Shown: positions 1-64,000, numbered from the stretch's first letter. The stretch is DNA of 64,000 nucleotides from Octopus vulgaris (GCA_951406725.2 OX597817.1:78678001-78742000), one strand, 5' to 3'. Notes: generated by a model not told the origin, from the letters alone. Made by a program: numbers and translations.

Positions 1-203
1 ATAGAGGGGACAAACAAGGACAGATAAAGAGATTAAGTCGATTACATCGACCCCAATGCATAACTGGTACTTAATTTATCGACCCCGAAAGGATGAAAGG
101 CAAAGTCGATCTCGGCAGAATTTGAACTCAGAATGAAACAGCAGACGAAATACTGCTCAGCATTTCGCCCGGCATGCTAACGTTTCTGCCAGCTCGCTGC
201 CTT
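1..203 (-). mobile_element. tRNA-derived SINE, family A (Meta-domain-like core); partial copies follow at ~250-367 and ~415-602
   Basis: Minus strand: A-box-like GAGCTGGCAGAA, B-box GTTCAAATTC, core GCCTTTCATCCTTTCGGGGTCGATAAATTAAGTACC; many copies in the window. Confidence 0.8.
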
Positions 204-1708
204 CAATATCATTATTAAAATATATTATTAAAATATATTCTTTTCTGCTCTAGGCACAAGGCCTGAAATTTTGGGGGAAGTGGCCAGTCAATTAGATCAA
301 CCCCAGTATGCAACTGGTACTTAATTTATCGACCCTGAAAGGATGAAAGGCAAAGTCGACCTCGGCAAAATATATATTAAAATATATTATAACAAATATT
401 TATGGCTATCAAATATTGGCTTGAAATTTTGGTACAAGGGCAGTAATTTTGAGGGAAGAGATAAGTTGATTATATCGACCACAGTACTCAACAGGTACTT
501 ATTTTATCATGCCTGAAAGGATGAAAGGCAAAGTTGACATTGGTGGGAGTTGAACTCAGAAATGGGCGAAATGCTGCTAAGCATTTTTCCTGGTGTGCTA
601 ATAATTGCACTCTCTCAACACATTATGGATATCAAAGCTTTCATTTGCTTGTTTCAGTTATTGGATTACGGCCTTGCTGGGGCACTATCTTCATTTGAAT
701 TTAATCACCTCCAACACTGTTTTTGTTTCTTTTTAAGCCTGGTACTTGCTATATTGATTGGAGCCTGGTGCTGCTGCTGACTCTCCAAACCTCAGTCAAG
801 CCGTCCACCCCATGCCAGCATGGAAAACAGTCCTTAATCGATTAGTATTTGTTAACAGAATTTTCAATTTTTTCTTTTTTATGTGTTAGTCAAAATGGTC
901 GGAGCAGTACCAGTAAACTTTGTAAACTCCAAACCCCATTGGTAATCTTAACATTGCCCCTTGAAATTAAAATCTGCACTAAAAGTAAGTTTGAGAAGTG
1001 AACTGGAGTCTAATCCAAATGCAGTTGAACTTTGGTTTACAAATTTAATTCATTCCTGAAGGTCGTTTGTTGCCCAAAATGTTTGCAAACCAAGACTGTT
1101 ATCCTCCATAGGAAATTCAAAATAAGGCATGGCAAATTGAAGCAGGAATATCCACTGGGTGAAAGCTAGACAGTAACTGACTCTCTCCTGCTAATACACC
1201 CATCTTGATGCCAACCATTGTTCCCAGCTTGCATATACATTATTCAAGATACTGTTTGTCACCTGAGACATTTTATGTTAAAAGTATTGTTTGTAAACCA
1301 TTTTGTTTAGGATGGGAGATGTTCATAAATCGAGAGTCCACTGTATTTCAAAGATAATCTAAGACTAGTGGGTGTTGTTAAACTCAGTGGTATATGTCTC
1401 TGAAGGAAATTGAAAGATAATGATTAGAAGACATATTCTATTCTAAAAAAATAATTGTTTTTAAATCTTCAGACAATCTACGAACAAATTATCAGTCATT
1501 AAACAGAAAAAAATTATTATTTGCAATAAATTACCATATATATCTATTACAAAATTAGTAATATCTTCCTCCCATCATGGTTACCCTTCCAGTAACAAAG
1601 AGAACTGATTTTGCCTTTAGGCTTTCCAGTTTTAGGTCTCTAAACCAAATTCAATCCTTTGAACTCAGCCTCACACAATCTGCTAATAATTGCACTACAT
1701 CAACATAG

Positions 1709-2025
1709 GGAGGCGCAATGGACCAGTGGTTAGGGCAGTGTACTCGCAGTCAGAGGATCGCAGTTTCGATTCCCAGACCGGGCGTTGTGTGTGTTTATTG
1801 AGCGAAAGCACCTAAAGCTCCACGAGGCTCTGGCAAGGGTTGGTGGCGACCCCTGTTGTACTCTTTTGCCCCAACTTTCTCTCACTCTTTCTTCCTATTT
1901 CTTGAGTAATGCTGCGATGGACTGGTGTCCCGTTCAGCTGATGGGGACATATACACCATAGAAACTGGGAAACCGGGCCCATGAGCCTGGCTAGGCTTGA
2001 AAAGGATGCATAAATAAATAAAATA
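1709..2025 (+). mobile_element. tRNA-derived SINE, family C
   Basis: GGAGGCGCAATGGACCAGTGGTTAG head, GTTTCGATTCCC B box, (TAAA)n tail; related heads at 8930, 25988 (-) and 59528. Confidence 0.78.
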
Positions 2026-2315
2026 ACATCAACATAGTCTTCAACATAGGGACGGATGTGGCTGTGTGGTTAAGAAGTTTGCTTTGCAACCGTTTGTATT
2101 CAAGTTCATCCCTACTATGAGGCACCAGGAGCAAATGTCTTCAAATGGGTTGATCAGTGCCTTGTGAGGGTATTTTGTTGGTGGAGACTGTGTGGAAGCT
2201 CATTACATATACTTATGTAATGTATTCACCCTGAGAAAGTCTCCCATATATGTATATACGGGAGACTTTCTCAGGGTGAATACTGTAGTATTAAGGTGCT
2301 CATATATACATATAT

Positions 2316-2704
2316 CTTTTACTTGTGTTAGAGTCATTTGATTGTGGCCATGCTGGGGTACTGCCTTGAAGAATATTTAGTTGAATTAATCAATCCCATT
2401 ATTTATATTTTGTTAAACCTGGTATTTATTCAATCAGTTTCTCTTCCTGAACAGCTGTGGTACAGGGATGTAAACACACCAACACTGAATGACAAGTGGT
2501 GGTGGTGGGACACAAAGATACACACATACACACACACACTCACAGAGGATGGACTTCTTTCATTTTCTGTCTGCCAAATCCACTCACAAGGCTTTGGTCA
2601 GCCCGAGGCTATAGTAGAAGGCACTTGCCCAAGGTGCCATGCAATGGGACTGAACCCAGGACCATGTGGTTGGGAAGCAAGTTTCATACCACACAACCAT
2701 GCCT
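2316..2704 (-). mobile_element. SINE family B, full length (head-only copies also at ~2049-2200 +, 3462-3636 -, 5742-5900 +)
   Basis: Reverse-complement similarity to 31177-31583. Confidence 0.78.
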
Positions 2705-3227
2705 ATATATATATATATATTAATGATGGAGGCAGTATCATTACTGAATAGCAACCTTACTAACTTGAAGTGAAAGTATGTATATAAATATATATATATG
2801 GACATATATTTCGTTTTTGTATTTGGTTTGCAAGATTCTTTATGTAAATTCGTGTGTTGAAGCATATTTTATTGTGTCTGGGGAGAGTCATTCTCTTTTA
2901 GTGCCTTATTAATCTAACACACTCACTGGTTCGATTTTCACTCATTTACATTTTTATCTTCTCTAAAATTTTTGTGGCTCCTGAAGAAGTTGCAAGAGGC
3001 AGCAAAAATTTTAGAAAAAATAAATAAGTAAATGAGTGGAAATTGAACCAGTGTGTGTGTTAAGTAATAAGGCACTAAAAGAGAATGACTCACCCCAGAC
3101 ACAATAATATATATATATATATATATATATTGATAGAAATGGTAAGACAACAAAAGAATGAAAGAGACCTCGATATTATATAAATAGAAGAATTTATCCG
3201 TAAATGTAATATGTGACAATTATTCGG

Positions 3228-3301
3228 TAGCCATGATAAAACTCCGAGTTTCAGATGTCGGGGTGGAAATCCATGCTGCCATCTCTTCAGTTATCCGGCT
3301 A
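3228..3301 (-). ncRNA. Hammerhead-like motif in a Penelope-like terminal fragment
   Basis: TAGCCgGATAA-CTGAAGA-GATG...CATCt-GAAA-CT cgg AG-TT-TTATCatGGCTA. Confidence 0.6.
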
Positions 3302-3349
3302 TCGGAAAAAAAATACATACATACATACATTCATACATATATACATACA

Positions 3350-3383
<34 letters not shown>

Positions 3384-3422
3384 CACACACACACATATAT
3401 ATATACATATATATACACGCAT

Positions 3423-3453
<31 letters not shown>

Positions 3454-4889
3454 CACACACATATGATAAGCTTCTTTCAGTTTCTGTCCACCAAATTCAC
3501 TTATGAGGCATTGGTCAGCCTGAAGTCTATAGTAGAAGATAAATGCTCAAGGTGTCATGCAGTGGAACTGAAACTAAAACCATGTGGTTGGTGGGTTGGT
3601 AAGCAAGCGTCTTACCACACAGCCATACCTGCGCCTAAAACAATAAACAAAATAACAGACATGATATTTTTCTCATAGAGCAAGTCTAGAAGCTCCAATA
3701 AATATTTTTTCATCTCAGTTATATAAACAGAATAATCTCAGGAACTAATAAGTAATAGGCTGGTAAATAAAACTTCTAATAAACAAACACCGCCTTTGTT
3801 TGGAAGCAGGCTTTGAACAGTAAAGCGAATGGATATCATCACAATGTTATCGATAATAATCGAGATCTTCTGGTCTGTTTCTACAACTTGGTATTAGATA
3901 CTCAACTTTAAAACTACATTCCTGTCTGGGATAAAACCTGATTTTACAGAGCATTGATAAATACCGAATGTTGTACTGTTTCCAGTTTAGAGGATTTCGA
4001 TTTTACAATCAATACGTTCCTTCTCCATAACCTTGCACCTCGCACCTTCTACTTCCCTCTCCCCAAACCTCCAATCTGCTCTCCATTTCTCTCTCCTTCT
4101 CCTTCTCTCAAACTCTCTAGATATCCTTCGATGTCTTGCTTTTTCTCTCTCTTTATTGATTCTTCTTTTCTTTGTTTTGTTTTCATTCACTCCAGCCATC
4201 TTTGTCTCTTCCTTCACTTATTTGTTTTTCTTGGATTAATCTTTAGACACTCTCCAAATTATCCCACTTTTAATCACTTTATTTTTCTTACTCCACCCCC
4301 TCTTTATTCTCACTCTCTCTCTCTTTCTTCATCATTTCCTCTCTCTCTCTCTCTCACTCGTTTTTTTTCTCTTTTTCTCTGTCTTCCCTTTCTTTCAAAT
4401 CATTTTCTTTCACATTTTCATCTTTCACTATTACTTTATCTATCTTTCACTATTTCCACACACACACACACACACATACACGCATAATCTTTCCTTCTTT
4501 CTCTCTCCTTCTCTCTGTTTCTCCCTCTTTCTCCCCACCTCTCTCTCACATCTTATTTCTCTTCCTCCTCACATTCTGCATCTCCCTTTCACCTTCTCTT
4601 TCGTTGTCTTCCTCTCTGTGTCAAAATATAACAGCATCCAATACAGTCCCTGTAGTCTTTCATACTAACCTTCTCAAGTAATTTCATTTAACTCTGTTAC
4701 TAGTTATTTAGTAGCCTCTCCCTACCCCATTGACTCTTCTTCTTCTTCTTCCTCCTCCTCCTCCTTCTTCTCCTGGTTTTGCTTCTTTTTCCACTTCTCC
4801 TCTTCCTTTTCCTCTCCTTCCTCCTCCTCCTCTTCTTCCTTCTATTCTTCTTACTTTTCTATCTTTCCTTCATTCCCTACCCCAATCCC

Positions 4890-5343
4890 TCTGTCTGTCT
4901 GTTTCTCTGTATGTCTCTGTCTCTGGCTCTCTTTCTCTCTCTCTCTCTTTCTCTCTGACTCTCTCTCTCTGGTTCTCTCTCTCTTTCTCCCTGGCTCTCT
5001 CTTTCTCTCTGGCTCTCTTTCTCTTTCTCTCTGGCTCTCTCTCTCTCTTTCTCTCTGGCTCTCTCTTTCTTTCTCTTTGGCTTTCTCTATCTTTCTCTCT
5101 GGCTCTCTCTCTCTCTCTTTCTCGGTGGATTTCTCTTTCTTTCTCTCTGGCTCTCTCTCTCTTTCTCTCTGGCTCTCTCTCTCTTTCTCTCTGGCTCTCT
5201 CTTTCTTTCTCTCTGGCTCTCTCTATCTCTCTCTCTCTCTTTCTCAGTGGATCTCTCTTTCTTTCTCTCTGGCTCTCTCTATCTCTCTCTCTCTCTTTCT
5301 CAGTGGATCTCTCTTTCTTTCTCTCTGGCTCTCTCTCTCTCTC
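4890..5343. repeat. CT-rich minisatellite (ctctctttctctctggct-like units)
   Basis: Recurrent ~18-22-nt units, almost pure pyrimidine with periodic GG. Confidence 0.85.
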
Positions 5344-6342
5344 ATTTTTTTCTTCATTACTTACCAGTTGTAATCAGACCATAACAAACAATAGATTTTG
5401 GTTTACAAATTATGAATGATAAGTCAGGAGTAAGAAAAAAAAACTGCCAATAATATATTACTCACAGACACAATAAACTGAAAAGCTATTCAATCAGATT
5501 TTGGTTTGGTTTACATTTTCATAAGACGACCAAAGATCAAGTAGGAACTGATTTTTGGTTTCTCTCTACTTGTCTATCTATCTTGGCTATAATGATGATC
5601 ATTGTGCTCTATCCAAGGGCTTAGAACTTAACTTGTTCAACTTGCCTTTAGCAGAAGCAGTTTATGTGGTCTACCTGCTTAGAATAACTTGTACAGATAC
5701 CTGAATGGAAGTACTACTCTCACAAAATGCTACATCAAATCGGTACAGGTGTGGCTGTGTGGTAAGAAGATTGTTTACCAATCACATGATCTTCAGTTCA
5801 GTTTCACTGCTTGGCAACTTTGGTCAAGTGGCTACTGCTATAGCTCTTGGCTGACCAAAGCCTTGTGAGCTGATTTGATAGACAGAAACTGAAAGCCCAC
5901 AATATATATATATATATATATATGTATATGTATGTATATAATTATAATTTAGTGTATCTAAGAGATACCACCACGCTGGAAATAGCAGCCAAAACTTGAC
6001 TCTAATACCACATTAGATGTTCATACAGCACCAGGAGAGAAGACAAAGACACAAAATATACTAGCCAAAAAGAAATTACTGGATAATTCCAGATCCTGGA
6101 TTTCTGATTCTGCATAAGAAATGCTCTGCCTTCATCAGTTGAATATACTCAGATAGCACATAAATACAGATTTATATTTATATATATACAACATACAAAT
6201 ACTTACATATACGAATGTATACATAGATATATACCAGTTTAAATTGCCTGCCTAAAACTTCTTGTGCGATATGGTCAAAATACCACTAGAGTGAATATAA
6301 TGACGAAATAAATTTATATAATATATATATATATATATATAA

Positions 6343-6597
6343 AATAATAAATGCACACTTTTATGGCCTAGCCAGGCTCATGGGCCCGGTGTCCTAGTTT
6401 CTATGGCGTATGTGTTCCCCAGCTGGACAGGACGCCAGTCCATCACAGCATTACTCATTTTTGCCAGCTGAGTGGATTAGAGCAACGTAAAAGGAAGTGT
6501 TTTGCTCAAGAACACAACGCGTCGCCCGGTCCAGAAATCGAAACCACAATCTTACGATCATGGTGCTGACACCCTAACCACTAAGCCATGCACCTCC
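6343..6597 (-). mobile_element. tRNA-derived SINE, family D
   Basis: Minus strand: GGAGGTGCATGGCTTAGTGG, GGTTTCGATTTC, CTTGAGCAAAACACTT core, CACTCAGCTG. Confidence 0.75.
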
Positions 6598-6679
6598 ACA
6601 TATATATGTGTGTGTGTGTGCGTGTGAGTGTGTGTGCATGTGCACATATGTGTGTGTAACTGCATTGTTTCTTTCCAGG

Positions 6680-7092
6680 CAAACTGATGTCTGACTGTTC
6701 AAAGAAAACTTCGAAAGTGTTCTTGCTTCATCAGGGTGGCTCCCCAGCACACAAGTCCTTGGTGTCACTGGCTGCTATGCATAACTGTGGCTTTGAACTG
6801 GTTGGTAATGCTCCCCGTTTACCTGATTTAACCACCATCTGCCTATCATCGGTTCACCAACATGTAAAAAAAAAAACCACTTGGCTGGGAACCAGTATTG
6901 CAGTGATGATGATGTCATATCTGCTGCTGATGACGTTTTTGACTTTTTTCACCATGTGATCCAAGTACTGTAACACTGAAAGAAGAAGTGTTTGGACTGC
7001 AAGGGGGACTATGGTGAAAAAAATGTACCTCATTTGGTCACATTCCATGAGAGTATCTTGGTCAGCCAATGAACTTTTCAGCTGACCCTCAT
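6680..7092 (+). pseudogene. Mariner transposase 3' relic with right TIR
   Basis: LLHQGGSPAHKSLVSLAAMHNCGFELVGNAPRLPDL resembles HQDNAPAH...HPPYSPDL; ends in aacttttcagctgaccctcata. Confidence 0.78.
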
Positions 7093-7194
7093 AACTTGCA
7101 AAGCAGAAGACAGGGGAACAGGAAAGGAAAATACTCCCACTATTGATTGAATGGGCACTTTAAAATACTAACACTTCAGTCATTTTGCAGTATA

Positions 7195-7398
7195 CAGAGT
7201 GGCCCAAAAGTAGGTTTACAGTTATTCAACTATCTCTTTTGTATCCATATATTAACAGTTTAGATCTTAATTATAAAAAAATATGAAACCATTATTCTAT
7301 GATCATTTAGTTAATTTTGTCAAGCTCCCTTTTCAGTTTGTAAGATGGAAATTTAAAGTGCCTACATGATGACTGCAAACTACTTTTGGGCCACTCTG
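7195..7398. mobile_element. Tc1/mariner-type MITE
   Basis: TIRs CAGAGTGGCCCAAAAGTAG / CTACTTTTGGGCCACTCTG flanked by TA on both sides. Confidence 0.88.
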
Positions 7399-7740
7399 TA
7401 TAGAAATTTTTTCAGTTCTGTTCATATCTGTTGGTAGGAAATGTGATAATGCTTAAATAAAAATGCAAAAAAATACTGATAAGAAGACAAACACAATGCA
7501 CTTTTTCTATTTTACCATTTTTCAGAATCTAAATGGAATCATGATATAGGATTAATTAGACAGAACCAGTATCACTGAATTACCGATATTCAGATCATCT
7601 CTACTGGAAGGCAGAAAGGTTAAGTCAATTAAATCAACCATAACAGATATGAAAACCATTTTGTGTAGATTGGCATCATACCACAAATCTATCACTCAAT
7701 TTTTGAATAAGGAATAATAGTTTCAGTAGAAATTTATATA

Positions 7741-7772
<32 letters not shown>

Positions 7773-7822
7773 CATATATATATATATACATATATATATA
7801 CAATGTATATATATATATATAT

Positions 7823-7868
<46 letters not shown>

Positions 7869-8089
7869 GTTGTGTGTCAATTCTTACCTCTTGTGATTTA
7901 GTTCTTGAAGAAAATGTAACTGGATTTGTTTGGTGTAAAGATTAAGCTTTTAGATTAGCTTAACTTTTTTAACCTTACATAGAAGTATTAGGATTATTAA
8001 CATCAGTTTAGTTTTAGGGATCAATTCTTTAAACATTGAATTTTGTAATAATATAACACATTGATTAAATGTGAATGCATGATACATAA

Positions 8090-8290
8090 GTATGTGTATG
8101 TATGTACATATATATGTATGTGTATATATATATGTATGTGTATATATATATGTGTGTGTGTGTGTGTGTATATATGTATGTATCTATATATATATATATA
8201 CATTGTATATATATATATATGTATATATATATATGTATATATATGTGTATGTATTATGTATATATGTATATATGTATATATGTATATATG

Positions 8291-8330
<40 letters not shown>

Positions 8331-8366
8331 ATATGTATATATATATATACATTGTATATATATATA

Positions 8367-8460
<94 letters not shown>

Positions 8461-8500
8461 TAGATAGATAGATAGATATAGATATAGATATACACATATG
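8090..8500. repeat. Representative long (TA)n/(TG)n/(TAGA)n compound microsatellite
   Basis: Directly visible; dozens of similar tracts occur (e.g. 10550-10870, 12480-12990, 24040-24540, 62520-63440). Confidence 0.95.
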
Positions 8501-8929
8501 TACATATTATATACATAAAAGGTTTCATACAGTGACTCTTGAAATTTTGCCTTGCTAGCATTCATCGGACTGTGGCACATTTGGTTTTCTCTTGGTTCCT
8601 CTGATGAGTTGTTTTACTGGGACTGATGGAGAAGTGGGTTATGCTAATTAGGTTTGGGGTAGGTATGCCCAAAAAGTAGATGTTCAAGCAGGTGTAATAA
8701 ATGAGGATAGGAGGCAACTAGGTATATAGTGTAAGTTTTGATGGAATAATCTTATAGAAAATTTTACTGTTTTATGTGGCAGTTGGGTTATTAATCTGAG
8801 TTTAGTCAAGCATGTAAAACTTTGCAATCTGGTGTGTCTTGTTTAATTGTATCACACCTGATTACAAAGTTTTACCTGTTGTTTTCTACTGCAGAAATTT
8901 CCGCTTTTAGAACTGTATCTCTCATCAGG

Positions 8930-9222
8930 TGGAGGCACATGGCCTATTGGTTAGAGCAGTGGACTCATGGTCAAGGGATCATGGGTTCAAATCTCAGACC
9001 GGGCGATGTGTGTATTTATGAGTGAAACACCTAAACTCTATGCGACTCCAGCAGAAGGTAATGGCGAACTTCTGCTGACACTTTCACCACAACTTTCTCT
9101 CACTCTTTCTGCCTGCATCTTGCTGCTCACATGCAACGTCCTGTTCAGGTGGGGAACTTATACGCAAAAGAAACTGGGAAACCGACACTTATGAGCCAGG
9201 CGTGGCTCGAGAATGAACAAAC
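8930..9222 (+). mobile_element. SINE family C variant
   Basis: ggaggcacatggcctattggttag...ggttcaaatctcagaccgggc...aactttctctcactcttt. Confidence 0.72.
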
Positions 9223-10169
9223 AATCTCTCATTAGACAGTGTCAAAAACAAAAGAAAAGCAGGATTTTTCTCTTATCAAGAGAAATTTTGCTATCAGTTG
9301 TGTGGAGTCACACTAAACTTACGTTATCATTTTAAAAATTAAGTCTCCTCATACAAACTCTCAAGGTTACAAAACAATCCATGATTAATTCAAAACAATG
9401 TGGATAAACAAACATTACATTCAACAAAGTAATCTAAATGCTAAAGGGTTTAATTAATTTTGACAGTAATAAAGAATTTCGAATTTCCTTAAATGAATGT
9501 CATTACTAAGTTTAATATTAAATATTGATGGAACGTTTTAATTAAGGTCACATAAAAGCAGAAAATTTATATGGAATCAAGGGCAGTATCAGGTGAGTTG
9601 GTATCAGAAGGGTTAATAAGGGTCTTCTTGTAGTTACTTCTGGCCATTCCTAATTGATACAACTTATTGTTAAAGGCACTTCAAGTTTGACACTCCAGGC
9701 ACATTTCATCTAAAGCTATATTATCCAATGTGTCCTTAAAAAAAATTTAGGGTGTGATTTGAGGAATATTTCACAACATGTTCAGTGATTGTAAATTAGC
9801 TCCTACTTGTTTGATTTTATAATATTACATATGGTGCAACACTTGCAAATCATTGTTATTTATTTATCCAAATTGTCTACGCTTTGTTGAGATAATGCAA
9901 TACATAGGCAATTGTCAGAGAGGGAATTCATTTATAAACTTGTGATAAAATTAAAATACATTGCTGATATTTTTTCAAGCTAGAAGGACCAATATTAGAT
10001 GTAAATTAGGTTTTGACACATTCTTTCATTCCAGCTCTAATGTTGGTTCGATATATGGGTCTTGTTAATTGTTATTTACCAGTAACCTGATTATAGAGTT
10101 GGAATATTTACTATTATTTAAAAGATGGCACTATTTGAGGCTTTAGACTACACAGAATATACAGGACAC

Positions 10170-10215
<46 letters not shown>

Positions 10216-10335
10216 CTACTTTATCCTTAGGGAGTACAATGCTGTGTAGAGTTTGCTTAATTATCCTCCTCAGAATTGTCTCATTAGTTTTGTAATGAGA
10301 GTCATGTGATTTATTTTGGTTATAACCAATTATAC

Positions 10336-10385
<50 letters not shown>

Positions 10386-10670
10386 ATGTATAAATGTATG
10401 TACATGTGTGTGTTTGTGTCTTGTCTGGTTTATTTGTGTTTGGGGTGGAAGTGTTAATTACTTTTTGGTTGAATTCATACATAGATTATTGTCTATCAGT
10501 TTGTTTGTGTAGCCAGTATTGATTAGATTTTGTTTTACATGTGTGTGTTTGTGTGTGTGAGTGTATATATGTATATATATATATAGAGAGAGAGAGAAAG
10601 AGACATATATATATAGACATATATAAACATATATATATATACATATATGTATGTACATATATATATATGT

Positions 10671-10703
<33 letters not shown>

Positions 10704-10736
10704 AAACACACACATACACATATATATATGTATGTA

Positions 10737-10794
<58 letters not shown>

Positions 10795-11149
10795 AGAGAT
10801 ATATAGATATAGATATAGATATATACATTATACATACGTATACATATATGCATATATATGTATATATCCATATAATGTCACAGAATCTGATTAGTGCTTA
10901 AATACACAGGCTGGATTATACGCTAAATATGGAATCTTCAAGTTAGTAAAGTTTGGCACAAACCTATGAAGATTTCATGTTGCAGTCATCTTCTTAACAC
11001 CACACTAATTAATGCTAAGTTATTATACACCTATATGGATCAACAATAGTACAGAAACTCGCAAGCATGCATACATGCATATATCATGATGCCATAGATG
11101 GCATAACATGTATTAAGGGCTGAGAGTAGTCAAAGCTAATAATATATAC

Positions 11150-11525
11150 ACATCATCATCATCATTGTTTGACCGTGGTCGAGACAATGGAATTTACCAT
11201 GCTACGCCAGACTTCACGGTCCATCATGGCATTACAGAGGTCCTGTTGCTGGATGCCTGTATCCCTGGAGATTACATCAGGGTAGGAGAGTGTGCTCCCT
11301 CTGGTATTGCGAGTAGATGGCTTCCAGAGGAGAAGAGTAGAAATTACTTCTTTTTCAGCTCTACAACAATGCCCAGCAAACTGGACTCTCCTACCTTTCA
11401 CAAGAGATGACACAGGTGGTAGTTTCCCATATATTTGCATTTTGGTTGGATGGCGCTTCAACGAGAGATTTTGAGCTCTCATAAGGAGGCGAGTGTAGGT
11501 TCCATCCAACCGCCTCTCAAGCTTC
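11150..11525 (-). mobile_element. 5'-truncated RTE/RTEX-like LINE 3' end
   Basis: Open frame [18 protein letters not shown]...RRVQFAGHCCR...AMMDREVWR, then stop and a (GAT)n tail. Confidence 0.85.
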
Positions 11526-12159
11526 TTTATATATACACAAACACAGACACACTTACATATATATATGTGTGTGTGTGTATACATATATATATATGTGTGT
11601 GTGTACATATATATAAATATATACATATATATATATTTTGAAATTGTATGGATAATACCGTACCAAATTCTAGTGCCTCAACTTAAGTACCATATTCATC
11701 TGAATCTAAAATTTTACTGAACTCATATATATATATATATTATCATAAGAGATACACATATATACATATATAATCCAACCTATGACACTATGGAAAATGG
11801 ATGATATAAGATGATGTGGATGATGATAATATACATAAGCACACACACACAAACATATTATATCTGTGAACTAAAGTTAAATCATTGGTGTAGCCATGAT
11901 ATTCTGGTGATCTGATAAGCTAGATTTCTTTATTTGCATTAAATTGTGAATATACAATTTTATATTAAAAATTTCATAATGGTGAGCATAGATATAAATG
12001 CAGACATGTATGCATGATTTGTTCCATACTGAAATTAATACTACATGGAGAAAGTTACGAAACAGCTATAATCCTATGGGAGAAAAATGACTAAATAAAC
12101 ATATATTCACTTCGCATATCACTTGAATTTATGGCTTCATATGCTCCTGATATAACACA

Positions 12160-12204
<45 letters not shown>

Positions 12205-12479
12205 ACACACAGATATTAAGTATTATATAATATAACTTCACTCTCATGTTCTTAATCTATGTATTTTGCTTACTGCAGTGGCATAGTGTGAGTTTTAGCT
12301 GCCCTGTATAGTAACAAAATTAGGGACTAGCTTCCTTAAATATGACATGCCTTTGGCTACAGTAATTGCCTTACATTCCCCACCAAAAGTGGCAGCTCAC
12401 CCAGCACCCCTGACATTACAACACTGAATCAGTATGTCTCATTAGTGATACTCCCAACTATTTATTCATGTTCGCTAAA

Positions 12480-12547
<68 letters not shown>

Positions 12548-12932
12548 ATGTATGTATATACGTATGTATATGTATGTAATATAGATTATATATGTGTGTA
12601 TGCATATCTATCTATCTATCACGATAGATAGATAGATAGATAGATAGATATGCATACACACATATATAATGTATATACACAGATATACATACATATACAT
12701 ATATATATGCATGTATATTTATATACATATATATATATACTCACACATATATATATTTTCATATATACACACATATATATACTTTATATATATGTGTTTG
12801 TATATATATATATATGTATGTATGCATATATATGTGTGTGTGTGTGTAGATAGATAAATAGATAGGTAGATAGATATATATACACACACACACACATACA
12901 CACACACACACATATATACATACATGCCGTAA

Positions 12933-12981
<49 letters not shown>

Positions 12982-13222
12982 GCATACAAGAATATATACA
13001 TTTATGGTGTGTGTTGCATGTGTTTGTACATGTTTAAACTAATGAGGCAGATAAAGTACTTTTTATCTTCTTCCAATTCCCTTCAAACTTTAGTTTGGAG
13101 AATGTTTTACAGAAAGTAAAACCTGAATATAAATCTAACCCCATCTCTCTCTCTTACTCTCTCTCTCTCTCCTGCACTCTGTCTCTCTTTTTCTTTCCCT
13201 CCCCTCTCTCTCTTTCTCTATT

Positions 13223-13254
<32 letters not shown>

Positions 13255-13386
13255 CTTCTTTCCTTACCAGTCTCTCATATGCACCCACAAAAACATAAGC
13301 ATACATGCTGCAGGATAACAGGAACGGGTGTTTTTGATATAATTCTAATGTGAAAAATTTAAATATTAATAATAATAATAATAATG

Positions 13387-13429
<43 letters not shown>

Positions 13430-13884
13430 TAACAATAATAACAACAATAATAACAACAACAATAATAATAACAATAATAATAATGATAAATAGGAACAAA
13501 AATAGAAAGTCATATGATATCTATGAGGAGAAATAAGCTCAAACTTTATAAGAAAACAAAAGATGAATATTTCAAACAATAAAAAAAGGAACAGTTAAAA
13601 AAAAAACTGCCAAAAATGAACAAACACATTGCTTCTTTAAAACTGATTCCTTACCAAACCCGACCACCCCCACCCAACTCCTCACACCACCAGTTCCATT
13701 AAGAAATGTAATAATTTCAAATATCAACAGTCAATCAGGTGAGGATTTTTTGTTTATTTTTTTTCTTTTAATTTTTTTTTATTTTATACTTGACCTTTCA
13801 ACATTATTTAGAATTTTGGATGTTAGTTTGGTTAGGGTTCGGGGTTTCAAGTTTGGTGTCTGGAGGTTTTAAGTTTTGGGGATA

Positions 13885-14172
13885 GATGTAGTAGTGATGA
13901 TGGCGATGATGATGATGATGATGACGAGGACAACAACAACGATGATGATGAAGATGTTGATGAGGATGATGATGAATATGATAATGATGATGATGATGAT
14001 GAATATGATAATGATGATGATAATGGTGGTGGTGGCGGTGGTGGTGGTGGTAGTGAGGATGATGGTGATGGTGAGGATACGACGATGAGAACGACAGTGA
14101 GGATGATCATGGTAATCGTAATGATGATGTGGATGAAGACGACAATGATAATGATGTTGACAACGATGAAAA

Positions 14173-14206
<34 letters not shown>

Positions 14207-14240
14207 GGTGGTGGTTGTGGTAATGATGTTGATGATGGAA
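13885..14240. repeat. (GAT)/(GGT) trinucleotide compound repeat
   Basis: Directly visible; similar tracts at 45175-45715 and 56740-57110. Confidence 0.92.
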
Positions 14241-14484
14241 GGATCTAGGCAAAAAGGATTTGGATTTAAATGAGGAAAGCAAAATTATGGGATTTTTTTC
14301 TTAAATGTTATACATGAAAAGGAAAAACAAAATGTGTAAACAAAAATAAACAAACACAGAAATAAAAGAAATAACAAAATAAAATGATGAGAATCATAAT
14401 AAACATATCATTAATAAGTAGTAGTAGTAGTTGAAATTTGAAATAATAATCATGATAATAATAATAAACCAGTCGGTCACTCTC

Positions 14485-14695
14485 ATGTTTTGTCTTGGTA
14501 TAAAAGATGGGCTACAGCATATATTCTGCTCACTACCACAGATTTGCTTGTCGGTTGTTTGACCTTAACCAGTTGAGCCTGTCCCTTGGTGGCTGACGAA
14601 ATGTACATCTCTGATCATGAGCAGAAGTGGTGGGGGAGATGTGTAGTCATGATGAGTATACTGAGCTTCGTATATTTTACTCCAGTGTCACTCAA

Positions 14696-14697
<2 letters not shown>
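14485..14697 (+). mobile_element. Repeat family E, internally deleted
   Basis: Joins the ...gagcagaagtggtgggggag segment directly to gtagtcatgatg...ccagtgtcactcaata. Confidence 0.7.
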
Positions 14698-14791
<94 letters not shown>

Positions 14792-15063
14792 TAATAACAA
14801 TAATAATAATAACAATAATAATTCATTTAGTCTTTAATATTATAGAAAAGTCACTAGTACTACTGTTACTACTACTACCATTACTACTACTACCACCATT
14901 ACTACTACTAATACTACCACCACCACCACCACTACTACTGCTGCTGCTGCTACTGTTGCTATTACTATTACTACAAGTAATTTTATATTAATAATATATT
15001 AATTTTCAAAATTTTAAAATAATTTCTAACATAATAATAATATACTGGATATTTTTATTTTGG

Positions 15064-15099
<36 letters not shown>

Positions 15100-15914
15100 C
15101 AACGATGATGATAACGATAATGATGTGGATGACGTTGGTGAGGATAATGATGATGACGCCGCCGATCATGTTGATGATGATGAGCACTCCCATTATTATG
15201 ATTGTGAAGAATCCTTAGAATTATTACTGAAGTGAGAAAGAATATTTTGATGAAAATGATGATGATGATGATGGTGATGATGATTATGATGACGACGATG
15301 ATTATAATGAATGTATAGTATCAGAACCAGATGTCAGATGAGAAATATGAAAAAAAATGTATTTATATTTCATTTTCATGTTATTGTTGTTGTTGCTACT
15401 GTATTTTTAAAGATTATTTTTATTGCGCCTGTTCTCCCCTATTACTTTTTACAATTTAACCATTTCTTCAGGAATAAACTTTTAACAAAGTCTTGCACTA
15501 TAGAAATATTCCAAATTGAAAGTTTGAATTTCTGGCATAGACATTTACAAAAAGTAAAACATGATGTGTGTAATATATATATATATATATATATCTACAT
15601 ACACATATACATATGCATACATGTGTGTATATGTATATACATATATATATGTATGCATATATATAGATATCTATCTATATATGTATATATATATTTATAT
15701 AAATATGTATACATATTACACACACATATATATATATATATATATTTAGACATACATACATATATATACACACACACATCTACATACCTACATATATATA
15801 TTATATGTATGTATATGTCTGTGTGCATGTGTATGCATGTATTTTCACCATCAGCCTTTCTTGAATTTCCCATGCTGCCAAGGGTTGGAACTCATTATCC
15901 TTCTGAGTTACTGA

Positions 15915-16152
15915 TTTCTTATTTCTTGATTGCCCACAAGGGGCTAAACATAGAGAGGACAAACAAGGACAGAAAAAGGGATTAAGTCGATTACATCGAC
16001 CCCAGTGCATAACTGATACTTAATTTATCGACCCCAAAAGGATGAAAGGCAAAGTTGACCTCAGCGTAATTTGAACTCGGAACCTAGCAGAAGACGAAAT
16101 ACCGCTTAGCATTTTACCCGGCGTGCTAACGTTTCTGCCAGCTCGCCGCCTT
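15915..16152 (-). mobile_element. SINE family A, near full length
   Basis: High similarity to 1-203 and 33693-33920. Confidence 0.8.
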
Positions 16153-19100
16153 GCATTACTGATTTACTGATTTCTTACTTTTAATACTACTGCTGGATGT
16201 CCTTCTTGCAACAACCACCTTACAAATTATATTAGTCACATTTTATAATGGCACCAGCACTAGATTTTTTGCCCTGTCTTTGAGAAGACAAGACTAAAGT
16301 GTTTTCTCAACTTGAAATTTTCTCTGTGGTTTCTGCCACTAGTTCACTGAATATGCTATAGATGCATTTCATCATGATACAAACTCTTGAAAGTTTGACA
16401 CAGACTTGATAATACAAGTTTAAAGGGTACTCTACATCCTTTATTTTACACAATCAACACGATCCCTGTCTAGTGGGGTTACCATGTACACTTTAAGATA
16501 AAAGAGTCCTCCCTGCTAAATGTTGTCCTTGTTCTAAAAAACATGATGAAGTATGTAATTTCCAAAGCATTCACAGAAAGCAAGACTGGGTGGAGTAGAG
16601 AAAGGGACCTGAATATGAAGAAGGAAGCAAAATGGTTGAGGTACCAGTATAGAAATGAAGGTGGTAGATGAACTGGAATAGAGAGAGGGAAGAGGTCTAA
16701 GAATGAAGAGAGGGAAACTGAGTGATTGTGATGACAGTATGGAAAAGTTGGGAGTAAGGATGGCAGAGGGTAAAGAGATAGATAGATAGATAGATAGATA
16801 GAGATATAGATACATTGAGTGAGTGAGTGAGCGAGCTTGTAAGAGTGAGAGAGAGTGTGTGTGCTTGATAGTTATGAAAACAGGTTGGAGGTGGGAAAGT
16901 GTGATAGGTCTCAATAATGAGTGCCTTGAAGAGAAATAGATAGGCAACCAGAAGTTTAGAGGGAAACCATTTGTTAGTGAGGAAAATGCAAATGATCACT
17001 GATAAGAATAGTCATGGTAAGAGAGATGGGTCAATAAAGGAGTTTTAAAAGGAACAATACAAGAGGCTTATGAGCAGATCTAAAATTTTCCTCCACGAAA
17101 TGCATAGCGTAGCACAGCTACAAAAAGGGGGATAAGAGATTATTAGTGAGGATTTATTTGGGAGTATTTTTTTGATATATAATATATATTTGGTATAAGT
17201 GATTTAGTAGTTTTATGTTTTGTGGTGGTGTTTTGTATGTAGGTCAACACGGGTTTGTATTAAATAGTTAGAATTAGATTTATTTTAGATGTTTATTTAA
17301 TTAATAAATATAATTTATTAATGAATATTAATTACATTATAGTTTTTTAGATTGACTTAAGTATATTAAATTAGTGGTTAGAAAATTGAGACCGATTGAA
17401 TAAGTACTGTGTTTATATAGAATGGGTCAAGGGGTTGATTTGTTTGAATAAAGGCGGGGCTCCAGCATAACCATATTTATATGACTGAAACAAGTAAATT
17501 AGTATAAGGGTAATAGAGAATATAAAGTAAATTGTAGCTATATAAATTAGTTTAAGTATCTTGTGAATTTTAGTATATTTGTGTTTTATGTGTTTTCGTA
17601 GTAATTTTAAAATTTTGAAGTTTCTAGTGAATGATATCTTACAGTTTTTGTGATTTTATTCTCTTTTTGTAAAAGCTAAAATATATTTTGTAGTTTTCAT
17701 TGATAATATGCATATTTCTATCTGTTTGTTCTGTTTGTTTAAGCCATGTCTTCACGAGTAAATTTATAAATGCTAAGTAATACGTTTTTCCTTTTGAAAT
17801 TTTATAGTTCGTAATATATCTTCGGAAAGATAAGTATACAATTTATTTAAGAAATAATAATGTAATCTATATTACATTATTGATTGATAAATATGGATTT
17901 CTATTTTTTTTTATTTGTTAGTGATAATTTAGATACGTACATTTATTTAATTATTCTTATTGTTATAATTATTATATGTGAACTAAAATTGAAAAGTATT
18001 ACTTTGGTTACTTTGTAAATTAGATTGTAAAATATTTCAGTATAGGTAAAGTTTTTTGTATTTAGTACTATTGAATTTAATAATAATAATAATAAGTACT
18101 TTTTTCGGAAATAATTTTATAAACGATAAGTAATACATTTTTAGTTTTGGAATTTTTTATTTTTTATTTTTTATTTCATAAGTATTTTTGGAATGATAAG
18201 TATAGTATCTATTTAAGAAATAATGGAGTAATTTATTTATTTATGTTTATTGATTGAAAAAATATGGATTTCTAATTGCTATATTTGTTAATTATAATTT
18301 AGATATGTACATTTATTTCATTTTATTATTTTATAATTATTATATGTGAACTATAATCTAAAAGCATTAAGTGTGATTGTTTTGTAAAATAGTTTGTAAC
18401 GTAAAATACTAGAGTATAACCAGTGAAAAGATATTCTATAGCTTGTTAATGTTATTCTGAAAGCTAAAATATATCTTCGCATATAAATGCATTTTTCTAT
18501 CTATTTACTCTATTTTTTTAGCTTAGGTTTTTAATATGATAAATGTATTATAGACACCTGGTCCTACTTTTTAAGTTTCAAATTTAGTTAACGGAATTTC
18601 TTCTATAAGAACAATCATGATTTTATTTCTTTAAGAAATATTGTTAATTCTATTTGATTATCTATTTAACTATTATTGTTATTATTATTTTTGACCTGAG
18701 AAGTGACTATACTTTTAAATTGAATTGTTTTTTGATTAAATTTAAATTTAATTGTAATTCGAATTGAAGTTATAGTCATGAAACGTATGTAGTCTTTTTA
18801 CTTATTATATATTGTTTATTCATTTTTTGTACTTTTTGTGATCTAGTTATATGTTTTGTAATATATTTTATTTTTTCTTTATGATTTGGTTTATGTCTAT
18901 CATTGTTTGAATTACATAATAGTGGTTTTCCTCTAATTTATATATGTATACAAGGAGAATTCACAAAAAAAACAAAAGATGAAAACATGGTGTAGACAAC
19001 AAACAGATGTATAAGTTTAACACTCGGGAAGTGAAAAGTCTCTAACGTTTCGAGCCTATGCTCTTCCAAAGAAAGGAACACAGAAAAAATGAGGAGAAAT

Positions 19101-19501
19101 ATATATAAGTTGGATGGCAGAAGAGAGTACACAGTGGTGGTTTGAGGTTTGAAAGCCACAGAATGAAGCATGAGAAGATGAGGAGAGGACTTAGAAGGAA
19201 TGAACATGTGGAGAATGAGGGAATGTTGTTTTTTGTGTGGTTTGTGGGAGGAGGTGCTTGAGTTGTGTGGGCCTGGTTAGCCATCAGAGAACTCACAGGA
19301 ATCTTTCTTCTCTTAGACCTACACATGTTTCAGTGGTTTGCAGCAGTGTGCCGCAGTTTGCAGTTGAAATGTGTGCATAGGTCTAAGAAAAGAAAGATGT
19401 AAATAACTGTATAATAAAATTGGATGTGTAAATCTCTGTACTCCTGATCTTCATGAATCTCACTATATACATATATATATGTGTGTGTGTGTGTGTTGGT
19501 G

Positions 19502-19945
19502 TCATCATCATCATTGTTTAACGTCCACTTTCCATACTAGCATGGGCTGGACGATTTAACTGAGGACTGGCGAACCAGATGGCTGCACCAGGCTCCAACA
19601 TGATCTGGCAGAGTTTCTACAGCTGGATGCCCTTCCTAACACCAACCACTCAGAGAGTGTAGTGGGTGCTTTTATGTGCCACCAGCACAAGAGGGCCAGT
19701 CAGGTGGTGCTGACAACGACCACGCTCAAATGGTGTTTTTTACATGCCACCTGCACAGGAGCCAGTCCAGCGGTACTGGCAATGACCTCACTCAAATGTT
19801 TTTTCAAGTGCCAGTAAGGCGACACTGGTAATGATCACACTTGAATGGTGCTTTTTACACACCAGTGACCCGGAAGCTGCTCTGGCAATGATCACTCTCA
19901 GATGGTGCTCTTAGAGCTCCACTAGCATGGATGCCAGTCATTGAA
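19502..19945 (-). mobile_element. Repeat family F: (GAT)n-tailed retroposon with internal ~60-bp tandem units
   Basis: Second copy at 55997-56385; unit atggtgcttttac.tgccac...gagccagtc recurs. Confidence 0.72.
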
Positions 19946-19962
19946 TTTGATTTCAATTTCAA

Positions 19963-20001
<39 letters not shown>

Positions 20002-20419
20002 GTAAGATTCAAGGATCAAGGTGTAGGAAGAAGGTTAGCTTCAAGCAAACTGTAGAAAATATAAAAAACAACTTTTAAGAACAAGAGTGGTTTATTGAGG
20101 CAGAAGGTTGTGGATATTTTCCTGTATCACAGTATGGTAGGCTGAAAAAAATGTTTTTTGTTTCATGGTAGGCAGGCAGATTAAAGAGTTAAAGAATAGA
20201 GCAGATGATATTTGAGCTACATATGTATCATAGCAAGCGGAACCTCAGAAGTAGTAAATTTACAAGTGAAGTGTATATTGCAGGCTGCACTTCAAGCCAA
20301 GGGTATCTTGATTAAATGAAGTTTACATTGTCATAAGGAGGCATATCGACACACAGACAATTCATGTGTCGATGTACCTCCTTATGACAATGTAAACATC
20401 ATTTAATCAAGATACCTTT

Positions 20420-20503
20420 GGCCTGATGAGTATCCTATGGTATACACCTCCCTTAGACATTTATTACTTCTGAGGTTCTACTCACTATGAAACATATGTA
20501 GCC
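20420..20503 (+). ncRNA. Hammerhead motif with long stem-II insert
   Basis: GGC-CTGATGA-GTA...TAT (59 nt)-GAAA-C ATAT G-TA-GCC. Confidence 0.65.
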
Positions 20504-20539
20504 TGGATATTATCTACTCTATTCTTTAACTCTTCTATG

Positions 20540-20597
<58 letters not shown>

Positions 20598-20606
20598 CAT
20601 ATATAT

Positions 20607-20647
<41 letters not shown>

Positions 20648-20949
20648 CATACACACACACATATATATATATATATACATACACACATGTATTTATATAT
20701 ATATATATATAAATTAAATTAGAGATAAAACCAGGCAAATCAAACAGTGAAAAACATAAACCAAAACATAAAAATAAAAATAATTAATATAATTTACAAA
20801 ATATATGATATATAAAATTTAAAATTTAAATTATCTAAATTTAAAATTATTAATTTATATTTATATCTATATATTTTTTTATATAATTATATAAAAACTA
20901 TCAAAAAGTATTAAAAAGTTATATATATATATATACATGTATCTATGCT

Positions 20950-21272
20950 GAGACCCCCTTCGGTCATGACTGACTATGGGATTGCACATAGAAATTACCC
21001 CTCCAACTCTGGGCAAGGTTGTTTATGGAAGACCAGCAGTTGCCCATGCATACCAGCCTCCCCTCTCTCCACCTCCAGTGTTATCCAAGGGAAAGCCAAA
21101 GGCTGATACAGCTTGGCACTAGTGATGTTGCAACTCATTACTACAGTTGAGTGAACTGGAGCAACATGAAATAAAGTTTCTTGCTCAAGAACACAACACA
21201 CAGCCCGGTCTGGGATTTGAACTCACAACCTCACGATCATAAGCTCGATGCTGTAACCAGTGAGCCATGTAC
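20950..21272 (-). mobile_element. SINE family D, long tail
   Basis: Reverse complement of 30801-31143. Confidence 0.72.
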
Positions 21273-23107
21273 CTTTACATCTATCTATCTATATACATAC
21301 ACACATATATATATATATATATATATATTTATCCCAACTTCATTCACTACCTAAATTTTATTGTGCTTTTTGCTTTGATTGCACAAGTGGTAAGGTTTTC
21401 TTAGAACATGTCACTAAGCGTTGTGACCCTTTGTTATCTCTTTTAAGGGTTGCAACATCTTGAGATTAGTCTTTATCACTTTGTTCCAAAGCCTCCATTT
21501 ATTTTGAATGAGTGGCACATCTTTATACGACTGCCATCCTCCTGAATCTCTCAACAAATCATTAATATTCTCAATCAACATGAGACCACTAAAAAAAACC
21601 TCCAATAGTACAATGCCTCAAACCAAAACCTCAGAAATAAAATATTTCCATACTCAACTATTAATGATAATGTACAACATCTACATGTCAGCACAGCGTT
21701 TCCCTCTTTCGAACTCATGAGGACTTGTCTCATGCAAGAACCATATAAATTTCAAGAATGCCATAGCACGTTATTCTTTTTTTTATCAAGGTTGATAAAT
21801 GAATGCCTGTGTTTATAAAATCGATTTTTTAATGTCAATTCAGTTACTCTGATATTCATTTCTGGTTTATCTCTGTTGTTCATTTCTTCTTTGGGATCCT
21901 CTATTGGTTACTCTTCACTAGTAGGCAATTTTAACGAATCCTACAGTTGCATAATTGTTAAAGGCTAGGTGTTTGCCTATCTGTTTCATTCATCTTTGCA
22001 ACATTACAACCTCTGATATAACAACTGAAATTCTCAACAGCTGAATAACTAACGTTACCACAGCTCATCATCGTCATCATCATAATTTTTCTCGCTTTTT
22101 CTATTCAATATTTTACTATATATATGCTATTGTGGGAAATGTTAATGCATTAGAATAAGGAACTCCCTAGCTTTATTAGCTCTTACTGCTAGATTAAATA
22201 CTAGGTTGTACCACAAAATATTCCCATTCCAATTCTTATTCTTATGTAATGCATCTCAATGTTTTTATGTTTTTACTCTTTTCAGAGATCCTACTATTTC
22301 TTAACACTTCATTCAAATAACCTGCTACACCCATAAATGTCTATTCATCAGAAGGTACTGAAATTGTTGGTTAAGTTACTCAAGATGCTAGGTGGCTGAT
22401 TCAATTACTTATTGTACATACACTAATTTCTCATTTGCTCTGTGATATGGTTTGAAACTATTATGCTGTGTCTACAAAATTCATATCTACGGTAATCTTA
22501 AATTTTATTTCTTGAAATACTTTAACACCATATTTTGTTATATTTGGGAGGGTCTTTATACCAATGGGAAACATGCACTGGTTCCATTTTACTTCTTTTA
22601 TAATAATTAGTTAGCTAATTAACTTTTTAACCAATTAAGTAGATAAATGACTTCATTGATGAGATCACAAATGAAGATGAAAGGACTCTGATGAACTTAG
22701 CTGACTGACTGAGTGATTACTCAAACCATCTATGATTTAATTGTTTAATAGTTAACTAATTAACTAATTATATTGAAAGAAGAAGTGAAATAGAACCAAT
22801 ACTGTGTTTTGTATTGGTATAATGACCCTCCCAAGATACAAAAAAAAAATCTGCTTCAACTCAGTTTAGCTGCAAGAATCTTGCAAACCTAATATATAAA
22901 AATGTGATACTTTAATCATATTTTTCCCATAATGCTAACTTATGATCATTCCAGTTTCTTGATAGAATCAGACCTCCATCACGATATAAAGCAGCTATAC
23001 TTATGAGGTGTAAGTAAACCTGATGCAATGGCAAAAGTCACCTGCATATGGTGTGGGAAGAAATAACGTAATGCAAAGTGAATTTCTTAACCACAGGACG
23101 ATACCTT

Positions 23108-23158
<51 letters not shown>

Positions 23159-23189
23159 GTGTGTGTATGTGTCTGTATAAACATGTGTG

Positions 23190-23235
<46 letters not shown>

Positions 23236-23824
23236 TAAGTAGATTGATAGATAGATAGATAGATAGATAGATAAATCCATATCAAAATATATACTTGCCT
23301 GTAAAATTATACACATTTACCCACACATTTTTATAAATGATATATATATATATGTGTATATATGTATATATGTATGCTTGTGTGTGTGTGTGTATGAATA
23401 GATAGAAAAACAGATAGATAGATAAATAAATCCATCTAAAATATATACTTACATGTTAAATTATATAGATACATTTACTCACACATTTTTTATAAATGAT
23501 TAAATTGTCCTCTATTATCATTGAAATATAATATTTTCACCTATCATGTCTAAAACAGAGATTTAAAGCTAGAAATATTTTTCTGCTTTTCTCTATTATT
23601 TTTCTTTATATTTTTTCAGTAAGAGTGGGTGAGGGGAGAGAAGGCTGTAATTGCCACCTCTGCATTATATTCTTCCTGCTCACCCATAACCCTCCAACTA
23701 TTGCTCAATATTGCTATCTTCATATCCTCGTACATCCAAGTTATAAATATAAGAGATATTTTCATTTAAATTTCTCTCAAAAGAAATTTGTCTGTATTCT
23801 ATCTGTCTGACTGTTTATCTAGCA

Positions 23825-23901
<77 letters not shown>

Positions 23902-24055
23902 GCCATCTATCCATCTATCTATCTATTTATCATTACTAGTTATATTTTTATTCTGTTTTACTAATACCTACATTGTGAGTTACCTTTGCTTCAGTTACAT
24001 AAATAGAAAAAATATGTCAGCATATGCTCACTCGCATAGTATGTGTGTGTATATA

Positions 24056-24110
<55 letters not shown>

Positions 24111-24123
24111 GTATGTATATGTC

Positions 24124-24161
<38 letters not shown>

Positions 24162-24334
24162 TATACATATACATACATACATACATACATGCATATATAT
24201 ATGTATACATATATATAAATTGATAGACAAACAGACTGACAGACAGATAGATAGACAGAGATATAAATGTGGATATACAAATGCATACATTGATAGACAG
24301 ATATATATATATAAAATACATATTTACTATGAAA

Positions 24335-24381
<47 letters not shown>

Positions 24382-24987
24382 AATGTATATATATATATAT
24401 GTAAGCATATATGTATATATATGTGTGTATGTTTGTGTGTGTATATATATATATATATACACATACACGCATACAAATATGTATATACATGCACCCACAT
24501 ACTCACAACACGTATATTTATATATATATTTATATGTATGTATAAGTTTTCTTTTTACCAACTTTAAGGTTAAATTTTTTGTCTTTTTCTTTTGCAATTC
24601 ATTATAATCTTCATTTTATTATTTACTTTACCCTTAGAAAATGCTAAAAGTTCTAAAATGAAAATTTAAAGAAAAAAATTAAATGCTGCTATTCATATCT
24701 TCTTTTCTTTACCTATTTATTTATTACACATTTTTATTACCATTTTCAATATTATCAGTATTAGAATTGGATAAACACATTTTTTGTTTTAGTTTTTTGT
24801 TGTATGATTGAAATTCATATAAAGATTCTGAAACTCATTTTTGGGAGAAATTATTCGTTTTTTAACCTTGTTCTTCCTCTCTGTTTGTGATAAATGTATG
24901 AGTGTGGGAGTCCTCATACGTTAAATGCACATAATCACATTTATTTATAAATGTTTGTACATATATATATATATATGTATATATATG

Positions 24988-25019
<32 letters not shown>

Positions 25020-25089
25020 CTCCATTCTATATATATATATATATACACATACGTATACATATATGCCTGTGTATATAAATATAGTTACA

Positions 25090-25456
25090 CCAGACCACGA
25101 GCAGGACGTCACTGTGCTGTCCCCATTGTGCTGACTGCTTCATCTCGGGCAAGGACGATGTACTGCAATAGCTTGGGTTTCAAGGGCCCACAGCTGTTTA
25201 ACTGTCTGCCGAAGTATCTGAGGAGCCTCCATGGAGTGGATGTAGACGTTTTCAAATGTGGACTTGACCTCTGGCTCGCCAAGATCTCGGATGAGCCAAT
25301 ATCTAAGCAAGAAACTCAAAAGAGGGCACTAGCATCGAACTCCATCCTTCACCAGAAGCTGCTCTGACAAGGTTGGAAAGTGGAAAGATGATTACAATGG
25401 CGGTGCTCCAGCATGGCCACAGTCATTGGACTGAAACATATAAGAGAATAAGAGAT
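25090..25456 (+). mobile_element. 5'-truncated CR1-group LINE 3' end
   Basis: NSLGFKGPQLFNCLPKYLR...VFKCGLDLWLAKISDEP C-terminus, short 3' UTR and (ATAAGAGA)-type tail. Confidence 0.8.
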
Positions 25457-25680
25457 TATATATTTGTGTGTTATATGTATTTGTATATGTACAGGTATGT
25501 ATTGTGAGGCATGTGTATGTTTGCACCTGTACGTGCATATGTCTTCCCTGTGTCTATTCTAAATCGTTGATTAATTTCTTTGATAACCTCTTACCCTTCT
25601 AATATTCATATCACTCACCCTTCTATCTCTTGTCTCTTAATTCATACATCTCTATCATTAATCTAGGTCTAATATTTCAC

Positions 25681-25988
25681 CATCACCATGACCGACCAAG
25701 CTATCAGATGTTGCTACACATCGCTGGTCCCAATGCACTTCACATTGTTTTAGCCTTCAAATGATGCCACCCCACTGGTTAAGCGAGCAGGCCAACAGAA
25801 GAAAGCGTGAGAGAAAGTTGTGGCAAAAGAGTACAGCAGGGATCGCCCCCCCCCCCCCCTGCCAGAGCCTCGTGGAGCTTTAGGTGTTTTCCTTCAATAA
25901 ACACTCACAACGCCTGGTCTGGGAATTGAAACCGCAATCCTACAACTGTGAGTCCGCTGCCCTAACCACTGGTCCATTGCAGCTCCAG
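25681..25988 (-). mobile_element. SINE family C with alternative tail
   Basis: Head is the reverse complement of 1709-1890; the 3' part differs. Confidence 0.75.
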
Positions 25989-26254
25989 GTCTAATATCTA
26001 TCCCCACTTAAACATGAATGTTCTGTTAGAACAAACTATACTGTAGTAGTTACCTTGAGAGAAACCCTCATATTGGCTTTTGATTCAAAATAGACTCTTT
26101 TTTTATATCACAAGTGGGGAGAAAAACCCATACCATCTCCAACACCAAAGCCATCAGATTAAACCAGATCTTCCTTGATCGTTTCAATGATGATCACTCA
26201 ATCACTAGAGATAGCAGTGATTCATCTCCTTGCTAGCAATAATATTGAAATTAA

Positions 26255-26452
26255 TTTCAAATTTTGGCACAAGGCCAGCAACTTTGGGGCAGGAGTAGGT
26301 CGATTGCATCAACCCCAGTGCTCAACTGGTACTTATTTTATCGACCCCCGAAAGGATGAAAAGCAAAGTTGACCTCAGTGGAATTTGAACTCAGAGCATG
26401 AAGACAGGCATAATGCCGCTAAGTATTTTTCACGGCAGACTAAGGATTCTGC
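26255..26452 (-). mobile_element. SINE family A, diverged
   Basis: Contains atcgacccccgaaaggatgaaaagcaaagttgacctc...atttgaactcag. Confidence 0.7.
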
Positions 26453-27889
26453 CCTAGCAATAATACTAATATTGTCTCTATCACTACATCATTCATTTGT
26501 CATTCATATCCTTTCAACCTTCGCCTTCATCTTTCTTAATCTTGCTCCATGTATCCCTGCCTTTAGTATTCTCCTCTCACTCAATCACTCGCTACCTCAA
26601 TCCTTCTATATTTTGCTTATTCATATGACTAATGACTAATGGTTTTTGCCTCTTCTATTCGTCATACACTGCACTCTCTTCTTGCTTTTGAGCTCTTATC
26701 CAGTTTGGCAATACTCATTGCTTATCTTCCTCTTCTCAGCAACTGCTATACTATGTTTCAATGTTCTATTCCCCACACATAGCATTCTTTCGCCCATACC
26801 CATTGCCGTTGCAATTCTCTAACTCTCACTGTGCTCTGTTCCGATGTGACTTACAATGGAAGTGGATTTCTTCTGTTCTTTGTACATTACTTCTAATCAG
26901 GATGACACTACACCAATTCTTTCTCTCTATCCATCACTCATTTATGCCGCTCTTTGATACAAGATCTTCCTATTTTTTGTTCATCATGCCACCACTCTTA
27001 TCGTTCAGCATCAGCACCCATCTCCTCACCTATGGTGGCTACATTATTTACTTGTACCCAGCTCTCTCCATCTCCACTGTCTCCTACTGTGCTGGCTGTC
27101 ATCACCTCATATTACTGTCTGCCTGTAGCCTGTATACACTTGTATTTTTTCTCCCAGGATTCCATCATCTTTCTAGCATCACTCTACCTCCTGGATCACA
27201 AAGTCTTCTGTGATCACAAAACCTACTGTCTGCTCCCTGCTATCTCAGTATTATTGTTTTGAATAGTCATACCACATTATGTCAAGACAAAACGGGGCAA
27301 ACATTCACAAACTCACACACAGACACAGAAACACAGACACAGACACACACACACAAACTTATATATTATAAACACACATGACGAGCTTCTTTCAGTTTCC
27401 ATCTAACAAGTTTTACATGTGTGGAGTGCTACCATTGGGAGTGCCAAGCCTGATATTGATTCTTTAGGCTTCAGTCCAGGGGAAGCTCCTTGGTGGTGTT
27501 GCAATGCTAATATTCAGAATGTGTTTGACTGCATTAACAAAGGGCATGATCAGAAGATTTCATTCCTGCAGCTAAGGTAGGTGTCTATGCCTAGAGAGTT
27601 CTTTAATATTAAGCTTTGCTCAGCCAGGCAAAATCAACATCTGCTACTCCTGTTAAAGTAAAGCTCACATTTTTCCAGTAACCTTCATTTGATGTGATGT
27701 AAGGCAGGTAATGTTCAACTCATGGCTGCTATTGTAGAAAACACTTGCCGAAGGTGTCACACAATGCAACTAAGCATTAAATAACTCAGTTGGAAAGGAA
27801 GCGTCATAACTATGCACACCCATGCCTACAGCTATCACATTTACAAATGCCCACACACATAGATACACATATACACACACAGACATATA

Positions 27890-27939
<50 letters not shown>

Positions 27940-27957
27940 CATATATATGTGTATATT

Positions 27958-27989
<32 letters not shown>

Positions 27990-28021
27990 CATATATATAT
28001 ATGTATGTATATGTGTATATG

Positions 28022-28054
<33 letters not shown>

Positions 28055-28129
28055 AGATATATATATGCGCATCACGATGTCATGCTGCTACTGTTTATAT
28101 CTCGCTCAGAGATTTATTATTGCATATTG

Positions 28130-28174
<45 letters not shown>

Positions 28175-28175
<1 letters not shown>

Positions 28176-29628
28176 TCTTTACTCTTTTACTTGTTTCAGT
28201 CATGTGACTGTGGCCATGCTGGAGCATCACCTTTAGTCAAGCAAATCAACCCCAGGACTTATTCATTGTGAGCCTAGTACTTACTCTATCGGTCTCTTTT
28301 GCCGAACCACTAAGTTACAGGGACCTAAACACACCACCATCAGTTGTCAAGCGATGTTGGGGGAACAAACACAGACACACAAACAAACACACACACATAC
28401 ACACACACACATATATATATATACTAGCATTAAAGACCCGTCGTTGCCAAGTCATAGTGCTAGTGCATGTATATATGTGTATATATATGTGTATATATTA
28501 CATGTACATCTATATATATACATCTACACATAAAATACAAAATGCAAAGTTATATCTTGATATCGCTAGTGATAACAATACTTAAAATATATAACAGACT
28601 GGAATTGTTAGCCCGTCTCTTGTAATTTCGATCAATTGTATCTTGTCCTCCCTATTGTATAGAAGTGTGGTTACAATCCAGCCTACCTCTACTTCTGGGG
28701 GGGGGGGGCATTTTAAACTTTTTTCCGGGACATCCTACATCCCAGATATAAAGGTAAAAATAAAATATTTCCACTTTGCAAGTTCGAGTCGAGTACTCCC
28801 TTTCACACTCCGTTGACTCGAACCTTGCTTCTATTGTGGCAAATTTACAGCCTCTGATTAGATATCTTTCCTAGTCCCGCCAAGACACTTTTCAAAGGTG
28901 CTTTTCTCCATGTGTTCAAATCTTTTTTCTCTTCATTGTATACTTTATAGACAATAGTCTTTTCTTTAATTTAATTTTTTATTATCCATCTGGACTATTC
29001 CATTTCTGCACGCTAATTTTATTTTTAATTTATTCCCATTCATGTGAAACCACTTATTCAATTTCAAGTCATTGATGCAATTTTGCACCAATTGCTATTT
29101 TTACTTTTTTTACGTTACGATTATATTATACTTTAGTTTGATTTTAATTATTACTTACTACATATAATTCAATTGTTATTATTATTTTTATTGTTAAAGT
29201 GAAAGTATCTGACATAAAATAGAGAAATGTTTTTGTTTCACTTTTAACACGTAATACTGAAATAATGGAGAAGATATGATATTGCTATGGGCTCGCTCTA
29301 GGAAAGAAGTTGAACATTTTTGGTGCCCATGAAACTACATGGACCCTAAGTAAGGCATGTGTCAAATTTGAATGAAATTGGTTGTGTAGTTCTCAAGTTT
29401 TAGGGAAACACACAGACAGACAGACACACATTCTCAGTTTTATATATATAAAGATATATATATACGATAGGCTTCTTTCAGTTTCTGTCTACCAAATCCA
29501 CTCACAAGGCTTTGGTCAGCCTGAGGGTATAGTAGAAGACACTTGCCCAAGGTGCCACGCAGTGGGAATGAACCTGGAAACATGTGGTTCGTAAACAAGC
29601 TACTTACAACACAGCCTCTCCTATGCCT
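28175..29628 (-). mobile_element. SINE family B split by a ~1 kb insertion
   Basis: Tail half at 28175-28420 and head half at 29462-29628 are colinear with the 31177 copy. Confidence 0.72.
28423..29455 (+). mobile_element. Non-autonomous Helitron/Helentron (DINE-1/Lep1-like) insertion
   Basis: Starts ACTAG...GACCCG; ends aaatttgaatgaaattgg...(ACAG)n...ttttatatatataaagat; sits in the TA tract of a SINE with no TSD. Confidence 0.55.
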
Positions 29629-30109
29629 ATATATATATATGTGTGTGTATTTATATATATATATATATATGTATATATGCACCTACGTACATTTATATAT
29701 ATATGTCCATACATACACACACACACACAAATTCATATGTGCATACATGCATAAATACATACATAATTGTACAGACACATAGATATGTAAATACATACAT
29801 ATGGGAGTCATATCAGAATGAATCAGATGTCCTCTCATCTATGATACTATATTGCAATTCATAGAAAAGTATTCATATTAAAAGTTCAATTTGCTGTTCT
29901 TTCAGCTGTACTTCAAGTGCAAATGGCTATTTTTTCATATCTCTTTCTGGAGATGACTTACCTGTGTAAGGTCAAATGGCTACTATCAGTTTAGTTCTTT
30001 AAGTATAGAGTACTTGACATGCAGAAGGTAGCACAGTTGCTCTAATATCACAATGAATTTATGTACACGCATACATACAAACACACCCACACACACATAT
30101 ATACATACA

Positions 30110-30144
<35 letters not shown>

Positions 30145-30800
30145 GCATACATATATACATACATTCATATACATATATACATATATATGTGTGTGTATAT
30201 ATGTGTGTGTGTGTGTGTAAGTATATAGGTAGACAGATAGATAGATAGATATACATATATGCATATATACGTTTATATACACAGATATTCAAATGCACAC
30301 ACACACATGTAGACGCATGCATACAATCATGTATATATGTATGTGCGTGTATATGAGTGTGTGTATGCGTCTATGTAATATGTGTATATGTCTATGTAAT
30401 ATGTGTATATATGTATATATGTATATCCTAACATCTCTGCACACTTGCATAGATACAACAAACGTCCATCAAGTCATTTATTTACTAATACATGATTATA
30501 TATATATATATATGTAATTACACATGCTTATACACACAAGCATGCATTTACACATGCACACGCACATGCACACATACACACACATGCATACATATGTGTA
30601 CAGATTGTTTGTATATTTACTTAATCTTTTCCATGCCATAATGGGTTAGATGACATGTTATTTGACTTTGAATTTTATGCTCATTCGTTTTGCCCACAGT
30701 CACCTCTTACTTCTCAACCTAAGGGAGATTCTTTTTTATTTCAGAGGTGTTAAAGCATGTGAAGTGACAGCTGGGAGGTTCTGTGGCACATACATATGTG

Positions 30801-31143
30801 CAGGTGCATGGCTCAGTGGTAAGAGCATCAGGTTCACAATCATGAGGTAGTGAGTTCAATCTCTGGACCAGGTTGTGTATTCATGAGCAAGACACTTTAT
30901 TTCATATTGTTCTGGTTCACTCAGCTGTAGAAATGAGTTATGATGCCACTGGTGCCAAGCTGTATCAGCCTTTGTCTTTACCTTGGATAACATTGGAGAG
31001 GGGAGGATGGTAGGCATTGGTTACTGCTGGTAGGTATGGGCAACTGCTAGCCTTCCATAAACAACCTTGTCTGGACTTGAGCATTAGAGGGGAGCTTTCT
31101 AGGTGCAATCCCATGGCCATTCATGACTGAAGTGGGTCTTTTA
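30801..31143 (+). mobile_element. SINE family D, long tail
   Basis: ggtgcatggctcagtggt...gagcaagacactttatttc...gtgcaatcccatggccattcatgactgaag. Confidence 0.72.
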
Positions 31144-31176
31144 CCTGATATATACATACATATACATACATACATA

Positions 31177-31347
31177 GGTGCAGGAGTGGCTGTGTGGTAA
31201 GTAGCTTGCTAACCAACCACATGGTTGCGGGTTCAGTCCCACTGCGTGGCATCTTGGGCAAGTGTCTTCTGCTATAGCCCTGGGCCGACCAATGCCTTGT
31301 GAGTGGATTTGGTAGACGGAAACTGAAAGAAGCCTGCCGTATATATG

Positions 31348-31393
<46 letters not shown>

Positions 31394-31583
31394 TGTGTCT
31401 GTGTTTGTCTCCCTAGCATTGCTTGACAACCGTCACTTAGCGGTTCGGCAAAAGAGACCGATAGAATAAGTACTGGGCTTACAAAGAATAAGTCCCGGGT
31501 TCGATTTGCTCGACTAAAGGTGGTGCTCCAGCATGGCCACAGTCAAATGACTGAAACAAGTAAAAGAGTAAAAGAGTAAGAGT
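31177..31583 (+). mobile_element. tRNA-derived SINE, family B (CORE-like; internal (TA)/(TG) microsatellite; LINE-derived tail)
   Basis: TGGCTGTGTGG A box, GGTTCAGTCCC B box, CTTGGGCAAGT core, tail GGTGCTCCAGCATGGCC...(AAAAGAGT)n. Confidence 0.82.
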
Positions 31584-32138
31584 ATACATACATACATACA
31601 TATATATATATTATCTCTCAATGTGTTAAGATACCTGAAAGTCATAGACATGTAAGATAACTCACCCCAAATCCCAATCAGGTGTGATGGTCATTGATGC
31701 TTGGAAAATGGACATTGAATAATAATGCTGAAGCTGCTGCTGCTGATGATGATGGTGGTGGTGGTGGTGATGACGATGATAACGAGAAGGAAGAGGGGGT
31801 TTATAAGGCCCTCACATATGTGCATGCTTAATAGGTTTCTCTCAACTTCCACCAAACAAATCAATTCACAAATTTTTGAGCAGTCAAGCAAATAATTAGA
31901 AGAAACCTGCTCAAGGTGACATACAATGATATTGAACCTGAAACCGTGTGACTGGTAAGTGAATGTCTTAACCACTTAGCCATGCCTATCTCATTATTAA
32001 GTTATTCTTATCATATTTTAACCTTGAATACTATTGTTAACCTTAAACATTTTTTCTAACCCTCAGCACTTTCAAAACCATGAACATCCTTGCTAAACTT
32101 TGTTCTATGAACCTTCTTCTTAATATTGAACTCTCTAA

Positions 32139-32350
32139 CGGTGGTGAGCTAATGGAATTGTTAGCATGCTGAGCAAAATGCTCAGTGGCATTTTGTTCAT
32201 CTTCACATTCTGAGTTCAAATTCTGCCGAGACCAACTTTGCTTTTCATACCTTTGGGATTAATGAAATAAGTACCAGTTGAACACTAGAGTCAGTGTAAT
32301 CAACTTACCTCTCCACTGAAATTGCTGGCCTTGTGCCAAAATTTGAAATG
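32139..32350 (+). mobile_element. SINE family A, diverged
   Basis: ggtggtgagctaatggaattgttagc...ctgagttcaaattctgccgag...aagtaccagttg. Confidence 0.7.
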
Positions 32351-32432
32351 AATATCAAACGCTTCTATGCATGTCTTCCAGCATGTACAATTTTTATTTC
32401 AAGAAATACAACTCTTCATGCTTTCCTCAAAC

Positions 32433-32501
<69 letters not shown>

Positions 32502-32544
32502 TAATAATAATAGGGATAACAGCAACAACAACACTACCCCCACT

Positions 32545-32576
<32 letters not shown>

Positions 32577-33692
32577 CAACAATAATAACAACAACAATGT
32601 TGTAAGTTTATTTCTTCCTTGTTCTTGTCATGAAATCTTCTTCGATGATTTATCCATAACTAAAAATAAATTAGTTGAAAAACTACTTTTTAAAAGAAAT
32701 ATTTGCAGAACAGTATGAAAATAACAACAACTACAACTACAAAAATAACGACAGCAATAACGATGAAAATAAACACTAAAAAATCAACAACAACTACAGC
32801 AAAATAACATTGATTGTTTTCAAATTCTTCAGTTGATTAAGCAAATATTTTATTTATTTTATTTTTAAAATAAAATTTTTTGTTACATTACTTTTTCTCT
32901 CCTATTTTAATTATATTTATTTTTAATTGTTTATAATATATTTTATAATTTTGCTTTGCAAGATTTAAAAAAAATATTCTTTAAAATTTTTACAGAAATC
33001 TGTTTGTTTTTCTTTATTCTCTAAATGACTCATTATTCCAAAGTTTGTTTTGAAGGCAACTTTGGTTTGCAAAAAAAAAAAAATCCTTTCTTTGCATTTT
33101 CGTTCTTTCTCCCTTTATTTTTCATTTCTTGTCTTTTTTTTAAAAATATCTATGTTTATTATTCTACTGTTCATTTTGTTGTCATAATTATTATTTTCAT
33201 TAATCACAGATTGTCCCATAGCAAATTGATTGAAATAAAATTCCTATTTATACAAAGATATTTACTTACATTAAAAAAATTTTTCAGTCAAGATAAAGTT
33301 GCTAAATTCTCTTCACTTTAAAAAAAATTTTTGCTATTTATTTTATTATACATTTTGTTTCATTTATACGAAATTAATTTCATTACAAAATAAGAGAACA
33401 CTTCCTACTTTCATTAAGCCTATAAATTTTTACTCTGTTTAAATGTTAAAGTTCTATTACTTTTCAAATAATTTAACTGTAGATCTTTTCTTCCCGTTTT
33501 TATAAAACCTATCTTGTTTTAGTTCTTTTCTTTTTACTTGTTTAATAATAATTTGGGTACATTAAGACATGTAGTGATTTGTCAAATATCTCTTTGCCTA
33601 TGACATTGTCTTCATCAGTTTAATGTATACTTTTCTGTGCTTGCATGGGTCAGGTGGAATTCATTGAGGCACCTTTTTCCCAGTTAGATATT

Positions 33693-33965
33693 GGCGAGCT
33701 GGCAGAAATGTTAGCATGCTGGGTGAAATGCTTAGCGGTATTTCGTCTGCTGCTACGTTCTGAGTTCAAATTCCGCCAAGGTTGACTTTGTCTTTCATCC
33801 TTCTGGGGTCGATAAATTAAGTACCAGTTATGCACTGGGGTCGATGTAATCGACTTAATCTATTTGTCTGTCCCTGTTTGTCCCCTCTGTGTTCAATCCC
33901 TTGTGGGTAGCAAAGAAATAGGTATTTTGTCTACCATTACGTTCTGAGTTCAAATTCCGCCGAGA
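33693..33965 (+). mobile_element. SINE family A with partial tandem re-start
   Basis: Reverse complement of 15915-16152; the B-box segment is repeated at ~33920-33965. Confidence 0.8.
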
Positions 33966-34404
33966 TAGACTTAGTGGAAGGGGTAGACCCAAGAAGATGT
34001 GCAAGGAAGTGGTGAGAAAGGATCTTTGGATGCTTGGCCTCACTGAGGAGCAAACAAAGGAGCAGAAGTTGTGGCAATTTACTGCTGTACTTGAGAAGAG
34101 ACATCAAGCTAAGTAAAATCATTGTCCCCTATACATACAAGCTTGTCGGTTACCGGTGCCACACAAAATGCTTTGGTATCAATGCTACACTAATGCACCC
34201 ATGCCAGTATAGAAAACAGATGTTAAATGTTGATGATGTGGATGATGATGATTACAAATATATATACACATATATGTGTGTGTGTGCGTGTGTGTATACA
34301 CACACTCATATATACAAATATATACATATACATATATATATGTATATATATACACACATATATATTATTTACATTATTTACATTTAATGAATATTTCTCC
34401 TCAT

Positions 34405-34943
34405 TTGACTTCTGATCTTAACTGATTGGAAGTGTTATCATGTACATTGTTTTGTCTTGGTATAAAAGATGGGCTACAGCAAATATTCTGCTCAGTACCA
34501 CAGATTTGCTTGTCAGTTCTTTGACCGTAACCAGTTGAACATGTCCCTTAGTAGCTGACGATATGTGCATCTCTGATCATGAGCAGAAGTAATGGGGGAG
34601 CATCATAGCCATGTGTTGAGAGGTATTCTTTGGGGTTTAAATAATTCTCCTCTGGAAACATGGGTGTTTCGTTCAACATCCTTAAACAACCTTTATTCAA
34701 GGACTTTTTGAGCAGGATGGGTTACTCGACCTGAAGAAAATTCTACCTGGGTTCCACCTGCAAGGTTATGTGCTGTTTATCTTGATATGAGATCACCATG
34801 TCGCGCACATATGGTTGTGATGCATGTGCCTAGTGTACCCTTATCATATGGGTAGTCATGATGGGTATACTGGGCTTAATATATTTTACCCCAGTGTCAC
34901 TTTGATGGCATGCACTGCACTCTCACTCAATAATAATAATAAT
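34405..34943 (+). mobile_element. Dispersed repeat family E ending in (AAT)n (retroposon 3' end, class uncertain)
   Basis: Close inverted copy at 44085-44615; internally deleted copy at 14485-14697. Confidence 0.75.
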
Positions 34944-35479
34944 GATTGTAATAATAATATATATATAAATATATCCCCTTGATTTATTGTTTTCTTTACA
35001 AGACTTTCTGTTTTCATCCAAAATGGAGATGAACACCATTCTTCCATGTGACTGGCCTGAAAATTTCTTAGGGTATTAAGATATTATTTCTAACATGAAA
35101 CCAATGAGAGCCTTAATGCACAAATAAAGAGATTCTATTCACCAATGTGATGTTGAGCATTCATTCACATCATTCGACATCTATATATGTATGTATCTAT
35201 ACAGATTCATCTTCTCTTGCTTCTTTCTTAGCTAGATTTTTAAAGACTTATGGGAGGAAATGTCCACATCTTTTGATGGATTGTTGATGCCTGATGAACC
35301 CAGTTCAGGACAAACAGGCCAGACTGCAACAACTGCATGGGAAGGAAGGCTGGTAATATTTGGTTATAGTGTTCTTGTTATTCCTCCTTTTTCTCTTGTC
35401 TGCAAGGATGCCCCTGTGGGTATTTTTAAAGGATGTTGTTGGCTGCAGAACAGTGAGATGCCAAGTTTTACATTTAGCA

Positions 35480-36105
35480 GCAAGAACAGACCACTGATGG
35501 TGGTCAACGTGGCACCACTGAAGGATTTCTTTAGGGCATATTTGTACCTATTCTTTGGTGCTCTTGTTTCATGGTGATCAGAGGAGACTTACCATACAGC
35601 ATTGTCTTGTGAAGTCAATATTCCTCCACCCAGGTGATATGTGCTGCTTAACATAATTGTATCTTCAATAGAGCTTTTTCAATACTAGTAACTTTCACCG
35701 GCTCTAGGACCATGATGTTAGTAACAAAATTACTTCAGTGGTTGCCAGGGATGATGCAAAATCAACACTGATGGTAAAAATATTGTAGTAAGTTACCTTC
35801 TTCAGTCATACTGAATTATAAGGGTCAGTTTCCCAGTATATATTCCCCACCTGGATGGGACACCGTTTCAATGCAGGATTACTCATTTTTGCCAGCTGAG
35901 TGGACAGGAGCAATGTGAAATGAAGTATTTTGCTCAAGAACACAATGAATCACTTAGTCCAGGAATTGAAACCACAATCTTATGATCATGAGTCCAACAC
36001 CCTAACCACTAGGCCACATGCCTCCACTCAGCACCGATGGTATCACTCCAGAAGTTCTAGGTAATGCTGATGGATGACCCATGACCCAGAGCTGTACAAG
36101 ACACC
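35480..36105 (-). pseudogene. Degraded RTE LINE ORF fragment interrupted by a SINE
   Basis: Minus-strand translation VLYSSGSWVIHQHYLELLE / YHQC...FVTNIMVLE.VKVTSIEKALLKIQLC*AAHI resembles the post-RT region of RTE elements; multiple stops. Confidence 0.65.
35777..36027 (-). mobile_element. SINE family D nested in an RTE fragment
   Basis: Matches 6450-6597; flanked by a 13/15-identical direct repeat (35762-35776, 36028-36042). Confidence 0.72.
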
Positions 36106-36197
36106 TATACATTTAAGTTCTATTTATTTATTTGTACAACCAACCAAACTCATGTGTGTGTGTATATATATTTATATATATATATATACATACATAA

Positions 36198-36249
<52 letters not shown>

Positions 36250-36743
36250 ATATATATATATATACATATATATGTTGGTCTAATATATATATATATATGA
36301 GTGTATAGGCTCGTAGATGGCTGTACGGTTAAAGAGTTAACCAAGATGATAGTAAAATCCTCCTTCAGCCAAAGTCCAGTAGTTTTTTAAACTAGGCACC
36401 ATATGTGTATATGTGCGTGTCTTGAATCTTAAGACAGCATACCACTACAATATGAGCAAAGATGGCTTAGACTAAAATACTGATCAAATATGCTTCTTTG
36501 AACAGCTGGTTGCTTGCTTGTGAATGTAAAAGTGTATATGTGATGTACACACAAACATATACAACATATATATACATACATGTATAGATAGATATTTATA
36601 TGTGTGTATTTGTGTGTGTATAAATATGCTTAAATATATGTGTGGGCTGGTTGTTTGCTTGTGAATAGAAAAGTGAATATATGATGTACATTCAAATATA
36701 TACAGTACATATACATTCTCTCAGACATACATACAGAATTCTA

Positions 36744-36789
<46 letters not shown>

Positions 36790-37479
36790 AAAAGTAAATA
36801 AATAAAGTCAATAAAATAGGAACTAAACAAGAACTCCATGCTACATAAAGTAAACAACATGCGCACTTCATTGAACCATAACAGTAAACAAGGACTGGAG
36901 ACTACACCCTCACCCTCACCTTACCATAGGAAAAACAAGAGTCGAGCGAGCAACCAAACCATACCTCATACTGACCAGGATAATAAATAAAAACGAAACT
37001 ATCAACTACTACTACTACTAATAATAATAATAATAATGATGATGACGATGATGATAATAATGATGATAATAATAATAATAATAATAATACAGAGGCCAAC
37101 AATGACTAATGGCAACTCACCAAACCTAATGAAAATAAATAAAATAAAATGAAATAAAATAAAATATAAAACAAAACAGTGGCAACAGTTTTAACAACAA
37201 TCCACTGGCTCTTGAGCCAATGTTAATGATAACATAAACAGTAATAATAACAACAACAACAACAATAATAAAAACAACAAACAACCTGTCATACCTCGTC
37301 AGACTATAACAGTAAACAACAAGCAAAGCACGAACAACAAACTATAGACAGCCGCAAACCCTATTAAATCAAACCCCATCACCACCACCACCACCACCAC
37401 CACCACCACCATGTCCACCATCTCCACCATCATCGCTGCCATCGATGCCACCATTACTGCAGCAACCAGCATTACATTC

Positions 37480-37764
37480 TTTTTATTGTTTTATTGTTTT
37501 ACTTGTTTCAGTTATTTGACTGCGGCCATGCTGGAGCACTGCCCTGAAGGATTTCTTTTAGTCAAACAAATTGACTCAGAGACATATTCTTTTAAATGCC
37601 TAGCACTTATTCTGTCAGTCCCTTTTACCAAACCTCTAAGTTACTTGGAGGGAAATACGTCAACACCCGTTGTCAAGCGGTGATGGCAGTGACAAACACA
37701 GACACAAAGATACACACACACACACAGATACATGCATACATACATACATACATACATACATACA

Positions 37765-37795
<31 letters not shown>

Positions 37796-38015
37796 CTATA
37801 TTCCTTTATTCTTTTACTCGTTTCAGTCATTTGACAGCGACTATGTTGGAGCACCACCTTTAGTCAAACAAATCGACCCCAGGACTTATTCCTTGCAAGC
37901 TTAGTATGTATTCTATCCTCGTTCTATTATTTGCTGAATCTCTAAGTTATGGGGACGTAAATACACCGACAGCAGTTGTCCAGCAATAGTAGGGGGAAAA
38001 ACACAGACATACAAA
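37480..38015 (-). mobile_element. Two adjacent 3' halves of SINE family B
   Basis: tttcagt(c/t)atttgac..cg.c.atg.tggagcac occurs at ~37506 and ~37821. Confidence 0.7.
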
Positions 38016-38334
38016 CATGCTTACATATATATATATATATATATGTAATATATGTACATATGTACACACATATATATATATACATATATATATACATATA
38101 TATACATATACATACATACATGCATATATATATATGCATATATATATATAAATTATATATATATATACATGCATACATGTATATATATAAAATATATATA
38201 TACATGTATATATATATATATATACATACATGCATATATATTTACATATTGTTATCATGATCATCATTACAATCACCACCATCACCATCACCATGGTCGT
38301 CATCACCATCCTCCTCCTCCTCCTCATCATCATC

Positions 38335-38609
38335 TGTGGTTGATGAAAGGAGCACAACGGAAACAAGGAAATAGGAAACAGAGGTGCGATAAGGTCTTAC
38401 CTGACGGGGGATGAAGTCAGATGGCCTTCAGCCAACTTGCTCGCGTGTTGTCGTCTCGGGGCCTTGCTGGGGTCTGCCGTAGCCGGTCGATGCCGCACGT
38501 GCGTTGAGTCTCTCACTTCCGCTTCCGCCGGCGCATGCGCCCTGCAAGACCTGTAAGCATCACTTCCGCTCCCGCCCGTCCCGTCACACTCCTTCATCAC
38601 CACACCACA
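38335..38609 (-). repeat. 3' LTR (275 bp)
   Basis: Copy of 42322-42596, preceded on the minus strand by a purine tract. Confidence 0.95.
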
Positions 38610-38618
38610 CGCCCCCCT
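38610..38618 (-). promoter_or_regulatory. Short polypurine tract (AGGGGGGCG)
   Basis: G-run immediately upstream of the 3' LTR TG on the minus strand. Confidence 0.8.
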
Positions 38619-38645
38619 GATCTATAAATCACTGAACCAGCTTCC

Positions 38646-41576
38646 TCACTCGCTCCCGCACCCGAAACTGGTTTCATAATCAGCCAGCCAGGGAGGAGGG
38701 TGCCAGTCCCTCTGTGGTCGCAGCGCGACCCTAGGACTTGTTTCTGGTGTGTTGCTGTCGACCTCGTCATCCTGTCGGTTGTTTTCGTCCTGCCCACTGT
38801 TGCTTGTCCCATCCTCTGGGGCATGGACAATCCTCCGTATGTCCAAAACGTGGCGTGGCATACCATCGATGGAGATGTTATTTTTCGAACCTACGGAGGT
38901 TATTGTCCCCTTTCCCCATTGCGATGTACACCGTGCGTTTGGGGGTTTTACCCAGACTTCCTCCCCGACCCGCACGAAGGCGTGCTCTTCTTCTGCCCCG
39001 GGTTGCATTGATTTAGTACACGGATGCCTCCACTCGTACCTGAATATTGCTCTGTGTGGCACCGATTCCTCAGCCTGTCCGGATCGGGGAGACAAGTTGT
39101 ACCAAAAAACTGCTTCAAGCGGCGAAATGTGCCCCCTTTCCGCTATGGCCTTGACTGTCCGATGGTGCCTCTCCACGATCCCGTTACCGCCCGGCCTATA
39201 CGCTGCTCTGAACAAGCGTCGCACGTTCCACCGATCAAGCATAACCCTCAATGCTTCCGAACGAAATGCCGCCCCGTTGTCCATCAGTAGTTCTTCCACG
39301 GGACCTCTCTCTAAAAATATCCCGTTCAGGATCTGCACGATCTCGTCAGCAATGCCCGATCTCAACTCCCTCCAAATGGCCAGCCGGCCCGGCCCACAGT
39401 CGACCATGGAGAGGTACGTTCGCTGACGGTAGTGTGTCACATCCACAGCTAGCCTTTTCCAGTTCTGCTCCACGGAAAGGCTTCCCTGTTCATGCCCACA
39501 CGGAGCAGGGTCGATGGACTGACACCTGTCGCAGCTCCCGACCACCTTCCGGACGCTTCTCCTGGTCACGTCAGCATCAATCTTTTTTGCCAGATACAGG
39601 GTCCTGTCCACCCCCAGGTGATGCATAGCGTGCAATTTCTTCAGCTCGGAGTCATCCAACCGACACGCCGCAGCTATCCCTCTCCGCGCCTCCTCCGGTT
39701 CTTCCAACCACGCCCTTTTCACCCTGGTCAGTACGTCCGCCTTGTTTTTCTCCGAAGGCACGAAGACCACGTTCAGCTTGAGTCCGAATTCAGCGATCAG
39801 TTCACCTAGAACTCCTAGGCGGCGCTTCACTAACATCTCCGCAGCACCTTTCGTCCGCACTCTCCTGTCACCGGTGATCACTGATCCTACCCAGCCAAGC
39901 ACAGTGGCCGAATCCGTCCGCATTTCAATCGTGCGCAGCCCCCATTTCAAGGCCAAGTTCACCCCTTTCAGTAGCGCGTCTAGTTCGGCGACATTGATGT
40001 GGTTGAAATCATCTGCTTTCCGAAGCCAGGACGCGTCCTCCACCGCAGTGCCTTCGATTGCCAACACCACCCCTATCGCTATACTGCTAGCGTCACACCA
40101 GACAGTCCCGCATTTCGTCCTGGGCACGTACCAGTTCCCCCTGACCGGGTCTTCCGCTCTTGTCCTCTCTAGGATCTCCTGCATCATCGCCACCGTCCCT
40201 TCTCCCACCTTGTCGCCCCACCTCTCTCCTTCTGCTCGTCTCTTGGTGTAACTACACGCCGTGCGCAGCCATCCAGCGATCGGGTAGTGACCGACCAACT
40301 TCCCACACACCGAGAACAGCTCTCTCCTGCTGACGCTGGAACTCAGCTCTGGGATTTCATTTCCTCTCCGGAACACCAATTCGCCTGATCTATCTCTTCG
40401 CAGCTTCAGCCCCAGTGCGGCTCCCCCTTCAATCGACTCCGGCGGCTTAGCAATCAGTCCGAACTTCTCCAGATGTCTCACTACCTCGTCGGCTGCCACT
40501 ACAGTTTCGTCCACCAAAATGTCGTCAATGTAGGAGCTGGTGGCCTTTCTAATCTTGCCGTCTTTCCCCAGGACGGACCTAAGCACTGCCGACATGATCT
40601 TCGGAGCAGAATTCAGCCCGAAACCCAGCCTGGTTAGACAGTACGTCCGGCCCTTGTACCGCACCAGCTGATATCGCCATAGTTTGTCGCTCACATGGAG
40701 CTGCAAGTATGCCGATCTCAAGTCGACAATCGTCGCTGCCTCAGTCGACTGTCTCCACTTGCGCAATGCCTCACCACAAACGTCTGTCGCCTCACCTCCC
40801 GTGTGACACGATATGTGCTGGTTTAACTCCCTGAAGTCCAGCACCGGTCTAACTTTTCCCTTCGTAGGCTGCACCACCGCCATCAGGGGTAGCACTCCGC
40901 CCGCTACCTCCTCCTTCCAAGGGACAAGGATCCCTTCCTCGATCCACCTCTCCACCTCGTCTTCAAACTCAACCCTGGCGTGGCCTTTCAGAGTATGCTG
41001 GTAACAGCTCACCCTGTTCTCCAGTGTCGGGGGCTCGTCCTTCCATTTCCACTCTATCGTCCACCGCCGACCATCGAACGCCGCCTGAAAGTCCTTGTCC
41101 TCGATGGTGTAAGCAGCGCCGTCCCTCGCGGGGCTCTGCTCCCTCTGGTGATCCTGACTCGCAGCGCACGACGCCCCCACGCTTCCGAACGTGACCTTAT
41201 TTCCCACAACGCTGACGCCACCGAGGCAGTTGATGGCGTCCATCCCCATCACCACATCAACTCCATTTATCACGCGTTCGGCCACAATTGCCTGTAGCCT
41301 TAGCGTCGCGCCGCGCACCACTATCTCTACCGCGCTGCTGCCTCTGCAACGGATTTCGCTGCCGTCGACCGCCCGGACACTACACACCCCGTTCCATTCC
41401 TTCGTCACCCTCGAAGTCACCAGGGTGGTCGTACAGCCCGTATCCACAAGGGCCTTGAACGTCTCCCCCTCGGCCTCCACGTCGATCACTGGCAGTGTCT
41501 CCAATAGCGCCTCTACTCGTTTGAGGGGAAAGTTCGAGAGGCAGCAACTTCCCCGCGGTCGTTTCCCTGGCCGCAA
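38646..41576 (-). CDS. pol: Pol polyprotein (aspartic protease, reverse transcriptase, RNase H, DDE integrase), probably made as a Gag-Pol frameshift fusion
   Basis: LVDTGC protease; VLDFRELN, VDLRSAYLQL, GFGLNSAP and YIDD RT motifs; CDAS/HINVAELDA/TDS/NKAD RNase H; HHCC zinc finger; VDVT...MDNG-x35-E integrase triad. No stops in 976 codons. Confidence 0.96.
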   Translation of the reverse strand: MRPGKRPRGSCCLSNFPLKRVEALLETLPVIDVEAEGETFKALVDTGCTTTLVTSRVTKEWNGVCSVRAVDGSEIRCRGSSAVEIVVRGATLRLQAIVAERVINGVDVVMGMDAINCLGGVSVVGNKVTFGSVGASCAASQDHQREQSPARDGAAYTIEDKDFQAAFDGRRWTIEWKWKDEPPTLENRVSCYQHTLKGHARVEFEDEVERWIEEGILVPWKEEVAGGVLPLMAVVQPTKGKVRPVLDFRELNQHISCHTGGEATDVCGEALRKWRQSTEAATIVDLRSAYLQLHVSDKLWRYQLVRYKGRTYCLTRLGFGLNSAPKIMSAVLRSVLGKDGKIRKATSSYIDDILVDETVVAADEVVRHLEKFGLIAKPPESIEGGAALGLKLRRDRSGELVFRRGNEIPELSSSVSRRELFSVCGKLVGHYPIAGWLRTACSYTKRRAEGERWGDKVGEGTVAMMQEILERTRAEDPVRGNWYVPRTKCGTVWCDASSIAIGVVLAIEGTAVEDASWLRKADDFNHINVAELDALLKGVNLALKWGLRTIEMRTDSATVLGWVGSVITGDRRVRTKGAAEMLVKRRLGVLGELIAEFGLKLNVVFVPSEKNKADVLTRVKRAWLEEPEEARRGIAAACRLDDSELKKLHAMHHLGVDRTLYLAKKIDADVTRRSVRKVVGSCDRCQSIDPAPCGHEQGSLSVEQNWKRLAVDVTHYRQRTYLSMVDCGPGRLAIWRELRSGIADEIVQILNGIFLERGPVEELLMDNGAAFRSEALRVMLDRWNVRRLFRAAYRPGGNGIVERHHRTVKAIAERGHISPLEAVFWYNLSPRSGQAEESVPHRAIFRYEWRHPCTKSMQPGAEEEHAFVRVGEEVWVKPPNARCTSQWGKGTITSVGSKNNISIDGMPRHVLDIRRIVHAPEDGTSNSGQDENNRQDDEVDSNTPETSPRVALRPQRDWHPPPWLADYETSFGCGSE
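41509..41567 (-). promoter_or_regulatory. -1 programmed ribosomal frameshift signal (G GGA AAC plus predicted H-type pseudoknot)
   Basis: Heptamer at 41567-41561 is in the correct gag phase (CAG GGA AAC). A 6-nt spacer follows, then stem 1 GGGGAAGTT/AACTTTCCCC and stem 2 GCCTCT/AGAGGC. Pol is in the -1 frame. Confidence 0.88.
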
Positions 41577-42277
41577 TCACGGGCAATGTGCCCTGTCTGC
41601 CTGCATCGATAGCAAACTGGCCCCAGCTGCGTACAGTCCCGCGCCATGTGCGGTCCCTGGCATTTAAAACATCGTCCTGAGAACGGCCGCTCTCGTTGCA
41701 CGGTGGGCTTCCGTACCTCTTTCTCGTGACGTCGTCCGTCTTTACGCGCCTCCGTCACCGCCATCGCTACCCCCTTCCGCCCCGAGTGTCTCGTCAACCC
41801 GCGAGCATGAGTTACGAGCTCGCTCAATGGCATCTTTTTGACCCCGGGCAGTTGTTGTAGGTGAATTCCTACGTCATCGGGGAAGCCATTTACGAATGCC
41901 AGTTGGGCTGCTCTCTCCAGTCCTTCTCCAGCAAACCCGGCCAGAGTCGCTAGCCTTCTAGCTTCCGCCGCAAAATCATCTACCTGGCCTCCCGTCCACC
42001 TGATTGCACCCAGCTTAGCGAAAGCTGTGTACTCGCATTCCGTGTATGCGTCACACAAGCGCCGCTCTATATTCCCATCGCAGAGCCGTTCTTTTTCGTC
42101 CATTTCTAGGTAGAGCGACAACGCACTTCCTTCCAAATACAGGGCCATAAGACTCGCCACGTCACTTATGCCCTGCAGTCTCGCCACCAGCCTGATTTTC
42201 CGAATCCAGGCCACTACATCGCCTTCGCCGTTAAAAGATCTAACGACGTCACTGGCGATCCTAATTTTTGCCGACAT
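41513..42277 (-). CDS. gag: Gag (254 aa) with two CCHC zinc knuckles
   Basis: ATG 44 bp inside the 5' LTR boundary; FNGEGDVVAW capsid-like N-terminus; knuckles CFKCQGPHMARDC and CYRCRQTGHIARDC. Confidence 0.93.
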   Translation of the reverse strand: MSAKIRIASDVVRSFNGEGDVVAWIRKIRLVARLQGISDVASLMALYLEGSALSLYLEMDEKERLCDGNIERRLCDAYTECEYTAFAKLGAIRWTGGQVDDFAAEARRLATLAGFAGEGLERAAQLAFVNGFPDDVGIHLQQLPGVKKMPLSELVTHARGLTRHSGRKGVAMAVTEARKDGRRHEKEVRKPTVQRERPFSGRCFKCQGPHMARDCTQLGPVCYRCRQTGHIARDCGQGNDRGEVAASRTFPSNE

Positions 42278-42309
42278 CGTGTTGAAAAAAATGTGAACAC
42301 TGACTAAAT

Positions 42310-42321
42310 GCCGAAATAGCT
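42310..42321 (-). promoter_or_regulatory. Non-canonical primer-binding site AGCTATTTCGGC, complementary to nt 1-12 of tRNA-Phe(GAA)
   Basis: Plus strand reads GCCGAAATAGCT directly abutting the LTR. This equals the 5' end of vertebrate/Drosophila tRNA-Phe as I recall it (GCCGAAATAGCTCAGTTGGG). No TGG is present. Confidence 0.8.
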
Positions 42322-42596
42322 TGTGGTTGATGAAAGGAGCACAACGGAAACAAGGAAATAGGAAACAGAGGTGCGATAAGGTCTTACCTGACGGGGGATG
42401 AAGTCGGATGGCCTTCAGCCAACTTGCTCGCGTGTTGTCGTCTCGGGGCCTTGCTGGGGTCTGCCGTAGCCGGTCGATGCCGCACGTGCGTTGAGTCTCT
42501 CACTTCCACTTCCGCCGGCGCATGCGCCCTGCAAGACCTGTAAGCATCACTTCCGCTCCCGCCCGTCCCGTCACACTCCTTCATCACCACACCACA
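42322..42596 (-). repeat. 5' LTR (275 bp)
   Basis: TGTGGT...ACCACA 6-bp terminal inverted repeat; identical to 38335-38609 except at 42406 and 42508. Confidence 0.95.
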
Positions 42597-43346
42597 TCAT
42601 CATCATCATCCTCATCATCATCATCATCCTCTTCCTCCTCATCATCAGCATCATTGTCTGCACCAGCATCATCATTATCATCACCATCATAGTCATTGTT
42701 GTCATCGTCACCGTTATCATCCTCCTCATCCTCATCCTCATCATCCTCATCATCATTATCCTCATCCTCATTATCATCATCATCATTGTCAGCATCGTCA
42801 TCATCAATATCACCCTCATGATCATCATCATCCTTGTCACTATCATCATCATTATCATCACCTTCATCGTCATCGTTGTCATCGTCACCGTTATCATCCT
42901 CCTCATCCTCATTCTCATCATCATCATCATCATCCTCATCCTCATTATCATCATCATCATTGTCAGCATCGTCATCATCAATATCGCCCTCATGATGATG
43001 ATGATGATCATCATCATCGTTGTCATCATCATCATCCTCATCCTCATTATCATCATCATCATTGTCAGCATCGTCATCATCAATATCACCCTCATGATCA
43101 TCAACATCATTGTCACTATCATCATCATTATCATCACCTTCATTGTCATCGTTGTCATCGTCACCGTTATCATCCTCATCCTCATCATCATCATCATCAT
43201 CCTTATTATCATCATCATCACCCTCATCCTCATTATCATCATCATCATTGTCAGCATCGTCATCATCAATATCACCCTCATGATCATCATCATCATTGTC
43301 ACCACCATCATCATCATCATCACCATCTTTGTCATCATCATCGTTG

Positions 43347-43379
<33 letters not shown>

Positions 43380-43382
43380 CTA
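42597..43382. repeat. (CAT)n-derived compound repeat with higher-order units
   Basis: tgtcagcatcgtcatcatcaatatc.ccctcatga occurs at ~42787, 42961, 43063 and 43249. Confidence 0.88.
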
Positions 43383-44062
43383 TCCTGATCCCAAACCAAC
43401 GAAACACAAAATCAACTCACCACAGCATATAGTTTGGTATTGTACATCCTTCATAACTGTTGCAGACCTTCGTAATTGTTGCAGACCCTCTCATACTAGT
43501 GAGATTGTTATTGTTGTTGTTTAAACCTAGTTCAGCCCCATTTTGAGCACACCTATGATTGAAAGCAAACATCTCTTGACCATCTCATTGCAAATTTTTC
43601 AGGTCTTCTATTTTTTCGAGGCATGTAGTCATAGGTATTGGCTACATGGTTAAGAAGTTTACTTTGCACAGCCAGGTTTTGAGTTCGATTCAACTACAGA
43701 GTGCATGGGGTAATTGGTTTTTTCCAAGGGTTTCCAGAACTGTCAATAACTTGTGAGTCAATGCTGGTTGATGGAGACTGTAGAAAACCTGTGATATAAG
43801 TGTGTGCATATGTATGTGTGTATGCGTGTAAGTGCATGTACATGTGGAAAATGACTGTGGTGTGGACAGACGATGTTGTTTGTTGTTATTTCCTCAAGAA
43901 TGAGTCATCTGGTAGCACTGTATTTTTGAAGACAAGTGGAATGTAAACTCCCTTAGTTGTAAAACAGATAAGGTTTAGCAGCAGGGAAAGCATCCAGCTG
44001 TAAAATAATGTCTTAATACTATGCATCCATCAAACCCATGTTACCATGGAAATATAGACAAA

Positions 44063-44645
44063 TTATTATTATTATTATCATCATTATTGAGCGAGAGAGC
44101 TGTGCATACCATCAAAGTGACACTGGGGTAAAATATACAAAGCCCAGAATACCCATCATGACTACCCATATGATAAGGGTACACTAGGCACATGCATCAC
44201 AACCATGTGTGCACGACATGGTGATCTCATATCAAGATAAACAGCACATAACCTTGCAGGTTGGGCCCAGTTAGAATTTTCTTCAGGTTGAGTAACCCAT
44301 CCTGCTCAAAAGGTCCTTGAATAAGGGTTGTTTAAGGATGTTGAATGAAACACCCATGTTTCCAGAGGTGAATTATCCAAACCTCCCAGAATTCCTCTCA
44401 ACACAAGGCTATGATGCTCCCCCACTTCTTCTGCTCATGATCAGAGATACGCATATCGTCAGCCACTAAGGGACATGCTCAACTGGTTAAGGTCAAACAA
44501 CTGACAAGCAAATCTGTGGTATTGAGCAGAATATTTGCTGTAGCCCATCTTTTATACCAAGGCAAAAAATTGCACATGATAACATTTCCAATCAGTTAAG
44601 ATCAGAAGCTATGAGAGCCACTGTCTGGTACAGCATCAGGGCATC
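44063..44645 (-). mobile_element. Repeat family E, embedded in a (TAT)n tract
   Basis: Reverse complement of 34405-34943; (ATT)n on both sides. Confidence 0.75.
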
Positions 44646-44695
<50 letters not shown>

Positions 44696-44702
44696 ATTAT
44701 TA

Positions 44703-44747
<45 letters not shown>

Positions 44748-45280
44748 ATCAGGTCATACTGATAGAATAAGTAGTAGACTTACAAAGAATAAGTCCGATG
44801 CTCGATTTGTTTGACTAAAGGCAGTGCTCCAGCTTGGCCACAGTCAAATGACTGAAACAAATTAAAGAATAAAAGAGTAAAAGAGTAAGTACTGTGGTCG
44901 AATAAGGTACCACACAGTGGGACTGAATCCAGAACCATGTGGCTGAGAAGCAACCTTCTTACTACATGATCAACATGGAGTTAAGGTCACTTCTGCCAGA
45001 TAGAGTAGCTTGAGATACACTTACATAGAGTCTAGATTGGTGCTTTTACGGTTCATTGGCTGCTTGGAACCTACCAATATTTCACTTCTGTAAATGACTA
45101 AAAATTACTGCTAGCATCTCCACAATATTTTGGTAAAAGAAAAATATGAAAACGTTCATGAGTGCAATGATAAAGCCATGATGATGATGATGATCAATAT
45201 CATGATCATCAGTATTATCGTCACCACCACAACTACCACCATTCTCGGAGTTTTCCTCATCATCATCATAATCGTCGTCG

Positions 45281-45311
<31 letters not shown>

Positions 45312-45361
45312 TCTCATTGTCATCGTCATCATCGTTGTTGTCATAGTTGTTGTCGTCATCG

Positions 45362-45393
<32 letters not shown>

Positions 45394-45676
45394 GTCATCA
45401 TCATCATCGTTGTTGTTGTTGGTGCCATTTTCGTCGTCGTCATCATTTCTTTTGTTTCAATGGTAAAGATGATGTCTTTGCTGATACTGATGCACAAGTT
45501 TTTTTTCTTGCTTTCGGTTTGCTTGTATAGTCTATATTTTTACTGGCACTGACCAAAAATGATGCTGATGACGATGGCGATGGTGTTGGTGGTGGTGGTG
45601 GTGGTGGAGGTGGTGGTGGTGGTGGTGGTGGTGGTGGTGGTGGTGGTGGTGGTGGTGGTGGTGGTGGTGGTGATAA

Positions 45677-45710
<34 letters not shown>

Positions 45711-46129
45711 GACCAGAAAGTTGTGCATGATGTGCTTTTGCAATGACCAGTCATAAACTTTCAACTCCAGCAATGGGCTTGCAACGAACTGACACAGTTC
45801 ACACACACACACATGCACACACATACACAAACACGCACAAACATACACACAGACATACACTAACTCTGTCTCACACACACAGAGAAACATGCATGTATAT
45901 ATGAATGAATGAACTACAGAGAGCAGGGGTGTGTAGACAAGTAAATTCTAAGGAAAAAAGAGAAAACAGTGAAATGAGAGAATGACAGATGGTGAAACAG
46001 AGAGAGAGAGAGAGAGAGAGAGGGAAAGATGATGCTGACGTAGAAATGAATAATGGAGTAAAGAGAATGATTAGAGAATGAAAGGGCGGAGGGAAAAAAA
46101 AACATTGACAGAAAGAGAGAAGGAGAAGA

Positions 46130-46189
<60 letters not shown>

Positions 46190-47019
46190 TCAGGAGAGAA
46201 GAACTGAAGTAAAGGACAAAAGAAGCTGATGATTTATGACTAAAGAAGAAAGAATAAAGTCTGATATTTTGGTTGTGTTGATGATGGAGAGATTGGCCTC
46301 ATGGTGGAAATGGTTCACAAATATCTCAAGAATTCTTTATAGTTTTTTCACTTGGTGGTGTTATATTGTAGCTAGTTAGCTGGTTGGTTGGTTGGTTGGG
46401 TTGGTTGGTTGGTTGGTTGGTTGGCTGGCTGGTTGTTCAAGATGTGGTGTAGTGGTGGTCATGATGGATAAAATGATGATAATTTTTTGTTGTAGTATGA
46501 TAAAGTTTTGAGTTGCTGATGTTGTTGTTGTTGTTGCTGCTACTGCTGTTGTGATGCTTTTTTTTGTTTTGTTTTTGTTGGGTTTGTCCAACCACTACAC
46601 ACAAACATTCTAACCATAACAATAAATAAATAAATAAAATGCAATGAAATTAACAAAATAAGTATAAAGGAAAACGAAAATCAATAGCCATCCAACTTGC
46701 AGACGAACCTACATCCTTTGATCCTCTCTAGCCACTATCCATCCCTCAGACATGTGACCATCTTCTTCTCTTCTTCCAATCTCTCTTACTATTTCTATAA
46801 TGGTTTATATTCCTTTTAAATATGCCCAGCGACACAGCCATATAAGTTACTTGATAATGAAAAGCATTTGACCTTCTCTCATTATGTTCTGTACAAATCT
46901 GACCACCTTTCCACCATGCTTACAAATCTCCATCATGGTTACATTTGTCTTCCTGTCTTTCTCCGACTCATAAGGTGTTGATTGGTCTGAGGCTCCAGGA
47001 GAAGTCACTTATCTAAGGT

Positions 47020-47452
47020 GCCTTGCAATGGATTCAGTCTCAAAGTGTGGCACCTTGGGCAAGTGTCTTCTACTGTAGCCTCTGTTTGACCAAAGCCATA
47101 TGACTGGGTGAAAGACAGAAAGAAGCCTGTCTTTTGTGTGTGTGTGTGTGTGTGTACATGTGTGTGTGTGTGTGTGTGTGTGCGTGCGTGTGTGTGTGCG
47201 TGTGTATGTATGCTTTTGTGTGTATGATTTTGTGTGTTTTTGTGTCTGTATTTGTCCCCACCACTGCTTAACAACTGTTATTGGCATGTTTATGTCTCCA
47301 TAACTTAGCAGTTCAGCATTGAGACCGATAGAATTAATACCAGACTCACAAAAATCCAATTACTTGGGTCAATTTATTTGACTAAAATTCTTCAAGATAC
47401 TGCCTCAGCATGGCCACAGTTTAATAAGAAGTAGAGTAAGTAAAAGATAAAA
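47020..47452 (+). mobile_element. SINE family B
   Basis: gcaccttgggcaagtgtcttctact...cagcatggccacag...aagtaaaagataaaag. Confidence 0.75.
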
Positions 47453-47479
47453 GTTAAATGTCATTCCAATACAAGAGGG

Positions 47480-48435
47480 AAGAGGGTTCTATTCTACCTA
47501 TTTCTCTCTGGAGGAATCTGGCTGCTTCCACTTCTAAAGAGAAATGGACCATGCTAGGTTTTAAAAATGCCCAAGACTTGCTTGCATGTCATAATGATGC
47601 TCCTACAATTCCATCAAAATTTGATGGCCCAAGGAAGAAAGGTAGAATTTAAAACTAGCAGAAAAATGTTGATAGTAAGTATGGAATTACGTAACACACC
47701 TTTCTAAGTTAATTGATGATATAATACGATTGATCTTCTCATTGTGTTCCATCCCATCAAATGCTTTTAACACCAGGCATACCAACCTTATGAAAACCAA
47801 CTTTGCCTTACTGTCTTTGTGGATCGTTACATAAGTACCATTCCTGTGATTAGGCTGAGGTGGGGAGTTAATTCTACTTTTTTCTCTCTGGAAAAAACTA
47901 GTTGTTAATACCCAGTAAGGGATTTATTTCACTATGTTTTACAAATTACCAATATGTATTGTTCTGTTACAATGGTGCTCTTATGGTTCTATCAAGAATT
48001 AATGCCTCTAAGAGAGAAGAAAGGTAGGAAAATGTTGACAGTAAATGTGTAACTGTATAACACACCTGCCTATGTTATCTAACAATGTAGTGCATCTGCT
48101 CTTTTCATTGTATTCATAGCATCAAACCTCACTATTACCAAACTTACAAACACCTTACCTCAAACACTAAGACGATCAATTTCACTATACTGCCTTTTGT
48201 AGTTATTAAATAAAATATCAATCTAATATTAGGATGTAGTGAGTTTCATGCCTCTTTCTTTTTTCTGGAAGAAATCAGCTGCATACTACTCTGTAGAGGG
48301 ATTGACTCAACCAATTGTAAAATGCCTAAGACTAGCCACATGCCACAATGGTGCTCTTATGATTCCATCAAGAATTGATGGCCCAAGGAAGAAAGGAAGA
48401 AACGAAGGCAAGAAAATACTGACAGCAAGGTAGGC
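47480..48435 (+). repeat. Old diverged tandem repeat, ~377-bp period, ~2.5 copies
   Basis: Anchor c(c/t)atcaa.aatt.atg.c...aag.aagaaagg at ~47611, ~47989 and ~48365. Confidence 0.75.
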
Positions 48436-49434
48436 TGTCACTGATGACTCACAGAAATGGTGAAATCTTCAAACTGGCCTGATCTGTCCTCTCATACCTA
48501 CTCTACAATGTCATTCTAAAAATAACAATCACATCGTCGAAATATTGAAACCACAAGATAATGCTTGATTAATTAAAAGCCATGTGAGTATATAAGCATC
48601 ACTTTTGACAGAATAATATGAATGCTAAAGGGCTAAGGCACTCTATACAAGCCATCCAGTTTAAGTTGGATGTCCTGATTATAATTACAGTTTTGTTTTA
48701 AGTATTCTCAGGACTAAACATAGTGTCCATTATTTCTGCTTTAGAAATGTGAACCTTTGAAACTTCAGCCATTCCTGCACATTGACATGCAAACATTAAA
48801 GATGAATATCAGCTGTAACAAATTCACCAATACATGCTGCTGAGGAAGCTTCCACATGGTTGTTTGGTCTGCAAGAAATATCAGCCAAATCCCCCTCAAA
48901 CCACACTCTAATTACTATTGTACAAATACTAAGGATATACTGGACAGTGTTGTCTTGAATAAATATGAGCATTTGCTTATTTATCCATTTGTTTATTTGT
49001 TAAGAGTAATTTCGAAGGAGGTGAAAAATAAAAACATTTTCAATAGTTACCACTTGTACCTAGGTATCGAACATTGCTGCCAACTATAACTGTGCTTGCG
49101 TGGTGGATTTGAAAAATTATAATGTATAAAGATGAGACATGTATGGTCTATTTGTACCATAATTATATGTTAATTATTAGCATCCATGCTGATGAAGAAC
49201 ACCGATAACAAATTAGGTACAAGTGGTAACTTTTGAAAATGCTTTTATTTTTCATTAACTTCGAAATTACTACTAACCGTGGTTTGGACTTTGACCATTC
49301 CTTTTAGCATATAAGGTGTCCTATTAGAGTCACCTCTTTTGTGTAAAAATGTACACTAATTTTATATGAAAATATGTTGTTTATTGACTATTTTATGCAT
49401 GCTAGCCACTGGTAGAAAATTTCTCTAATTTTTC

Positions 49435-49472
<38 letters not shown>

Positions 49473-49635
49473 TGAAGTATATTTGCCACTTAAATGTGGA
49501 TAACCCTTAAGGGTGGATGCTACTGTAGCTTGTAGCCCCAGGAGGACATCTCCTCCAGCTGGCTATTGACACACTTTCTGTGCCCTATCAGTATTTGCAA
49601 AGGGAAGCCATCCTTCCCGTCTTCAACCTATGATA

Positions 49636-49680
49636 CACACAGACTCGAGTTTCTGGGTACTGACCTGTCATCAGCGTATG
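49636..49680 (-). ncRNA. Minimal type I hammerhead ribozyme motif
   Basis: CATACG-CTGATGA-caGGT cagt ACCca-GAAA-C TCGA G-TC-TGTGTG. Confidence 0.8.
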
Positions 49681-49925
49681 ACAATCACCGATTGCCAATG
49701 AAATGTGGGTTCCCTTTGCAAATATATATCCTTTTTCTAGTGACGAAAAGTCACTGATATCGAAAAAGTGTAAACAAGAAATAATAGCCAGCTGGAGGAG
49801 GTGTCTTCCTGGGGCTACAAGCTACAGTAGCATCCACCCTTAAGGGTTAGCCACATTTAAGTGGCAAATATACTTCATGATGTCATGCAGCTACTGTTTG
49901 TACCTCGCTCGGAGATATATTATTG

Positions 49926-50003
<78 letters not shown>

Positions 50004-50507
50004 TTAGAGACAAAACCACTATTTTGCAAAATGTATATGTGATGTTATGTGTGAATGTATATATATATATATATATGTTTATGTTTGTATATGTATTTAT
50101 TTAATAATTTATTGAGTGTGGGAATGAATATATTGGTGTATATATCGAGGTTTGTACGTATGTATATGTTTGTGAGAGTGTGTATATGGTTATGTTTGTG
50201 GGTGTGTGTATATATGTGTGTGTATTGTTTTTTGGTAAGGGGTTTTATTTGTATGTATGGATTTCATTTATCATGATTATTTTATTTAGAATTTTTTAGC
50301 ATTTTAGTCCCCATGCATTATGGCTTGGTTTGTTGCTCATGGTAGTTTTTTTATTGGGTATTGTCTTGTAGCCATTTATACGTATATTTGGATGTCTAGG
50401 AGACTGTCCGTGAATATGTATGTTGCATGGGTGTGTGTGTGTATGTGTGCGCGTGTATAAGTGCATGTGTAGATGTGGGAGTGCATGGTGCTATGTAAAA
50501 GTGTGTG

Positions 50508-52556
50508 CTTGTGTATGCACTTGTATACATGCATGATTGATGTGCGTGAGATTGCACCCATTTTTAAGGATGTATATGTTTTTTTATCTGTATGGGTGTG
50601 GGAGTGAATTTTTGGTGTATATATCGAGGTTTATACGTATGTATAGGTATGTGTGAGTGAGGTGGGTATTTGTATATGTCATGGGTGTGTGGTTTACGTG
50701 TGTGTATTTGTGTGTGAATGTATAGGTTAGGGGGATTGCTATATAGGTATGTTATAGTGTTTAGTAAAGGGACGTTTTATCATTATATGTATTTATGAGT
50801 TTTAGTTTATCATGGTAGTTTTATTAAAGAATTTGTAGTAATTTATGTCTATTTATGATGTTTGTTATTTTATTACATTATTCCATTCATAATTTTTAAG
50901 TAATGTTCGTTTACCACGTGAATATAATTTTTAATTCCATTTATTCCATTCATAATTTTAAATGACGTTCGTTTCCAGAGCGCGAATACTTTTTATACAT
51001 ATGTTAGGTTCCTATAGTAACGTAATTTTGTTTGACGTTTTTAACGGCTAGAGTTTAATTTCACTTCATAAATTGAAACTGATTTGAAAGTATGTATATT
51101 TTTTTCTCCTTATGTTAATCTTGTTACTTATGATATTCTGGTTACTTATGAAGTATTTTATATATCGTATTATGTGTAGTAATGTTGTTTTTCTTTTGAG
51201 TGTTTATGTATGTGTGAATGTGTGTGTGTGTGCGTATTTTAGTTGTGTAATTTATTTATCTGTATGAGTATGGGTGTGAACATATTGTTGTATATATCGA
51301 GTTTAGTACGTATGTATATGTATATGTGAGGGGGTATACGTATATGTTGTGTGTGTGTGTTTTACGTATGTATATTTGTGTGTGAATGTATATATGGAGA
51401 TTGCTATATAGGTATAATTGTGTATGGTAAAGGGAGTTTTATCATTATATGTATATGAGTTTCATTTATCATGATGGTTTATTAATGATTTGTAGTAAAT
51501 TCTGTATATTTAAGTTGATTATATATTATTCTTGTGTATGCACTTGTATACATGCATGATTGATGTGCGTGAGATTGCACACATTTTTAAGGATGTATAT
51601 GTTTATTTATCTGTATGGGTGTGGGAGTGAATTTTTGGTGTATATATCGAGGTTTATACGTATGTATAGGTATGTGTGAGTGAGGTGGGTATTTGTATAT
51701 GTCGTGGGTGTGTGGTTTACGTGTGTGTATTTGTGTGTGAATGTATAGGTTAGGGGGATTGCTATAGAGGTATGTTATAGAGTTTAGTAAAGGGAGGTTT
51801 TATCATTATATGTATTTATGAGTTTTAGTTTTATCATGGTAGTTTTATTAAAGAATTTGTAGTAATTTATGTCTATTTATGATGTTTGTTATTTTATTAC
51901 ATTATTCCATTCATAATTTTTAAGTAATGTTCGTTTACCACGTGAATATAATTTTTAATTCCATTTATTCCATTCATAATTTTAAATGACGTTCGTTTCC
52001 AGAGCGCGAATACTTTTTATACATATGTTAGGTTCCTATGGTAACGTAATTTTGTTTGACGTTTTTAACGGCTAGAGTTTAATTTCACTTCATAAATTGA
52101 AACTGATTTGAAAGTATGTATATTTTTTTCTCCTTATGTTAATCTTGTTATTTATGATATTCTGGTTACTTATGAAGTATTTTATATATCGTATTATGTG
52201 TAGTAATGTTGTTTTTCTTTTGAGTGTTTATGTATGTGTGAATGTGTGTGTGTGTGTGCGTATTTTAGTTGTGTAATTTATTTATCTGTATGAGTGTGGG
52301 TGTGAACATATTGTTGTATATATCGAGTTTAGTAAGTATGTATATGTATATGTGAGGGGGTATACGTATATGTTGTGTGTGTGTGTTTTACGTATGTATA
52401 TTTGTGTGTGAATGTATATATGGAGATTGCTATATAGGTATAATTGTGTATGGTAAAGGGAGTTTTATCATTATATGTATATGGGTTTCATTTATCATGA
52501 TGGTTTATTAATGAATCGTAGTAAATTCTGTATATTTAAGTTGATTATATATTATT
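50508..52556 (+). repeat. Near-identical tandem duplication, ~1023-bp unit x2
   Basis: cttgtgtatgcacttgtatacatgc starts at 50508 and at 51531; the units differ only at scattered positions. Confidence 0.92.
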
Positions 52557-53158
52557 CCATTCATAATTTAAAAAAAAAAACGTTCGATCACCACGTGCAA
52601 AGAATTGTTTATTTTTCTTTTGAGTGTTTATGTATGTGTGAATGTGTGTGTGTGTGTGTATGATTGTTTGCGTAATTTATTTATCTGTATAGATGTGGGT
52701 GTGAATATATTGGTGTATATATCGAGTTCTGTATGTTTGTATATGTATGTGTGAGCGGGTATACGTATATTGTTTATGAATGTGGGTTGTATGTGTGTGT
52801 GAGGGAGTATGAATAAGTATTGTGTTGAAGTATTTGGCGATTTTATTTATTTATCGTTGCCTAGACGTTTTTATGTGTATGTATAGGGATATATATATAG
52901 GTGTGTGAGTTAGTGTATGTATTTAGATATGGTTATATATACTTAGTTATATGTGTATGGGTGTATATATAGTTTATTTTTATTTTGTTTTATATTTAAT
53001 TGTTGATAGGTTCATTTTAGTTTATATATTGATTATATATGGATTATATATAGATTATATATAGATTATATATTTATATTTTTTCATTGATACTTTAATT
53101 ATTTTAAAATTGTTTTTTATACTTATATTTTAAAATATTGATATTTTAGATCGGAAAT

Positions 53159-53201
53159 CCACCTGAAGATTGTCGTTCAAGACATGAAACAATTGTAGTG
53201 G
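53159..53201 (+). ncRNA. Minimal type I hammerhead ribozyme motif
   Basis: CCAC-CTGAAGA-tTGTC gttcaa GACAt-GAAA-C AATT G-TA-GTGG. Confidence 0.82.
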
Positions 53202-53967
53202 CGGTTTTTTAACTTTTTATTAAAATTTTATGTATTGATTAAGTCTTTCCTTGTTTGTTTTGCAAAATAGTGGTTTTGTCTCTAATTAATATTATATAAT
53301 ATTTTACTATAAAATTGGATTTAATCCTAAATCTGATTTTTTCCCTGTAAATTTAGATTTATTCCCTAATATTTATTATATAAATATATATATATATATA
53401 CAGTCATATATACATATATACTCAGATATATATAAATATATATAAATATAAGAGATAATGGTGTCATTGAGACTCAAAGGTGTCAGGTAATGCTGAATAA
53501 GTGCTATAGACAAGACAGACCATAGCTAAGTTCCAGATGCGGAAATATTGCGAATAAAGGGTTCGACATTGGTTCTATGTCAGCGTGTGTATATAAGAGT
53601 TTTTTGCGTAATAAGATAAAAAACCAAAGATGTATAGAGATATTAGAGCACTTATAGATAGAAGGTCTTACAGCTGTTTCTAAGATATTTATTAATTATC
53701 TCCCTTCATTGGAGATGGTGTGAGAAGAAAGTTAAGTCATAGCTAGTTTAGATGGGATACAATATAGAGAGTGAGGTGGAAAAAAGAAAATAGATGCAAA
53801 ATATGTATGGGTTATCTTATATATAGATATTTACGGGTATACATATCTTATATATAGATGCAAGATATGTATGGGTATACATATCTTGCATCTATTTTCT
53901 TTCCTCCACCTCACTCTATTTTGTATCACATCTAAACTAACTATGACTTAACTTTCCTCTCACACCA

Positions 53968-54017
53968 TCTCCGATGAAAGGATATTATTAATTAATATCC
54001 TAGAAACAGCTGTAAGA
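53968..54017 (+). ncRNA. Variant hammerhead motif (CCGATGA core)
   Basis: TCT-CCGATGA-aAGGATATT attaatt AATATCCTa-GAAA-C AGCT G-TA-AGA; decayed inverted copy at 53666-53715. Confidence 0.65.
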
Positions 54018-54109
54018 CCTTCTATCTATAAGTGCTCTAATATCTATACAGCCTTGATTTTTTTTATCTTATTATGCAAAAAATTCTTATATATATAGAT
54101 AGATATATT

Positions 54110-54167
<58 letters not shown>

Positions 54168-55431
54168 CACACACACATATAGATAGATATATATGTACAT
54201 ATATATTTAATCACATTATTCACTGGAGAAAAGAATGAAACACTGAAAAAGTGATGGAAGAAGTAAAGGCTATGGTGGCACACTTTGTAAAAAGCTCTGA
54301 GGAGCACTGAAGTAGAATGAGAAATGATAAATACAACACAGCATGAAGATATTGCAAGGACCGCAGTTTACAGTCAGTGAAGTCTGAGTGAAGTTTAGTA
54401 TATTTGCTTAATGATACATAAAGCCCATTACAAACCAACAACTATTGTGGTTTCCCCTCATTCTTGATCAGATAAATCTTTTGTCTTTTGCAATACAGAA
54501 CAATTACAGTTTTAGAATATGGATTTGTATCAGATATACCAGCAGTATTGTTATTACTGTTGTTATTGTTGCTGTTGCTATTGTTGCTGTTATTGATCCA
54601 AGTTAACACTGACTGAGCCAACCTAGAATCAAATACGTTCTGAATATGATCAGAGTGTTTCATACTGCTTCTGACATAACGTATCTTGGACTTCATTATC
54701 AACTACATTCTAGTTTTAAGAAGGTGAGGTGTGGTTTGAGAAAGATTTGGCTACTGTTTCAGAGAGTTCAATCAACAAGGTAGAGACTTTCTTGTCGTGT
54801 CTAGCCAGACTTTGCTCAGATCAATAGATCACACTGAGCTATTGTTTCAAACCCATTTGTCGCTAATGGGAAACAATCGGGTCAAATTAGCTTTCACTGG
54901 CATTAATTTACAACAATAACAAGCAGGGCAACATTTTCGATTTTGGTGCCATTTACAGATGCAGTATTTGTTGAAGGAGGGTATCTGACCTCGTGGTACT
55001 TTTGAACCATTTAACCCAAATACTTTTACAATTGTCCAGCTCTTTCAACTCTTAAGTTTCTTTTACAAAATTGAAAAGAAAGGAAAAAAAAAAAGAAGAC
55101 AACAGAACATTGTTCTATAGATTTTAGTCAAGGAAGAAAAGTTGGCACTATACAAAACAGTCAGTTATTTCATATCAGCTGCTGTTGTACAATTCTTCGT
55201 TGTCATCAGAGATCAATATATGATGCAGGGTGTGAAGAATGGAAGGACTTAATCTATCCAGCTGTGAGAAATAACCAGGCATCAAGCCAATCCCACAGTA
55301 AGGGGTTTGAAGCAATAACCCTCAATGAGAGCCTTATACTTAAACACATTCTCCTACGTTTTGCACTCTCTCTCTCTTGTCATCTCTTTCTCTTTCTCTC
55401 TATCCCTGTCTCTTCCTGTTTATTACATGTT

Positions 55432-55474
<43 letters not shown>

Positions 55475-55483
55475 TTTTTTCAT

Positions 55484-55918
55484 CTTTTACTTGTTTCAAT
55501 CATTAGATTGTGGCCATGCTGGGGCACTGCCTTGAACAATTTTTTTTAGCTGAATGAATTGATTTTAGTTCTTATTTTTACTTATTTTTAGTTTTTGTTA
55601 AGCCTGGTACTTATTCATTCAGTCTCTTTTGCTGAACTGCAAAGTTATAGTGCAATAAACACACCAACACCAGATGTCATGTGCGGATAAGGGACAAACA
55701 CACACACACACATACACTCACACACATGCACACACACATATATATACATATATATTATGGGCTTCTCTTAGTTTCTGTCTATCAAATCCTCTCACAAGGC
55801 TTTGGTCGACCTGAGGCTATAGTAGAAGACACTTGCCCAAGGTACCATGCAGTGGGACTGAACCCAGAACCATGAGGTTGGGAAGTGAGCTTCTTACCAC
55901 ACAATCACACCTGTGCCT
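55484..55918 (-). mobile_element. SINE family B, full length
   Basis: Same head, microsatellite and tail as the other copies. Confidence 0.78.
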
Positions 55919-55996
55919 GACACATAAACATATATATATATGTGTGCGCATGTGTGTGTGTGTGTGTTTCTTACACTCTCGTATATATAGATATAC

Positions 55997-56385
55997 ATCA
56001 TCATCATCGTCATCATCATTTAACATTCGTTTTCCATGCTGGCATGGGTTAGCTGGTTTGACTGAGGTCTGGAAAGCCATCAGCTGCACCAGGCTCCAAT
56101 CTGATCTGGCAATGTTTCTACAGCTGGGTGCCTTTCTTATCACCAACCACTCCGAGAGTGTAGGGGGTGCCTTTTACATGCCACTGGCACAGGAGCCAGT
56201 CAGGAAGGCCTAGCAACGATCGCATTCGGATAGTGCTTTTTACATGCTACCAGTGCGTGAGCCAATCAGGGGGCACTGGCATTGGCCGCATTCAGATGGT
56301 GCATTTTACATGTCACCGGCACAGGAGCCAGTCAGATGGCCTTGGCATTGATCATGTTCAGATAGTGCTTTTTATGTGCCACCAT
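55997..56385 (-). mobile_element. Repeat family F
   Basis: Homologous to 19502-19945. Confidence 0.72.
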
Positions 56386-56926
56386 AATATATATATTTAT
56401 GATATATATAAAACATACTGCTTGATGAAGTAAGAAATAGTTGTAGTTTTAGTAGATGCTGTCATAGTTTGTGTACTTGTATATAAGTGGTGATTATAGC
56501 TGTGTTATTGGTGTTAATGAAAGTATAGGCTGAAGTTTCAGCAGTGTTTGCAATAGAGGAAGTTAGGGTGTGAATAGTATAAAGGCACTGACAGCTGTAA
56601 TGATTTGGTAGAGTTAAGTACCGGTCATAGTTTAATGATACTGGCTATGTGGTAGTGTTGTTGACAGTTGTAGCAATGTTTGCCATAATGGCTGAGGTTA
56701 TAGTATTGGTGATGGTAGTGATGGAGTGAGTGGAGATGACAGGGATTATTGTTGTTGTTGCTGCTACTGCTGCTGCTGAGGATGACGATGGGGATGACAA
56801 TGATGATGACGATGGTTTTGATGATGATGATGATGATGATGATGACCATGATGATGGTGGTGGTGGTGGTGGTTGTGATGAAATGGTGGATGGGAATGTT
56901 TCTGATGTAAGTAGAGCAGCAGCTGC

Positions 56927-56961
<35 letters not shown>

Positions 56962-57196
56962 AAGAAGAAGCAGTAGTAACAGTGGTGGTAGTGGTGATGG
57001 TGATGTTGTTGTTGTTGTTGGTGGTGGTGGTGATAATGGCGGTGGTGGCGGTGGTAGCAGCAGCAGCAGTAGTAGCAGTGGTAGTGGTGATGGTGAAATG
57101 GTAGTAGTACCATAAAAGTGGAGAGAACAGAATAACTTGCCAGCGTTTGTTGTTCTGCTCTCCCTCTCTCTGTCTCTGTCAGTCCGTCTGTCTCAG

Positions 57197-57227
<31 letters not shown>

Positions 57228-58231
57228 TTTGTTTGTGTTCTCTAGCAGAAGGAAGCATATGATGTGGTCAGGGCTGGAATTTTCTACGGCTGAGGTTGAA
57301 ATCAAAATTGAGAGACGGAACTAAGAATGGAAGTGATGTAGACAATCAAAAGTGTCTGACAGTGAAACAGTCACAGAGAAAAATGGAAACAAAGTAACAT
57401 GGGTTTTCATATTGGATCCATTTTGGCATTAATTCAACTCTATTATTGCCGATGAATCAACAATATTTCTTTCACCATTTAGTAACAGAGCTTTAACAAA
57501 TGTCTAAATATCTCCTTTTCAGGTGCCAATAGTTCATGGTAGAATATTAATGATGTCTTTTGATTAAGAATATCATCTCATAATGATAGTTTTGGTTGTG
57601 GTTCACATGACATTCTCAAATGTAAGAGAAATGAAATTACTTCAAATGAAATCAACATTACACTTCAGATGTATCTATCTTAGAGCGTGATATTTTCTTT
57701 GTGATTGCACTACAGATACACCTATCTTGTAAGTTGATTTTTTTTCTTTTTTTTTCCTGTTTTTGTTTTTGATTTCACTACAGATACATCTATCTTGAAG
57801 CTAGATTCTTTCTTTTTGACTATTCAAATTCTGTTTTTCTTTTTATTTTTTAAAAATTATGTTGTGTTTAATTATGGCACAAAACACAACATTTGTAAAG
57901 GGCATGGGCAGTCTGCTGCCCTCCGGTCACATATAGATCTTTAATGCCTTTACTGTATGGCTTGCAATAATATCATCATCATCATCATCATAATCATCAT
58001 CCACCACCACCACCACCCTCACCTCCACCACCACCACCACCACCACCACCACTACTATCATCATCGTTGTATCATCATCATCATCATCATCAACCTTTAT
58101 CTTCTCTCTCCCTTCTTATGCGACAATTAGTTGGATGTCATAATAAAACTCAGAGTTTCGGATGCCAGAGCAGACTTCAGCCCCAGCATCCGAAACTCTG
58201 AGTTTTATTATGACAACCAACTAATTGTCAC

Positions 58232-58275
<44 letters not shown>

Positions 58276-59384
58276 TGAGGGGGTACCCAAAAGTAACTGG
58301 AAATGTTCTCTGTGAGACGTAGTTCAGGCTTCTGTCACTAGAAGCCACTTTATGCAACCCTCAGGCATCAGTTAGCCAACCGGTGTCATTGGTTGAGGTC
58401 ATACTGCTATGTAGGGCATCTTTGTTTTATAGTGCTTCTCCCCTGTACATTGATTTTTCACAATGGCTGAAATGAAGGAACAGATTGCTTCTGTGAAATT
58501 CTGTTTTCTGCTGGGGTAAACGGTGGCCAAAACAGTTGTCATGCTTCAAATAGCCTACAAGCATGCTACCATGTGCAAAGCACAAGTTTCCATGCTTTAG
58601 GAATGTCCACTCATCACTTGAAGACCAACCTTGTTCAGGGTGAAGGTTGACCTGCCGAACAGATGAAATCATCATACAAATTCATGAACTGATCTTAGAG
58701 AACTGTCACTGAACAATTGTCAAACTTGTTCATATAACTGGTATGTCCTGGAGATCCTGTCAACGAATATTGAGGGAGGAATTGTGAATGAAAAGAGTTG
58801 CAGTAAAATTTGTGCCTCACTTGCTCACAGAAGATCAAAAGCAGTCGTGACTGAATACATGTCATGAACTGAAAGAACAGCTAGAAGTTGATCTGGACCT
58901 TTTTCTTGAAGGTCATCAATGGAAATGGAAACTAGTATTATTGAATACAGTTCTATATTTAAGAGATGAGGAATTATGTACATTATTTATGTTATTTACA
59001 TTATTTACTTTTGACTGATATTTGTCCTCATCTTGTTTGTTGTTAACACATTTCCCCTAGACACCTGATGAAGGCCGGAGGGTATATCAACCGAAACGTT
59101 GTGTTAACAACAAACAAGATGAGGACGAATAGCAGTCAAATGTAAATAATGTAAATAATATAAATAATATAGTGCTATGGAATTTGCTGATGTGGAAGGG
59201 GTGAAGAAAAAAAACGATGGAGGTGTTAAAAGGCATCACTTTGCAAGAGTTCCAGCACAGCTTTAAATGGTTAAAAATGCATCTAGACCGATGCATTGCT
59301 TAAAATGAAGAATACTTTGAAGGTGATACATGTATAATCATGATTAAAATAACATTTCAAAATTCTGGTTTCTTTTGGGTACCC
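58276..59384 (+). mobile_element. Deleted mariner element with both TIRs and a nested hairpin insertion
   Basis: TIRs gggtacccaaaagtaactggaa / ttctggtttcttttgggtaccc; relic translations MAEMKEQIASVKFCFLLG and MKRVAVKFVPHLLTEDQK. Confidence 0.82.
59061..59104 (+). ncRNA. Hammerhead-like motif with ultra-short stem III
   Basis: ACAC-CTGATGA-aGG...CC-GAAA-CG-TT-GTGT at the centre of a hairpin element. Confidence 0.55.
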
Positions 59385-59438
59385 ATATATATATAGTATG
59401 TATAAATGCATTCACATATAATTATATATTTGTGTGAG

Positions 59439-59527
<89 letters not shown>

Positions 59528-59529
<2 letters not shown>

Positions 59530-59893
59530 AGGTGCAATGGCCCAGTGGCTAGGGCAGCAAACTCTCAGTCTTAGGATTACAGTTTCAAATCCCAGACCGG
59601 ATGTTGTGAGTGTTTATTAAGCGAAAACACCTAAAGCTCCACGAGGTTCTGGCAGGGGTGCTGTACTCTTTCACCACAACTTTCTCTCACTCTTTCTTCC
59701 ACCTTCTGTTGTACCTGTACTTCAAAGGGCCATCCTTGTCACACTATGTGTCAAGCTGAATCTCCCTGAGAACTACATTAAGGATACATCTGTCTGTAGA
59801 GTGCTCAGCCACTTGCACATTAATTTCACGAGCAGGCTGTTCCGTTGGTTGGATCAACTGGAACACTCGTCATCATAACCAACAGAGTGCCAG
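59528..59893 (+). mobile_element. SINE family C with a third tail type
   Basis: Head matches the 1709 copy up to aactttctctcactctttctt, then diverges. Confidence 0.72.
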
Positions 59894-61436
59894 ATATATA
59901 TAGATATATGAGGTTTTAGGCCACCAGCCATTAGGGAGAAATTTCACAAAACTAAGTGCTTTATGGACATGAAACCCAAGGTTACCCCATAAACTGGACA
60001 ACTATCTTTATCTAATTATAAATGTGTATGTGGGTTTGTGTGTGTGTGTATATATATATATGGCAGTGCCTCAGCATGGCCACAGCTCATAAGCTGAAAC
60101 TAGAATCAATCAATCAATTAATCATATATATATATATATATATATAGATAGAGAGAGAGAGAGAGAGATACATACATACATACATACATACATGCATGCA
60201 TGCATACATACATACATACATACATAAATATATTTATATATGCTAACATATATATATTTGCATATATATGATGGACTCACCCATTAACGACAACACATAA
60301 GTGTTCAGTTTTTGCTAATGATTTGTTTAAAGTGTTCAAAAGTATGTTCTGTAAATTAGCTCACCCACTCTATCAAAACAACATTGCCCAAGCAGGTGCA
60401 CAGTGTGCCACACATCAGGTGTCAAAATGATTACAGAGCAACGTGAAAGGAAGTCTTTTGCTTAAGAACACAATGCACCACCCAGTCTAGGAACTGAAAC
60501 CACAATCTTGTGATCAAACACACACACACACACACATATAGATCATATATGATTTTGCTGAAGCATAAAGTTCTCTCTTACCAAGATGACAGTTCACCAG
60601 TTGGAATAATGAGAGTTCTTGTGTGCCATTTTAACCCTTTTGATACCAGTCTGCTCAAAACCATCCCAGATTCCACAATATAAACTTCTTTCTCTAAAGT
60701 GATCTAAAGTAAGCATTTCCTTAAAATTTCATATTAATTTATATTCCACACACATAACTTCATAATAACAACATTATTTTACTAAGTTCTGTGGAATTTG
60801 CAGATGTAGAAGTTCTTCATTGTTTTCAAAATTAATTGAAATAAAGGCAGTATTTTCCAGTGGATATAATGGTAAAAAAGAGCTACGGAGATCTTAATTA
60901 AAATCATCCATCAAAATTTAATTCCAATTTATACTCCATAACACCACCTTAACAACAACAGAGTTTATTCTTAAATATTTACAAAGCTAATTAAAAGCAA
61001 ATGTGTGTTTCATCAAAACTATGAGAAATATGGTAATGCAAGACTTAAATATCAAGCCATAGACCATGGAATTTCTGCTTATCAGGCATCGATCATGAAA
61101 TTTATACTTTGACAAAAACTAAAAGCATAGCATAAAATGGTGTTAATAAGTGAAAATGGCATCAACAAAATGCAAATAAAAAAGGCTTTTAGTGGATCAA
61201 AATATAGAGGAAAGTGATCCAGAGATTCAGCATTAAATTCAAAAGTAGAAAAGTAGTTAGGAACAACAAGCAAATATAAATATTTTGTTAATACGAGAAT
61301 GAATGAATTTTTGTGCAAAGTTTACCATAGAACTCATCAGATTTGATTGAATGTATTTTGTAGAATAATGATAAAATATAATGCATTACTAAATGACACA
61401 TGAAGATACATTAATGCACACATATATATAATAATG

Positions 61437-61480
<44 letters not shown>

Positions 61481-62040
61481 CATGTATACATAGATATGTA
61501 AATACATACACACACACACATATATAATATATTTATATATACCAGTGTCTATGTGTCCACATATTACATGTATACCTATTTGTTGAGAATTTTGCTATAA
61601 GGTTTTACACTCAAACATGTGTAGGAAAAAGATGTGTGCTCCTGTGTGTATCCTTCTATATATGCATATGCATGTGTGTAAGTGTGATATGCAGGAGGAA
61701 GTATGTGTGTGTGTGTGTGTCAGTCTGTATGAGTGTGTGCAAGGAATTAAGCGATTAAGAATATAATATAGAAAAAAAAATTGAAATAAACGAATTGCCT
61801 ATGTACAAGTAAAAACACACACACGTATACATACACACACACATATATACATACATACATACACACATATATACATAATACAATGTACAGAGTTTAATGA
61901 TTTATCAAGCAAAAACATTTAAGAGTGATCAGTGCACTCTTGTAGATAGAAATGCATAAAATTATATACATACATATAAGCATACATATATGCAAGTATA
62001 TATACACATATATATGTGTGTGTGTATATATATATTTAAC

Positions 62041-62093
<53 letters not shown>

Positions 62094-62172
62094 TGTATGT
62101 ATAGGCATATATAGGTACATAATCATTATATACATATAAATGTGTATATATATATCTACATAAAATATAATA

Positions 62173-62223
<51 letters not shown>

Positions 62224-62590
62224 ATGAAAACAAATGTTTTTGTGTATAAGTATGCATATATGTGTGCATAGATATATGTATATTTTTATGTGTTTATCCC
62301 TGTATGCCTTGATATATGCACATGTAGGTATGTATGCAAAAAATTGGATCTACATCATAGTCTTAAAGAATGCACACCCATATATACTTATGCCAAAGAA
62401 AAATAAACTGATTGTTCATTATTTATTCGTTTATTTAGAATAATTTATTTATTTGGATCATACCATTTCTGTTGTTATCTGTACCTGAGTTTGTAAGAAT
62501 TTTTTTATTTCCAAATATCTTTTTAACACATACACATAAACATATATATATACATATATATATATGAGTGTGTGTGTATATATATATCTT

Positions 62591-62685
<95 letters not shown>

Positions 62686-62921
62686 ATATATATATGTATA
62701 CACACATACTCTGCTCTACTGCCCCTTAGGGGAATTAAATTGAGGAAATTAGTTTTAAACTTCTCATGAAAGGCTACTGGGCGAACATGACTGCTATAAA
62801 CAGGAGAATTAAGAAAAATTACAGCACAAGGAAACACACATATATAAATTTAAAATATTGATGTTAATCTTCATAGATATATGTACACACATATATATGT
62901 GTGTGTGAGTGACTATATATG

Positions 62922-62974
<53 letters not shown>

Positions 62975-63052
62975 GTATGTATATATATATTATATACTTA
63001 TATGCAAGAATACACATATTCTTTTATTCTATTATTCTTTTACTTGTTTCAG

Positions 63053-63109
<57 letters not shown>

Positions 63110-63110
63110 T

Positions 63111-63156
<46 letters not shown>

Positions 63157-63318
63157 TATGTATGAATATGTATATATATGTAAGTGTTGATAAGAACATC
63201 CAATGAAAGAGTGAGACAACCACACTATACTGCACATGTAAAACACTTATTTTGCATATTTGATGTTTATAGGCATGATGATGATGATATGCACACATAC
63301 ATATTTACATACATACAT

Positions 63319-63350
<32 letters not shown>

Positions 63351-63376
63351 CTTTCTATAAATACATACATATATAC

Positions 63377-63412
<36 letters not shown>

Positions 63413-64000
63413 GTATGAAGTGAGGTATATATGTATATACATACATGCACAGAACAAAGAATATTACGATATACCATAGTATGTTTTGATGGGGTATCAA
63501 ATGTGCATTTATCAATACAATTTGAATCAAATGTAGTCTATAAAAATCGCTATATATTTTGTATGTTTTATATGTCTATACACATATATATATGTGAGTA
63601 TGTACATTTGTGAATGTATGTGTAAATGTGGGTATATGGAGTGAATATATTTATTTATATCGTCATAGTTTTATATTGTATAATTTTATATATTTATATG
63701 TGCAGTTATTGGTAATGTGTGTTGTGGTGTTTGTGTGTGCATGTGTTGTACCACATACTAAATATACTTTATACATGATAGACCCCTGAGTGAAACTATT
63801 TGCCTGGGTGAAACTATTTAAGAGATATGTGTATGTGTGTGTAAAATGGTGACCAGGATCTGCCTGATATTTCTACTCTGCCAACCACGCCACCCAACAC
63901 CTTGAAACTTCAGTTTGTTCTCAAGCACCAGATCTGTCTCCCTCTCACTTATAGAATGAACAGAAGCTTGACTTCTTCCTACAAACTTACACTCCCTATG

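What the first reader, a model, noticed from the sequence alone, without database searches (positions are those of the whole stretch)
38646..41576. Pol with gypsy-like domain order but DIRS/BEL-like RNase H and RT motifs: possibly a separate LTR lineage
Seen: PR-RT-RH-IN in only 976 aa. The RNase H (WCDAS..., HINVAELDA, RTDSATV, NKADVLTR) looks to me more like DIRS/BEL-type RNase H than the gypsy TDAS...YSxxEKELLA pattern. RT reads DLRSAYLQL and RLGFGL, yet a D,D35E integrase with an HHCC finger follows. Inference: together with the unusual PBS, this may be a distinct lineage, and its RNase H may generate the primer.
Basis: inference. Interest (0 to 1): 0.7.

Follow-up and report, generated by a model that had tools for sequence, protein, structure and literature searches.

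The report
New retrotransposon lineage, tRNA-head primer
This intact 4.3-kb jumping gene belongs to a widespread family that falls outside the sampled gypsy elements in protein trees and likely starts copying itself from the first 12 letters of a phenylalanine tRNA, which would be an undescribed kind of primer.

Summary
The pol gene lies in an intact LTR retrotransposon (38335-42596, minus strand) with 275-bp TG..CA LTRs, gag, a -1 overlap with pol (PR-RT-RH-IN), no env and 5-bp target duplications. It belongs to a large family, marked by Pfam DUF7047, found in sponge, nematode, sea-spider, crustacean and cephalopod records and in aquatic metagenomes. In RT-RH trees the family is its own clade (88/97), outside sampled gypsy (99/99) and DIRS-like rows (92/93). 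BEL is the best sister (88/78), but DIRS or gypsy as sister is not rejected. The integrase leans towards Mag-like gypsy, so the element may be chimeric. The strongest result is the primer site. The 12 nt directly after the 5' LTR are the exact complement of nt 1-12 of host tRNA-Phe. The same site sits upstream of gag in 25 of 25 testable metagenome relatives (24 within 120 nt). It matches none of the three reported primer types. That RNase H cuts the tRNA to make the primer, as in Tf1, is plausible but untested. The element is not Troyka. Ten literature searches found no description; Repbase, Dfam and GyDB could not be checked.

The parts
42322..42596 (-). 5' LTR, 275 bp, TGTGG..CCACA
   Evidence: (D13); 2 mismatches to the 3' LTR
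42310..42321 (-). primer-binding site AGCTATTTCGGC, abutting the LTR; exact complement of tRNA-Phe(GAA) nt 1-12
   Evidence: conserved in relatives
41513..42277 (-). gag (ATG at 42277) with two zinc knuckles, CX2CX3HX4C and CX2CX4HX4C
41513..41576 (-). gag/pol overlap in the -1 frame, with candidate slippery heptamer G GGA AAC (41567-41561) followed by a predicted 9-bp stem
   Evidence: frameshifting is inferred, and the heptamer rule is recalled
41232..41495 (-). aspartic protease (VDTG)
40347..41030 (-). reverse transcriptase core (YIDD)
40158..40331 (-). DUF7047, aligning with the RT thumb; BEL-like 'T(K/R)RELFS..WD' pattern
39717..40115 (-). RNase H with intact D-E-D-D residues, LTR-retroelement type without the His loop
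38832..39659 (-). integrase: HHCC finger, D,D35E core, beta-rich C-terminal domain
38612..38618 (-). polypurine tract AGGGGGG, 2 nt before the 3' LTR
38335..38609 (-). 3' LTR, 275 bp
38330..38334 (-). target-site duplication GATGA; the other copy is at 42597-42601. Both lie in a (CAT)n tract, so this site alone is ambiguous
   Evidence: 5-bp TSD in 11 of 11 other copies with both ends

Best explanation
This is an intact LTR retrotransposon of a deep, widespread family that lies outside the sampled gypsy, DIRS-like and copia rows, and it likely primes reverse transcription with the 5'-terminal 10-12 nucleotides of host tRNA-Phe. Shown: the element's structure, 5-bp TSDs, family-wide conservation of the primer site, and its exact complementarity to tRNA-Phe nt 1-12. 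Inferred mechanism: Pol is made by a -1 frameshift. The 12-nt PBS invades the tRNA acceptor stem and pairs with nt 1-12. A cut at the edge of that duplex leaves a 3'-OH next to the LTR's terminal CA. The element's own RNase H most likely makes this cut, as Tf1 RNase H does for its 11-nt self-primer (about 0.5 for this step alone). Plus-strand synthesis starts at the G-rich PPT, and the D,D35E integrase inserts the cDNA without obvious target preference. The RT-RH module is probably a sister or basal branch of BEL/Pao, and the integrase of this subgroup may come from a Mag-like gypsy element.
For: Structure. Family: 652 proteins at E<=0.001 among 7993 candidates scored. Among proteins of 1391-3970 aa, 17 family members scored 463-656 bits against the RT-RH profile and 10 non-members at most 67. 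Trees: RT-RH family 88/97, gypsy 99/99, DIRS-like 92/93, family+BEL 88/78. Without DIRS: family 91/99, family+BEL 93/94. RT+thumb family+BEL 95/94 and 97/99, and 87/90 with DIRS. Nesting in gypsy rejected. PBS: the only 12-nt complement between tRNA-Phe and the 4262-nt element is at the LTR junction. The genome has 77 exact matches to the tRNA-Phe 5' 25-mer, and 5 of 5 checked are tRNA-Phe(GAA) by ARAGORN. 24 of 25 testable metagenome loci carry the site within 120 nt of gag, and the 25th has it further upstream; the pattern occurs 33 times against 1.4 expected, none on the minus strand. 8 of 8 sampled same-genome loci with the exact site are family members with gag 46-85% identical. The base after the partner of tRNA nt 1 varies freely. 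No self-primer: the best complement in the LTR is 7 of 12. Tf1 precedent: PMC7175516, passages.
Against: Reference sampling is thin: one intact BEL plus degenerate fragments, one copia, one ERV, and no Troyka, VIPER/TATE, caulimovirus or hepadnavirus rows. Long branches meet in several trees. A sister relation to gypsy or DIRS is not rejected (p 0.34, 0.058, 0.075). On RT+thumb alone, nesting with Mag was not rejected (p 0.084). In some searches BEL falls within or at a polytomy with the family. The RH tree leaves the family unresolved at the base. The integrase is not monophyletic and this subgroup groups with Mag-like gypsy (93/91). 16 of the 24 metagenome sites differ from this host's tRNA-Phe at positions 5-7, and I could not show that their hosts have matching tRNAs. 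No RNA evidence for the primer or the cut exists. The PBS of the sponge subgroup could not be examined.
Confidence: 0.62

Rival explanations
1. The family is a compact, divergent branch inside or at the base of BEL/Pao (Belpaoviridae) that lost the long Gag and BEL-specific domains and switched primer.
For: BEL is the best sister in all RT trees and sits in a polytomy with the family. The thumb and the pre-RT 'P..AV..K..KVR' motifs resemble BEL. The 4.26-kb size is at the lower edge of the ICTV range.
Against: No Peptidase_A17, DUF1759, DUF1758 or DUF5641 hit in the window's pol or gag or in 14 relatives, whereas the BEL reference has all four. The PBS is not a tRNA-Arg/Gly 3' end. The integrase does not group with BEL. 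The RT-RH trees keep the family separate.
Confidence: 0.15
2. The family is a fast-evolving gypsy (Metaviridae) clade, probably near Mag, pulled out of gypsy by long-branch attraction.
For: Gypsy-like domain order and small Gag. The integrase groups with Mag-like rows (93/91). RT+thumb nesting with Mag was not rejected (p 0.084). The top non-family profile hit was a gypsy, though that row was selected by the same profile.
Against: RT-RH nesting was rejected (p 0.002 and 0.003). Gypsy is monophyletic without the family at 99/99 and 99/96 under a site-heterogeneous model. No RT_RNaseH Pfam hit. Family terminal branches are short.
Confidence: 0.13
3. The lineage reading is right, but the primer is a tRNA-Phe 5' fragment made by a host nuclease and perhaps trimmed, not one cut by the element's RNase H. 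This is an alternative for one step only.
For: Half-tRNA primers are known for some copia lineages (PMC6317226, passages). 5' tRNA fragments are common (recalled).
Against: Pairing stops at nt 12 because the LTR ends in CA, so the 14-16-nt 5' fragments I recall as typical would be mismatched at their 3' end. The geometry mirrors Tf1. No extended pairing to tRNA nt 13-32 in 18 of 18 tested.
Confidence: 0.35
4. The RT-RH module is DIRS/VIPER-related, which makes the family an integrase-bearing link between LTR and tyrosine-recombinase retroelements.
For: With DUF7047 clusters excluded, the top ESM Atlas clusters for RT-RH are 500-550-aa Euglenozoa and RVT_1-only proteins. Their identity as VIPER or DIRS is my inference. 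DIRS-like rows score 33-53 bits. Family+DIRS was not rejected (p 0.058).
Against: No tree joined them. In the RH tree DIRS groups with gypsy (83/88). No VIPER/TATE sequence was available.
Confidence: 0.1

Closest known systems
Belpaoviridae (BEL/Pao)
   Same: Domain order PR-RT-RH-IN, LTRs in the size range, metazoan hosts; best RT/thumb sister
   Different: No Peptidase_A17 or DUF1759/1758/5641; small Gag; PBS is a 12-nt complement of the tRNA-Phe 5' end rather than 18 nt of a tRNA-Arg/Gly 3' end (PMC8742986, whole text); integrase not BEL-like
Metaviridae (Ty3/gypsy), Mag-like clades
   Same: Domain order, TG..CA LTRs, 5-bp TSD, gag/pol overlap; integrase leans Mag-like
   Different: RT-RH lies outside sampled gypsy; no RT_RNaseH match; PBS is not a tRNA 3' end (PMC7879559, passages)
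Troyka / Kuafuorterviruses (PMC12440569, parts 1-4 of 5; PMC11673190, parts 1-2 of 3 and supplement parts 1-2 of 29)
   Same: Precedent for an overlooked aquatic-animal LTR superfamily with gypsy order, filed as gypsy
   Different: Troyka has CG..CG ends, a 3-bp TSD, I/V/LADD, CX2CX8-10HX4C and mostly a single ORF; this element has TG..CA, 5 bp, YIDD, CX2CX4HX4C and two ORFs
Tf1/sushi self-priming elements (PMC7175516 and PMC4600332, passages)
   Same: Primer is the 5'-terminal 11-12 nt of an RNA and must be released by a cut at the duplex edge
   Different: In Tf1 the primer is the element's own transcript; here the LTR has no complement to the PBS and the partner is tRNA-Phe
Half-tRNA-primed copia lineages (Osser, Bryco, Gymco-II, Bianca; PMC6317226, passages)
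   Same: Primer is a 5' fragment of a tRNA
   Different: Those use tRNA-Met or tRNA-Ile cut in the anticodon stem and are copia; here the cut would fall at about nt 12 of tRNA-Phe
DIRS/PAT/Ngaro/VIPER (PMC6681497, abstract and passages)
   Same: RH motifs (HI.V.EL, D....V) and RT profile similarity
   Different: Those use a tyrosine recombinase; this element has a DDE integrase, direct LTRs and TSDs

Membership tests
LTR retrotransposon (Ortervirales-type) | Direct LTRs, PBS, PPT, TSD, gag and PR/RT/RH/IN | tested here: met
Metaviridae (gypsy) | Pol order PR-RT-RH-IN | tested here: met
Metaviridae (gypsy) | RT and RH nest inside gypsy | tested here: not met
   8-19 gypsy rows per tree, not the GyDB set
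Metaviridae (gypsy) | Integrase nests inside gypsy | tested here: inconclusive
   groups with Mag-like rows at 93/91, gypsy not monophyletic
Metaviridae (gypsy) | PBS complementary to a tRNA 3' end | tested here: not met
   definition
Belpaoviridae (BEL/Pao) | RT-RH nests inside BEL | tested here: inconclusive
   sister or polytomy, with only one intact BEL row
Belpaoviridae (BEL/Pao) | Pfam markers Peptidase_A17, DUF1759, DUF1758, DUF5641 | tested here: not met
   against 126
Belpaoviridae (BEL/Pao) | 18-nt PBS for the 3' end of tRNA-Arg or tRNA-Gly | tested here: not met
Troyka/Kuafuorterviridae | CG..CG termini, 3-bp TSD, I/V/LADD | tested here: not met
Troyka/Kuafuorterviridae | RT clusters with Troyka | not testable with these tools
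DIRS order | Tyrosine recombinase; no DDE integrase | tested here: not met
Pseudoviridae (copia) | Integrase upstream of RT; RVT_2 | tested here: not met
Tf1/sushi self-priming group | PBS complementary to a sequence in the 5' LTR | tested here: not met
   best match 7 of 12

The most novel reading that the evidence does not exclude
An undescribed superfamily-level lineage of LTR retroelements, spread from sponges to cephalopods and possibly into protists, is the sister or ancestor of BEL/Pao. It uses a fourth mode of priming, in which its RNase H cuts host tRNA-Phe after about nt 12 and the tRNA's 5' head primes reverse transcription.
Probability: 0.35. Interest if true: 0.88.

Novelty: new variant of a known kind. 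Interest (0 to 1): 0.74.

Why it matters
A review of plant LTR elements lists three primer types: a whole tRNA, a half tRNA, or a self-primer (PMC6317226, passages). A family-wide site matching the first 12 nt of tRNA-Phe would be a fourth type, and it makes a direct biochemical prediction. The lineage also bears on where BEL/Pao came from and on module exchange among LTR and DIRS elements. In practice it likely escapes PBS finders that look for TGG, and the window's pol is not recognised by the gypsy or BEL RNase H profiles or even RVT_1. Several NCBI gene models contain its pol fused to host genes.

Tried and rejected
Troyka was rejected on termini, TSD and RT motif. Microsatellite targeting was rejected: the window copy sits in (CAT)n, but the 11 other copies with both ends have unrelated 5-bp TSDs. 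Self-priming was rejected. An extended or bipartite PBS was not supported: 0 of 18 beat shuffles at p<=0.05. The genome-wide count of the degenerate PBS pattern (626 against 90 control) is not a copy number, because 12 of 12 sampled non-TTT variants had no gag or pol hit and mostly belong to another repeat. I found no DIRS in the host genome: the recombinase hits look Crypton-like and the motif hits were chance. IMG/VR scans gave no relatives or references (one search gave one phage tRNA-Val). The RH plasmid search found nothing usable. Foldseek confirmed the RT/RH fold only (best TM 0.75-0.76 with caulimovirid RT-RH, 16-18% identity; the libraries showed no BEL or DIRS entry among listed hits). 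The VIA-align job had not finished when the session ended. The first integrase tree was an unfinished quick tree with one mis-cut row and was replaced. Expression: no RNA holder is on record. Four runs guessed to be RNA cover 25-28 of 30 bins as contigs of mixed copies, which is no evidence either way. I could not identify tRNAs for the variant PBS types. Earlier scan findings showed nothing on this family.

Full report
Observation. [quoted passage not shown] Pfam recognises it poorly: DUF7047 at 416-473 (E 7e-23), weak RVT_3 on the RNase H, and weak protease and integrase hits. There is no RVT_1, RT_RNaseH or Peptidase_A17 hit at E<=0.1. AlphaFold models (pLDDT 78 and 86) and Foldseek show an ordinary RT-thumb-RNase H fold without a tether.

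The element. It spans 38335-42596. The LTRs are 275 bp, TGTGG..CCACA, and differ at 2 positions, so the insertion is recent. gag (42277-41513) overlaps pol in the -1 frame, with a candidate slippery site and stem (frameshifting is inferred). A G-rich PPT precedes the 3' LTR, and there is no env. The host is a 2.8-Gb animal genome; that it is a cephalopod is my untested inference. All 40 of the 224 candidates that were scored matched at 89-100% identity. Of 20 copies fetched, 11 had both LTR ends and all 11 had 5-bp TSDs of unrelated sequence. Two were truncated, and 7 had the internal region without this LTR. 2 of the 20 keep a 976-aa open frame.

The family. 652 of 7993 scored candidates are homologues, and the best 120 are 49-64% identical. 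Named records come from Petrolisthes, Oratosquilla, Argonauta, Nymphon, Trinorchestia, Trichuris and Sycon. 54 metagenome loci were found. An exhaustive profile search gave 1318 50%-identity representatives at E<=1e-30, a count that includes fragments. A sponge-type subgroup has single gag-pol ORFs of about 1400 aa with a longer integrase N-terminus. Against the RT-RH profile, 17 members scored 463-656 bits and 10 outsiders at most 67.

Primer site. Directly after the LTR's CA comes AGCTATTTCGGC, the exact complement of nt 1-12 of the host's tRNA-Phe(GAA). It is the only 12-nt complement between that tRNA and the element. Of 54 metagenome loci, 25 had the gag N-terminus with upstream DNA. 24 carry AGCTAnnnCGGC within 120 nt of gag, and the 25th carries it further upstream; a few loci are near-duplicates. 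The types are TTT 8, TCG 9, TCA 5, TCC 1 and ACA 1, so variation is confined to the partners of tRNA positions 5-7. Among 35 distinct junctions, selected by the motif itself, the unselected bases before it are A/C/A in 35, 33 and 35 cases, and the base after the partner of nt 1 is free (A 18, C 7, T 6, G 4). That is the pattern expected if the partner RNA begins there. 8 of 8 sampled same-genome loci with the exact site are diverged family members. There is no self-primer in the LTR and no extended pairing. Whether hosts of the variant sites have matching tRNAs is unknown, and the sponge subgroup's PBS could not be seen.

Phylogeny. References had to come from the session: gypsy from the host genome and homologue searches, one intact BEL (P0442) plus degenerate single-frame BEL fragments, one copia, one ERV, two LINE RNases H, and eight DIRS-like RT-RH sequences from probable eukaryotic contaminant contigs in MAGs. 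The DIRS label rests on recalled motifs and their Pfam pattern. Rows were thinned for run time, as listed in each script. RT+thumb: family+BEL 95/94 (LG+G), 97/99 (C20), and 87/90 with DIRS. RT-RH: family 91/99 and family+BEL 93/94; with DIRS, family 88/97, gypsy 99/99, DIRS 92/93 and family+BEL 88/78. RH: gypsy 95/95 and 99/96 without the family, which stays unresolved at the base. AU tests reject nesting with Mag-like gypsy or with P0441 on RT-RH (p 0.002, 0.003) and with P0134 on RT (p 0.03). They do not reject nesting with Mag on RT alone (p 0.084), nor a sister relation to gypsy (p 0.34 and 0.075) or DIRS (p 0.058). Integrase: the family splits in two. The compact type groups with Mag-like gypsy at 93/91 and the sponge type lies near the base, which suggests an integrase exchange but does not show it.

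Mechanism. The PBS RNA would displace the 3' strand of the acceptor stem and pair with nt 1-12 (predicted -18.7 kcal/mol). tRNA nt 13-14 cannot pair with the LTR's CA, so the tRNA must be cut at about nt 10-12 before it can prime. In Tf1, RNase H cuts between bases 11 and 12 of a 5'-terminal RNA annealed to the PBS (PMC7175516, passages). By analogy I give the element's RNase H about 0.5, a host-made fragment about 0.35, and other routes the rest. None of this step is shown.

Comparison and novelty. The element is not Troyka/Kuafuortervirus, copia, DIRS or Tf1-type, and it fails tested features of both Metaviridae and Belpaoviridae (see membership). Ten full-text searches found no description of this family or of a tRNA-Phe 5'-end PBS; DUF7047 appeared in no paper. 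A mollusc LTR survey (PMC6238403, passages only) and a BEL/Pao survey (PMC3118150, passages only) showed nothing on it in the passages seen. PMC12859917 and PMC4600332 were also seen as passages. The library lacks most subscription journals and Repbase Reports. The Troyka supplement was unavailable, and 27 of 29 parts of the Kuafuortervirus supplement were not read. Members may already sit in Repbase or Dfam under a gypsy label.

Verdict. The feature is real and conserved across the family. It is best read as an overlooked deep LTR lineage, probably near BEL/Pao, with a likely new primer type. Approximate odds: outside Metaviridae 0.8, tRNA-Phe 5' fragment as primer 0.85, RNase H makes it 0.5. 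Interest 0.74.

Noticed in passing
G000:C18:30148722-30157146 and C6:130.88-131.01 Mb: A tandem array of tRNA-Phe 5'-end matches with a 200-bp period (about 40 units), and a dispersed cluster on C6.
   Followed up: no
L192-L203: An abundant repeat without gag or pol contains AGCTATAYCGGC, one or two mismatches from the family's PBS; most sampled copies share the flank GACGTCACTGGTGCCA.
   Followed up: partly
L024-L030: Seven copies share the internal region (93-95%) but not this LTR, which suggests a subfamily with a replaced LTR.
   Followed up: no
L122-L128: Stand-alone tyrosine-recombinase ORFs, Crypton-like by recall, in several copies in the host genome.
   Followed up: partly
L212, L214-L217, L219-L221, L223-L228: DIRS-like RT-RH ORFs inside bacterial genome and MAG contigs, probably eukaryotic contamination.
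   Followed up: partly
P0123, P0124, P0427, P0429: NCBI gene models (Nymphon GCN2 and primase, Trinorchestia Tc1-like, Trichuris acyltransferase) contain this family's pol or part of it fused in, probably annotation artefacts.
   Followed up: no
window 34409-34955 and 44062-44608: A 547-nt inverted repeat pair (92%) on either side of the element, 9.1 kb apart.
   Followed up: no
L089:1-490: A very divergent relative with family-type RNase H motifs followed by an integrase; possibly an outer branch of the lineage.
   Followed up: partly
L051, L053, L062, L072: In several relatives an ATG follows the PBS within 1-4 nt near the predicted gag start, leaving almost no leader.
   Followed up: no
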